Shown: in pieces, positions 1 through 64,000 of the stretch
Layout: every line of letters starts with the position of its first letter
How positions within the stretch are numbered: position 1 is the stretch's first letter
Assembly: GCA_964016885.1 (NCBI GenBank)
Contig: OZ024741.1
Coordinates: 98,332,001-98,396,000, forward strand
DNA: 64,000 bases
Direction: 5' to 3'
From: Eledone cirrhosa
Taxonomy: Eukaryota
Translations under genes and position numbers: made by a program
Notes under the pieces: model-generated
What the model saw: only the letters and a program-made list of their open reading frames with translations
The model's database searches: none
What the model was told of the DNA's origin: nothing

Positions 1-428
1 TATTTTCTGGTGGTGGGAGAGGGTGGTGATTGAGATGGTTGGAGGTCATTGGTTAATGGGTTTCAAGAAAAGGGAATTCTTTAAAACTATATTTAGAGAA
101 ATAAAGGCAGAAAAAATCAAGCTCCCATTGAGAGGCACTCCTGATTTTTAAGGTTCATTTATTCCAAGCAAACAGTAACTATTCATTGGTAAGGTCTGCC
201 AAAATGATCAGGTGTCTACAATCACACACATAACCTCTAAATATAGTTTTTAAAGAATTCCCTTTCCTTGAAATCTATCAACCAATGACCTTCCCTCATT
301 CCAATAACCACCCTCTTCTACTACCAGAAAATGTATAAATACCACCATATTACTTGGACCGTCGGCTTTCTGATGATTTCTGCCGAATGAAACAGCTCTA
401 GTCCTGTAGAAGCCATTTCTATATTAAA

Positions 429-431
<3 letters not shown>
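1..431 (+). mobile_element. Fold-back PLE-type terminal element (truncated by window edge) ending at (TA)n
   Basis: 1-98 is an imperfect inverted repeat of 235-332; a hammerhead motif lies near the right end; a (TA)n tract follows at 432. Confidence 0.6.
364..414 (+). ncRNA. Type I hammerhead ribozyme
   Basis: ggcttt-CTGATGA-tttctgccgaat-GAAAC-ag..ct-GTA-gaagcc: stem I ggcttt/gaagcc, short stem II, stem III, GUA cleavage triplet. Confidence 0.75.
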
Positions 432-463
<32 letters not shown>

Positions 464-1023
464 CAGTAGTCTCCCGCTATATCGCGATTCACTTTTCGCT
501 GTCCCGCTACATCGCGAATTTTTCGTTAGAACATATCTATTTTCTAAACGCGGTACGTACGTCTGAATAAAAAGTGTTTAGAATTTAAACTTATTAAATA
601 AGTTTCGATGTGATTGGAGTGTATAGCTTAAGAAATGGGCATTTTAAGCCTTTAACTACAAAAAATTGTTTTTATTTTTCATTCCATTACTGTTTTACTG
701 ATTGTCTTTTTTCTCTAATCTACTACAAAACCTTCATAGATTGACGGGAGATGTACAGTATATTACCCAAGCGGCTAACGTGACTGGTAATGGTCGTTGT
801 TGGTAACTAGTGGTACGATCGATGGTGGTGGTTTATATACGATCGTTACAGGCTGTTTTTTGGTGTTTAAATACAGAAGTGTGTTTTAATGTTTTTATAT
901 GAACTTAAAGGCTTAAACTAGGAAAACAACGGTTGTCTTTAGGGTCTCCCTATATTGCGGATCATCATTTATCGAAGTTGGTTCTGGAGCTGGAATGTAT
1001 CCCCCCACGAGAAACGGGGGATT

Positions 1024-1027
<4 letters not shown>
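464..1027. mobile_element. Tc1/mariner/pogo-type MITE
   Basis: TA|CAGTAGTCTCCCG ... CGGGGGATTATTG|TA: imperfect TIRs starting CAGT/CAAT with TA flanks; no ORF. Confidence 0.65.
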
Positions 1028-1097
<70 letters not shown>

Positions 1098-1894
1098 AAG
1101 AGACACCCGCATGTATATCAATACATAATTATATGAGGTATTTATACATAATTTAGTGTTTTGTACGTGATCATGATGAGAGATTCTCCGTCGGTTATTA
1201 GGATGCACCTTCAGTTCTTCAATTAATTAACAGACCAATTCGTGAAATGACGTGTAAAAAAGTACTCATGTGTACGCGTAACGTACTTCTTTGGAAAGCC
1301 AGACTTTGGTACAATCCACCAAACCTGCAACCACTCTGATTCCACCTATTACATTTAGATCAGAAGAGTGATGCGAACTGATACTGTGCTAATACATTTT
1401 ACCCAAGAAGAAATACAGTTGGCTCCAACACTGTTACTCATAATTTGGAAGCTAACGTTTAACCAATCAGCTATCCTGTATAGAATGAGAGAAACAGAAT
1501 ATTAATCACATTTGTTAAATTGTTCACAGAGAGGCGTATAACCTGTAGTTATAACTATATTAAACTGGATTCACTAATATACGTCATGTTGCAAATAAAT
1601 ATTTATTATTTAATTACTTACAGGGCTGACAAATGCACATATTGCAAATTTGAATAGAAAGATGCATATGTAATATCTAATATATTTCTGTGTACAACGA
1701 GAACAACAATATATGTATATATATATGTATATATGTATATGTGTGTATGTGCACACACACACACACATATATATACATAAATATATATATTCATTTATTT
1801 ATATGTGTGTGTGTCTCTCTCTCTCTCTATCTCTCTCCCCTCTATCTCTCTCTCCCATCTCTCTATCTCTCTCTCCCTTTGTATATATATATAC

Positions 1895-1998
<104 letters not shown>

Positions 1999-2168
1999 GA
2001 TGTATACATATGCGTAGATGGATAAGCTTTGATTGCTCTCGAATAAAGCAATCGTTTATTTATTATATACATAATTAAATTCTTAATGAATAATTGCTTA
2101 GATCTATCTCAATATGAAAAACCTTTATTGAAGAAACAAGCGTAAACCCACTTCCATCTAACTCTCTT

Positions 2169-2229
<61 letters not shown>

Positions 2230-2275
2230 CTGTGTGTGAGGCTGCCTTACGTAAGCATGTAAATATATATATCAA

Positions 2276-2353
<78 letters not shown>

Positions 2354-2996
2354 ATATAAATCAATCTGTGTACAGGTTCATTTTCGGGATATGTGTACAG
2401 AACGCACTAGAAGAGTAAAAGGTGAGAATTAGTCAGAGTGTGAGAGTGAAAGAGCGAAGAGTAGGAGAGAAGAAGCGGGAGAGCGAGAGACGTTAAGTGC
2501 AATGGAAAGAGGGAATAGAAAATCTAGTTAACTTTTAATAGCAGTATGTTGTAAAACATCAGAAGCATATTTCAGTTGGAGCGAAGATTCCGTTAGGACC
2601 TCCCACTAGAAGAATCTCAGACATGTGTGTAAAATTGGGCAGCATGAGACATGTGAGATGGAATATGTTTGCCTTTGAAATAGAAGCACGCAGACGCCTT
2701 AACAGTCGCAAATGTCCCAGTACACCATATGGATGCATTTATGGAAATATATTTGTTGTGTCGGGGATGGTTATTTGAAGCCCGCAACAATGTTACAAAT
2801 TATGTGAGCGACGAATATATCTATGTCGCCCTCCTTAAATATATATATAAAAATATATATATTAGAAAGTTAGGTTTTTTTACAAAATGAAAAATAACCG
2901 AGGTGTCCTACACGACTGAAAGTATAAAGAAAGAAAAATGAAATCGAAAATGCAACTGGAGTCTTATTTTTTTTTAAATATATATATTTATTTGGT

Positions 2997-3036
2997 TCTT
3001 TTACCGGTTTCGCAGTTTTTCTGCTTTTCAAAAGTA
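2997..3036 (-). ncRNA. Minimal hammerhead-like motif with UUGAAAA (U3:A8) core
   Basis: Minus strand: tt-TTGAAAA-gcag aaaaa ctgc-GAAAC-cg-GTA-aa; palindromic ACCGGT stem III; stem I weak. Lies in a ~190-bp insert between (TA)n runs. Confidence 0.55.
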
Positions 3037-3223
3037 GAGTTGAGATGGAGGGTCTGTGGTTTATATATATATATATATAAAAATATATATATATATATAC
3101 AGATGTAGATATAGATATATAGATATGTATATATAGATATGTGTGTATGGGTGTAGGTTGGTGAGTATGTTTGTAAATATGTATATTGTAATCTGACATT
3201 ATGTTATAGAAATTCTTGATACA

Positions 3224-3290
<67 letters not shown>

Positions 3291-3313
3291 CATATATATA
3301 TATATATGTGTGG

Positions 3314-3344
<31 letters not shown>

Positions 3345-3985
3345 TGTGTGTCAGTGCATGCATGTGTCTATAGCATCTGCCAAAATATTTCCTCACACAC
3401 ATACACATAGGTTTATATATATATATATGTGTGTGTGTGTGTCTGTGTGTGTGTGTCTGTGTATAAATATATATATATATGTGTGTGTGTATGTTTGTGT
3501 GTTTGTGTGTGTGAATGCGTAACTCCTGCTGGAGTAGTTGGGCGCCATTGTGATAAACGGGACGTTTTGTTCTTATTAATCCTGGTAGAGCCCACCAGAT
3601 TGTTGGTCTGATCACAGTCGATTACTTGAAGGGAGATTGGGAGAGTTGTTAATTAAGAAATAGAAGGGCTCACCCGCAATACTGGACAGGTAATTTATAT
3701 ATCAACCTCAAATAATGCTATGAAATGTAGACCTCAGTACTCACAGTGCAGAAACGAATCGCGCAAAGTATTCTAACCTTTGTGCTAATGAATCCCTCCC
3801 CCAATTCTATCTATCTATCTATCTATCAATCTATCTATCTATCTATCTATCTATAGAGCATGAAATTAATAAACCTTTGTTTGTACTGCCTCTCTGTTTT
3901 GTTCCCGTTCCATTTTTCACTATATATATACATATATATATATATAAATGAAAATATAGAAATTAATGTGAGCAAGAAGCCAACA

Positions 3986-4072
<87 letters not shown>

Positions 4073-4073
<1 letters not shown>

Positions 4074-4340
4074 GATAGTGGGGTTAGGAACCCTCGGGGA
4101 AATGGAAAAAGATGAGTATTGACGTACATGGAAGTCGAACCCACATCTGCGGTTATCCATATATATATATATATTTGGGTGATGTGCTGGTATAATGGTA
4201 GCACAGTGATCTGGATAACCGCAGATGTGGGTTCGACTCCCATGTACGTCAATACTCATCTTTTTCCATTTCTCCGAGGGTTCTTAACCCCACTATCAGG
4301 CTAAATGATTTCTTTTATTTCTTTAGACAAATACGGCGAT
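4073..4340 (+). mobile_element. tRNA-derived short element with fold-back duplication, embedded in (TA)n
   Basis: 4073-4159 is the reverse complement of ~4212-4298; arms are separated by (TA)n plus the 5' half of the tRNA-like head. Confidence 0.65.
4181..4251 (+). pseudogene. tRNA-like cloverleaf (tRNA pseudogene / SINE head)
   Basis: Acceptor GATGTGC/GTACGTC, A box TGGTATAATGG, T arm GTGGG-TTCGACT-CCCAT; anticodon stem has a mismatch and loop CTGGATA is non-canonical. Confidence 0.65.
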
Positions 4341-4358
4341 AGCTTATATTTCTAATTT

Positions 4359-5194
<836 letters not shown>

Positions 5195-5195
5195 T

Positions 5196-5632
5196 ATTGA
5201 TTTAGAAACTCAAAATAGTCTCTTACAATAAAATAGCTCTAGGAAAGAGATTTTTCCGAGCCGTATATTATAATTGAATATAAAAGAAAAACGAACACAG
5301 ATATATACATATATGTGTTCAAATCGTAAGGGACCAGATTCGCTAAGGTGAAAAGAATACTAACTCTAGACAATAGGGCTTGCCAGACTCAATTTAAGAA
5401 TAAATCAAGAAAATAAATACAAACCTGAATTGTGGTAACTACCAATCACCCAGACAACGTTGGTAATGTTGTTTCGCAAAATTAATTGTGAAGAGGAATA
5501 CCAATTCTTGCTCATCTGTGGGTGAAGAATTAGTATCCTGGACACTTCTAAGTATATTAAAAAATTGAATAGTGTGCATATATATAATAACGCACATGGT
5601 ATCTGAACTTGACGTGTCTCACAAACTCACAA

Positions 5633-5636
<4 letters not shown>
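5196..5636 (-). mobile_element. Diverged family A copy, different start point, with CAGAUGA-core hammerhead at 5447-5524
   Basis: Homologous to 4936-5139 then 4501-4860; stem I caccca/tgggtg covaries with caccta/taggtg of the 4680 copy. Confidence 0.65.
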
Positions 5637-5665
<29 letters not shown>

Positions 5666-5670
<5 letters not shown>

Positions 5671-6835
5671 ATAAATGCTCTGAAATAGCGATATATATTT
5701 ATAATATAGACATAGAATATTCGAAAATATTCTGTATGTTTATAATAAACATTTTGAAGACCTAATCGCTATAGAATAGAATACGTCACGTATTACAATT
5801 AGATTCTCGATAAAAGCAAGGGAAGTAATCTACGCGTTTCATTCTTGTTAGAAATCTTCAGGACTACATATCCAGTGCTTTTATCGAGAATGACACAGCT
5901 AGAGACTTATAGAATACTTAGCTGTGTACAGGAACTGGTTTGAAAGAGCGGTTGCCGGTCCGGCAGAAATTAGAAATTGGAATAAATGCTCTGAAATAGC
6001 GATATATATGTGAATATAGACATAGAATATTCGAAAATATTCTGTATGTTTATAATAAACATTTTGAAGACCTAATCGCTATAGAATAGAATACGTCACG
6101 TATTACAATTAGATTCTCGATAAAAGCAAGGGAAGTAATCTACGCGTTTCATTCTTGTTAGAAATCTTCAGGACTACATATCCAGTGCTTTTATCGAGAA
6201 TGACACAGCTAGAGACTTATAGAATACTTAGCTGTGTACAGGAACTGGTTTGAAAGAGCGGTTGCCGGTCCGGCAGAAATTAGAAATTGGAATAAATGCT
6301 CTGAAATAGCGATATATATGTGAATATAGACATAGAATATTCGAAAATATTCTGTATGTTTATAATAAACAGTCCTGAAGATTTCTAACAAGAATGAAAC
6401 GCGTAGATTACTTCCCTTGCTTTTATCGAGAATCTAATTGTAATACGTGACGTATTCTATTCTATAGCGATTAGGTCTTCAAAATGTTTATTATAAACAT
6501 ACAGAATATTTTCGAATATTCTATGTCTATATTCACATATATATTGCTATTTCAGAGCATTTATTCCAATTTCTAATTTCTGCCGGACCGGCAACCGCTC
6601 TTTCAAACCAGTTCCTGTACACAGCTAAGTATTCTATAAGTCTCTAGCTGTGTCATTCTCGATAAAAGCACTGGATATGTAGTCCTGAAGATTTCTAACA
6701 AGAATGAAACGCGTAGATTACTTCCCTTGCTTTTATCGAGAATCTAATTGTAATACGTGACGTATTCTATTCTATAGCGATTAGGTCTTCAAAATGTTTA
6801 TTATAAACATACAGAATATTTTCGAATATTCTATG

Positions 6836-6845
<10 letters not shown>
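5666..6845. mobile_element. Retrozyme-like element, family B: 310-nt tandem units plus inverted tandem units
   Basis: ttggaataaatg at 5666/5977/6287 (period 310-311); 6372-6845 is the inverted multimer (period 310); near-identical copies; (TA)n flanks. Confidence 0.85.
6679..6721 (+). ncRNA. Minimal hammerhead ribozyme (also 5825-5867 -, 6135-6177 -, 6371-6411 +)
   Basis: gtagtc-CTGAAGA-tttctaacaagaat-GAAAC-gc-GTA-gattac; palindromic ACGCGT in place of stem III, as in dimer-cleaving PLE/retrozyme hammerheads. Confidence 0.8.
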
Positions 6846-6890
<45 letters not shown>

Positions 6891-7013
6891 GGAGGTGAGT
6901 TTTATTGTAGTACAATAAAGCAATGCAGATATCGGATAAGAAGCACTCTACAGTTTGTGGGACTGGAGTATGCATAATATAAGATCAAAAGATGGTTAAA
7001 GGAGTTCAATATA

Positions 7014-7080
7014 TTTTATTATGCGCATTTCAAAAACAAACATCATCAAACAATAATATTTGTGTTTTCATCAGATAAAA
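7014..7080 (-). ncRNA. pLTR hammerhead ribozyme (also 10875-10941 -, 12026-12092 +)
   Basis: ttttat-CTGATGA-aaac..gttttt-GAAA-tgcgca-TA-ataaaa; palindromic TGCGCA stem III, AUA triplet. Confidence 0.8.
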
Positions 7081-8265
7081 CAGGAGAACATGATATGAAG
7101 GCTAAAAAAACACTTGTTGATAGTGCAGTTTTAAATCAACATATGAAAAGTAGTTTTAGATTGATGTGTGATATTGGGAAAAATATTTTATTTAGAGAGG
7201 GGGGGGAGAGAAAAGGATGAAAAGGGAAGGAGATGAGAGGGAGAGATGGGTGATAGAGAGAAAGAGATAGTTTTTATAACTGAGAGGAGATATATTTTAT
7301 ATAGAGGGGTTGGAAGATACTGTATAAATTAAAAATTTTGAAAATTAACGAAGGGAGGATATGTGCGAGGAAAAAATATATTATATTTAGGGAGGGGGGG
7401 TGGAAAGGATGAAAAAAAGGGGAGGAGATGAGAGTGAAGGTGGAAAGGGAGAGATGGGTGATAGAGAGAAAGAGATAGTTTTTATAACTGAGAAAAAGAT
7501 ATAATGTTTTAATATAGAGAGGTTGGGAACCGTTGGAAGATAATGTATAAATTAAAGGAATTTGAAAATTAACGAAGGGAAATTATGTATGAAGATAGAG
7601 AGAAAAAATAATAATTGTGGGTGAATATTCTAACGTCAAAAGAAGAAATGTAGGAATTTTAAAATTAGCAAAGAGAAAAAGTTTATGTGTAGAAGGATTT
7701 GAGAAAAATAATGTGAAGTTAAAGTTTGTATATTGAATTCATATGTATTAATAATGAGTTCGTTGATGGGGAGAAAAAAATAATAATAAATTAAGGATGA
7801 AATTGAGATTAAAAAGATTTATGATAGAGAGAAAAAATAATAATGATTGCGGATGAATACTCAAAATGTCAAAAACAAATGTTATTGTTTTACGAGGAGA
7901 TAGAATGAGGGTAATGAGTAAACGAGTATTATAGAGTGTATAATGCCCTTTAAAGTAAGGTAGATGGGTATATTTTAAAGAATATATGAGTATATATTAA
8001 AAAAATATATAATAATAAATTAAGGATGAAATTGAGATTAAAAAGATTTATGATAGAGAGAAAAAATAATAATGATTGCGGATGAATATTCAAAATGTCA
8101 AAAATAAATGTTATTGTTTTACGAGAAGATAGAATGAGGGTAATGAGTAAACGAGTATTATAGAGTGTATAATGCCCTTTAAAGTAAGGTAGATGGGTAT
8201 ATTTTAAAGAGGTGTATGTATATGTGCCTTTGAGAAAAGATTCTAAATTGATAAAGAATTGAATA

Positions 8266-10668
8266 TTAACTGTATACTTTGTGAAAAGTTCTATGGAATT
8301 TATGCAGGCAGATTGAAAACAAATCTGAGCGTCTATTTATTATGGATTCTAGGTTAGAGATAATGGTAAATTTTTCATTTAGGCAGAGATTACAGATTTT
8401 AGATAGAGAGCTGTTCAAGTATGAGGATGCAGAAGAAATCTTTTTCCAAAAGATGTTATATTTAATGTTTTTGTCTTTTAAGGACCATATGAGTTCTGAG
8501 AGAGCAGTGTTAGTTCTTTTAAGTTTGTATTTGAAAGATGAATGATGATTATAGAGACGAGCTTTAAAAGAGGTGGAAGTGGAGCCAAAATAGGTGAAGG
8601 AATTGGTGCTAGTTATAATTTTACATTCATAAATTAAGTTTTTATCGAGGCAATGGTTGTTGAGAGGACATTTATTTTTAATGCGGCAGTTGCAATTAGA
8701 GAGATTATTAATGAGTGATCTAGTGTTATCTATAGAAGGAATTGGATTGGAGAAGTTGTTTGCAATAGGAATAATAGGAATAATAGTTTCTTGATTTAGA
8801 GTTGGATTATGAACATTTAGCGAAGTTGTGTTTGACGTTGCATTTGGGTTTACAGAAGTTAGCCTAGGGTTTACAATGACGTCAGGAGTACTATTACTGT
8901 TATTATGAAATTCAATATTGGAAGGAAGAGATTTAGTATTTAATATTTTGTTGTTGTGTTTAGAGATGATGTTGGAAATATTGGAGGATGTAGAATACGA
9001 AAATTTGATGGTGTGTTTGTTAAATATTTTACTATAGATATGTGAGGGAGGGAAGCATTTATTTAAGGCACTAAAAAATAATTTAGGAATATTGTTATTA
9101 ATAGAGATGGAGAAAGGAGCATTATACCAGATTATGTTTTTGTATCTAGGTCTTTTATTAAAATTATTGGAATGGTTATGATTAAATATTCTACTGTAAG
9201 TTTTCCTAGAATTTGTTTCTTTATTATATTTGATTTTATCTGGATAGCCGGCTTTAGAAAGTGCGTTATTATAGTAATTGGCGTTAGCATCAAAGATGTT
9301 TTTATTAGAAGATATGTTAGATATTCTATTTCCAATATTATTAACTATAGCATTCTTGATATTGGTAGGATGGTTAGATTTAAAGTTAACATAATTAAGA
9401 TTCTCATTGTTTTTATGGTAAGGGTAATATAGGCCAGTGTCAAGATTAAGAGATACATCCAAGAAATTAGCTAGTTTGGTACTATTATCAAATTCAATTT
9501 TTAGGTTATGTTGGTTAAAGAGATTACGTATATTGTTCTTAATAATATTAAGTTTAACTATATTGCAATTTAGGATAGTAAAGAGTCCATCGTCACGATA
9601 AATTCCACCGCGAAGTTGAGGAATTTTCCGACTCAAAGAGTTCAAAATGAAGATACCAATTAAATCAGTCAATTGGGATGAATCGGATGCTCCCATTGTG
9701 ATGTCGAAGTTGTTAGAGGTATCGGCTCTGGTCCAATATTCGTTGTTGAACTCTAGGATGGTTTTACGTGCGGTGAGGATGATGTGAAGTTCATCTGTGG
9801 TGATGTCAGAATATTTAAGTGCGAAAGATAGAGCATTATTGAGAAGTGAAGGCGAAATGGAGGAATAGTAGCTGGCAATATCGAATTGAATAAATTTTAG
9901 TTTGTTTTTATTATCCAATTTGTTGAACCAGCCAATCACTTCAGAAGTACCAAACCATAAATTTAGGTTTAAAGAAGAGCAATTAGAACTAACCTGTGGG
10001 ATAATCCTATCCAAGATGGCTTTACTAACAACCCCCAGATCAGATTTAGAGGGGGCGATTAATCTAACAGGTAGTTCAGTGCGAAAATTGTTTTTGTGAT
10101 CCTTGAGATTTATCCTCGGAGTTCTTGGGAGGAATGGTTCGGTCTTTTTTTCAATGCCAAGTTTTGACATAATCTCATAGGCTTCAAGGTTTATGCATTC
10201 TAAATTTTCATGGTTGGTTTTACGATACTTTTTCCTAAGTTCCTTTAGGATAAGGTTGTTATAATTATCCTTGGAAATACCATATAGGTTATTGGTTTTG
10301 TCAGAGTGGACTAAAACATTTTTTGAGGAATTTAGGTTAGAGATTGTGTTCTTGAGATTTACAAGGTGCTCTTGTCCTTTGTAAGGGTATCTCTTGAATT
10401 TAAGATTTTTTATAATTTTAGTTAATTCTTCCTCGAATTGTGCTAGATTTTTGTTGGAAGGAGGATTTCGTCTGGAATTAAAAAGATGATCGAGGAAGTT
10501 GTGTTCTTTGGTATGAAAGTTCCCTTTTAGGCGCTGGTCATAGAAATAGGCTGTCCATCTAAGTCTTCTTACGAAGGAGTCAGTTTTTTCAATAAGAAGT
10601 TTGGTGAATTCAGATTTACCAGGTATAGGAATGTCTTTAGTTGAATTGGTTATGTTGTAATAATCCAT
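8266..10668 (-). CDS. PLE reverse transcriptase + C-terminal GIY-YIG endonuclease (uninterrupted)
   Basis: FDIASYY, ITMGASDS, GIYRDDGL, FLDV, SNHP, WYNAP, CNCx5CPx4C linker, NLIY..YFGST..FKARLYNH, CNLC..E, CLH. Track start 10728 is TTG; ATGs at 10695 and 10668. Confidence 0.92.
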   Translation of the reverse strand: MDYYNITNSTKDIPIPGKSEFTKLLIEKTDSFVRRLRWTAYFYDQRLKGNFHTKEHNFLDHLFNSRRNPPSNKNLAQFEEELTKIIKNLKFKRYPYKGQEHLVNLKNTISNLNSSKNVLVHSDKTNNLYGISKDNYNNLILKELRKKYRKTNHENLECINLEAYEIMSKLGIEKKTEPFLPRTPRINLKDHKNNFRTELPVRLIAPSKSDLGVVSKAILDRIIPQVSSNCSSLNLNLWFGTSEVIGWFNKLDNKNKLKFIQFDIASYYSSISPSLLNNALSFALKYSDITTDELHIILTARKTILEFNNEYWTRADTSNNFDITMGASDSSQLTDLIGIFILNSLSRKIPQLRGGIYRDDGLFTILNCNIVKLNIIKNNIRNLFNQHNLKIEFDNSTKLANFLDVSLNLDTGLYYPYHKNNENLNYVNFKSNHPTNIKNAIVNNIGNRISNISSNKNIFDANANYYNNALSKAGYPDKIKYNKETNSRKTYSRIFNHNHSNNFNKRPRYKNIIWYNAPFSISINNNIPKLFFSALNKCFPPSHIYSKIFNKHTIKFSYSTSSNISNIISKHNNKILNTKSLPSNIEFHNNSNSTPDVIVNPRLTSVNPNATSNTTSLNVHNPTLNQETIIPIIPIANNFSNPIPSIDNTRSLINNLSNCNCRIKNKCPLNNHCLDKNLIYECKIITSTNSFTYFGSTSTSFKARLYNHHSSFKYKLKRTNTALSELIWSLKDKNIKYNIFWKKISSASSYLNSSLSKICNLCLNEKFTIISNLESIINRRSDLFSICLHKFHRTFHKVYS

Positions 10669-12151
10669 GTTGTAGAAGAAGAGGTGAAGGACCATCAAAA
10701 GGTATCCAATATGAGAGTAAGCGCTCAACCGTTAAGGAGCAAGTTAATGTAGGAGGTGAGTTTTATTGTAGTACAATAAAGCAATGCAGATATCGGATAA
10801 GAAGCACTCTACAGTTTGTGGGACTGGAGTATGCATAATATAAGATCAAAAGATGGTTAAAGGAGTTCAATATATTTTATTATGCGCATTTCAAAAAGAA
10901 ACATCATCAAACAATAATATTTGTGTTTTCATCAGATAAAACAGGAGAACATGATATGAAGGCTAAAAAAACACTTGTTGATAGTGCAGTTTTAAATCAA
11001 CATATGAAAAGTGGTTTTAGATTGATGTGTGATATATAAATCTTTTTAATCTCAATTTCATCCTTAATTTATTATTATATATTTTTTTAATATATACTCA
11101 TATATTCTTTAAAATATACCCATCTACCTTACTTTAAAGGGCATTATACACTCTATAATACTCGTTTACTCATTACCCTCATTCTATCTCCTCGTAAAAC
11201 AATAACATTTGTTTTTGACATTTTGAGTATTCATCCGCAATCATTATTATTTTTTCTCTCTATCATAAATCTTTTTAATCTCAATTTCATCCTTAATTTA
11301 TTATTATTTTTTTTCTCCCCATCAACGAACTCATTATTAATACATATGAATTCAATATACAAACTTTAACTTCACATTATTTTTCTCAAATCCTTCTACA
11401 CATAAACTTTTTCTCTTTGCTAATTTTAAAATTCCTACATTTCTTCTTTTGACGTTAGAATATTCACCCACAATTATTATTTTTTCTCTCTATCTTCATA
11501 CATAATTTCCCTTCGTTAATTTTCAAATTCCTTTAATTTATACATTATCTTCCAACGGTTCCCAACCTCTCTATATTAAAACATTATATATTTTTCTCAG
11601 TTATAAAAACTATCTCTTTCTCTCTATCACCCATCTCTCCCTTTCCACCTTCACTCTCATCTCCTCCCCTTTTTTTCATCCTTTCCAACACCCCCCCCCC
11701 CTCCCTAAATATAATATATTTTTTCCTCGCACATATCCTCCCTTCGTTAATTTTCAAAATTTTTAATTTATACAGTATCTTCCAACGGTTTTCAACCCCT
11801 CTATATAAAATATATCTCCTCTCAGTTATAAAAACTATCTCTTTCTCTCTATCACCCATCTCTCCCTCTCATCTCCTTCCCTTTTCATCCTTTTCTCTCC
11901 CCCCCCCTCTCTAAATAAAATATTTTTCCCAATATCACACATCAATCTAAAACCACTTTTCATATGTTGATTTAAAACTGCACTATCAACAAGTGTTTTT
12001 TTAGCCTTCATATCATGTTCTCCTGTTTTATCTGATGAAAACACAAATATTATTGTTTGATCATGTTTGTTTTTGAAATGCGCATAATAAAATATATTGA
12101 ACTCCTTTAACCATCTTTTGATCTTATATTATATATATATATATATATATA

Positions 12152-13059
12152 CAATTGAATATATGATAGGGATAAACACTGATACAAGTATACATGTGTT
12201 TGCATTGCAAATGACCAAGTTAGTTAGATTGAAAAATACTAATGAAAATAATACGGTTTGCCTGTCTTGATTTAAAATAATAAATCAATAAAAACAAATC
12301 TATATTGGCAATAGCCGTGATACCTGGACAAATTTTAAATTTAAAATTTTGAATTTGTTTCGCAACATTCCTGTGCTCTTCTGCGGGTATCCAATTAGTA
12401 TTTTTCAATCTAGCTAACTTGGTCATTTGCAATGCAAACTCATGTATACTTGTATCAGTGTTTATCCCTATCATATATTCATTTGTATTACACGGCTCAG
12501 AAACATTCCTTTCTTTGAGCTATTTAATTGTAAAAGACTATTTGAGTTTATAACTCTATATATAATATTCTCGGCTCCATGCGTTGAGCTAATTTTTAGT
12601 CCCATAAAACCGGCTGCTATTTTTAGCGACACGAGTATAGGACGTGCTAGACGCTGAGACACATGTGCGTTCAACAGCACATTTCTCTCAGTCTTCTTAA
12701 GTATTTTGAAGTGAAACTTACCAATTTCTGAATACCTGAGGAAGAGCACAGGAATAGGAAATTTCACTTAATTGTTGCGAAACAAATTTAAAATTTAAAA
12801 TTTAAAATTTGTCCAGGTATCACGGCTATTGCCAATATAGGTTTTTTTATTGATTTATTATTTTAAATCGAGACAGGCAAACCGTATTATTTTAATTAGT
12901 ATTTTTCAATCTAGCTAACTTGGTCATTTGCAATGCAAACACATGTATACTTGTATCAGTGTTTATCCCTATCATATATTCATTTGTATTACACGGCTCA
13001 GAAATATTCCTTTCTTTGAGCTATTTAATTGTAAAAGACTATTTGAGTTTATAACTCTA
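12152..13059. mobile_element. Family A relative: partial unit plus inverted ~1.3 x 501-nt unit, variant hammerheads at 12319-12391 (-) and 12732-12820 (+)
   Basis: aattagtatttttcaatc at 12393 and 12894; 12152-12367 is inverted relative to the right part; shares sequence with 4501-5139; cores CAGAAGA / AGGAAGA. Confidence 0.7.
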
Positions 13060-13070
13060 TATATATATAT

Positions 13071-15217
<2,147 letters not shown>

Positions 15218-15489
15218 TCTCTCTCCTACTCTCTCTCTCTCTCTCTTTGATTCTCTCTCAATATATTAGTGTAGATGAAGTGATATTACCTATTAAGCAT
15301 TTTCCATTTGTTGTGGGTGTGTGTGGGGGGGGGGGGGTATTGCGTCGTCTACAGGTCAAAGAGTGATAACCTATAAAATACTTTCATTTAAAAAGAATTA
15401 CATAGTACATCAATTTAAATTAAATTCAACTAAATAAACGCAACTCAAGAAATCGTTCGAAAGTTTCAATAAGATTTTTTTGCTTTTAA

Positions 15490-15870
15490 CTTTCTTTACA
15501 TATGTCATGAACTTAATTTATTGCACTCTTGACGGTGATCTTACGAATGTATATTTCTTCGCAATTCGGACATTTAATAGAGTAAATAAGATTTCGGTTT
15601 TTTATAGTTTTTATTAGTATTTTGCAAATATTTTTTGCTAACTTTGTATTGACTAGTATGTATAAATTGACACGTATCGCAAAGATTGCCCTTTCATTTA
15701 GATATCGTAAAGGTTTATTTATGTTGTTTAGATCAACATTTGCCCTTGCCAAGGACTGCTTCAGATTCTTTGTTTGTTTGATATGAATAAGTGTTCTATT
15801 TGTAATTAGATCCTCAAAATTTATTGTTTTGTTTGATAATGATGTTTTATGTCATTAGGTTTGTAATTAC
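15490..15870 (-). pseudogene. Decayed GIY-YIG (PLE 3' end) fragment
   Basis: NRNLIYSIKCPNCEEIYI matches the NLIY..CxxC..YIG pattern. Confidence 0.55.
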
Positions 15871-16197
15871 AATAAATCAAAAATTATTATCTGAAAGCTA
15901 TATGTCCCAAGCACTACCTTGACACAGACACTGGCTGAAATCATTCCTACTATTCTCTATATATGTAAATGTATTATGAATAGATACTCTATAATCTCAA
16001 GTAATACTGCATCTAAAACATTCAATATGCGTCAGAGAAAATGCATAGCATTATTTAAGTAAGTCTTTTGTATTCAGAATTCAATTCCACCTGCAGACAA
16101 CTTTACTTGTTATCCCCGCGAGAGTAACAACTATTTCTCGCATTACCACAAAGCAGTAAATTCAGAGAAGGTTAAAGTCGATTATAGTGACATAAGC

Positions 16198-16330
16198 ATT
16201 ACTTTATATTATCGATCCCAAAAGGATAAAAGGCAAATTTGACTTGTGCGGGATTTGAACGTATAAAGTCATAACTAAATACCACGAAACAGTTTGTCCA
16301 CTGCCCTACCAGTACTTTCAATCCACCTTC
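16198..16330 (-). mobile_element. Old tRNA-SINE copy
   Basis: Degenerate reverse complement of the 30094/32759 SINE (atcgatcccaaaaggataaaaggcaa..gcgggatttgaac). Confidence 0.5.
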
Positions 16331-16824
16331 ACCCTTTGAGTAATAATATAAAATATCAGTTAATTACGTCGTTGGGTTAATTGTCTTTTCCCACATCCTT
16401 CTTCATTAATATTTTGCTTTTGGACATCTAATATAAACAGAAGGTAACGTATTTCGTGGTAATCTCATGTGTGGGATCTGCTAAATTTTACTGGAATATA
16501 TTTTAAGACACATACGAAATCGTTGTTGGGAGAAGGAACTCACATTGTAAAGAAACTTAACCAAGTACTGACGCTCAACAACCTCTGTCACTCCTTTTCT
16601 TCATCCATTAGTTAGAGGTGGTACATTGAACATGACTAATTTAGGCCTTCCTCGACTGGTATTATGAAAGAGGTACTTAATTTCAAACCGAAGGGGGGAT
16701 CCGATGGCTGACAACAGAATAGAATCTACTAAAATCTCAGTAAAGAATCATTCAAACTGAATATTTTTTATCTCTTCACTATATTCTGCTAGACGTCAAA
16801 TGTCTCAAACTTTCTTCTTTCCTC

Positions 16825-17147
16825 CTCATCATCACTTATATCAACAACACCACTACTATCACCACTACCATCACCACTACCATCACCACTACCATCACCA
16901 CCACCGCTACAACTTCGGCTACCAACAACAGCAGTCTCATAACCATTACAAACACCAGCACCATCACTCGCAGCATCATCACTATAATCATGATCTGCAC
17001 CACCCACAACACAATCATCATCAACATCACCATAGTTGTCATCCTCATCATCATAATCATTATTTTCATCATCACCATCATCATCCACTTCATCATGAAT
17101 ATCACCATCAATAGCATCATCATGATCCTCATGTAAATGAAATAGGA

Positions 17148-17178
<31 letters not shown>

Positions 17179-17360
17179 CTGCTGCTGCTGCTGCTGCTGC
17201 TACTGCTTATAATGCTACTGCTTATAATGACAACAGCTGCAATTACTACAACTACAACTACTACTACTACTACGACGACGACGACAACAACAACTACTAC
17301 TACTACTACAACTACTACTACTACTACGACGACAACAACAACAACAACAACAACTACAAA

Positions 17361-17399
<39 letters not shown>

Positions 17400-17413
17400 C
17401 ACTACTACTACTA
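16825..17413. repeat. Trinucleotide low-complexity (CAT/CAC/CTA/CAA)n tract
   Basis: Degenerate trinucleotide runs giving poly-H/T/V/S ORFs in all frames. Confidence 0.9.
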
Positions 17414-18149
17414 TTTTTCCACATAGACTATTCCACCTACCCTTTCATATCTACGTTAACTACTATATATGTTACTCAATACACCACTCTTCTACTAAAA
17501 GAAACACATAAAAAAGCAATTAGTTCTTCCTTATTTGAATTAATTAATCGCTAATTATTCGATTCCTTTATGCTATTAATGGAGCGAAAGAGGATCAAAT
17601 GACTCAGAAAATTGCCGATATATTTTGAAAGGTACAGTCAGGTTCATATATATATATATATATACACATGCGCAAATATATATTCACAGATGCACACGCA
17701 AATACACACTCACACACATATAGATATATGTATGCCTACATGTATGTATGTATGTATGTATGTATGTATATGGATGGATGCATGGATGGAGGGATGTATG
17801 GAGGGATAATAAAATAAATACGACATCATTTAAGTACAATTGTTTCGCTTGCCGCCTGTTTAAGATATTTCACTGAAACCAGACTCTAGTTTGTGAGCAA
17901 ATATCGGTTTAATTTTGTAATGAGCTTGTTTCTTTAAAATGTGAAAACATCCAAAATGAGAAGATGAGAGAATACGAAATATTTGAGTTGTAGATATAGA
18001 GGTTTATAAAAGCAACGGCCTTCGAATTAAGGTACGTTGTGAAGTTGTGTAGCTTTTTCAGTGTTTTACATCTTTTGACGGTACAGAACTGGCACTTTCT
18101 CGTGCCGTTTTAATAGGGTCAAAATCTATTTCGTATCTTCATATAGCTG

Positions 18150-18830
18150 GTCAAGATTGTGCTACCCAATTTACGACACTATACATGATTGTCGAGGTTA
18201 GTCCTTGATCGTTTGTCCAGATATCTCAAGATCTTCTCCTTGCTTATGAAGCGTTTTTTTAAGTCTAGCTTCCACTTAGTTCTTGCCCAACTGCTGTTAA
18301 TTTAGTCGGTTCGAAGTGAACAAACTCGTGTTTCATGTTCGGTCTAGGAAGCATCTTTTTTGTCTTCTGTATGAAATATGAATTTGCTGGAGTTGTGGTA
18401 TTTAGAGTTACTGGCACAGAACTAGCCGATTCTAACTGCATATCTAAAAAGCTTTATTTTTTTACGAGATACAGGGAAATATTTGTCCATAACAGCTAAG
18501 AATTTCTTTGCTACATTATCCTGAACCTTAAGAAAAAAAAGGGGGTTAAATCACTTAATTTTCATAGACTTGTTTCTGTTATTTTCGATATTCGAGTGGT
18601 GTTGAAGGAAGCATAATATGTTATCATTAAAGTCACTGATGAACAGAATATTATTGTAGTAGGGGGCTGTTCTCTCAAAGATTCACATATTACAGTTAGC
18701 TTCTAGATTCGTAAAGGCTCTGGGTGTGTGACAGGCATTTTGTTCATGTATCTAAGCTGCTCATCGGGGCTTGTAGCAAGTCATAGCTTGTTTAAAAATA
18801 TCTATTGATATATACCATAAATATTTACCA
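18150..18830 (-). pseudogene. Heavily decayed PLE RT-thumb/linker remnant
   Basis: Minus strand reads (W*)FNP..DNVAKKFLAVMDKYFP, matching WFNPP..KLFF.LI.KHFP in the intact PLEs. Confidence 0.5.
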
Positions 18831-18874
18831 CAGATTGATGTCTCCCAAATTTGGATATTCTTTCAAAACCCCAA

Positions 18875-19632
<758 letters not shown>

Positions 19633-20091
19633 TATATATATATAATGTAATAATATGTGGGAAAAAAATATATCCAAGGTTTAGAGCAACTCAAGTCTGT
19701 AGGGTGAGTTTGAATATAATTAAGGCCGGTTACAAAACGGTGCCATACCAGGTATGTACGTTTCTTTAGCCCTGAGGACCAATTTGTTCAACCTGTTCCG
19801 ATGAAATTGAACCGGAAAATGATTACTCAAAAAGGAAAATACAGAACAATAGGCAAAGAGAGAAGAGCCTCCAAACCAAGAGACAGACATCATCTTATAA
19901 CCCAAAATTATAAATAAGTTACACTTGCAAGTTTTTTTACAGACATATTCGACGGTTTTGTATGCGTATATTTCTGTGTGTCTGTGGGTGTATCGACGTG
20001 TGTGGGTTATATGTATGAGTACTTCCTTGTGCGTGTGTTTGGAATAAAACAGAGGAGAGAGAGGTGGAGGGAGGGAAATAGATAGATAGAT

Positions 20092-20171
<80 letters not shown>

Positions 20172-21276
20172 ATGCAATAGCTGTCACATTAAATTTCACG
20201 CTTATTTCCTCTCGGCTCAGAAGTATTGTATTATATTTGAAAGAGTTTTTTTTTCTTTATCCTTAAGAATCTGTTCACCACTCAAACAGCGCCATTAACC
20301 CTAATGCTATCGTGAACACTATTACTAACTAACAATGGACTAAATACGTGTTCGTTCAATCTGTTAGTAATACCTGCAGAATTATCATCAAATAACCCTT
20401 ACAAAGATAAAAAAACGAATAGCCCTAAATTAACTATGCCTGGGGAAAACAGGTCTGGCTGCTCTTGTTTCGAATGTCCTTGATAATTAGTCATTATCAC
20501 CATTATCTTCATTATGATCATTATCCCCATCATCACCACAAGCAGCCCCACCACAACACCAACAGCAGTACCAGCAGCAACAAACAAATGTAGAGAGGAT
20601 GTTGGAATTGTTTATATGGTTGTACAGAGAGGCTACTAAAGTAGCAGGCTATAATTAAAGGCAGCCAAAAAAGCGGGGCTTGATTTGATTAACCGAAAAG
20701 CATTACATCGCATGACGGAGTTTTTGAATAATAGAGATATTTTTCTTAGAGAAAGCAGTTCCAATACTTAGAAAGATCAACAAGGCCGTAACAAAATAGA
20801 AATCAACAATATCAGTCGAAAACAAAGAGAAGATAATTAAAATCATCCCATACACCTAAGAAATTACATTTTCCGAGAAACTGATTATCCAGTCTAATTT
20901 TCTCCCTAGCGTTGACTTCATTAAAATATTTGCAGAATGAAATCAAAAGTTATAGACGCCTCAGATACTTTATAGTCTCCCTCCTTTACGTGATTACCTT
21001 AAAATGTTTATAGGGAAAAATACCCAGACGGAAAACCTACTAATGTTGTTAGAAATACAACTAAAACATAGAAATATGTATGGAATTAGACAAATGTAGC
21101 GAAAGTATAAGAAGTAAATTAATTGAAACAAGCACTGTAAATAACAAATGAAACTAGAACAATTGATGCAAATATTTAAAGCTGGGGGAAATGGATATGA
21201 TACAGAACACAGAAATGAAGGAGGAAATCACATCCGCAGTCATATATGGTTGAGTATATACATATATGTATATATG

Positions 21277-21432
<156 letters not shown>

Positions 21433-21672
21433 CATATATACACATATATATATATTATACATATATACACATATACACACGCCACCCACACCCACAACAC
21501 GCTTAAACCACACACACGTGCTTCCCACCACATATTTACACCCTCAGCCCCCTGATTCCTCTCCCCCTACCCCCCTATCCACACACGCACAGACCCTCCG
21601 ACCCACAAAAACACCCCCCACACATACACCTTCCTGAACATGCAACCCCGTTCTTCCCCCAACCCTCACTTT

Positions 21673-21719
<47 letters not shown>

Positions 21720-21789
21720 CTAACCACACACACCACCTTCAGCCCTCCCCGCTCGGACACCCCGTCTCCCTCTCCCCACTCCACCCGAT

Positions 21790-22139
21790 ACCACCTCTAC
21801 TCACCCCACACCCTTCCACCACCTGTTTACGCCCCTTTTAATTTCAGTTTATTTTGATCATGCCTTTATTTTTAAATTTTCTCATTCCTTGTATTTTGAT
21901 CATGCTTTATTTTTATTTATTATCTATTATATTTTTGTCTTTATTTGTTAATTTTTCATTCGCACCGTTTCCTTTCGCTATATGTCTCTCCACCACTCCC
22001 CTACACACCTTTTGAACTCTCACCTGAAGAAGGGCTTATGCCCGAAACGTCGTCCCCCACATACCCCCCACTCTCCTGAGCGTGAATTTAATAAACATTT
22101 ATCGTACTGTCTCTCTGTTCTGTCCCTGTTCAATCTTTC

Positions 22140-22142
<3 letters not shown>
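21790..22142 (+). mobile_element. Neptune-type PLE 3' terminal fragment with hammerhead-like motif (22024-22051)
   Basis: CTGAAGA-agggcttatgccc-GAAACGTC then aataaac..ttca|TATA; homologous tails at 3855-3921 (+) and 38968-39158 (-). Confidence 0.6.
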
Positions 22143-22178
<36 letters not shown>

Positions 22179-22230
22179 ATAATAAGAAATGTGAAGACTA
22201 AAATCCGAAGATCCGTTAATAAATATATAC

Positions 22231-22325
<95 letters not shown>

Positions 22326-22379
22326 AAACATGACAAGCAGGAGTTAAACAAAATGAAACGTTTCAACATGAAGACGAAA

Positions 22380-24000
22380 ATTACTAAGAGCCTTCCAAAG
22401 CCACCACTGCAAAATCTCTTATAGATAGAAGATACCTCCTCGCATACAAGTGGTGCTGGATCTGATACATTCTATAAGCATTATCTGGTTGCTGCTTTTA
22501 TTTCTGGGTTGCACTAATGTTTCTTTATCCATTGGATTCAATGAGTCAATCTTTATTGTACATTATCCCTCATGGAACGCAGCATCTAGACAACATTCCC
22601 TCGCTGTTGGTAATGATGTAGCTAATCTATTTAGTCCGGCTTTAACATAGCCAATATTTGTTGTTAGCTATTGTTTTCTGTCTTTTGTATAGAAAGTATT
22701 AAATAAGGATTTCTTGTTCTTTTATTCGACGGAAATCTTCGTGAGATGTTATAAGCTTTCTATATTCAAGCCAGTAGATTGCAATATTGATTTGTGAGCT
22801 GCATTTTCTTATTACGAACACACATAGAAGCTTTTCATTCAACTAGTTCATCTTTTTTGTAGATATGTTAATCATGTCTTTCTTATATTCCCTTGCGCGA
22901 GATCAGTGTCTATTTGTATGTTATGTTTCTCCTCAAGTTCATTATCTATTCTAACGGTATTTTTATTTTCGTCCTCATTGTATATGATGCTTCTCTATTG
23001 CATTCTAGATCCTATATGATGCTAACACAAAAGCTCCATTCAATATAGGTGTTAGGGGAAATACAGCAAATGTATTGTGATCGCTATATTTGTTTTAATC
23101 TGCCTATTCTGTTGACACTATTTTATATTCCCATCAGATATTCATTTTTTAATAGGTCTGTAATACCTGACATTCTCATCAAGATACTAATTCTCACTTT
23201 ATCATATTGGCTGCATTGCAAGCCATTCATGTTTACATTTTTTTATTTCTTTTTTGGAGGGTGGGGGGTAGGAATGCCAAAACTGTCCCTGTCTTACACT
23301 TAAATTTAGAATTGGACTCTCCAAGATTCATTCCAATTTTTCTGGATACGATCCAACCGTTTTTCTTTTTTTTTCATGTGGTTAATACTAATATCGTCTA
23401 CAAAGAAAACCTAAGCAATATTTCCGGGTTATGGTTATCCATTTCTATAACCCCTATGATTTATGAGCAGCTATGATAACGGGTTTAAGGAGGGAATAAA
23501 GAAATAAAAAGTTATCACACAGCAGGTATACCGTTAAACTATAAAATGCTATTTCGTAGTCCAGCTACACTATAGCTAAGTTCCTAAAATTATTCACTGC
23601 TTCTACTTTTATCATTTTGTTGACTAGCAGCTGCTCTATATAGTCTCGTTCATTTTGATTTTCCATAGGCTGATCAGGTGTTAGAATAATGTTTGTGTTA
23701 GAATGATCCTTTAAGTACAGATTGAGGCACTTGATATTCTGATCGTCAATTGGGCAGTAAATTTTAAGAATGAGTAAGGCTATTGACTGTTATTTGGGAA
23801 ACTCTAATGCGCTTCTAATATTCTTTCCAAAACGTGCTATCAAATTTCGACGTTAAATGTCAAATTCTTGAACCCCTTTCCTGTTATGAAATTTATCTTG
23901 CATATTTTGTTTGACATTTTCAACGGGACATATTCCAGTACTGTGTGATTAATTTCCTATTTATATAGATGAACAAGTTTGAAGTCGAACTGCTCTCATT
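22380..24000 (-). pseudogene. Decayed non-LTR (LINE) RT remnant
   Basis: Minus-strand motifs in correct order: IYCPI (NYRPI-like, ~23750), PDQ (~23675), LDYEIAFYS (~23550), VRQG (~23295); many stops. Confidence 0.5.
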
Positions 24001-24349
24001 TTTCCATTCATGCAGCTTGTTTGTTGGACTTATGATTTTCTCCCACTGATAGGGATATCGTTTGCAGAGATTGTGTTAATTACTGTGAAGCTACGACAGT
24101 GATATTTGGGATCTCTGGTAAAAAAATAAGTTCAGCATTTGGCGTTTTTGTTCTATATTAATATAGATATATTGATAATCATATGTATCAAATAGATACT
24201 CTCCAGTCATAGAAAGACTGCATCACTTCCACTATATCTATATTTTTTCTGGCTCTCTCTTGTAATCTCTCACTCATTCTTGATGTTGTTCCTATTTAAT
24301 ATGTATGTTTACTAGAAGTTTACATGAATAATTATATGTACATATGTAC

Positions 24350-24422
<73 letters not shown>

Positions 24423-25760
24423 AACACATATGTATATATATATAAATATACATATATTTACCGGCATATATATTCATATTGACTTAATTATAGAAAGCAT
24501 TCCTATGAGATCAACTGATACGACTATTACTACTACTATCAGTAATAATAATAATAGTTATTATCACTTTTATTATTATTATTATAAAAATAATAACAAT
24601 AATAATATTTGATAAATTTATATGAAACTTATATTCTTTACTTTTTTTTATTAGTCCCATTCACTGTCTATATCTCTGTATAGAGAAATGTGATATTGTT
24701 TCCAAGTAGGTGGGTTTCATTTGTAATTGAATTGAACTGAAGTCTATCTGTACTATAACCTCAGGATATATTGTTAAGAATGACAATATTAACTTTTGCT
24801 GCACTGTACTGTAACTAATTTTCTTGCTAAATCTATATCAACTATGAGAAAATCTAATCTTTCTCTCTGTTTACCTCCAACACATGATGATTTGGAGAAC
24901 ATTCGAATGAGATCTCTAGCCAAAAGAAGATTCAGTATATTGTTGCATTACTTTCTGCCACTTGGTACAATGGTGGCATATGCATCCGTGACTACTGACT
25001 TTCGTTTGGGATATTTCCAGGAATCGACTTGACAATTAGCAGAAACGATGGAAATGGATATTATCTTCCTCAATTCCCCAACATCCAACGTCAATCCCAG
25101 TATCCCTGTTAAGATAATAAGCGCTTGCTTTCTTTTGAATAAGCTATGAAAATATTAAACCTTTAAAGCATTGTTCCCACCTTATATGAATAAATTAAAT
25201 TTATAGGTTTGGAAATATATCCTGTGAATTATAATATTCCTAAAATATGTTCAGTATTATTACTGGTAAATTCAGCAGTAAACATTTAACTTAGTGGGTA
25301 ACATGTTTTTTAATAAACATAAATAAATGAATTCACTACAATTCTAAAATTGCAAACATATGATAACTACATATCTGCGTAAACTAACATTAGTAATTTA
25401 ATAGTTTGTTATTAAAGTTACATCATCACCGCCTATTTATGTCTAACTAGCTTTCTAATTTTCCTTAAAATATATTAAAGAATAGAAGTTGTGGGAAATA
25501 TAAAATGAAAATCCCAAAGGCAAAAATGAGTATTGAGTATTATATATGAAAATTGAAGTGAAATTTAAAACCCTGCATAGAATTATTTCCAAGCAGTGGT
25601 GACCAAGCAATCGGTTAACTACACGAGCAATATATTGCAGTATATAATTTACCCATCCCGCATAAATGACTGTCAAAACTATATGGAATTGAGGACATGG
25701 GAAAATAAAGCCAAATATTTCAAATAAATTAATTCAGTATCTTAGAGATTATTGAAAAAT

Positions 25761-26040
25761 CTTCTTCTTCTTCTTCTTCTTCTTCTTCTTCTTCTTCTTC
25801 TTCTTCTTCTTCTTCTTCTTCTACCTGAGAGGGTCGTTAATACAAAGTCCTCAAATGTTCCTTCCAGCGGCAAACGTCTCCAACTAATCCAGCTAGATCC
25901 CCAAGCGTGAGCAGCCGAGCTCATGGATGTTATCCAACCATCTTACTTAGGGTCTACCCCTAAGTCTCCTGTCGGTTGTTTTTGCCCTGTAAAATCTATC
26001 CAGCGATCTTTCCTGAGACATTGTAACCACATGCCCATAG
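25761..26040 (-). mobile_element. RTE-type LINE 3' end with (GAA)n tail
   Basis: GHVVTMSQER..RRLRGRP*VRWLDNI followed by (AAG)n. Confidence 0.65.
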
Positions 26041-26882
26041 TATCGGAGCTGCATAATAGTACTCCATATTGCTTTATTTCAACTAGGCGGAATCAACAAG
26101 TTTAATTAGAGTTGTTGTTGAGTGCTCGTTACAATAGTTGTGTAATGTAAAAATAAGACTAATAGACTTATCTCAGAATTTACAGGTGAATTGAATGTTA
26201 TCGAATTCTTGACAGTGACACCTGAGGATGATGATGATAATGATAATGTTGATGAGGATTATGATGATAATGACGATGATATTGTTATTATGACTGAAAA
26301 ATATTAGAACCCTCAAGTAATATTAAATTTGATCAACAACATACAAAATCTTGCATCATTGGTAGGTATTGAATGTTACCATTTGTTTCAGATTTGCTTG
26401 TTTAATTCTAAATTTGTCATATTTTATTTTATATTCATTTCATAAAACACAACTAGAAAGAAATACTTCATCGTCGACTTTCCTGTAACAAGCAACATTA
26501 TAGATTCACTTATAAATTATATGAATGGTTTGTTTTTGTATATTTGGAGTTAATTAGATAAAAATGAAAAATAAACTCACATGTGACATTGCTGTTCAGA
26601 TTCTATGAATGCAGCTATAGATTAATCGCATTCCCGTTTAAAAAAAGGGAAAAATCTTATTATATTAGGTAAAATGTGGAATAATTTCGTCCTACCGGCA
26701 ACAATACACGAAATAATGAAGTCTAGCTAAAACTGGCGGGAAGCACGTGACAGGCTCTATTGTGAGATATGTATGACTTCTTTTAACAAAGGCTAAGCAA
26801 GTTTTGGTAATTTCTTCACTGGTGATCGCAGTGTCTTGACGTTTGATTGAATGTGTGTATATCTATCTATCTATCTACCCGT

Positions 26883-27010
<128 letters not shown>

Positions 27011-27031
27011 TATGTATGTATATGTATATAT

Positions 27032-27114
<83 letters not shown>

Positions 27115-27475
27115 AAACGTCACAAAACAAGAGAGATATTTATTTATTTATTTGTTATTATTGTTTGATAATTCTGGTTATAGTAAATTATGGTTGACTG
27201 ACAACCCAATTCGACTACTGTTCTGTTAGTATATGAGTTGCTGGTCTGCAATTAGGCCAATAAGTATTGTCGAGCGTACAAATGAAGACTTTATCGATTA
27301 AATTGTACCTTTTGTGTTGATCCGAGAGTTCGTCTTGATCAATAAAGTGGTATGTTGTTGTTTTAGATGTAGTTGGCGGTAGTGTTGCTTAGATTGTTGA
27401 AACAGTTTTATAATTTATTTTTCCTATTTCATGATGTGTGCATTCAGATGAACATATATATATATATATATGTGT

Positions 27476-27509
<34 letters not shown>

Positions 27510-27608
27510 ATAGATAGAGAGAGATAAATACACACATATACGTATATATATATAGAGAGAAAGAGAGGGGGAGAGATAGATAAAGGGAGATAAATACACA
27601 CATATAAG

Positions 27609-27643
<35 letters not shown>

Positions 27644-27660
27644 TTATATATGTATATATA

Positions 27661-27742
<82 letters not shown>

Positions 27743-27807
27743 TATGTATACATATATTATACGTGTGTGAGTGTATGTGTTTCAGTTTCACTCGCTCCCT
27801 CTCTATA

Positions 27808-27913
<106 letters not shown>

Positions 27914-28085
27914 ACTCTTTCTCTCTCTCTTTGTGAGTGTATCTATGTTTGTGTTTATTACCCTGACTCTCTCTCTGTATATATGTATATATCTATATAC
28001 ATACATACATACATACATTTATACATACGTACATACATACATACATACATACATACATACATACATACATACATACATACATACA

Positions 28086-28117
<32 letters not shown>

Positions 28118-28492
28118 ATTGTATGCGTTTGTATATGTATGTGGCCATGTGTGCAAGTGAGCGTGTGTCTGCTTGTGTCTATGTGTGTGTCATTGTGGGT
28201 GGATGTTGATATATATCCAAATGAACAATTGAAATGCTACGTCTTGGAAATCATGGCTTTTCATGAACTATCACTGATTTCACCGATTTTTATTGAACTC
28301 TCACCATGATGCTGCTGTAGCCAATTTCCCTTGGTTATTTCTAATATATTTTGATTACTTCTTTGTAGTCACGCATTCTCTATACTTTTCCTGTGTTGTG
28401 TACATGTATAAACATATTCTTATACACACAATCAAACAGACACATTTACACACGCACATATATACATATATATGTATAAAAATATGGATATG

Positions 28493-28535
<43 letters not shown>

Positions 28536-30093
28536 TTTAATACATATATACTTACATAATCACATATATACATATATATATATACTTTCATATATATGTA
28601 TTTATATATATATATATATATTTACAGAACTTGAGACATGTCATTTGTATTCAATTCAAGTGATGTCTAGTCATCATCTTACTTCAGTAATATTACTTCT
28701 GTGAAATTCCGTCGTAGTTCTTACTTCGATTGCCAAGAAAATACATATCAAACAAATAAAATCAATAAATATAACAAGTAAACTAAACGAATAAATGAAC
28801 GACAAATTAAAAAATGAAAAATAAATAAATACGAATATATAACGCTACGACGGCTACTGCTACCGCTGGAAGTGAACAATTGAGTCTTGCCTGATGTTTA
28901 TTTCAGCGGCTACGGAAGAACGATGTGTAGGTTCCTCATAGCATAGTTAGAACACCGAAAGTGTTTTGATAAGTCGTTCTGTCAGTCTGGAATGCAATAT
29001 TAATAAATTGAAGATTATTGCAGTCACAATGTTCCTGATGATGACGATGATGATGATGATTATGATGTTGATTGTATTCATTGAAATAAGTCATATATGT
29101 ACAGATTCACGAATTTACATTGCAGTACTGAAGCATACTGATGGAGCTCTATAGAAAACAAGACGTTCTCCAAAATAAAAAATAGTATTACGCAGAACTG
29201 AAGGCGAAATATATAAAACATAATACATTAGCAAATATGAACCATTCTTACTTAGAAAAAATCCACATGCTTGATAAAAGCTTCAATGATTTCGAAGGCC
29301 CCTGGGATTGTTGAAGTTTTTAATTTATCGTTGAAAGAGTTAAACAATAATCAGGAAACCATGGTAGAATCAATCAATGAAGAAAAACATAGACTTGACT
29401 CAACGCCTCACTGGTTACAAGCGAGAGAACCAAAAACAACAAAGTCTCGCAAAGCTCGTAGTTTATAACAAGTTTGTCATCATAGTGAGTTTGCAATTTA
29501 TATATGTACTTTATATCAAACTGGCTGCTCAACTGTAATGCTAACATCTTACTAAAGAAGCAGAAAGTGTACCGGGAATTGATATATTATTGTGGTGAGT
29601 AGCGACTGTTGGAGCAGACAATTATATAAATAAAAAAACAATAGAAAGAGAAAAGGATTTGAGCATGGTTTAAATTAATTATTGAAATGCATTCAATAGT
29701 ATTCTACACTCCTTGATAGAGAGCCGATACAAATAGGGAGGTCACAACACACACATTTATATCAACCATGTGGTATTAAAATGCAGATCGAGGTAAATAA
29801 ACGTTCATTAAAAGGAACCTTATTCCTTCACAATGAAACATTTTTCAGGGGTAAGTAATCTTACATAAATGCCTAGCTCTGACACCATTACAAAATCCGT
29901 TGAACAAAACCACGATTGCATTGCGTACTTGTGGATAAAATATAAAGCCAATTTGAGAAATTTTCTCTTACGATTCACTGGAGACATGAGGCTTAGTATG
30001 GGATTTAGGGCTATGTACCAAATCTACTCTAATAAGAAGCACAATAAATAAACTGAGGGCATTAAATTATATATAGGCACTGAAATTAGAGAA

Positions 30094-30280
30094 GGGCGGT
30101 GAATTGGCAGTATTGGTAGAGGGTCAGACATGCTTTCCAGCGTAGTTACGTCCCTTTACGATCTGAGTTCAAATCCCGCCGAGGTTAACTTTGCCTTTCA
30201 TCCTTACGGGGTCGATAAAATAAAGTACAAGTAATACACTGGTTAATTGCTGGCCTTGTGCCAAAAGTAGAAACAATTAT
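30094..30280 (+). mobile_element. tRNA-derived SINE with 28-bp TSD
   Basis: A box tggcagtattggta, B box gagttcaaatcc, body gcctttcatccttacggggtcgataaa; TSD 30066-30093 / 30281-30308. Confidence 0.85.
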
Positions 30281-30589
30281 ATTATATATAGGCATTGAAA
30301 TTAGAGAATAACATCAAAGCAATCCATACAAATATTAAGAATTATATGAAACTGATAAAACATGAGAAATGCAGGGGAAAACTAGAAAAGACTAATTCAG
30401 TCGAGTAATCTTATTAAACTGAACTCCATGCTGGAAATAGGTAAGGGTTGGCTCAAGTGCCGAATTGAAGTTAGCGAGTTTGGCTTTTACGCCCATCTCT
30501 CTTCTTCTGATTATTAAATGCTAAAGATGGTGCATTACTGCACCAGCTCCTGCAATTCTTGCACTTAATATATCCTTCTGATTTCCATC

Positions 30590-31560
30590 ACTGGTGAACA
30601 CGGCCACGAGTTACCTGAAATTCTCCCTCGGATTCAGTGAAACTCCATTCATATATAGAGTGCACAGCACAGGCGTTCTTGAGGGGACGAATGTCTGAGT
30701 GTTCGCATCATTCCAGTCTTGCAGCACTCGACATCAAACCTATCGAGTGTAAGTCAGACATCAGCCTCTGTCGAGTTAAGTAACCCCATGTTGTCTGCAA
30801 ATTCCAGCCTACTGGTTTTTCACCCACTAGTCAAGATATCAATTCCTGCCCGGCTGCGCATATCAAACCTGTTCATGTAAATAATGAACAGGAGGGGTAA
30901 CAGGGGTCACTCTTGGCGGAGTCCGAATCCCACACTAAATGGTTTCGGTTTAGCACTAATTATTGGAACACAAATACATTGACATTCGTATAGAGACATC
31001 GGGGCAGCAAGAAGTTGACCATCGATTATATACCCTCATACAACCTTCCACAGCAGGTCTAGAGTAACGCGGTTATATGCCTTTTCAAGGTCGATAAAAC
31101 AAGAATATACCCCTTTGCAATGCTCCCACGATTTCTCGAAGTCCTGCCGCAGTGTGAATATTTGGTCGGTTGTGCTGCGTCCGGGACGAAACCACACTGG
31201 ACTTGATAATCTCCCTGTATCTCTTTGCTCGACACCTAGCATAGACTTTACCAGTGAGGGTTGAAAAGGAGATCCATCTGTTATTGAAACAATCTTTCTT
31301 GTCTCCCTTTCTGAAAATTGGAATAATCACTCCTGATTGCCATTGCTTAGTTGCCTTTCCCAAAACCCATTCTAACCGGCACACGTGTCAATCAGAGAAT
31401 ATATTTTCCATTTAAACCTTTTAATATCATCTTCCCCAGCGGCTTTACCTCATTTGAGCTCAATAACTGCTCTTGCGACCTCAGCCTCTGGGAGATTAGT
31501 CACCGCTCCCAGATTTCCCTCATGTACATCAAAAAGGCTGTTGTGATCCTTCAAAATGTT
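30590..31560 (-). pseudogene. RTE-clade LINE RT fragment
   Basis: WQSGVIIPIFRKGDKKDC, FRPGRSTTDQIFTLRQ..EKSWE..CFIDLEKAYNRV; frameshifted. Confidence 0.8.
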
Positions 31561-32758
31561 GGACTAAAACCGAAAAAGATGCTACGAAATATTCAGAAAC
31601 AATACGAAAAAACATATCCCAGAAGTATCCATCCTTTCCCCTGTTGCAGAAATTATAAAGTGGAATCTTAAGAAAGAGCTAATCCTTTAAGTCATCATAT
31701 AGATGATCAGTGTTGTTAACAAAATAAGCATTATATTCACAAAACTGTAACAAAAAGTATGTCCCATGATAGATATGGCGTTTTTACAATAACACATTTG
31801 AAAGCTTCTAAACTTTAGGTGTATGAAGCCTCTCTTGCCTAATATATGAACTACTCACGGTGTAACGGAAGAGTATGTATAACCGAAGTACACAGTTATA
31901 ATTTCTCTTCAGCACGCCGTCCGAATCGCTTTCATGACGCACGCTTTTTTTGAGAATTTTCCTGCTTTGGCAGGAGTTGGATAGGGTGTTACCTCAATTT
32001 TTTTGACCAAAAAATATAAAAATGTATCACAATTTCAACATAATGTTCATATATTTGGGTCCATGGTTGAAATATAATGAAGTGTTCCTTCTCCAGGGCA
32101 AAGACGAAAGTCTTATGTCCTCTTTCTAACAACATTTTAAAACAAAAAAATATCTAAATGGATTCACACAAGCAAAACTTAAGGAGCGTAAACAGGCGTA
32201 ACATTTCGTTCAGATACAAACAACAACAACGATAATAATAATAAAAGAATGTTATTATCATTGATATTATTATTATTACCATCATCATCGTCAACAACAT
32301 CATCATCTTCATTATTGTAATTAAATTTTAAAAATCACACTTCATTTTTAACGAGCATCCTCAAGGGTCTCACAATAAATATTAATTGTTATTAATGGAT
32401 AAACATTACCTACACTTGAGATGAAACCCCTTTATTGGTTGCCGCAGGAGAATTATTAAAAATATGAAAAACACGATAAATGATTCAGAAGACAATCTAA
32501 TATTTGGAAATGTTCCTAATATGAAGTGACCTTGTAACAATGTTAAAAAATGCTGCAAAATGGTTGAGAGAAAACATCTGACATGAGTGTTCGGCATACT
32601 AAATTCAATCAACATATCTTACTCGACTTATCACCTTTATTTGTTTTAGATTTTAAACAATCTTGAAGTTTTATTTATTTATGTATTAAGTAATCTAATT
32701 TATTATGCAAATGCTCCCTGAAATATATTTTCTTAGCTATGTTATTGATATTTCTAAG

Positions 32759-32944
32759 GGCGGTGGATTGGCAGTTTCGGTAGAGGGTCGGACGCCATTC
32801 TTTGACGCATAGAGTTATGGCCCTTGCCATTCTGAGTTCAAATCCCGCCGAGGTTAACTTTGCCTTTCATCCTTACGAGGTCGATAAAATAAAGTACCAG
32901 TAATCTACTGGGTAATTGCTGGCCTTGTGCCAATAGTAGAAACA
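32759..32944 (+). mobile_element. tRNA-derived SINE with 18-bp TSD
   Basis: Same family as 30094; TSD gttattgatatttctaag at 32741-32758 / 32945-32962. Confidence 0.85.
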
Positions 32945-33131
32945 GTTATTGATATTTCTAAGCAGTATCGGTGTATTCCTTCTCTTATTATACATAGTGA
33001 TTACTCTTTGTTGTAGCAATTAGTTTTCAGAAGCAAATCAATTCTAATATGCAATACACAAACAGATCCAAAGATCCAAATAAGGAGATGTTCGATTGTG
33101 TGTCTGATAACAAATGTAGGCATAAATATTC

Positions 33132-33165
<34 letters not shown>

Positions 33166-33256
33166 ATGGGTAGGGGTACGAGTGTGTTTGTGTATCCATG
33201 TATGTATGTGTGTAAATGTGAGTGCATGTGTTATATGTATGAATATGTGTGCATCC

Positions 33257-33293
<37 letters not shown>

Positions 33294-33301
<8 letters not shown>

Positions 33302-34146
33302 CGTAAAATAAGAAAATTATAAAATTAACTCACTTACTTAAACTTCACTCCCAACTAATTAGTTTCTGAAAGGGATTAAACGTACTATCCGAAGAACGCA
33401 CGGAGAAGCCTTTCGTCATCAGGGAAGTCTATTCTCAGCTAAGTTTCCAGGCAATACGTGGACACAGGGAACTTATACAAAAATGATTCAGTGGATGGAA
33501 AAAGCAAAGCGAGGACTAATTCCAAGCCATTGATAAAATCACTGCCTACTGCGTCGGTGGCAAATTCAAAAGAATCAATCACGTGACATCGAGGTCAATC
33601 AGTGGATAGTGGTTTGTTAGTAAGACAGCGGCCGTACTGCTACTATAGCAGCAGTCTTGGCCATTTTTGCTCGACAAATAATTTTGGAGATAATTATAAA
33701 GAATTAGTATATCTAGTAACATATATATACACAGATGCATACCTATGTTAGCAAATATATAGTCTTTGTCTTAGTAACTATGTGGTTCAATGCATGGGTT
33801 GCAGAACAATAATATGAGAGACGTAAAATAATAACATTATCCCCAAAATTATTTGTTCCCTGTGTCCACGTATTGCCTTGAAACTTAGCTGAGAATATAC
33901 TTCGCTGATGACGAAAGGCTTCTCCGTGCGTTCTTCGGATAGTACGTTTAATCCCTTTCAGAAACTAATTAGTTGGGAGTGAAATTTAAGTAAGTAAGTT
34001 AATTTTATAATTTTCTTATTTTACGTCTCTCATATTATTGTTCTGCAACCCCATGCATTGAACCACATAGTTACTAAGACAAAACCTATATATTTGCTAA
34101 CATAGGTATGCATCTGTGTATATATATGTTACTAGATATACTAATT

Positions 34147-34151
<5 letters not shown>
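33294..34151. mobile_element. Retrozyme-like element, family C (520-nt unit plus inverted partial unit)
   Basis: gagagacgtaaaataa at 33296 and 33816; ~33855-34151 inverted; hammerheads 33347-33428 (-) and 33899-33980 (+); (TA)n flanks. Confidence 0.8.
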
Positions 34152-34185
<34 letters not shown>

Positions 34186-34236
34186 TGTTTCTACTTTTTT
34201 GGCACAAGGGCAGCAATTCCTCAGTGTATTACTGGT

Positions 34237-34290
<54 letters not shown>

Positions 34291-34345
34291 TATATATATA
34301 TTTATATATATATATATAATGTCTGTATATATGTATTTGTCTGTA

Positions 34346-34515
<170 letters not shown>

Positions 34516-35146
34516 CTGTATATATATATACAGGCATACCTATGTATAAGTATATATATATATGAATGTGTTTGATTTACTTTATACTTATCACTATTTA
34601 TTCTAATATCTCCATTTATTCTATTAGTATAGCTTAAGTTATTAGTTTCTTACTTACTGACCTTCTTTTCGTTATTGATATATTTATTACTGAATTATGC
34701 TTCCATGATTTTGTATTATTTTTCTTAATATATTCATTTAATGTTAGTCTTATAATTATTGCTACTTCAATCAATATGTATTATCAAACCTATATGCTCT
34801 TGTTGTATGCCTATAATATTATTTTATGAGTAATATATATTTATCAATGGGTAAAGCTTTAGCATAATATCTATAGCTACCGCAGGCTATGTCTTTATTA
34901 CTATTCAATGTTTAATTTCGTGTTAAGTCTTCCATAACGTTTTGCTAACTTATTTTAATTCTATTTACCTTTTCGGACTTGCGTAATATTTGCACATGTG
35001 TTTGGTAAATATTTATATTATTTATGTCATCTAATAGTTTCTGATGAAATCAATACACCTGGAATGGATAATCCTGTTGTGTTTATAGAAGCATTCGTCG
35101 ATCAGTTAAATAATTTAATGTAATTTAATCCTGGTTATTATTATTC

Positions 35147-35200
<54 letters not shown>

Positions 35201-35673
35201 TGTGTTATTGTGAAACTACTGTGATTATATATTTTCCAGCTGTGCCTACACCATCGTGAGGTTAAAGTTAAGGCAGTTAGATAATCCTGCACCATGCAGC
35301 AGAAACCAATAGCAGTTAAGGCAAGTTAACTTACCCTTTTTTCCTCTTTCCAGTGTGAGGTCAATTTTTACACTTTTGCCAACAACAAGAAGCAACTTTG
35401 TACAGATTATTACAGTGTGCTCGCTACCACAATTCTGATCCTCCCATGATGAACTGTTAGCCGTCAATTACTTTTGCATTTAATTCCCGATTCTTATTCA
35501 TCCCGAGGAAATAGAATGTGGGTCTGTGGTCGTCTATGAATATGTACATACATACATATAATACACACACACATTTCCAAGAGATGTCAACATGAATGGA
35601 CCAGTTATTTTTATCTAAAGACATTTTTTTCGATTCCGCCCCGCCCGTCGCTTCAATGTATCTTATTTCTCAT

Positions 35674-35713
35674 CCTTTTTTCTGATGAAGGACTAGCGTC
35701 CGAAACGTTAAGG
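35674..35713 (+). ncRNA. Minimal hammerhead motif in a PLE-type tail
   Basis: tttt-CTGATGA-aggac tagc gtcc-GAAAC-GTT-aagg; palindromic AACGTT. Confidence 0.6.
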
Positions 35714-35835
35714 CCCTCTTCCTGCTATTTCAAGCATTAACCTAATATATTCATTCCTACACCGATTGTGTTGTTATTTCTGTTTACCTTTTACACACAT
35801 ACACACAAACACCCTCAACCCCCCACCCCCACACA

Positions 35836-35899
<64 letters not shown>

Positions 35900-35918
35900 T
35901 ATATATATGTATATATAT

Positions 35919-36129
35919 AATGAAGGAGGTGTGGTAGGAACCAGACCATAACGCACCACAGTACTCAATACTTAGGGTAGTAGAGTGTGCAGTAGGAAAA
36001 TATTTAACCCCGACGGCAGAGCTCAAGCCGTTTCCACGGGTATTTCTGGACTATTTGAGTCTATTTCTGGCTATTTGAGTCCAGAAATAGCCGTCGAAAT
36101 GGCTTGAGCTCTGCCGTGGGATTAAACAT

Positions 36130-36135
<6 letters not shown>
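35919..36135. mobile_element. Short fold-back derivative of the 3' end of the 36173-38805 PLE family
   Basis: Similar to the reverse complement of 38665-38805, then folds back (ccagaaatagccgtcgaaatggcttgagctc); related pieces at 38868-38940 and 39267-39400. Confidence 0.65.
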
Positions 36136-36176
<41 letters not shown>

Positions 36177-36367
36177 AACCAGTAAGACCCCGACAGCTGA
36201 GCTCAAGTCGTTTCGACAGCTAATTCTGGACTAAATGAAAATTTATCCTGGTATTTAAATAGCCGATCTTCTCAAGGGGTAATTCCATATATGGTCAAAG
36301 TGATTGTCAAAAATCAGTAGTAATTCTGTGGTTGCAAATTAGTAGGGGAGATGGTGGCTAAACCTGC

Positions 36368-37502
36368 ATTCGGTGGTGGGTTGTACCGTGATGATGGGCT
36401 CCTTACCCTTAAAGGGTACAACCCCAGTAGTACAGATCGGGTCCGGAAACAATTAATCAGATTCTTCCGCGACTGGGGATTTAAAATAACCCTACAAACG
36501 TCCCTGACCCGAGTAAACTTCCTGGACGTGACCCTCGACCTCGAAAACGACCTGTACTACCCATACAGGAAACCTAATGACAATCTGCACTACATCCACC
36601 GCCGATCAAACCATCCTAGGAACATCACAAACAACCTGGTCAAAAACATCTCCCTCCGCATATCCCGTTTGTCAGCTAATGAGCGGATATTCGATGAACA
36701 TGCGCCTTATTACAACCAGGCCCTCACGCGGAGTGGTTTCCGGGAGGAAATATCCTACTGTCCAGCTCCCATTAGCGGAACCAGCAGGAGACACCGCCGC
36801 TCACGTAATGTAACATGGTTCAATCCTCCCCACAACGCAGAGGTGACAACTCCCATCGGGAAACTCTTCTTTAGGCTCATTGAAAAACACTTCCCATTAC
36901 AACACTGCTACCACAACATAATTAACAAAAATACAATCAAACTCTCTTACAGCACTACACCAAACTTCGCACAAAACATCGTCTCCTCTAACAACAAAAA
37001 ACTCAACCCCGATGGCAGTAATAACCTAAATAGCAGTGGAGAACCGACCAGGAGGTGTAACTGCCCGGATAGATCTATTTGCCCACTCGACAATAGATGC
37101 AGAGACCGTAATGTGATCTACCAGTGCAACGTGAGGACGGATACCTCCAACAAAGCCTATATAGGACTTACCGCATGTGACTTCAAGACCCGGCTATACC
37201 AACATAGACATACCTTCCGAAACCCGGCCCGGCGTCACGCCACTACACTTTCGGGCCACATATGGGACCTCAAGGACAACAACATCACCTATGATCTCAC
37301 TTGGAGATTACTGTCCAGAGCCAATTCTTACACGGGAGGACGCCGTCCGTGCAATTTATGCTCGGAGGAAACTTTACAAATGCTGTTTTCGACGGACCAA
37401 CTCCTAAACAAGAAAGATGAACTGGTTACTGCATGTAAACATAGATTGCGTAGGACTTACCTCGCCCTCAAACCCCATAATGACCCGGGGGGAGGGGGGT
37501 AG
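36368..37502 (+). CDS. PLE RT C-terminal half + GIY-YIG (5'-truncated, otherwise open)
   Basis: GLYRDDGL, FLDVTLDL, SNHP, WFNPP, CNCx5CPLDNRC, NVIY..YIGLT..FKTRLYQH, CNLC, CKH. The ATG at 36351 comes from the inverted pLTR. Confidence 0.88.
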
Positions 37503-38617
37503 ACTAGGGCTATAACACCCCACTTGCCGATTTTGCAATGGGTAACCCCTGCTTGCCAAGGAAGACGTAAGATCTTCTTTGTATTCTTTTATCGCTTCCT
37601 TTATTTCCTTCCCCCCTCTCTCCTTAGTCCTTCTACCCCAGCTCTTCTCCTTTGTCGGCGTCTTTTCTCGCCCACCCGAGGCTGCCCTTTGGCCCCATGT
37701 AGCCTTAGTACCCCCACCACCCCTTCCCCTAGTCTATGATAGATTTGGCGGACTCCGCCCTTTATAGCAGTTGGCTTAGACCCCGGATACTTGCCCCCTT
37801 TTTCCGACCGCTCCCACTATTCTCTGTGCCCTCTATATTTCTTAGTGGCACTTATGCCTTATTTTTTCGTTTCAGTATTTCTTGCTTCGCTTTTCTTCTG
37901 GGCGGGGTGGATTCTGAATTTATTTCTCCGTATTCTACCTTTATTTCGTACGAACTTTCATGTAGCTTGTTTTTGATCTTTTAGAGTTAGCATTAGTATA
38001 TATTTTTCTCGGGACTCAGAATTATTATCTCGTACAAGTTCACTTTGCTGCACTGGGTCGTTGCTGGCCCGGGATGGAAACCTTTATTGTTTATTTCGTG
38101 GTAGTCTCTTTAGTATTTTGGCCCCTTTTGTTGACCCGTCACCGTATCATTTACGTACTTATACCTCTTAAAAGGGTCCTTGCCTATCCGTCCCACCTAG
38201 TTCTTTTACTTATTTCGTTATTTATTTATTTATTTATTTTTTTCTTTACTTCTTTCTTTCTTTCTTTATTTTATTCTAGCCTAACAATAGCCTGAGACCT
38301 AGGTCGTAGAATTTAATTTACTTTACTTTTTTCTTTACACTTACTTGCTTTTCTTCACTCTCAGTATTTTTTCTTTCCTATATATTTCTACCCCCCATTG
38401 TTCTACCTACCGTTCCGACTTCCTCCCCCTCCCCCTCCCCTGTATCTTCTTTGACCTCATGCCCAGCTGTAGCTGGCACTACCAACGCTTGATTGGGTCT
38501 ACTCCACCCCCTCCCCTCTTTCTCCTACTGGCAGGTTTAGCCACCATCTCCCCTACTAATTTGCAACCACAGAATTACTACTGATTTTTGACAATCACTT
38601 TGACCATATATGGAATT

Positions 38618-38711
38618 ACCCCTTGAGAAGATCGGCTATTTAAATACCAGGATAAATTTTCATTTAGTCCAGAATTAGCCGTCGAAACGGCTTGAGCTCA
38701 GCTGTCGGGGT
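38618..38711 (+). ncRNA. Hammerhead ribozyme with U3:A8 core (inverted copy 36187-36280)
   Basis: acccc-TTGAGAA-gatcggcta..tagccgtc-GAAAC-ggc ttgagctca gct-GTC-ggggt. Confidence 0.75.
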
Positions 38712-38802
38712 CTTACTGGTTCCTATTACCCACTCTACTACCTCAAGTATTGAGTACTTTGGTGCGTTATGGTCCACCTGGTTCCTTACCACATTTCCTT
38801 CG

Positions 38803-38870
<68 letters not shown>

Positions 38871-38937
38871 AAATAGTCAGGACACCGACGGCAGAACTCA
38901 AGCCGTTTCAACAGCTATTTCTACTCTACTACCCAAC

Positions 38938-38972
<35 letters not shown>

Positions 38973-39156
38973 AAAATGGAACGGGAACAAAACAGACGCA
39001 GTACGAACAAATGTTTATTAGTTTCACGGTCTTGAGAGTGTGGTGGGGTGGGGAACGACGTTTCGGGCATAAGCCCTTCTTCAGGCGAAAAGTGTGTGGG
39101 AAGAGAGTTCCAAGGGTGTGTGGGGGAGTGGGGGAGAGACATTTAGAAAAGAGGGG

Positions 39157-39203
<47 letters not shown>

Positions 39204-39668
39204 GTTTTACTGCATCCATTCTGATATCTATATATATATATATCAGAATGGATGCAGTAAAACCCAGCTAGACTATTACACACCAGAGTACTCGATACTT
39301 GGAGTAGTGGAGTGGGTAATATGAAAATGTGCGACCCCGATGGATGAGCTCATGCTTTTGAAACGGCAGTATCTCAGCCGTCGGGGTCCCGAATTTTCAT
39401 ATATATATATGTGTGTGTGGTGCGTGTGGGTAGGTGCACGTGTGCATGTCAATATATAAAATTAAATTTAGAAAACAGTTACACCTTATGCAAATTTTGT
39501 CGAGACCAATCTTGCCTTAGAATTTACAAATGAAGAAAGGTTGGTCTCAATTAACTTTGAAGCATTTGCATCACTTTTATATCCCTAGTAATATATGAAG
39601 AAATATTATGGCTTTTCACACAAGATGGAAAATTGAGTTCTCTACCCTTGGCTATTCAAATAGATACA

Positions 39669-39744
<76 letters not shown>

Positions 39745-40198
39745 TGTATAATGTGTGTATTCGTGTGTGTGTGTATGTGTGTGTGTGTGTTTGAGCGTGT
39801 GCAGGTTAAAAGAAACCTGTTCTCAAACGCATACACATGGAGTTCAGAGATTGTGATCTCTTATATTGCCAAATAAAATAGATAAATTTCGCTTAATGTC
39901 AACAGTTGAATCTGCAAGATAAAAGTCATCCCATAAAAGTACCGTTAATGTGACTCAGATACTGCTATCGTTCGGGAAATGAGTTGGAGCAGAACATTGC
40001 TGAAAGTTCTTTTACATCACGGTTGCACTATATTAGCATTACATACAGCTCCATTTTTATGTTCTGACATCAAGTATGGCATTTTCATTTGGAGCGTCCA
40101 GAATTATTAAAATACTTCCTAGTAAAGTTTTTGGTTTCACTTCAGTTGAGTACTGCACCCACTTTTATACATGTGTAGTATAGATACGAATGCAATAA

Positions 40199-40250
<52 letters not shown>

Positions 40251-40257
<7 letters not shown>

Positions 40258-40618
40258 GTTGAGAAGGTAACACACCAGAGAGAGTTACACACGCTGATGA
40301 ACCGAGACTACCATTTCTTTCAACAAATTTTCTGGTGAAACATATCTTTGGATTTGTACGTGTGTTATTTAGTTATAGAGGTATTTATTTACGCTTTAAT
40401 TTATATTTTTAATTATCGTGTCTATAGTCTGCCTTTCATAGGTTATAGAATCCATACACTGGTGGTTTTTTCCCTGTATTATTGATAACGCACTATATAT
40501 CTCTCTCTGGTGTGTTACCTTCTCAACATATTATATTTTAAAGGGCTCAGGATCTCTTCCCCTTTGAGCACATTATTTACAGGGAATAACGACGGCCTAT
40601 GCCTCCGTTAATTTATCG
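40251..40618 (+). mobile_element. Short non-coding element with inverted end and canonical hammerhead
   Basis: 40251-40283 is inverted at ~40501-40535; (TA)n flanks. Confidence 0.65.
40287..40365 (+). ncRNA. Type I hammerhead ribozyme
   Basis: acacacg-CTGATGA-accgaga..tctggt-GAAAC-atatc ttt ggattt-GTA-cgtgtgt; 7-bp stem I. Confidence 0.85.
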
Positions 40619-40645
40619 TATATATATATATATATATATATAAAT

Positions 40646-40717
<72 letters not shown>

Positions 40718-40997
40718 CCCACTCACAATGCAAAGTGGTCGTGGAGGTGTCACGACAAAAAGCACCCAGTCTACATTGAAAATTGGTGGTGTAGGCGCCA
40801 AGGCAAAAAAGCACCCGGTACTCACTGTAAATGAGTTTGGTGTTAGGAAGGGCATCCAGCTGTAAAAATCAAGTCAAAATCAGTTCCCGTATCAGCAAGT
40901 CAAGGACAGCCGACCGGGCACTGCACACAACAGGGCAACCCGTCTAACCCATGCTAGCGTGGAAGAATGGGCGTAAAACGTTGATGATGATGATGAT
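40718..40997 (+). mobile_element. SINE/RTE-like 3' fragment with (GAT)n tail
   Basis: gttaggaagggcatccagctgtaaaaa..aacccatgctagcgtggaa..taaaacg(ttgat)(gat)n; resembles RTE-associated SINE tails. Confidence 0.55.
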
Positions 40998-41002
40998 ACA
41001 TT

Positions 41003-41029
<27 letters not shown>

Positions 41030-41033
<4 letters not shown>

Positions 41034-41635
41034 AGTGTAATTTACTACACAAAACGAAGGTTATAGAGAAAATTGAGGTTGGTAATGGCACATGGAATAT
41101 ATAAGAGACAGAATACTTTTTTGTGAAAAAATATATAATTTTATAAGGTAAGGAAATAATAAAGGGTATAAAAAATGACCGGTTTCGATGGGTCTGCAAA
41201 AGCCATCTTTTCAAATGTTGATTAATATTAAGAAAAATTAATAATAAGAAGAGTTAAAATTTGAGATTTGAAAATTCAAGTATAAAATTCATTGTGGGAT
41301 GTCACAGTAGTTTTCATCTTGGTAGCAGCTCGTTTAGCAGCTCGTTGACTGCTGGGTCCCTTTCTGGAGTCAACGAGCTGCTACCAAGATGAAAACTACT
41401 GTGAAATCCCACAATGAAATTATACTTGAATTTTCAAATCTCAAATTTTAACTCTTCTTATTATTAATTTTTCTTAATATTAATCAACATTTGAAAAGAT
41501 GGCTTTTGCAGACCCATCGAAACCGGTCATTTTTTATACCCTTTATTATTTCCTTACCTTATAAAATTATATGTTTTTTCACAAAAAAGTATTCTGTCTC
41601 TTATATATTCCATGTGCCATTACCAACCTCAATTT

Positions 41636-41640
<5 letters not shown>
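41030..41640. mobile_element. ~575-bp palindromic element with UUGAAAA-core hammerheads (41172-41219 -, 41486-41533 +)
   Basis: Near-identical inverted arms ~41065-41350 / 41368-41640; aacat-TTGAAAA-gatgg..ccatc-GAAAC-cg-GTC-atttt. Confidence 0.75.
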
Positions 41641-41727
<87 letters not shown>

Positions 41728-41929
41728 TCAATGAATAAGTTTCTATATGATTGCTTATTCTCTTACTCGCATTCTAAGTTCTTCTTGAAAAATGAAAATA
41801 CCTTTTTATTCATACTGCATAAATTATGTTTTAAAAGACGGCTAGAACCAATTCATTTGACCAGAGGTCCATGTGACTTTGGCTAACTTGAGGTGAAAAG
41901 AATAACAACTAATAGTCACATAATTGATG

Positions 41930-43400
41930 GTGTCGATTAATGATCTCATCGGAATGTATACACGCCTTTCAAATCCTTAAAAATGCCCCTCCTCTCGATC
42001 AAGAATCTTGATTGCTTCGAAGAGACATAACAGGCCCCATCAAAAAGGTATGTTTTTGACAATGTTCTAACTCTTTTCTAAACACATTAATTAATTTTAT
42101 GACACACTTCAAACAATCCCTTGACATATATCTGAAATAAGCCCCACCTCATACCAAAGACTGTTGTCTAACATAAGCATTAAAAGATACAAGAAAACAA
42201 ATACCGCAACATAAAACAACGTAAGCCCTGAAACGAAACCACTTATCAAAATATACAAATCCGGTAGGACCACCGCCTGTTGGGCCCTTCTGCCAAACTT
42301 TAGCATCACAAGACCGATTGCTAAGGGAAAAATAGGAATAATTCGTAATCGTATTCTCGAAAATATCAAATCCGAAATTAGAAGGACCTCAGACAAACCG
42401 TCATCACCTGATTCCACCACATCGATAATAAAGTGGCCTACATGCATTTCGTTATCGTGGACTTTTGTTCTTCCTTATCGAAACCATTTCAACTTACGGA
42501 AATTTCGGGAAATAATTCACCAGAATCAACGTCCTTGAGTGAAATGCAAGCGGCCCCAGTATTTGAGGTAAACATGAAGGGCTACGACGGGGCTGATTTC
42601 GGTTATATTGTCGATTTATTAATCATCGTATGCTAATGAAATTGGCACACTTCTCATTTTCATTCTAAATTTCTGAGTGTTTGACTTAAACATTAGTGTT
42701 ACCACCAACTTAGACATCACAATGGATCTGAAGATAGCAATTGTTATATTTATAAGAAGATTAATCAGGAAACCGTTTATATTATTAAGATTTACACTGC
42801 ACCAAAGAACGTGGCACAAATGAAAAGCCGTTTTAGCAAAATATTTGTATGCGTATAGAATACTTTACCCGCTCCAAAAAAAGTTTTAAACGTAATTTCC
42901 TGTAATCCTTCATTTAATCTCAACAAATCCACTAATACAACTAAAACATTGTTCTTTCTAATTAGAAACCACTTCCCAAACAGTCATATATACCTTAATG
43001 TCTTCATATGGAATAGCATTATAGTTAGCTAGTCCTACATAGATAGTATCAGTTCCTACATGCCACATTTCACCAGATAACACACACTTATACAACCTCC
43101 AGTGCGCACAACCAGCTGCAGATGTAGAAACCATGTATACAAGGTGCTCTGGTGAGATTCTGCATTTCAAGCAGCACCGTTGAGTTTAGAGTTACATTCA
43201 CCGCCCTCTCCTCCCAGATTATATCGCGAGGGAAACACAGGCCAAACAGCCAACGATTTCAAAGGCAGAATCACTCGTCATATAAAGCATTCAGTTACAG
43301 GGAAAAATTTACCTCCTAGTCTGTTTTATCTGGAATGTCCAAAACCAAGGGAGCATTATCGTCAACATCACATAGATCATATTTGACAGGGTGCTCTATT
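41930..43400 (+). pseudogene. Heavily decayed PLE remnant
   Basis: DLIGMY (cf. DLIGIF/DLVGIY), HPP-like region, GQTANDFKGRITRH (GIY-YIG helix). Confidence 0.5.
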
Positions 43401-43774
43401 AGCCACCCTGTGCTCTCAATTGTCGATTTCACCTCAAAATGCGGCAGTACATATTGAAACAGCGATCATGTCCATCAACGTGAAGACCGATATGTGGTTT
43501 TCTACCATATTAGAAACAACACGTGAACCTATTTAAGACGTTAATGAATATATAAGCAATGTGAGAATATGCTAAACACAATGCCTGTTTTGTTTTGTTC
43601 AAATATGTTTGCAATACACTTTCCTCGTTAGTGATTATCTAAAACTGCCACATTTTGACAAGATTCAACAATGTAAATATGTACCATTTATCTCGTATTT
43701 CATAATATTTGAGTGCTCCTTCTTTTGTTATATGACACTTGTTCAAACACCTGCGCACACACATACACACACAC

Positions 43775-43819
<45 letters not shown>

Positions 43820-44373
43820 TATGTATTATTTATGTATATATATAATATAGATATATAAAAATAATATAAGTGTTTGTGTGTATGTGTGCATATGTATGTG
43901 TGTATGCGTGCATAAGTGGGTGTGTGAGAGAGAGATTATGTATGTGTGTCTCTGTATCTACGAGTTTGAATACATGCAAATATAACTGTTAAAATATATA
44001 CAATTACATTGTTATCTCCCATCGCATCTCTGAATGCATACAACAAGATTTCTCTTTGGTATGAATAATAAACAAACAGTCTGAGGAGAGCACATATTCC
44101 CAATCATACACCAATCCGAGAACATCAACAGCACCCACTCTATCTACAACATACAACCCCATTCCGTAATCTCCCTCCATTAATGTAGACTAGTTATAAT
44201 CAGTCTCGTTTAACAAAGGCTAAGTCTAAACTTTATAATAGATGGAAGCTTAAGCGCAAACAAATAAACGAGTAAAACAGAAATAACTTGTCATAAGTAT
44301 CTTGTCGCTTAATTCCAATAAAGTATATAGTGACTGTAAATAATAGTAATAATAATAATGAAGATGATAATAA

Positions 44374-44561
44374 TTGTTTCTTCTTTTGGCACAAGGCCAG
44401 GAATTATCCCAGTCCATTACTGGTACTTTATTTTATCGACCCCGTAAGGATGAAAGGCAAAGTTAACCTCGGCGGGATTTGAACTCAGACCATAAAGGGC
44501 CGTAACTCTAAGCGTCAAAGCATGGTGTCCGACCCTCTACCGATACTGCCAATCCACCGCC
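44374..44561 (-). mobile_element. tRNA-derived SINE with 19-bp TSD
   Basis: Reverse complement of the 30094 family; TSD ataatgaagatgataataa at 44355-44373 / 44562-44580. Confidence 0.85.
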
Positions 44562-44823
44562 ATAATGAAGATGATAATAATAATTATGCTTTCATTTATT
44601 GGCCACAAGGGCCGACATATATAATAATAATAAGGATAACATCTGAATCCTACAAAGTAACAGTTTATAATATTCACATAAAAAATAATATAATATAAAA
44701 TATGACATACACAATCAGACAAAAACATAAACATGTTCACATACTCAAATACAGACACATAGACTCCTCCTTCTCTCTCTATATATACACATGTGTGTTT
44801 ATGTCACTCTATGTATATAAGTT

Positions 44824-44880
<57 letters not shown>

Positions 44881-44886
<6 letters not shown>

Positions 44887-46406
44887 GACGTAAAATAAGA
44901 AACTCATAAAAAGGAACTTACTAAAATTTCACTCCAACTAATTAGTTTCTGAAAGGGAATAAACATGGTTTCCGAATGGACGCATGGAGAAAACCTTTCG
45001 TCATCAGGAAGTCTGTTCTCAGCTAAGTTCCCAGGCGATGCGTGGACACAGGGAACTTATACAAAAATAATTCAGTGGATGGAAAAAAGCAAGCGTGGAC
45101 TAAATTCCAAGACATTGAAAAAATCACTGCCTACTTGGTCAGTGGCAAATTCAAAAGAATCAATCACGTGACATCAAGGTTAATCAGTGCGGAGTAGGGT
45201 GTTAAAAAGACAGTAGCCGAACCATTACTGTGAACTATAGTAGCAGTTTTGGCAAATTTTTGCTCAACAAAATAATTTAGAGATAATTATAAAGAATTAG
45301 TATATCTACCAACATATATATACAGATGCATACCTATGCTAGCAAATATATAGGTTTTGTCTAAGTAACTTTGTGGTTCAATGCAACGGGATGCAGAACA
45401 ATTATATGAAAGACGTAAAATAAGAAAATTATAAAAATTAACTTACTTACTAAAATTTCACTCCAACTAATTAGTTTCTGAAAGGGAATAAACATGGTTT
45501 CCGAATGGAACGCATGGAGAAAACCTTTCGTCATCAGGAAGTCTGTTCTCAGCTAAGTTCCCAGGCGATGCGTGGACACAGGGAACTTATACAAAAATAA
45601 TTAAGTGAATGGAAAAGAGCAAGCATGGACTAAATTCCAAGACATTGAAAAAATCACTGCTACTTGGTCGGTGGCAAATTCAAAAGAATTAATCACGTGA
45701 CAATCACGTGAAATTTAGTAAGTAAGTTTAATTTTTTATAATTTTCTTATTTTACGTCTTTCATATAATTGTTCTGCATCCCCTTGCATTGAACCACGAA
45801 GTTACTAAGACAAAATCTATATATTTCCTAGCATAGGTATGCATCTATATATATATGTTGGTAGATATACTAATTCTTTATAATTATCTCCAAATTATTT
45901 TGTTGAGCAAAGATTTGCCAAAACTGCTACTATAGTTCATAGTAATGGTTCGGCTACTGTCTTTTTAACACCCCACTCCTCACTGATTAACCTCGATGTC
46001 ACGTGATTGATTCTTTTGAATTTGCCACCGACCAAGTAGGCAGTGATTTTTTCAATGTCTTGGAATTTAGGGCATGCTTGCTTTTTTCCATCCACTGAAT
46101 TATTTTTGTATAAATTCCCTGTGTCCACGCATCGCCTGGCAACTTAGCTGAGAACAGACTTCCTGATGACGAAAGGTTTTCTCCATGCGTTCCATTCGGA
46201 AACCATGTTTATTCACTTTCAGAAACTAATTAGTTGGAGTGAAATTTTTGTAAATTAATTTTTATAATTTTCTTATTTTACGTCTTTCATATAATTGTTC
46301 TGCATCCCCTTGCATTGAACCACAAAATTACTAAGACATAACCTATATATTTGCTAGCATAGGTATGCATCTGTATATATATGTTGGTAGATACACAAAT
46401 TCTTTA
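44881..46406. mobile_element. Retrozyme-like element, family C (1.5 x 525-nt unit plus ~1.3 inverted units)
   Basis: gaaagacgtaaaataa at 44883 and 45408; inversion point ~45705; hammerheads 44931-45012 (-), 45460-45542 (-), 46158-46240 (+). Confidence 0.85.
46158..46240 (+). ncRNA. Type I hammerhead ribozyme (family C)
   Basis: acttc-CTGATGA-cgaaag..ctttca-GAAAC-taatta-GTT-ggagt; palindromic AACTAATTAGTT stem III. Confidence 0.8.
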
Positions 46407-46921
46407 TATATATATATATATACACATACATAATACTCTCTCTCACACACACACATATATATATTAGTTTACAAATAAAAGCCTCACCAGGCCTATATAT
46501 ATCCCTAGGATATATATATATATATATATACATATATATATAAGCCCGCTGAGGGTTTTATTTGTAAACTAAATTAATAGCGATTTGTATGGTAAGTAAA
46601 TATATGAAGCAAGATCGCATGGGGACTTGGTAGGGAGGAGAGTAAGATATCTCTTATCTCTAAGATGCAGTTGAAGTTCATTCTTAAACAGTGCTTCGAT
46701 TTTCATCATAGATAATAGCGTACGACAAGGGACATAAATCAACTAATTTCGTGCTAATGTATGAATACATGCGTCTTGTGAAGTAATAAAACAGGAACCA
46801 GCGGTGAGGGACAGGATGAGATAGTGAATTCTAAATTAAGCAGGGGAGAACAAAGAAATGTTAAAGGTGGGAGAAGAAGAAGAAGAAGAAGAAGAAGAAG
46901 AAGAAGAAGAAGAAGAAGAAG

Positions 46922-46986
<65 letters not shown>

Positions 46987-47471
46987 AAACAAAAACAACA
47001 ACAAGTGCAATTACAATGACAATGGCGACAACGAAAATAATAATATATACAAGAAAAGCAAGATATCGGTCAGAAAGAAGAAATTTCACAAAAACAAAAG
47101 TAACAAATAGATGAAAAACTTAGCAAAATGAATGGTGTAGATTATCTACACCAACCCCATTAAGAAAAAAATGCCGGCGGGATAGGGTGGGTTAATTATT
47201 ATGAGGTTCTTATCGCTTATAATTTTTTTTTTCTTTTTATTATTAACTGACGTTATCTTTTTTAAGACGAAACAACCATTTATGGAAACTGGCACCACAC
47301 CGTTGCCTAGATATATCTAACAGTGCCTGTTGAAGTAGTCACACATACTTATATTTCTGGATATTATATGTATATACATATATACATGTATACATATAAA
47401 TACATGTATATATATATATGTATATATATATATGTATATACATATACATATATACATATATATATATAATC

Positions 47472-47546
<75 letters not shown>

Positions 47547-47618
47547 CATATACATACATATATATATATGTATATATATATATGTATATACATATACATA
47601 TATACATATATATATATA

Positions 47619-47756
<138 letters not shown>

Positions 47757-48369
47757 CATATACAGATATACATACACGTATATGTATATATATATATGTA
47801 TATATGTGTATGTCAAATATGTATATATATTTATATGTGTATTTGTGTGTCTGTATATACATATATACATATATACATATACATCTATTTAAAACAATCA
47901 AATTAAACAACGCACAAAAACAAGACAAAAACTTTAAGAACGAACAACATAGAGAAATCTGTAGGGGATTAAAAACCTTATTGATGTAGTGTATATTTTT
48001 AGCTCGTATACATTATGTACCTCGCATTGTGTGTATATATATATATATGCATGGAACTCCGAACGCATGAAAATATATTTTGTGTATGCAGGCACATAAT
48101 TCTATACATACATACATGCATACGTAGATACAAACATACAAATATATCTACTTACATAATTACATATATACATACGTATATTTGTGTGGGGGGTATGTAT
48201 GTAAGTTTTGTATAATGCCATAATAAACATCGGATTGCAAATTAATTATAAAAGAGTATGTTGCTTTATTATAAACATAAGCAACAATACACACAGACGC
48301 ACACACAAATACACACACATACACATACACGCATACACACACGCATACACACACACACACATACACACG

Positions 48370-48401
<32 letters not shown>

Positions 48402-48769
48402 CGCGCCTTTATTGTTGTCTACGTATAAACCTAGAAATAAAGATTACATATGACATTAAGCAAAAATGTTTGTACTATTACTTGTATATAAATATATATA
48501 TGTATGTATATTATTTTGGATATATCTATGTCTACACACAAAAACATTCACACATATATATTTATAATATATATATATACATGTGTGTATGTATATATAT
48601 TTATATACATGTAATGTATATAAATACATATATATACATGTATATATATATAATCAAGGTCTAGCAAATAGAGAAAAAGTTTTAAAATAAATTTTAAATA
48701 TATATATATATATAAATATTGTATTTATATTTGTATTTGTATATATAAATATATATATATATATTTATG

Positions 48770-48840
<71 letters not shown>

Positions 48841-49153
48841 TAAAATATCAGATTAAAGTTTAAGCAAAGAATATATATATATATATCGAAAGACACGGAT
48901 CCTATATGTTTGCGTACAAGAAAATAAGAAAATAAAAAATGCGATAGTTATATAGGTGTATTTATTACGATGAAAGCATATCCGTTTGGGAATTGTGGAA
49001 AGCACGATGGGAACGTGATAATTGGAGGTAGAAATATATGAAAGCCATTTTACATCACAGATTGAAGAAACAGTAATAATAATTTCAGCATCAGCATCAA
49101 CAGTATCAACATCATCATCATAATCATCTCAGCAGCAGCAGCAGCAGCAGCAT

Positions 49154-49212
<59 letters not shown>

Positions 49213-49703
49213 TGGAAAGAAGAAGAATTCTATTGCTAATCACGTGATCATCAAATTTTGGCGCAAAACTACAACAAAACGCAATGCCTAATCAAATGAT
49301 CATCCACAACTAATCTTATTGCACTTTAAACAGATAGCATTATAATCCACTTTTATTGCATAAAACGGTAAGAAATTCCCCAGCCCAACATATGTGAGAC
49401 ACATTCCGGCATAGCCACACATCTCTCCACATAACCTTTGAAAATCATCCGACATTGAAACCGGTAATGTTATTGTAAATAAATCTTCTTAAAGACTCCA
49501 ATTACATTTTCAACTCTATTTTTTTGTCCGAGCCGTAATTATTGCGTATGAATTATTCGAATACGTCAGTGAATGTGTGTGTGTGGGCGTGAGAGGAATC
49601 GAAGATTATGATTGTTTTGTTCATCTAGCCAGGCAAAAATAAGTAGCCGGCTTGTATATATTATAACTCCCTCTTCCCAGTCTTTCTCTCTATATATATA
49701 TAT

Positions 49704-52110
49704 ACCTCATTCTATACAGGTGACCGGCGTTGGCATGGGCACGAGAATATGCTCCAACTACGCCAACTTATTCGACAGCAAGTTTGAGGCCCAAATCTTT
49801 GCCCTATACAGGGCTCCAGCCTAGAGCTATATGGTTAGTAGATCGATGACTATATCTGCGCCAGCTCACTTACCCAAGAACAGAACAGCTCAAGTCCTTC
49901 CTCTCCTTCTTCTGTTCCCTTGTCCCCGTCATTGGCTTCACCACCTCCCTCTCCATCACTTCCGTCCACATCCTCGACATCACTCTTTCTATCGACCACG
50001 TCTATCATTCACTCATCACCTCCGTTTTTTCCAAATTTACCAACTCCCATTCCTACCTCGATTTCACATCCTCGCACCCCACCCTCACCAGGCATACCTT
50101 CCATTACTCCTAATTCCTTCGCCTCAGCCTCTTGTGCAGCCAATCCCATGACAGCCAAGCCCAGAATATGCCTAGACTGCTCACTCGGTGAGAAGGTCTC
50201 CAAACCTTCTCCAAGCTGCGCACACCCAAGCCAGTAAGTTCGATTGCCCCACCACCCTCACACCACTACAACACCCGCACCAACCGGCTACCCTTCCCTT
50301 ACCTACCATCTCTCCAGCTTGCCTCACCAATAGGTGATCATCCTTGTCTCCCGCAGTCTCCAGTCGGACCCCTCCACCTTCTCCATTTTCCACCTCCTAC
50401 GCATACCTCCATCACGCACACAACATCCATAATCTCGTCATTTGGAGTTTGCTTATCCCTCCCGGATCCCATCACTTCTCACAACACTTCTGCCGCACCT
50501 GTCCTTTCTTCACCGACACCACCACTCTCACCGGAGCCACCAGCCAAACTTTCCACATTTGGGACTCCTTCCCGCTGGACCTCCACGAATATCGCTTATG
50601 GGATCCAATGCACACAATATAAGGCCGTCTATATTGGCCAAATCGGCCCTGATTTGGCGGACAGATTTGCCGAGCACCTTCGTGATATCTGACATGGCAA
50701 CCTTTCTCCCATCAGCCGATATTTCTATTCCGCCTGACACACCACAAGTCACCTCGCAATTGTCGGTCTTGTTGACTCTGCCGGACCACTGGAATCACGC
50801 CATAAGAGGGAACAGCGCCTCATTTTCTTGTCTCGAATAATTTAGCTCCCACTCCTGCTCTAAACACACCACTACTTTTCCTCTACTACACTCGAACTCT
50901 TCCACCAGCACACTGATACACTAACACACTCCGTAACTGTTCATGAACAAGCGCGATCGCGCACACGCACACGCACACAAGCACACAGGCGCGCACCTAT
51001 ACAAACACACACACAGACAACCTACGCGAGCACAGCTGACCCCGTGCACACATAGCCAACTACCACTACTAATACCTACAAACCACCCACACCATCACCT
51101 TCGCCACCACTACCACTACTAACAATCAATACTAACAACGCCACCGCCACACAATCCGAAACATTCACCCTAGCATCTCCCATTCCTTCACGCCGACTTT
51201 GTCTCCCGCACCCAGGACATTATCTATCAGATCCCTCACCGCCCATACACATGTTCAACCTCGTCCCTTACACTCTATTTGACCATAACACCTCCCCATA
51301 CACACACTAGTCTTCCCTTAGAACTCTATCCTTTGCCGTCTCCCACAAGCACACACAAAAACACATTCACAGCCTCACAGTTCCTGTGGCTACCCTCATC
51401 CAGAATTCATTTCCCTTCCACTCTTCACACAGCCACTATACACTTCGGTTTTACCAACCTGAATGCAAAAACCTATCTTGGACCGTACTAGATACGAATT
51501 ACACTCCACCCCATCCAAACACATAAACCAATACATGCAAACGCACACATAAACCAATACATGCAACAATACGAGTAACCACATATACAAACATATACAA
51601 ACATACACACGCACACGCACACGCACAAGAGCGTACTCAGGGATACCTGTGTATGTGTCTGTACACATATATATGTCTGTATTTGTAACCATATTCATGC
51701 GTGTGCGCGCGCACGGAGGCATATGTACGGACATTCATACACACACACTTCCACTGACAAAACACAACACCCACATACGCACTTACGCATGATAATATGT
51801 AAGCCAACTACACGTCTGCACCCCTCACCACGACTCCCATACCCGCACGGTGGACCACTCCCACATCCATCACTGTTCCTCCTCCTCACACCACACATTT
51901 TTTTTTATTTTCTTTCAAATTTTATCTAAATTTATTTGTTATTCTCTTTGCCTTTTTCCTTTTGTATTCTGTCATTTTCTATACTCCGAACGCTGATTTT
52001 CTTGATGAAGGGAAATGTCCGATACGTTGACTGTTTAACACACTCATTTTCTTTTAAGCGTGAAATTAATACGGCTTTATGTTAATGCATCATCATTTTT
52101 GTTTGTTTAA
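49704..52110 (+). mobile_element. Decayed 5'-truncated Neptune-type PLE
   Basis: QVTGVGMGTRICSNYANLF, (Y)IDD-like, SHP, CRTCPF, YIGQ..RFAEH GIY-YIG remnants in shifting frames; long 3' UTR with degenerate TTGATGA-agggaaatgtcc-GATACGTT at ~52002. Confidence 0.75.
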
Positions 52111-52114
52111 ATTA

Positions 52115-52203
52115 CTTGCTGAAGGACACAACAGACAGCACGGGCTGGGAATCGAACTCACAACTTCACGATTATAAGCCCGACGCTCTAACGACTAAGC
52201 CTT

Positions 52204-52205
<2 letters not shown>
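52115..52205 (-). mobile_element. tRNA-SINE head fragment
   Basis: Minus strand: ggcttagtcgttagagc (A box) .. gagttcgattcc (B box) .. tgtgtccttcagcaag. Confidence 0.6.
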
Positions 52206-52257
<52 letters not shown>

Positions 52258-53342
52258 GAGTGGGGGGGGGGTCATTTCTCGTCTACGCCCTCTTAAATTG
52301 GAATCAAATGTTCTCTCAACTTTCCTTTGAACGAATGCACGTTAGTGTGTGTCATTGTGTGTACGTACGAAATTAAAGTGATCATTTTTAGTGAGACTCT
52401 CACTATTTGGTTTGTTTATAATAAAGGCAATTTCTGAAAGTTATTGTGAAGCTGACACTTTTAATATTCACCAATATAGTCTCAAGGAAAACATAAATAA
52501 TAATGTGTTTTAGCCGTGGCGTTTTCAACGACTTTTTTAAGGTAGCACGCAATCTATTAAGACTGAGGTATACATTCATAAATCCATCACCATATATCCT
52601 CTGTATAGAATATCGTTTGTATATGTATATAGATTCCTAGTTTACTTGTGCGTATTTCCTCTATACATTTCCTGCCTGAAATGTATTTCCTTCCATGCAT
52701 GTGAGTATTATAGATGGATATTTTCAACAGATATAGTTGCTTGACTAGGATAAAAAGAATTAAAATAATAAAATATGGATGTCTGGTCGAGGGAAGAAAA
52801 ATTGAAGAGGTGGTTAATTATGTTGAACGTATTTTACATAAATCAAAGAACAACCTGAATTCGATAAGGAGGCTCTGGTGATATTGGAGCTATCGAAGAC
52901 GTCAGAGAATATGTGATTATGTAAGGTGAGTTTAGAAAATATACTGTTGTTTTAAGGCCTTGTTTAATGAAGTGACTTATGTGGGACTAATAACTATCCA
53001 CAGAATGTATATTCGATTATGACCAGTATACGACATAATTAGCAAGTTTGCTGCTTGCTTCGATATACTCCAAGGTTTGTTCGATTTGGGGTGTTTTAAT
53101 TCTCAATCTTCATATTTTATTTAAGTTAGTCATAATTATAATGTTCATCACATGGTTCACATTGTATTTAAATTGCTTTTGCGACTGAAGAGAGGACAAA
53201 ATAAGGGAGGAACTGCATATCGATATAATAACACTTTATACACACACCTATACATAGCTTATAAAATAGAGTGAAGACTCTTAAAAAAAGAAGTTCCCTT
53301 CGACCACTACATATATTTATCTATCTACCTATGTATATCTAC

Positions 53343-53380
<38 letters not shown>

Positions 53381-53479
53381 AGAGAGAGAGAGAGAAAGAG
53401 ATTATATGTGAATATATATACATGTGAATATATATACATATATTCACATATATATATATAGATTGATATGCATGAGTTT

Positions 53480-53630
<151 letters not shown>

Positions 53631-54774
53631 TCTATGTACGTATTTGTGTCTAAATAGGGTCGATGGATACAATTGGTTTTCCGTGTAAATCAACAAAAAA
53701 ATCATTTTCGTCGTCCTTTTTATGCATAGCAATATACTGTTACAACCTTAACATAGCTTCGCGATTCAAGAACAAATAAGCGATTGCTACAGAAATTCGG
53801 TAAAAATCACTATAATTAAAAAGACCATTACAACAGCGTGATAACAATATGAACGTAAGTAGATGTACTACATACATATTGAATAATCGCCCTATTACTT
53901 TTATGGTACTTTATTTATGAACCTTGAAGGGATGAAACATATGTTGTAGAGACCTTAACAAGTACAGCAAAGCAATCTATCAGACACAGTAACGACTGTG
54001 CCAAGTAGCCGCTAGAATTGTGGGCACGAAGGAATATTTGCAGTGTTAAGATAAAAGATTCTGATTCTCTCGCCAAAATATTAATGTTCATATTTATCGA
54101 CCACAAGATGTTATGGTCTCGCTCTGACGTGATTTTAACATTAAAATGGAAACCACCGAAACTTAGATAGAGAGCGACATAACAATATCTAAGAAAGTAC
54201 GAACGCGAAACCCAAAAATATTGACAATTTATGTGTTGAAGGCATTAACAAACCTAATATATTTTGGTATTCTTTCTTTTGTTAGATTTATTGTACATTT
54301 GTTTAAGTTTTATTATACCTCTACTCCACCTTCTCAATACCCACTTTTCTATCTTATGCTTCTCATCCCTTTTCTCCTTCTCATTCTTTCTACCTTTCTT
54401 TTTATGTAAACAACTAAAATATTTCATTGTTTTTTATTAGATTTTAAAAACTTTCTTTGTCATTCTTCGTTGTTTGTTTATGTCTTGGCTTCTTAAGACT
54501 TTTTTGTATCCTTTTTATTTATTTCATTCCATGCGCATTACATTTGTTTTATTTTCGAACGAAATGGGGCATGGATGTGGTTTATGTTTTCGCTTTTGTT
54601 TCTAAATGTGTATGTTTATGTGCTTTCGAAATTGTGTGTATCAGAGTAGATGCTCTATTTGAGCTTGTATATGGGCGTATGTTAAAGTCTAACTCGATTA
54701 CTGATGGTATAAATGTGTGTTTGTTTGTGTGAACGTATATATGAATAAATACACGCACACACACATATTTTATA

Positions 54775-54865
<91 letters not shown>

Positions 54866-54969
54866 GTGTGTGTGTGTGTATTTATTCATATATTTGTTCA
54901 CACAAACAAACACACATTTATACCATCACTAATCGAGTTTGACTGTAACATACGCCCATATATATATAT

Positions 54970-55024
<55 letters not shown>

Positions 55025-55029
55025 TATGT

Positions 55030-55064
<35 letters not shown>

Positions 55065-55132
55065 CATATATATGTATATATATATATATACATATATATA
55101 TACACACATATATATATATATATATGCATTTG

Positions 55133-55166
<34 letters not shown>

Positions 55167-55476
55167 CCTGTGTGTCTGTGTTTAGAGAGAGAGATAGGTA
55201 GAGAGATATACATATACAAACATGCATATATATATGTATGTTTGCGTATATATATCTGTGTGAGTGAAAATGGGACCATGAGTGTATGTGCAAAGCTAGG
55301 ATTGTTTGTTTGATGGAATATGACATGTGTAAGTTTTTAAAAAGTGGTAAGTGTTATTAGGTTTATTTTAATTTAGGCAAAATTTCAAAGATCTGGATCT
55401 GGTTCTCATAAAGATATTAAACTTCATTTGAAGTAGAGAGTAGTATTTCTCTCAATCTCTTTCCCCTTTTCCCCGC

Positions 55477-55607
<131 letters not shown>

Positions 55608-55867
55608 CACACATATACATACATAGATAAATATAAATATATAAATATTTATACCTTAACACACATTGACGCACGCGCACGTATACATATACATATATGT
55701 GTGCGTATGCGTGTGTGTGTGCAAGTATGTATATATATATATATATAGATACATACTTGCACACACACACACACATACACACATACGCACACATATAAAT
55801 ATGTATATGTGTGCGTGCGTCAATGTGTGTTAAGAATAGACGCTGTCTTTCCTTCTACGCCCATTTC

Positions 55868-56074
55868 TTAACCCAAGCAATTATTTTCCCTTTCCTTCGG
55901 ATTTATTCTGGACGACAGGGTCCGCAGATTTCTGATAGCGTTGTATTTTTCCTGTTCATATATATATATATAATTTGTGGTCGCAAGAACACGAAAAATA
56001 CAATACCATCACAAACCAGCGAACCCCATCGTCCAAAAAAAATCAACAGAAGCGAAAATAATCGGTGAGGTTAA
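55868..56074. mobile_element. Old palindromic MITE, possibly piggyBac-type
   Basis: TTAA|CCC.. ..AGG|TTAA ends; ~90-bp diverged inverted arms 55868-55957 / 55987-56074. Confidence 0.45.
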
Positions 56075-56764
56075 GGGTAAGATGAAATGGGGTGAAAAAC
56101 AACAGAGTCTAGCCTTAACACACAGAGTCAAAGTCGTAAACCGCAGAGAATAACAGCAAAGAGACGCTGGTATTTCCTATGTAAACATACTAAAACAATA
56201 CTTTGAAAATAATAAAAAAACAATACGGGATGATAACAAAACATGATTTCAGAGTTTCCTAAGACAGAGACACAACTTTTTTTTACATTTTATTGGTTAT
56301 ATATACTTTAATATGAAAAATAGAAGAACTAGGCAAATAAATCGGTTTAGTTCGAGGAGCTAGTATCCAGTTTTATGAGGAAATTTGACTTTGAACTATG
56401 TAGCTTATATATCAGTAGAAGACGGCTTTGATACATTGATAAACAGCATCTTTTGTGATATAAATACACATAAGCACACGCTCACACACACATACACGCA
56501 CGAACATGTAAACATACATCCGCTGCCATATATGTGTGTGTGTATACATATATGCATATATGTATATATATATATATATATGTGTGTGAGTGTGTGTGTG
56601 TGTGTGTGTGTGTCTGTGAGTGCATCTATATGTAGTGTCTGTGGTGCTAATCCCTGAAAACACATCTAAACAAATTACTCTTAGGTGAATCGTGGGATGC
56701 AGAGTTGGTATATTTACGGAGAAAATATTGGACCGTGAGTTTCTACGTGTGTGTATGGGTGTGC

Positions 56765-56876
<112 letters not shown>

Positions 56877-56984
56877 GTGTGTGTGTGTGTCTGTGTGTGT
56901 TTGTGTGTGTGTGTATGAAACTTCGATCAATCCTTTTGATAACCTTCAGAAATACCTGATTATCGCATGCCCATATATGGAACT

Positions 56985-57078
56985 ACCCCTTGAAAAGTTA
57001 GGCTATATCATTACCACGCTCAAAATTTAGTTTATTCCAGAAATAGCCGTCGAAACGCTTGAGCTCTGCATTCGGGGT
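56985..57078 (+). ncRNA. U3:A8 hammerhead-like motif, diverged relative of 38618-38711
   Basis: acccc-TTGAAAA-gttaggcta..tagccgtc-GAAAC-gcttgagctctgca-TTC-ggggt, preceded by the same ccatatatggaa context. Confidence 0.6.
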
Positions 57079-57091
57079 CCTGAACCTTTTC

Positions 57092-57160
<69 letters not shown>

Positions 57161-57621
57161 TAAACGGAATAGAAAATGCTGACAAATTGTTCACAGTTGA
57201 AAAATGGTTTAATTAGGAATAAAAGAGTATTAGTAATTGTATGGGTTAGTATTCAGTTGTGGTTTTAAGTTTTTTTAAGTTTTTACCGGTTGCGCATTTC
57301 TAAATGCTTTTCAAAAATAATTTTGAGATAGAGTGTCCGTGTTGTTTGCTCTGATCGGATTAGTTTTGGGAATTCTACCTGTTTTTATGTGAAAAAAGTG
57401 GCTCCAGCGCTACTTGGTGTTTGCAAAAATTATTGTGGTCAAAACAATTTTGATTGGTCGGTAGAGGTAATGTGAACAAAAAATTAATTTTGCGCCAAGA
57501 CTGAGAAATGACTCTTTCACAACAAATATGTGTGTGTGTGTGTGTGTAGTAGTAGTAGTAGTAAGGTGTTCGATGTTGTGATAATGGTTAGTAGGGATGT
57601 GTGTCAAATGGCTATTAAGAT

Positions 57622-57686
<65 letters not shown>

Positions 57687-58058
57687 GCAGAGTACTCGTA
57701 GTAGCAGGGATGGTCAGTAGAAATGTGTCTGTAAGCAGTGGGGGGTATTTTAGCATGTCAAAGGATATTTTTCAGCTTTTGTCTTATACGGAGAAGTGTG
57801 TGTGTGTGTGTGTGTATAAGTCTCTTTGTATGTTAATGTACGCGTGTGTATGTGTGTGTGTGTGTGTATACATGTGTGTGTGAGAATGTGTGTGTGTGTG
57901 TGTGGGTGGACCAGTATTTTTTTCCCCCTGGTAAAATGGTGTACATTATTCGATTTTTTCAGTAAAATCGGTTCTCTTAATAGAACATCAAAAATCTTAA
58001 CAATAAAAGGTGTGAAATGATATTCACTATATATATATATATATATACATACATATAT

Positions 58059-58126
<68 letters not shown>

Positions 58127-58244
58127 TTTTTTTGTGTTGTACCATAGAGCATGTGTGTTTACGTATGTTATTGTGTTTATATGTGGGTAGAGATGTGTGC
58201 TGATGTAGGTATGTATGTTGACGTGTGTATGTTGTGGGTTCGTC

Positions 58245-60569
58245 TTAGGGAGAAGTGTTTAGACGGGGTCCGTATTTGTTAATGAAGTAAGATTCCTTGC
58301 TGATGCGCTGGGTGTGGGTGGCATTATCTTTAAATTTGTAGAGGGGAAAGGTTCTGAAGTTGGGATGATTTTGGGCGGCACAGGTATCAATGTGTTCACT
58401 CAGTGATATTTTCCTGTATTCCCGTATTTTAATTTGGGATCTATGGACAGTCATGCGTTGGCGGAGGCTGATTTTGGTCTGGCCTATGTATTGTTCTCGA
58501 CAACCTGAGCAAGTTAATACATATATTAGATTTTCCGATGCACATGTGAAATTGTGTTTTACTATAAAACGTTGTCCTTCTTTGAAATAGAATTCCGAAC
58601 CCTCTATTAGGTTGATGCAAATGCCACAGTTGGGTCTATCGTATTTTTTTTACTGTGGGTTTCGTTGTTGTGGTTGGCAGTACTTTGGCATGTGTTAGGA
58701 TGTTTTTCATTGACTTGGATTGTCTTTTGCTCTTTATGATATCGTGTGTTCGTAGGATTTGGTTCATTCTATGGTCCTTTTTCAACACAGGGATGTTCTG
58801 GAGGATGGTGTCAAAGGCCTCATTGTTGAGGGCGTTGTGTGTGGAGATGTATGGAAGAGCTTTTAGTTTCGGTTGATTTACTTTAGGGTGTCTAAGGTCC
58901 TGGGTACTGAGTTTTAGGGCACGTTGGATTCCATTGTCAATTAGTGATGCAGAGTAGTCCCTGCCTATGAGTTTGTCCTTTAGTTCTTGTAGCCGTAAGT
59001 AGCAGGTGTTTTTATTGGAGACTATAGTACAGATTCTCTTGGCTAAGTTGTAGGGAATATTAATTTTAACGTGTCTAGGGTGGCAAGAGTTGAAAGGGAG
59101 ATATTGCTTGGAGTCTGTGGGCTTGTAGTATATGTCTGTTTCTATTTTTTTGTTATGGATCTTAATGAGGATGTCGAGGAAGGGGAGTTGTTGATGGCTG
59201 TATTCCATCGTGAAGTTAATATTCGTGTTGAGCCCATTTATAAGGGTGTGAAATTCTTTAAGTTTTTCGATGTTTTCGTGCCAAAGGATGAAGCAGTCAT
59301 CTAGATATCGCTTCCAGTTCCTTTCAATGTGTAAGTGGAGGGTGTTTCCAAATTTGTTTAGGACTTTAGTGTAGAGGGTGATTTCCAGGTATCCCATGAC
59401 TAGGTAACATAAGTGGGGGCTGTTTTTGTTCCCATAGCGGTCCCAGATTTCTGCCTGTAGGGTTTGTTATTGAAAACGAAGTAATTGTTCTCCAAGATAA
59501 ATTTGAGTCCCTCTATCACGAATTCTTTTTTGATGCGTTGTGGGAGTTCATTGTGGAAATTATCCAGCCAGAATTGGATAGCTTCTATTCCTAGTTTGTG
59601 GGGGATGTTGGAGTATAGGTTGACTACATCGAACGTCACTAGTAGGGTTTGTTCAGAAAGTGGCATATTAGGGAGGTGATTGAGCATATCTAGGTCGTCC
59701 CTTATATAGCTTTTGATGTGTTTGAGAAAGGGTTTGAGAAGGGTATCAATGAAGTTGCTAAGGCGGTGGGTTTCGCAAGCGGGGCCTGCTATTATAGGTC
59801 TTAATTTGAGATCATTGGGTGAGGGGACATTGATGACTATGTCTGTGGCTTCCTTGCATGCCTTACTTATTAATTCGCTTTTATGTACTTTAGGGATACC
59901 GTAGAAAAGGCTGGATTTACTTGTGAAGTCTGTGATGAAGCTGAATTCCTTGTTAGTGAGTCCTTCTTTGTATTGGTTGATTAGAGTTTTTAGGTTTCTC
60001 ATAATTTTCTGTTGATTGTAGTATTCAGCCTTTTTGTAGTATGTTTCGTTTTCCAAAGTGGAGAGCGCTAAGTTGATATAGAATTCTGTCTCCATTAGGA
60101 CTACTGTACTCCCTTTATCAGCCTCTTTAATTGTAATGGTTCTGTCGGTTTTTAATCTATTTAATTCTTCCCATTCTTTCTTGTTGAGGTTTGGCTTGTG
60201 TTTTTGTCTGTGCAAGTGTTGGTAAGGGAAGTTTGTGATGTGTTCACAGAATTCGTCCAGGATTTTATTTCTACCTTTTGAAGGGGTGTAATTGCTTCTA
60301 TTTCTGGCTAATGATTCATCCTCATTGTACTGGTCGAATAGTTGTTCACTAAGTCGTAACTTTCTACAGAAGTCTGTGATGTCTTCCTTCATTTCATAGT
60401 AGTTAGGACGTAGTGGGGTCGGTGTGAATTTAAGAGCTTTGGAGAGTAAGTTGATAAGGTTGGGTGTTGGTTCTGCACTAGTAAGATTGATAATTTTTAT
60501 TACTATCGGTTTCCCCTCCCTGTCTTGTGTTATTTTGTTTGCCTGTATCTGTGTGCTGTGTCTAAAAAA
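58245..60569 (-). CDS. PLE ORF2 RT + GIY-YIG (two single-base frameshifts at ~59400 and ~58640)
   Basis: INL..LLSKALKFTPTP, IKEADKG, FYGIPKVHK, LRPII, FDVVNLYSNI, GTAMGT, RYLDD, FLD, SCHP, CxxPNCGIC, NLIYVLTCSGCREQYIGQT..RMTVH. Confidence 0.88.
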
Positions 60570-61894
60570 TGGTTGGGGTAGAGGGGTTGTCTGCTGATGT
60601 TAAGTGGTCTCCTGTTTTTGTTATATTCCTTGTTGTTGTAAAATGTGGTTCGGGTTGGTGTTTGTAGATTGAATGGGGTGTTCCTGTACTGCGAGTATGG
60701 GTGTGTGTTTCTATGTGCCATGTTGTATTGTGGTGTTATAAGTGGCCTACGTTGTTGGTTGTATCGTGTGGTGTGGGTTTGCTGTGTATTGTGGAAGCGA
60801 GAGTTGAGAAAATGGTAATTACCTTGCTGTCCCCTTGAAGCGGGGAAGTTGTTACATCTATCATGGTGGTGGTATCCTTTCCCTATGTTTGACGATGAGG
60901 CATCCGCGTAGTAGTTGAGTGATTTGGTATGGTGTCTCCTTAAAGGGGGAAAGTTGTAAATGTCATTCTGGAGGAGATGATTTCTTAGGTTTTTGTTCCT
61001 TCTTATGGTAGCGAGGTTGGGAAGTTCATCTTCGGTGGGGTGCTTCCTTCTTCGTTTGTTAGTGGCTTGGGGGTTTGAGAAGTTGTTGTGCGGTTCAGTT
61101 ATGGGTTTTCCTATTTTTATGAACGGGTTATTGGAGGTGTAATCCGTTTGAAAAGTCGATTCATAGTGTAGGAACCAAGCGGCACTTTTTTCCCAGCGTT
61201 GAAGGGATTTCAGTTCTTCTCTGTTGCAGTCGCCTTTCCATAATTTGGAGATCTTCTCTACCTTGGGGCCTTCAGTTTTGTTGTTGATTTCCAGGAGGAT
61301 CTCTTCATCGATGGTTTTGATTTTTTCCTCATTTGTCTGGGCCCTCAGTTTAAGAAGTTCAATTTCTGTCTTCATTTTTTCCAATGCCATTCTTTCCCTA
61401 AGGTGTCTTTGAGGTTCGGGTTCATTTGGAATGGACTTTATTTGTAGTTTACGGGGGAGAGTTAGAGGGGTTGAGTTAAGCCATTTTTCATATATCTCTG
61501 CTTTGTTGTGATTTTGTATCATCTTCCAGAATGAGATCTTTCTGTCTCTGAGGGATTTGTTCCATTTTGGAATTGTTCGAATTTTCATTTTGTATGAATC
61601 AATCTCACATGGTTCTTCGTTGGTTTTTCCTGGGTTGGTAGTAGTGAACATAGTTTGGATAGTATCGCAAAGGTTTTGGAGTTTGTCGCCGATTTCGGAG
61701 GGTTTGTATCCGGTGGCGGTTTCCTTATTTGTGGAGTCAAGTTTGTCGACCAGCAAAGATAGGTTGGTGTTTATTTTCTTGAGTTCCCGTAGGATCTCTT
61801 CATTTGTGTTGATGAGGGTTGTATCCGTTTTTGTTGGCATTTTCAGTATCTCGTGTGAGGATATGATAGTTAAAAGAATAGAGCTGTAACACAC
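60530..61894 (-). CDS. PLE ORF1, 454 aa, predicted coiled-coil with basic N/Q/R/H-rich tail
   Basis: Uninterrupted non-repetitive ORF inside the element; heptad-like EKMKTEIELLKLRAQTNEEKIKTIDEEIL; ends ..PNHFLDTAHRYRQTK. Confidence 0.8.
   Translation of the reverse strand: MCYSSILLTIISSHEILKMPTKTDTTLINTNEEILRELKKINTNLSLLVDKLDSTNKETATGYKPSEIGDKLQNLCDTIQTMFTTTNPGKTNEEPCEIDSYKMKIRTIPKWNKSLRDRKISFWKMIQNHNKAEIYEKWLNSTPLTLPRKLQIKSIPNEPEPQRHLRERMALEKMKTEIELLKLRAQTNEEKIKTIDEEILLEINNKTEGPKVEKISKLWKGDCNREELKSLQRWEKSAAWFLHYESTFQTDYTSNNPFIKIGKPITEPHNNFSNPQATNKRRRKHPTEDELPNLATIRRNKNLRNHLLQNDIYNFPPLRRHHTKSLNYYADASSSNIGKGYHHHDRCNNFPASRGQQGNYHFLNSRFHNTQQTHTTRYNQQRRPLITPQYNMAHRNTHPYSQYRNTPFNLQTPTRTTFYNNKEYNKNRRPLNISRQPLYPNHFLDTAHRYRQTK
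60563..60569 (-). promoter_or_regulatory. Candidate -1 ribosomal frameshift slippery site U_UUU_UUA
   Basis: CAT TTT TTA GAC in the ORF1 frame; the -1 frame (TTT TTT AGA CAC..) is the ORF2 frame. Confidence 0.7.
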
Positions 61895-62274
61895 AAGTTA
61901 TTATATATTGGTAAACGGAATAGAAAATGCTGACAAATTGTTCACAGTTTAAAAATGGTTTAATTAGGAATAAAAAAGTATTAGTAATTGTATGGATTAG
62001 TATTCAGTTGTGGTTTTAAGTTTTTAAGTTTTTACCGGTTGCGCATTTCTAAATGCTTTTCAAAAATAATTTTGAGATAGTGTCCACACCCAGCGCATCA
62101 GCAAGGAATCTTACTTCATTAACAAATACGGACCCCCTCTAAACACTTCTCCCTAAGACGAACCCACAACATACACACGTCATCATACATACCTACATCA
62201 GCACACATCTCTACCCACATATAAACACAATAACATACGTAAACACACATGCTCTATGGTGCAACACAAAACAA

Positions 62275-62342
<68 letters not shown>

Positions 62343-62516
62343 ATATATGTATGTATATATATATATATATATAGTGAATATCATTTCACACCTTTTATTG
62401 TTAAGATTTTTGATGTTCTATTAAGAGAACCGATTTTACTGAAAAAATCGAATAATGTACACCATTTTACCAGGGCGAAAAAAATACTGGTCCATCCACA
62501 CACACACACACACATT

Positions 62517-62622
<106 letters not shown>

Positions 62623-62802
62623 TACACACACACACACACATACACACGCGTACATTAACATACAAAGAGACTTATACACACACACACACACACTTCTCCG
62701 TATAAGACAAAAGCTGAAAAATATCTTTGACATGCTAAAATACCCACCACTGCTTACAGAAACATTTCTACTGACCATCCCTGCTACCACGAATTACTCT
62801 GC

Positions 62803-62883
<81 letters not shown>

Positions 62884-63300
62884 ATCTTAATAGCCATTTG
62901 ACACAAATCCCTACTAACCATTATCACAACATCGAACACCTTACTACTACTACACACACACACACATATTTGTTGTGAAAGAGTCATTTCTCAGTCTTGG
63001 CGCAAAATCAATTTTTTATTCACATTACCTCCACCGACCAATCAAAATTGTTTTGACCACAAGAATTTTTGCAAACACCAAGTAGCGCTGGAGCCACTTT
63101 TTTAACATAAAACCAGTCTTGGCGCAAAATCAATTTTTAACATTCACATGACCTCTACCGACCAATCAAAATTGTTTTGACCACAAGAATTTTTGCAACA
63201 CCAAAGTAGCGATGGAGCCACTTTTTTAACATAAAAACAGGTAGAATTCCCAAAACTAATCAGATCAGAGCAAACAACACGGACACTCTATCTCAAAATT

Positions 63301-63339
63301 ATTTTTGAAAAGCATTTAGAAATGCGCAACCGGTAAAAA
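63301..63339 (+). ncRNA. Variant hammerhead-like motif in pLTR (also 57280-57318 -, 62029-62067 -)
   Basis: ttt-TTGAAAA-gcattt ag aaatgc-GCAAC-cg-GTA-aaa; same layout as the 2997-3036 motif but GAAA is GCAA in all three copies. Confidence 0.5.
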
Positions 63340-63495
63340 CTTAAAAACTTAAAACCACAACTGAATACTAACCCATACAATCACTAATACTTTTTTATTC
63401 CTAATTAAACCATTTTTCAACTGTGAACAATTTGTCAGCATTTTCTATTCCGTTTACCAATATATAATAACTTGTGTGTTACATCTCTATTCTTT

Positions 63496-63555
<60 letters not shown>

Positions 63556-63652
63556 TATTAAATGAAGCTTATCAAATAGAATGGACACAGCTTCCATCAT
63601 TTTCTTACTAACACAATAATATTATTAAGTGTGCATTATTAAAATTCAAGCC

Positions 63653-63763
63653 GAGTTCAAATCCCGCCGAGGTTGACTTTGCCTTTCATCCTTACGGGGT
63701 CGATAAAATAAAGTACCAGTAATGCACTGGCTAATTGCTGGCTTTGTGCCTAAAGTAGAAACA
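63653..63763 (+). mobile_element. 5'-truncated tRNA-SINE with 18-bp TSD
   Basis: Starts at the B box; TSD attattaaaattcaagcc at 63635-63652 / 63764-63781. Confidence 0.85.
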
Positions 63764-64000
63764 ATTATTAAAATTCAAGCCACCCACTTAGAGAATACAC
63801 TTATACGTTGATGAAAACAACATGGAGTGGGTAGATAATTGGAGTTACCAGGACTGATACACCAGGTTCTAAGATTTCAACCTGGCGCTAGGTGTCCGAA
63901 TGGAACCGCCTTGTGCAGAAATGCGTTAGTTGATAGGAATCGCGTCTTATGCGGGAGACTGCCTTCCTGGAATGGACAGATCCATATGGCGAAATAGTGC

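What the first reader, a model, noticed from the sequence alone, without database searches (positions are those of the whole stretch)
5666..6845. Young 310-nt multimeric retrozyme-like element with highly structured monomer
Seen: about 2.3 direct units then 1.5 inverted units, nearly identical, one minimal hammerhead per unit with palindromic ACGCGT; each unit is full of hairpins (attctcgataaaagca/tgcttttatcgagaat enclosing the ribozyme, acacagcta/tagctgtgt, atacgtcacgtat, gccggtccggc). Known: metazoan non-LTR retrozymes are short tandem units with type I hammerheads that yield circular RNAs, and minimal hammerheads cleave as dimers. Inference: a 310-nt circRNA was reverse-transcribed by rolling around and inserted by PLE machinery; it sits directly beside an intact PLE.
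Basis: partly seen in the sequence, partly recalled or inferred. Interest (0 to 1): 0.72.

Follow-up and report, generated by a model that had tools for sequence, protein, structure and literature searches.

The report
Young hammerhead retrozyme, Penelope-style insertions
This is one of about a thousand near-identical insertions of a 310-base non-coding repeat that carries a hammerhead ribozyme motif, a known kind of element (an animal retrozyme), and the shape of these insertions matches the footprint of Penelope-type retrotransposons, which likely copy it.

Summary
Window 5665-6371 is 2.3 head-to-tail copies of a 310-nt unit. 6372-6845 is 1.5 inverted copies. (TA)n lies on both sides. Each complete unit has a type I hammerhead motif whose helix III is a short palindrome, so it can only pair between two copies.

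The family is dispersed and very young. There are at least 1040 insertion ends genome-wide, and 175 of 226 sampled units are identical.

New here:
- Insertions are two arms whose ribozyme-sense 3' ends face outward.
- One outer end is always at unit position 1-3 and the other at about 28 (27 of 27 sampled loci; 26 of 26 neighbouring end pairs on one chromosome).
- The inner junction varies.
- A 14-nt target duplication is readable at one locus.

Tandem copies, an inverted 5'-truncated copy, a one-sided tail and (TA)n targeting are the published hallmarks of Penelope-like element (PLE) insertions.

The neighbouring 821-aa ORF belongs to an active Hydra-clade PLE with its own hammerhead. It shares no sequence with the unit, so the adjacency probably reflects a shared target.

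A 320-nt sister family keeps all three helices through compensatory changes, including core C3-G8 to U3-A8.

A circular RNA, self-cleavage and rolling reverse transcription remain untested. This is a new member of a known kind.

The parts
5636..5666 (.). (TA)n microsatellite, left flank of the insertion (target)
   Evidence: period 2, 15.5 copies, 100%
5665..6371 (-). Arm 1: 2.3 tandem 310-nt units, ribozyme-sense on the minus strand. Its outer (left) end is the 'b' end at unit position 2 and carries the 27-nt one-sided tail.
5825..5867 (-). Hammerhead motif 1: helix I 6 bp, core CUGAAGA, helix II U.U plus 3 bp, GAAA, palindrome ACGCGU, cleavage predicted after the A opposite plus-strand base 5831.
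   Evidence: (descriptor); cleavage not tested
6135..6177 (-). Hammerhead motif 2, identical to motif 1
6372..6853 (+). Arm 2: 1.5 inverted units, ribozyme-sense on the plus strand. Its outer (right) end is the 'a' end at unit position about 28, where the unit's own ATATATAT run merges with (TA)n (boundary ambiguous, 6845-6853).
6361..6381 (.). Central junction of the two arms. The 5'-truncated ends meet at unit positions about 96 and 201. The two BLAST alignments overlap by 11 nt.
6372..6411 (+). Hammerhead motif cut by the junction; only 3 of the 6 nt of the 5'-side helix I strand remain
   Evidence: not returned by the descriptor
6679..6721 (+). Hammerhead motif 3, complete, in the inverted arm
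6838..6887 (.). (TA)n shared by the right end of the array and the 3' end of the neighbouring PLE
6886..11035 (-). Neighbouring Hydra-clade PLE, sense arm of 1.07 units. It comprises the 3' UTR 6886-8265, the ORF 8266-10731 (821 aa, open), and an upstream partial copy 10747-11035 of the last 289 nt (pLTR, 99%).
7012..7082 (-). The PLE's own hammerhead motif (helix I 8 bp, CUGAUGA, long helix II, palindrome AUGCGCAU). It is repeated at 10873-10943 (-) and 12024-12094 (+).
11036..12137 (+). Inverted 5'-truncated copy of the PLE tail (equals 6969-8210). Its outer end stops 83 nt short of the true 3' end, at a TA-rich site next to (TA)n. This is the same asymmetry as in the 310-nt array.
   Evidence: (I2, I4, I5, D3)

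Best explanation
The array is one insertion of a young, non-coding, hammerhead-bearing 310-nt repeat family (a non-LTR retrozyme) that is likely copied from its ribozyme-sense RNA into (TA)n microsatellites by the reverse transcriptase and endonuclease of a Penelope-like element, with each of the two cut DNA ends predicted to prime its own cDNA.

Shown:
- The unit, its hammerhead motif and its strong fold.
- More than 1000 dispersed, nearly identical insertions.
- The layout of each insertion: two arms with fixed outer ends and a variable inner junction, one outer end at unit position 1-3 ('b') and the other at about 28 ('a').
- (TA)n flanks.
- A 14-nt target duplication at one locus.

Inferred:
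- Fixed outer ends plus variable inner ends mean 5' truncation, so cDNA synthesis started at the outer ends. The template was therefore always the ribozyme-sense RNA.
- One DNA end starts at site b with 0-6 nt of homology, whatever the target. The other anneals to the unit's AUAUAUAU run (site a), which shifts when the target is not (TA)n.
- The two cDNAs are then joined at short homologies, in the manner proposed for L1 twin priming (recalled).
- Arms of up to 19 units need either a circular template copied round and round or an uncleaved multimeric transcript. I lean to the circle (about 55:45) because no unit boundary scars are seen. This is not shown.
- The hammerhead would cut multimeric transcripts as a double hammerhead through its palindromic helix III. 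A host ligase would close the monomer, as shown for other animal retrozymes (PMC7229834).
For: Family and youth:
- At least 223 matches, most at 99-100% identity, on many chromosomes.
- The exact b-end-in-(TA)n pattern occurs 525 + 515 times and the exact a-end pattern 257 + 253 times; the reversed-pattern controls give 0.
- 175 of 226 full units in 38 loci are identical.

Layout, in 38 loci (the window plus 37 others):
- 30 are '+ then -', 1 is '+-+-', 7 have one arm, and 0 are '- then +'.
- 27 of 27 two-armed loci with both ends readable pair one a end with one b end (13 ab, 14 ba). Neither arm is systematically the longer (14 v 13).
- Unbiased check from the listed genome-wide ends on the first 264 Mb of contig C1: 26 convergent a/b neighbours within 20 kb, 0 a/a, 0 b/b, spans 211-14,949 nt.
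- The b end stays at position 1-3 in non-TA flanks (L018, L030, L031). The a end moves to 30-40 (L049, L030, L018, L036).
- Junction overlaps are mostly 0-14 nt.
- L030 has a 14-nt duplication abutting both ends.

Published PLE hallmarks (PMC8557442, passages and section 11 read): partial tandems, an adjacent inverted 5'-truncated copy, a 30-40 bp tail at one end only, and (TA)n preference.
- The neighbouring PLE shows the same asymmetry: full 3' end at 6886, inverted arm ending at the equivalent of 6969.
- An 84-89% identical fragment of its tail in L048 shows it as well (ends at q1 and q92).

Hammerhead:
- Descriptor hits against 0.03 per shuffle.
- 273 identical motifs in 344,530 bases of other loci.
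- Two copies co-fold into a double hammerhead at -15.3 kcal/mol, against -4.6 each alone.
- The 320-nt sister family (57% identical over the unit) keeps the motif with both-sided changes at core 3-8 (C-G to U-A) and at two helix II pairs. All slid controls give 0. By eye there are two more such changes in helix I, and a different perfect palindrome in helix III.
- U3-A8 covariation is known in natural, active hammerheads (PMC3088659, passage read).
- The sister family follows the same a/b rule (7 of 7 two-armed loci).

Fold: ribozyme-sense monomer -72.5 kcal/mol, z -5.2; other strand -82.8, z -5.0; 0 of 100 shuffles each.

Possible helper active now: all 55 scored copies of the neighbouring ORF are full length at 99-100% identity, and 52 have no stop.
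Against: - No RNA evidence of any kind could be obtained, and cleavage and circles are untested.
- Rfam reports no hammerhead at E <= 10.
- No outer end (0 of the readable ends) and no inner end lies within 10 nt of the predicted cleavage site at unit position 166. That is 0 of 67 inner ends by my reading, where about 4.5 would be expected if placement were uniform. The DNA therefore carries no footprint that the ribozyme ever cuts.
- One-armed insertions start at either a (5) or b (2), so 'b first, a second' is not a strict order.
- No PLE with sequence similarity to the unit was found. The neighbour has none, so the helper is unidentified.
- Arrays with recurring variant units (L033, L021, L037_38) do not keep the period that a multimeric circle would give.
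- All 37 comparison loci were picked from a list that showed only + strand matches.
- The covariation rests on two lineages only.
Confidence: 0.8

Rival explanations
1. Same element and same PLE-type integration, but the template is a linear, uncleaved multimeric read-through transcript of an existing array. On this reading the hammerhead is a passenger that plays no part in mobility, and there is no circle and no rolling.
For: - No insertion end coincides with the cleavage site.
- Minimal and short-helix-III hammerheads cleave poorly in vitro (PMC4209133, passage read), so multimers could survive.
- Some arms mix unit variants irregularly. In L014, 314-nt and 310-nt units are interleaved, as a transcript of a heterogeneous array would give.
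- The periods predicted for multimeric circles fail at L033 unit 9, L021 unit 11 and L037_38 unit 6.
- Craig et al. note that PLE clades without hammerheads proliferate well (PMC8557442).
Against: - The hammerhead is kept through compensatory changes between the 310-nt and 320-nt families, which argues for selection on the fold.
- 11 of 31 arms with 3 or more full units are perfectly uniform, and 77% of all units are identical.
- Arms reach 19 units, about 6 kb.
- No scars at any unit boundary in 226 units.
- None of these points excludes a linear template.
Confidence: 0.33
2. A foldback-type DNA transposon, or a palindromic satellite that spreads as DNA. Such elements have long inverted arms built of tandem subrepeats of unequal length (known for Foldback elements; recalled).
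For: Each insertion is a long inverted repeat made of tandem units, with arms of unequal length.
Against: - The two termini are never the same: 27 of 27 loci and 26 of 26 end pairs are a/b. A transposase that recognises terminal inverted repeats needs matching ends.
- 7 of 38 loci have a single arm with a ragged inner end.
- Inner junctions fall anywhere in the unit, with microhomology.
- The coding PLE next door has the same layout.
- There is no ORF: the longest stop-free stretch in a trimer is 59 aa.
Confidence: 0.03
3. A local satellite or an assembly artefact (foldback chimera) with no mobility.
For: Inverted duplications can be assembly or library artefacts. PMC8557442 notes that such structures trouble assemblies.
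Against: - More than 1000 separate places have the same two end types, against 0 reversed-pattern controls.
- A target duplication is readable at L030.
- Contigs from runs filed under three other organism labels hold the unit as a closed 340-nt k-mer cycle.
Confidence: 0.01

Closest known systems
Metazoan non-LTR retrozymes (Cervera and de la Pena 2020, PMC7229834, abstract and passages read; Li, Clavereau and Pollet 2026, bioRxiv 10.64898/2026.07.22.740005, results section and passages read)
   Same: - Short tandem units (150-450 bp; here 310) of low GC (here 34%).
- One type I hammerhead per unit.
- No ORF, LTR, primer-binding site (PBS) or polypurine tract (PPT).
- Dispersed copies whose target duplications are longer than 4 bp.
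- A proposed link to PLEs.
- A U.U mismatch at the base of helix II and a need for dimers, as in the axolotl motifs.
   Different: - RNA circles and cleavage are shown for coral, mussel and axolotl but not here.
- A term search of the two papers finds no description of the two-armed layout, the a/b end rule, the one-sided tail or (TA)n targeting for retrozymes. PMC7229834 has 0 hits for 'inverted', 'microsatellite' and 'target site'. In the preprint, 'inverted' occurs only in a reference title and 'microsatellite' only in a remark on satellite birth.
- The preprint favours local amplification from a PLE tail. Here the arrays arrive as arrays.
Hammerheads in PLE pseudo-LTRs (Cervera and de la Pena 2014, PMC4209133, passages read)
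   Same: - A short palindromic helix III that can only pair between two copies.
- Motifs occurring near each other on opposite strands.
- The neighbouring PLE here carries such a motif in each pLTR copy.
   Different: The 310-nt unit codes for nothing and has no sequence similarity to the neighbouring PLE's tail. Its helix I (6 bp) and helix II (4 positions) fit that paper's 'canonical' metazoan form more than its min-HHR form (long helix II, short helix I).
Hydra clade of C-terminal-endonuclease PLEs (Craig et al. 2021, PMC8557442, section 11 read)
   Same: For the neighbouring ORF:
- DKT in place of DKG.
- RW(K/R) motif in 14 of 22 aligned relatives (RWT in this copy).
- CxCX5C linker.
- GIY..YxG..R..H..E..N, with CxxC before the E and CxH after the N.
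- No CCHH pair between GIY and YIG.
- Hammerhead in the tail and insertion into (TA)n.
   Different: - The unit is 3.86 kb, against 'generally <3 kb'.
- No phylogeny was made.
- Pfam, NCBIfam and PDB sequence searches are blank.
- That this family is the helper of the 310-nt unit is not shown.
Twin priming of L1 inversions (Ostertag and Kazazian 2001; recalled, not read here)
   Same: Two cDNAs primed from the two DNA ends, both copied from sense RNA, with 3'-proximal ends outward and 5' ends joined at microhomology in the middle.
   Different: - Here it is the rule (31 of 38 loci), not the exception.
- The two start sites are two fixed places 27 nt apart.
- The template is a repeat or a circle.
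- The held library has no paper tying PLEs to twin priming (three papers only co-mention the terms, judged from the search listing).

Membership tests
Non-LTR retrozyme | Tandem units of about 150-450 bp, low GC | tested here: met
   310 nt, 2.3 + 1.5 units here and up to 19 units per arm elsewhere; GC 34.2%
Non-LTR retrozyme | A type I hammerhead in each unit | tested here: met
   Descriptor hits in every complete unit. Rfam models do not report it.
Non-LTR retrozyme | Non-coding; no LTR, PBS or PPT | tested here: met
   No ORF of 100 aa or more over 5666-6845. The longest stop-free stretch in a trimer is 59 aa. No terminal direct repeats other than the units themselves. PBS and PPT were not searched for specifically.
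Non-LTR retrozyme | Dispersed genomic copies with target-site duplications | tested here: met
   1040 exact b-end sites. 14-nt duplication at L030. Most targets are (TA)n, where a duplication cannot be read.
Non-LTR retrozyme | Expressed as unit-length linear and circular RNA | not testable with these tools
   No RNA run is listed for this sequence. The contigs laid cannot tell RNA from DNA.
Hammerhead ribozyme, type I | Conserved core CUGANGA ... GAAA ... U-H in type I order | tested here: met
   CUGAAGA, GAAA, then U followed by A at the cleavage position, with helix I open. The only variable core position seen is N7: U in one L021 copy and in the diverged L036 copy, and a T-to-A difference at window 5857 in contigs of three runs.
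Hammerhead ribozyme, type I | Helices I, II and III supported by covariation | tested here: met
   310-nt v 320-nt family: both-sided changes at 3 of the 5 pairs counted, with slid controls at 0. Two more in helix I by eye. Helix III is a different perfect palindrome. Only two lineages.
Hammerhead ribozyme, type I | Match to the curated Rfam hammerhead models | tested here: not met
   No hammerhead family at gathering score in the whole window, nor at E <= 10 in 5500-7000. The models expect a helix III hairpin, which this motif lacks.
Hammerhead ribozyme, type I | Self-cleavage at the predicted site | not testable with these tools
   Needs transcription of a dimer in vitro. Co-folding of two motifs favours the double hammerhead, which is a prediction only.
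PLE-type insertion (for the 310-nt array) | Partial tandems, an adjacent inverted 5'-truncated copy, a one-sided tail of tens of bases, and (TA)n preference (PMC8557442) | tested here: met
   31 of 38 loci have two arms; a 27-nt tail at exactly one end in 27 of 27; (TA)n flanks at most ends
Penelope-like element, Hydra clade (for the neighbouring ORF) | RT with YxDD, DKT, RWK; CxCX5C linker; C-terminal GIY-YIG without CCHH; hammerhead in the pLTR; (TA)n target | tested here: inconclusive
   All motifs were read in the alignment and the architecture. Atlas neighbours carry GIY-YIG, RVT_1, HTH_animal and DUF8422 (leads only). No profile library or PDB sequence search gave a hit. The structure prediction could not be started. 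No tree was made.

The most novel reading that the evidence does not exclude
Both ends of one Penelope endonuclease break prime on the same small hammerhead RNA circle at two fixed sites 27 nt apart and run round it repeatedly. If so, this family's thousand fresh insertions are a natural record of rolling-circle, twin-primed reverse transcription in an animal, and would make the unsolved PLE integration mechanism readable from genome sequence.
Probability: 0.3. Interest if true: 0.75.

Novelty: new member of a known kind. Interest (0 to 1): 0.5.

Why it matters
Animal retrozymes were described in 2020. Their link to Penelope-like elements has so far rested on shared hammerheads, co-occurrence and tail homology.

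This family adds a different kind of evidence. It has more than 1000 near-identical insertions, and their ends, arms, one-sided tail and (TA)n targets reproduce the peculiar PLE insertion footprint in a 310-nt, non-coding element.

Craig et al. (PMC8557442) name the origin of the tandem/inverted structures and the microsatellite bias as the open mechanistic question for PLEs. A tiny element with two sharply defined start sites is a convenient substrate for asking it.

The sister family gives a natural C3-G8 to U3-A8 hammerhead in an animal repeat.

None of this changes the class of the element.

Tried and rejected
- RNA evidence: the look-up of sequencing runs listed no RNA holder. Six runs of unknown kind hold the unit. 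Four were laid as contigs and cannot show strand, ends or circles. In three runs the unit is a single 340-nt contig (310 + 30, a closed k-mer cycle), which fits both tandem DNA and a circle.
- Rfam: no hammerhead. The one strong hit in 6289-6567 (MIR8562, 61 bits against a gathering score of 211) is the palindrome centre read as a hairpin, and I discard it.
- Neighbouring ORF: blank in Pfam, in Pfam on four homologues, in NCBIfam, in PDB with the single sequence and in PDB with a 22-sequence profile.
No fold search was made.
- Helper identity: sensitive BLAST of the unit against the neighbouring PLE gave nothing (best E 0.069). Nothing else in the window matched at E <= 1e-3.
- Rolling on multimeric circles: the same multi-change variant recurs at spacings of 2, 3, 4 and 6 units (L034, L033, L021, L037_38). 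The next predicted occurrence is absent in the three arrays where it could be checked. I read these recurrences as block duplications or heterogeneous templates.
- I first took the 320-nt relative to lack a hammerhead, because my descriptor demands CUGANGA. Alignment showed a complete motif with U3 and A8, so that reading was dropped.
- Script slips: one search timed out and one search printed nothing because of a faulty pattern. Searches replaced them.
- Earlier notes of this scan by place and by sequence returned nothing.
Full report
**What is there**

Window 5665-6371 holds 2.3 head-to-tail copies of a 310-nt unit (99% matches; two 300-nt stretches 100% identical). From 6372 to about 6845-6853 the same unit runs in inverted orientation for about 1.5 copies (inverted arms of 359 nt at 100% and 520 nt at 97%; unit map).

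(TA)n lies on both sides (5636-5666 and 6838-6887). The unit is 34% G+C, like the window, and has no reading frame longer than 59 codons.

Both strands fold far better than shuffles:
- ribozyme-sense strand: -72.5 kcal/mol, z -5.2, 0 of 100 shuffles;
- other strand: -82.8 kcal/mol, z -5.0, 0 of 100 shuffles.

**The ribozyme motif**

On the minus strand of the direct units and the plus strand of the inverted ones lies a type I hammerhead arrangement:
- a 6-bp helix I (GUAGUC with GAUUAC);
- the core CUGAAGA;
- a helix II of U.U plus three pairs;
- GAAA;
- the palindrome ACGCGU, read as A15.1 and U16.1 around CGCG;
- then A, after which cleavage is predicted.

Helix III has no loop, so it can only form between two copies. 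Two 43-nt motifs co-fold into the double hammerhead at -15.3 kcal/mol, against -4.6 each alone.

A descriptor I wrote finds three complete motifs in the array (5867-5825 and 6177-6135 on the minus strand, 6679-6721 on the plus strand). A fourth is cut by the arm junction.

The whole window gives 16 descriptor rows, about 14 distinct sites in several families, against 0.03 per shuffled window (100 shuffles).

Rfam reports none of them, neither at gathering score nor at E <= 10 over the array. The identification therefore rests on the descriptor and on comparison with the sister family below.

In the terms of Cervera and de la Pena 2014 (PMC4209133, passages read), the motif fits the canonical metazoan type I form. 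That form has helix I of 6 bp, helix II of 4 bp, and a helix III of 1-2 bp capped by a 2-4 nt palindromic loop, and is thought to act as a dimer. It fits this better than the fully minimal PLE form.

**Comparative support**

One fetched locus (L047, 7751-8654) held a 320-nt relative, 57% identical to the 310-nt unit over its whole length (184 of 323 columns). That family is itself abundant and older: 1367 first-look candidates, and 137 matches among the 40 scored, mostly at 92-98% identity.

In the homologous place it has a complete hammerhead in which everything that pairs has changed together:
- Core position 3 is U and position 8 is A (C-G in the 310-nt family).
- Two helix II pairs changed on both sides, and the U.U at the base of helix II becomes G-C. 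The tool counts 3 of 5 pairs with both-sided changes, and none when the partners are slid.
- Helix I is rebuilt, with two more both-sided changes by eye.
- Helix III is a different perfect palindrome, followed by the classical GUC.

The U3-A8 form is in 19 of 21 hits of the first pattern I ran, and the commonest full version is 11 of 25 hits (two places are counted twice there because L047 and L051 overlap).

Perreault et al. 2011 (PMC3088659, passage read) state that C3 and G8 pair, that they covary to U3-A8 in several natural hammerheads, and that such cores are active in vitro.

This is evidence for selection on the hammerhead fold, from two lineages only.

**Dispersal and age**

The window's own genome is 3.0 Gb. 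It has at least 223 matches to the unit, most at 99-100% identity, on many chromosomes (a lower bound, 39 of 169 candidates scored).

Exact-pattern counts, which the tool gives as whole:
- the unit's 'b' end joined to (TA)n: 525 + 515 places;
- the 'a' end: 257 + 253 places;
- reversed-pattern controls: 0.

In 38 loci (the window plus 37 fetched), 175 of 226 full-length units are identical, and the other 51 are 43 different variants.

This is neither a local satellite nor an assembly artefact.

**Anatomy of the insertions**

I mapped the unit on the 38 loci. All 37 comparison loci were chosen from the listing, which showed only + strand matches, so each has a + arm by selection.

Layouts found:
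- '+ then -': 30 loci;
- two such insertions side by side: 1 locus;
- a single arm: 7 loci;
- '- then +': 0 loci.

In ribozyme-sense terms, the two arms always have their 3' ends outward and their 5' ends at the centre. The outer ends are fixed and the inner ends fall anywhere in the unit. That is the pattern of 5' truncation.

The outer ends are of two kinds: 'b' at unit position 1-3 and 'a' at about 28, where the unit's own ATATATAT run begins. In all 27 two-armed loci where both ends can be read, one end is a and the other b (13 ab, 14 ba). Three loci had an end in a gap or at the edge of the fetched stretch. Neither arm is systematically longer (14 v 13).

So one end, and only one, carries a 27-nt extension.

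An independent check used the places listed on the first 264 Mb of contig C1. There, 26 convergent neighbours within 20 kb are a/b, none is a/a or b/b, and the spans run from 211 to 14,949 nt.

Further details:
- The b end stays put in flanks that are not (TA)n (L018, L030, L031), while the a end shifts to 30-40 (L049, L030, L018, L036).
- Junctions mostly overlap by 0-14 nt.
- Most targets are (TA)n, where duplications cannot be read.
- L030 has a 14-nt duplication abutting both ends, and L018 shares a 14-nt string in its two flanks.
- The 320-nt family obeys the same rule in 7 of 7 two-armed loci (L052-L058).

**Comparison with PLE insertions**

Craig et al. 2021 (PMC8557442; passages and section 11 read) list as hallmarks of PLE insertions:
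- strong 5' truncation;
- partial tandems;
- an inverted 5'-truncated copy at the 5' end;
- a 30-40 bp tail often present at one end only;
- a bias for microsatellites, (TA)n for several clades.

They call the origin of these structures an open mechanistic question. The 310-nt family shows every one of these features.

The coding PLE beside the array has the same layout. Its sense arm of 1.07 units ends at its true 3' end (6886). Its inverted arm (11036-12137) stops at the equivalent of 6969, which is 83 nt short, at a TA-rich site next to (TA)n. An 84-89% identical fragment of that tail in L048 has ends at q1 and q92.

**The neighbour**

ORF 8266-10731 (minus strand, 821 aa, open) has relatives at E 1e-136, one of them named from an octopod. 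Motifs read in a 22-sequence alignment:
- invariant YRDDG;
- DKT (17 of 22);
- RW[KR] (14 of 22; RWT in this copy);
- a CxCX5C linker;
- a C-terminal GIY..YxG..R..H..E..N with CxxC before the E and CxH after the N;
- no Cys pair between GIY and YIG.

This is the description of the Hydra clade in PMC8557442, section 11, which also notes hammerheads and (TA)n insertion for that clade.

Atlas neighbours carry GIY-YIG, RVT_1, HTH_animal and DUF8422 (leads only). Pfam, NCBIfam and PDB sequence searches are blank, and the fold could not be predicted because the queue was full. I therefore give the clade as likely, not proven.

The family is active or very recently active. All 55 scored genomic copies are full length at 99-100% identity, and 52 have no stop. 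It carries its own hammerhead with the palindrome AUGCGCAU in each tail copy.

**Is the neighbour the helper?**

The unit and this PLE share no sequence (best E 0.069). That PLE family touches only one of the 37 other sampled arrays (L048). L031 holds a short 78% piece 3.5 kb from its array.

Fragments of other PLE families (28-50% protein identity) lie somewhere in the fetched stretch at another 8 loci, several within a few hundred bases of the array. PLE-like sequence is very abundant in this genome (102,962 first-look candidates).

I read the adjacency in the window as two elements that use the same (TA)n target. It is not a unit. The helper remains unidentified, and the neighbour is a candidate only because it is active now and targets the same sites.

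**Mechanism**

Shown: the layout above.

Inferred:
- cDNA synthesis began at the outer ends, so the template was always the ribozyme-sense RNA.
- The two arms are two cDNAs primed from the two DNA ends and joined at short homologies. This is the scheme proposed for L1 twin priming (recalled). The held library has no paper linking it to PLEs (search listing only).
- Site a is a microhomology site for a (TA)n 3' end.
- Site b is used with as little as 1-2 nt of homology and may be chosen by the enzyme.

Why the two ends always differ is not explained in detail. One-armed insertions start at a (5) or b (2), so the order is not strict.

**Circle or multimer?**

The DNA does not decide.
- For a continuous template: arms reach 19 units, 226 units show no boundary scars, and 11 of 31 arms with three or more units are uniform.
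- Against simple rolling on multimeric circles: recurring variants do not keep their period in L033, L021 and L037_38.
- Against any visible role of cleavage: no outer end, and none of 67 inner ends, lies within 10 nt of the predicted cleavage site (my reading).
- No RNA data were available.

**Verdict**

The reading as a young retrozyme inserted by PLE machinery is well supported at the DNA level. The circular RNA, the rolling and the cleavage are untested. The adjacent PLE is real and intact but probably a co-tenant of the microsatellite.

It is a new member of a known kind. Its insertion footprint is not described in the retrozyme papers I searched for those terms. Earlier notes of this scan on two other pieces of the same genome reached the same reading; they are not independent evidence.

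Noticed in passing
L047:7751-8654 and L052-L060: A 320-nt sister family, 57% identical to the 310-nt unit, older (mostly 92-98% identity between copies) and abundant. It has the same two-armed a/b insertions in (TA)n and a hammerhead whose core has U3 and A8 in place of C3 and G8.
   Followed up: yes
window 370-408 (+), 4749-4686 (-), 40294-40358 (+), 46163-46235 (+), 45537-45465 (-), 45007-44936 (-), 33422-33353 (-): Further hammerhead-descriptor hits of other families. One is a canonical type I motif with a hairpin helix III at 370-408; a relative in L049 has a fully covarying helix I. Another family has the palindrome ACUAAUUAGU. None is reported by Rfam.
   Followed up: partly
window 13742-15087 (-): A second, different PLE-like reading frame (36% identical to residues 410-816 of the neighbour's protein, and 53% over residues 342-384). 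It ends next to another (TA)n at 15110-15184.
   Followed up: partly
window 4181-4251 (+): A tRNA-like sequence (Rfam tRNA, 40.2 bits). It sits among 98-nt repeats (4565-4662, 5052-5149, 12214-12311) and may be part of a tRNA-derived repeat.
   Followed up: no
window 7179-7600 and 7780-8210: The PLE's 3' UTR is itself internally repetitive: purine-rich repeats of about 208-225 nt, and a 229-nt tandem (1.9 copies, 98%).
   Followed up: no
window 5857 (and 6167): The variable core position N7 differs between sources. It is A in 273 of the 276 retrozyme-type motifs found in the other sampled loci, and in the window's three. Contigs of runs X2, X3 and X6, and a large share of X1, read T-to-A here on the plus strand, which gives CUGAUGA.
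   Followed up: partly
runs X2, X3, X6: Runs filed under three other coded organism labels each hold the unit as a single 340-nt contig (310 + 30, a closed k-mer cycle) with 1-2 differences. Whether these runs are DNA or RNA, or closely related species, is unknown.
   Followed up: no
L033, L034, L021, L037_38, L014: Identical multi-change variant units recur inside single arms at spacings of 3, 2, 4 and 6 units. L014 interleaves 314-nt and 310-nt units. The periods do not continue, which suggests block duplication or heterogeneous templates.
   Followed up: yes
window 6289-6567: Rfam's MIR8562 model matches the centre of the palindrome (61 bits against a gathering score of 211). This is an artefact of the inverted repeat.
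   Followed up: yes
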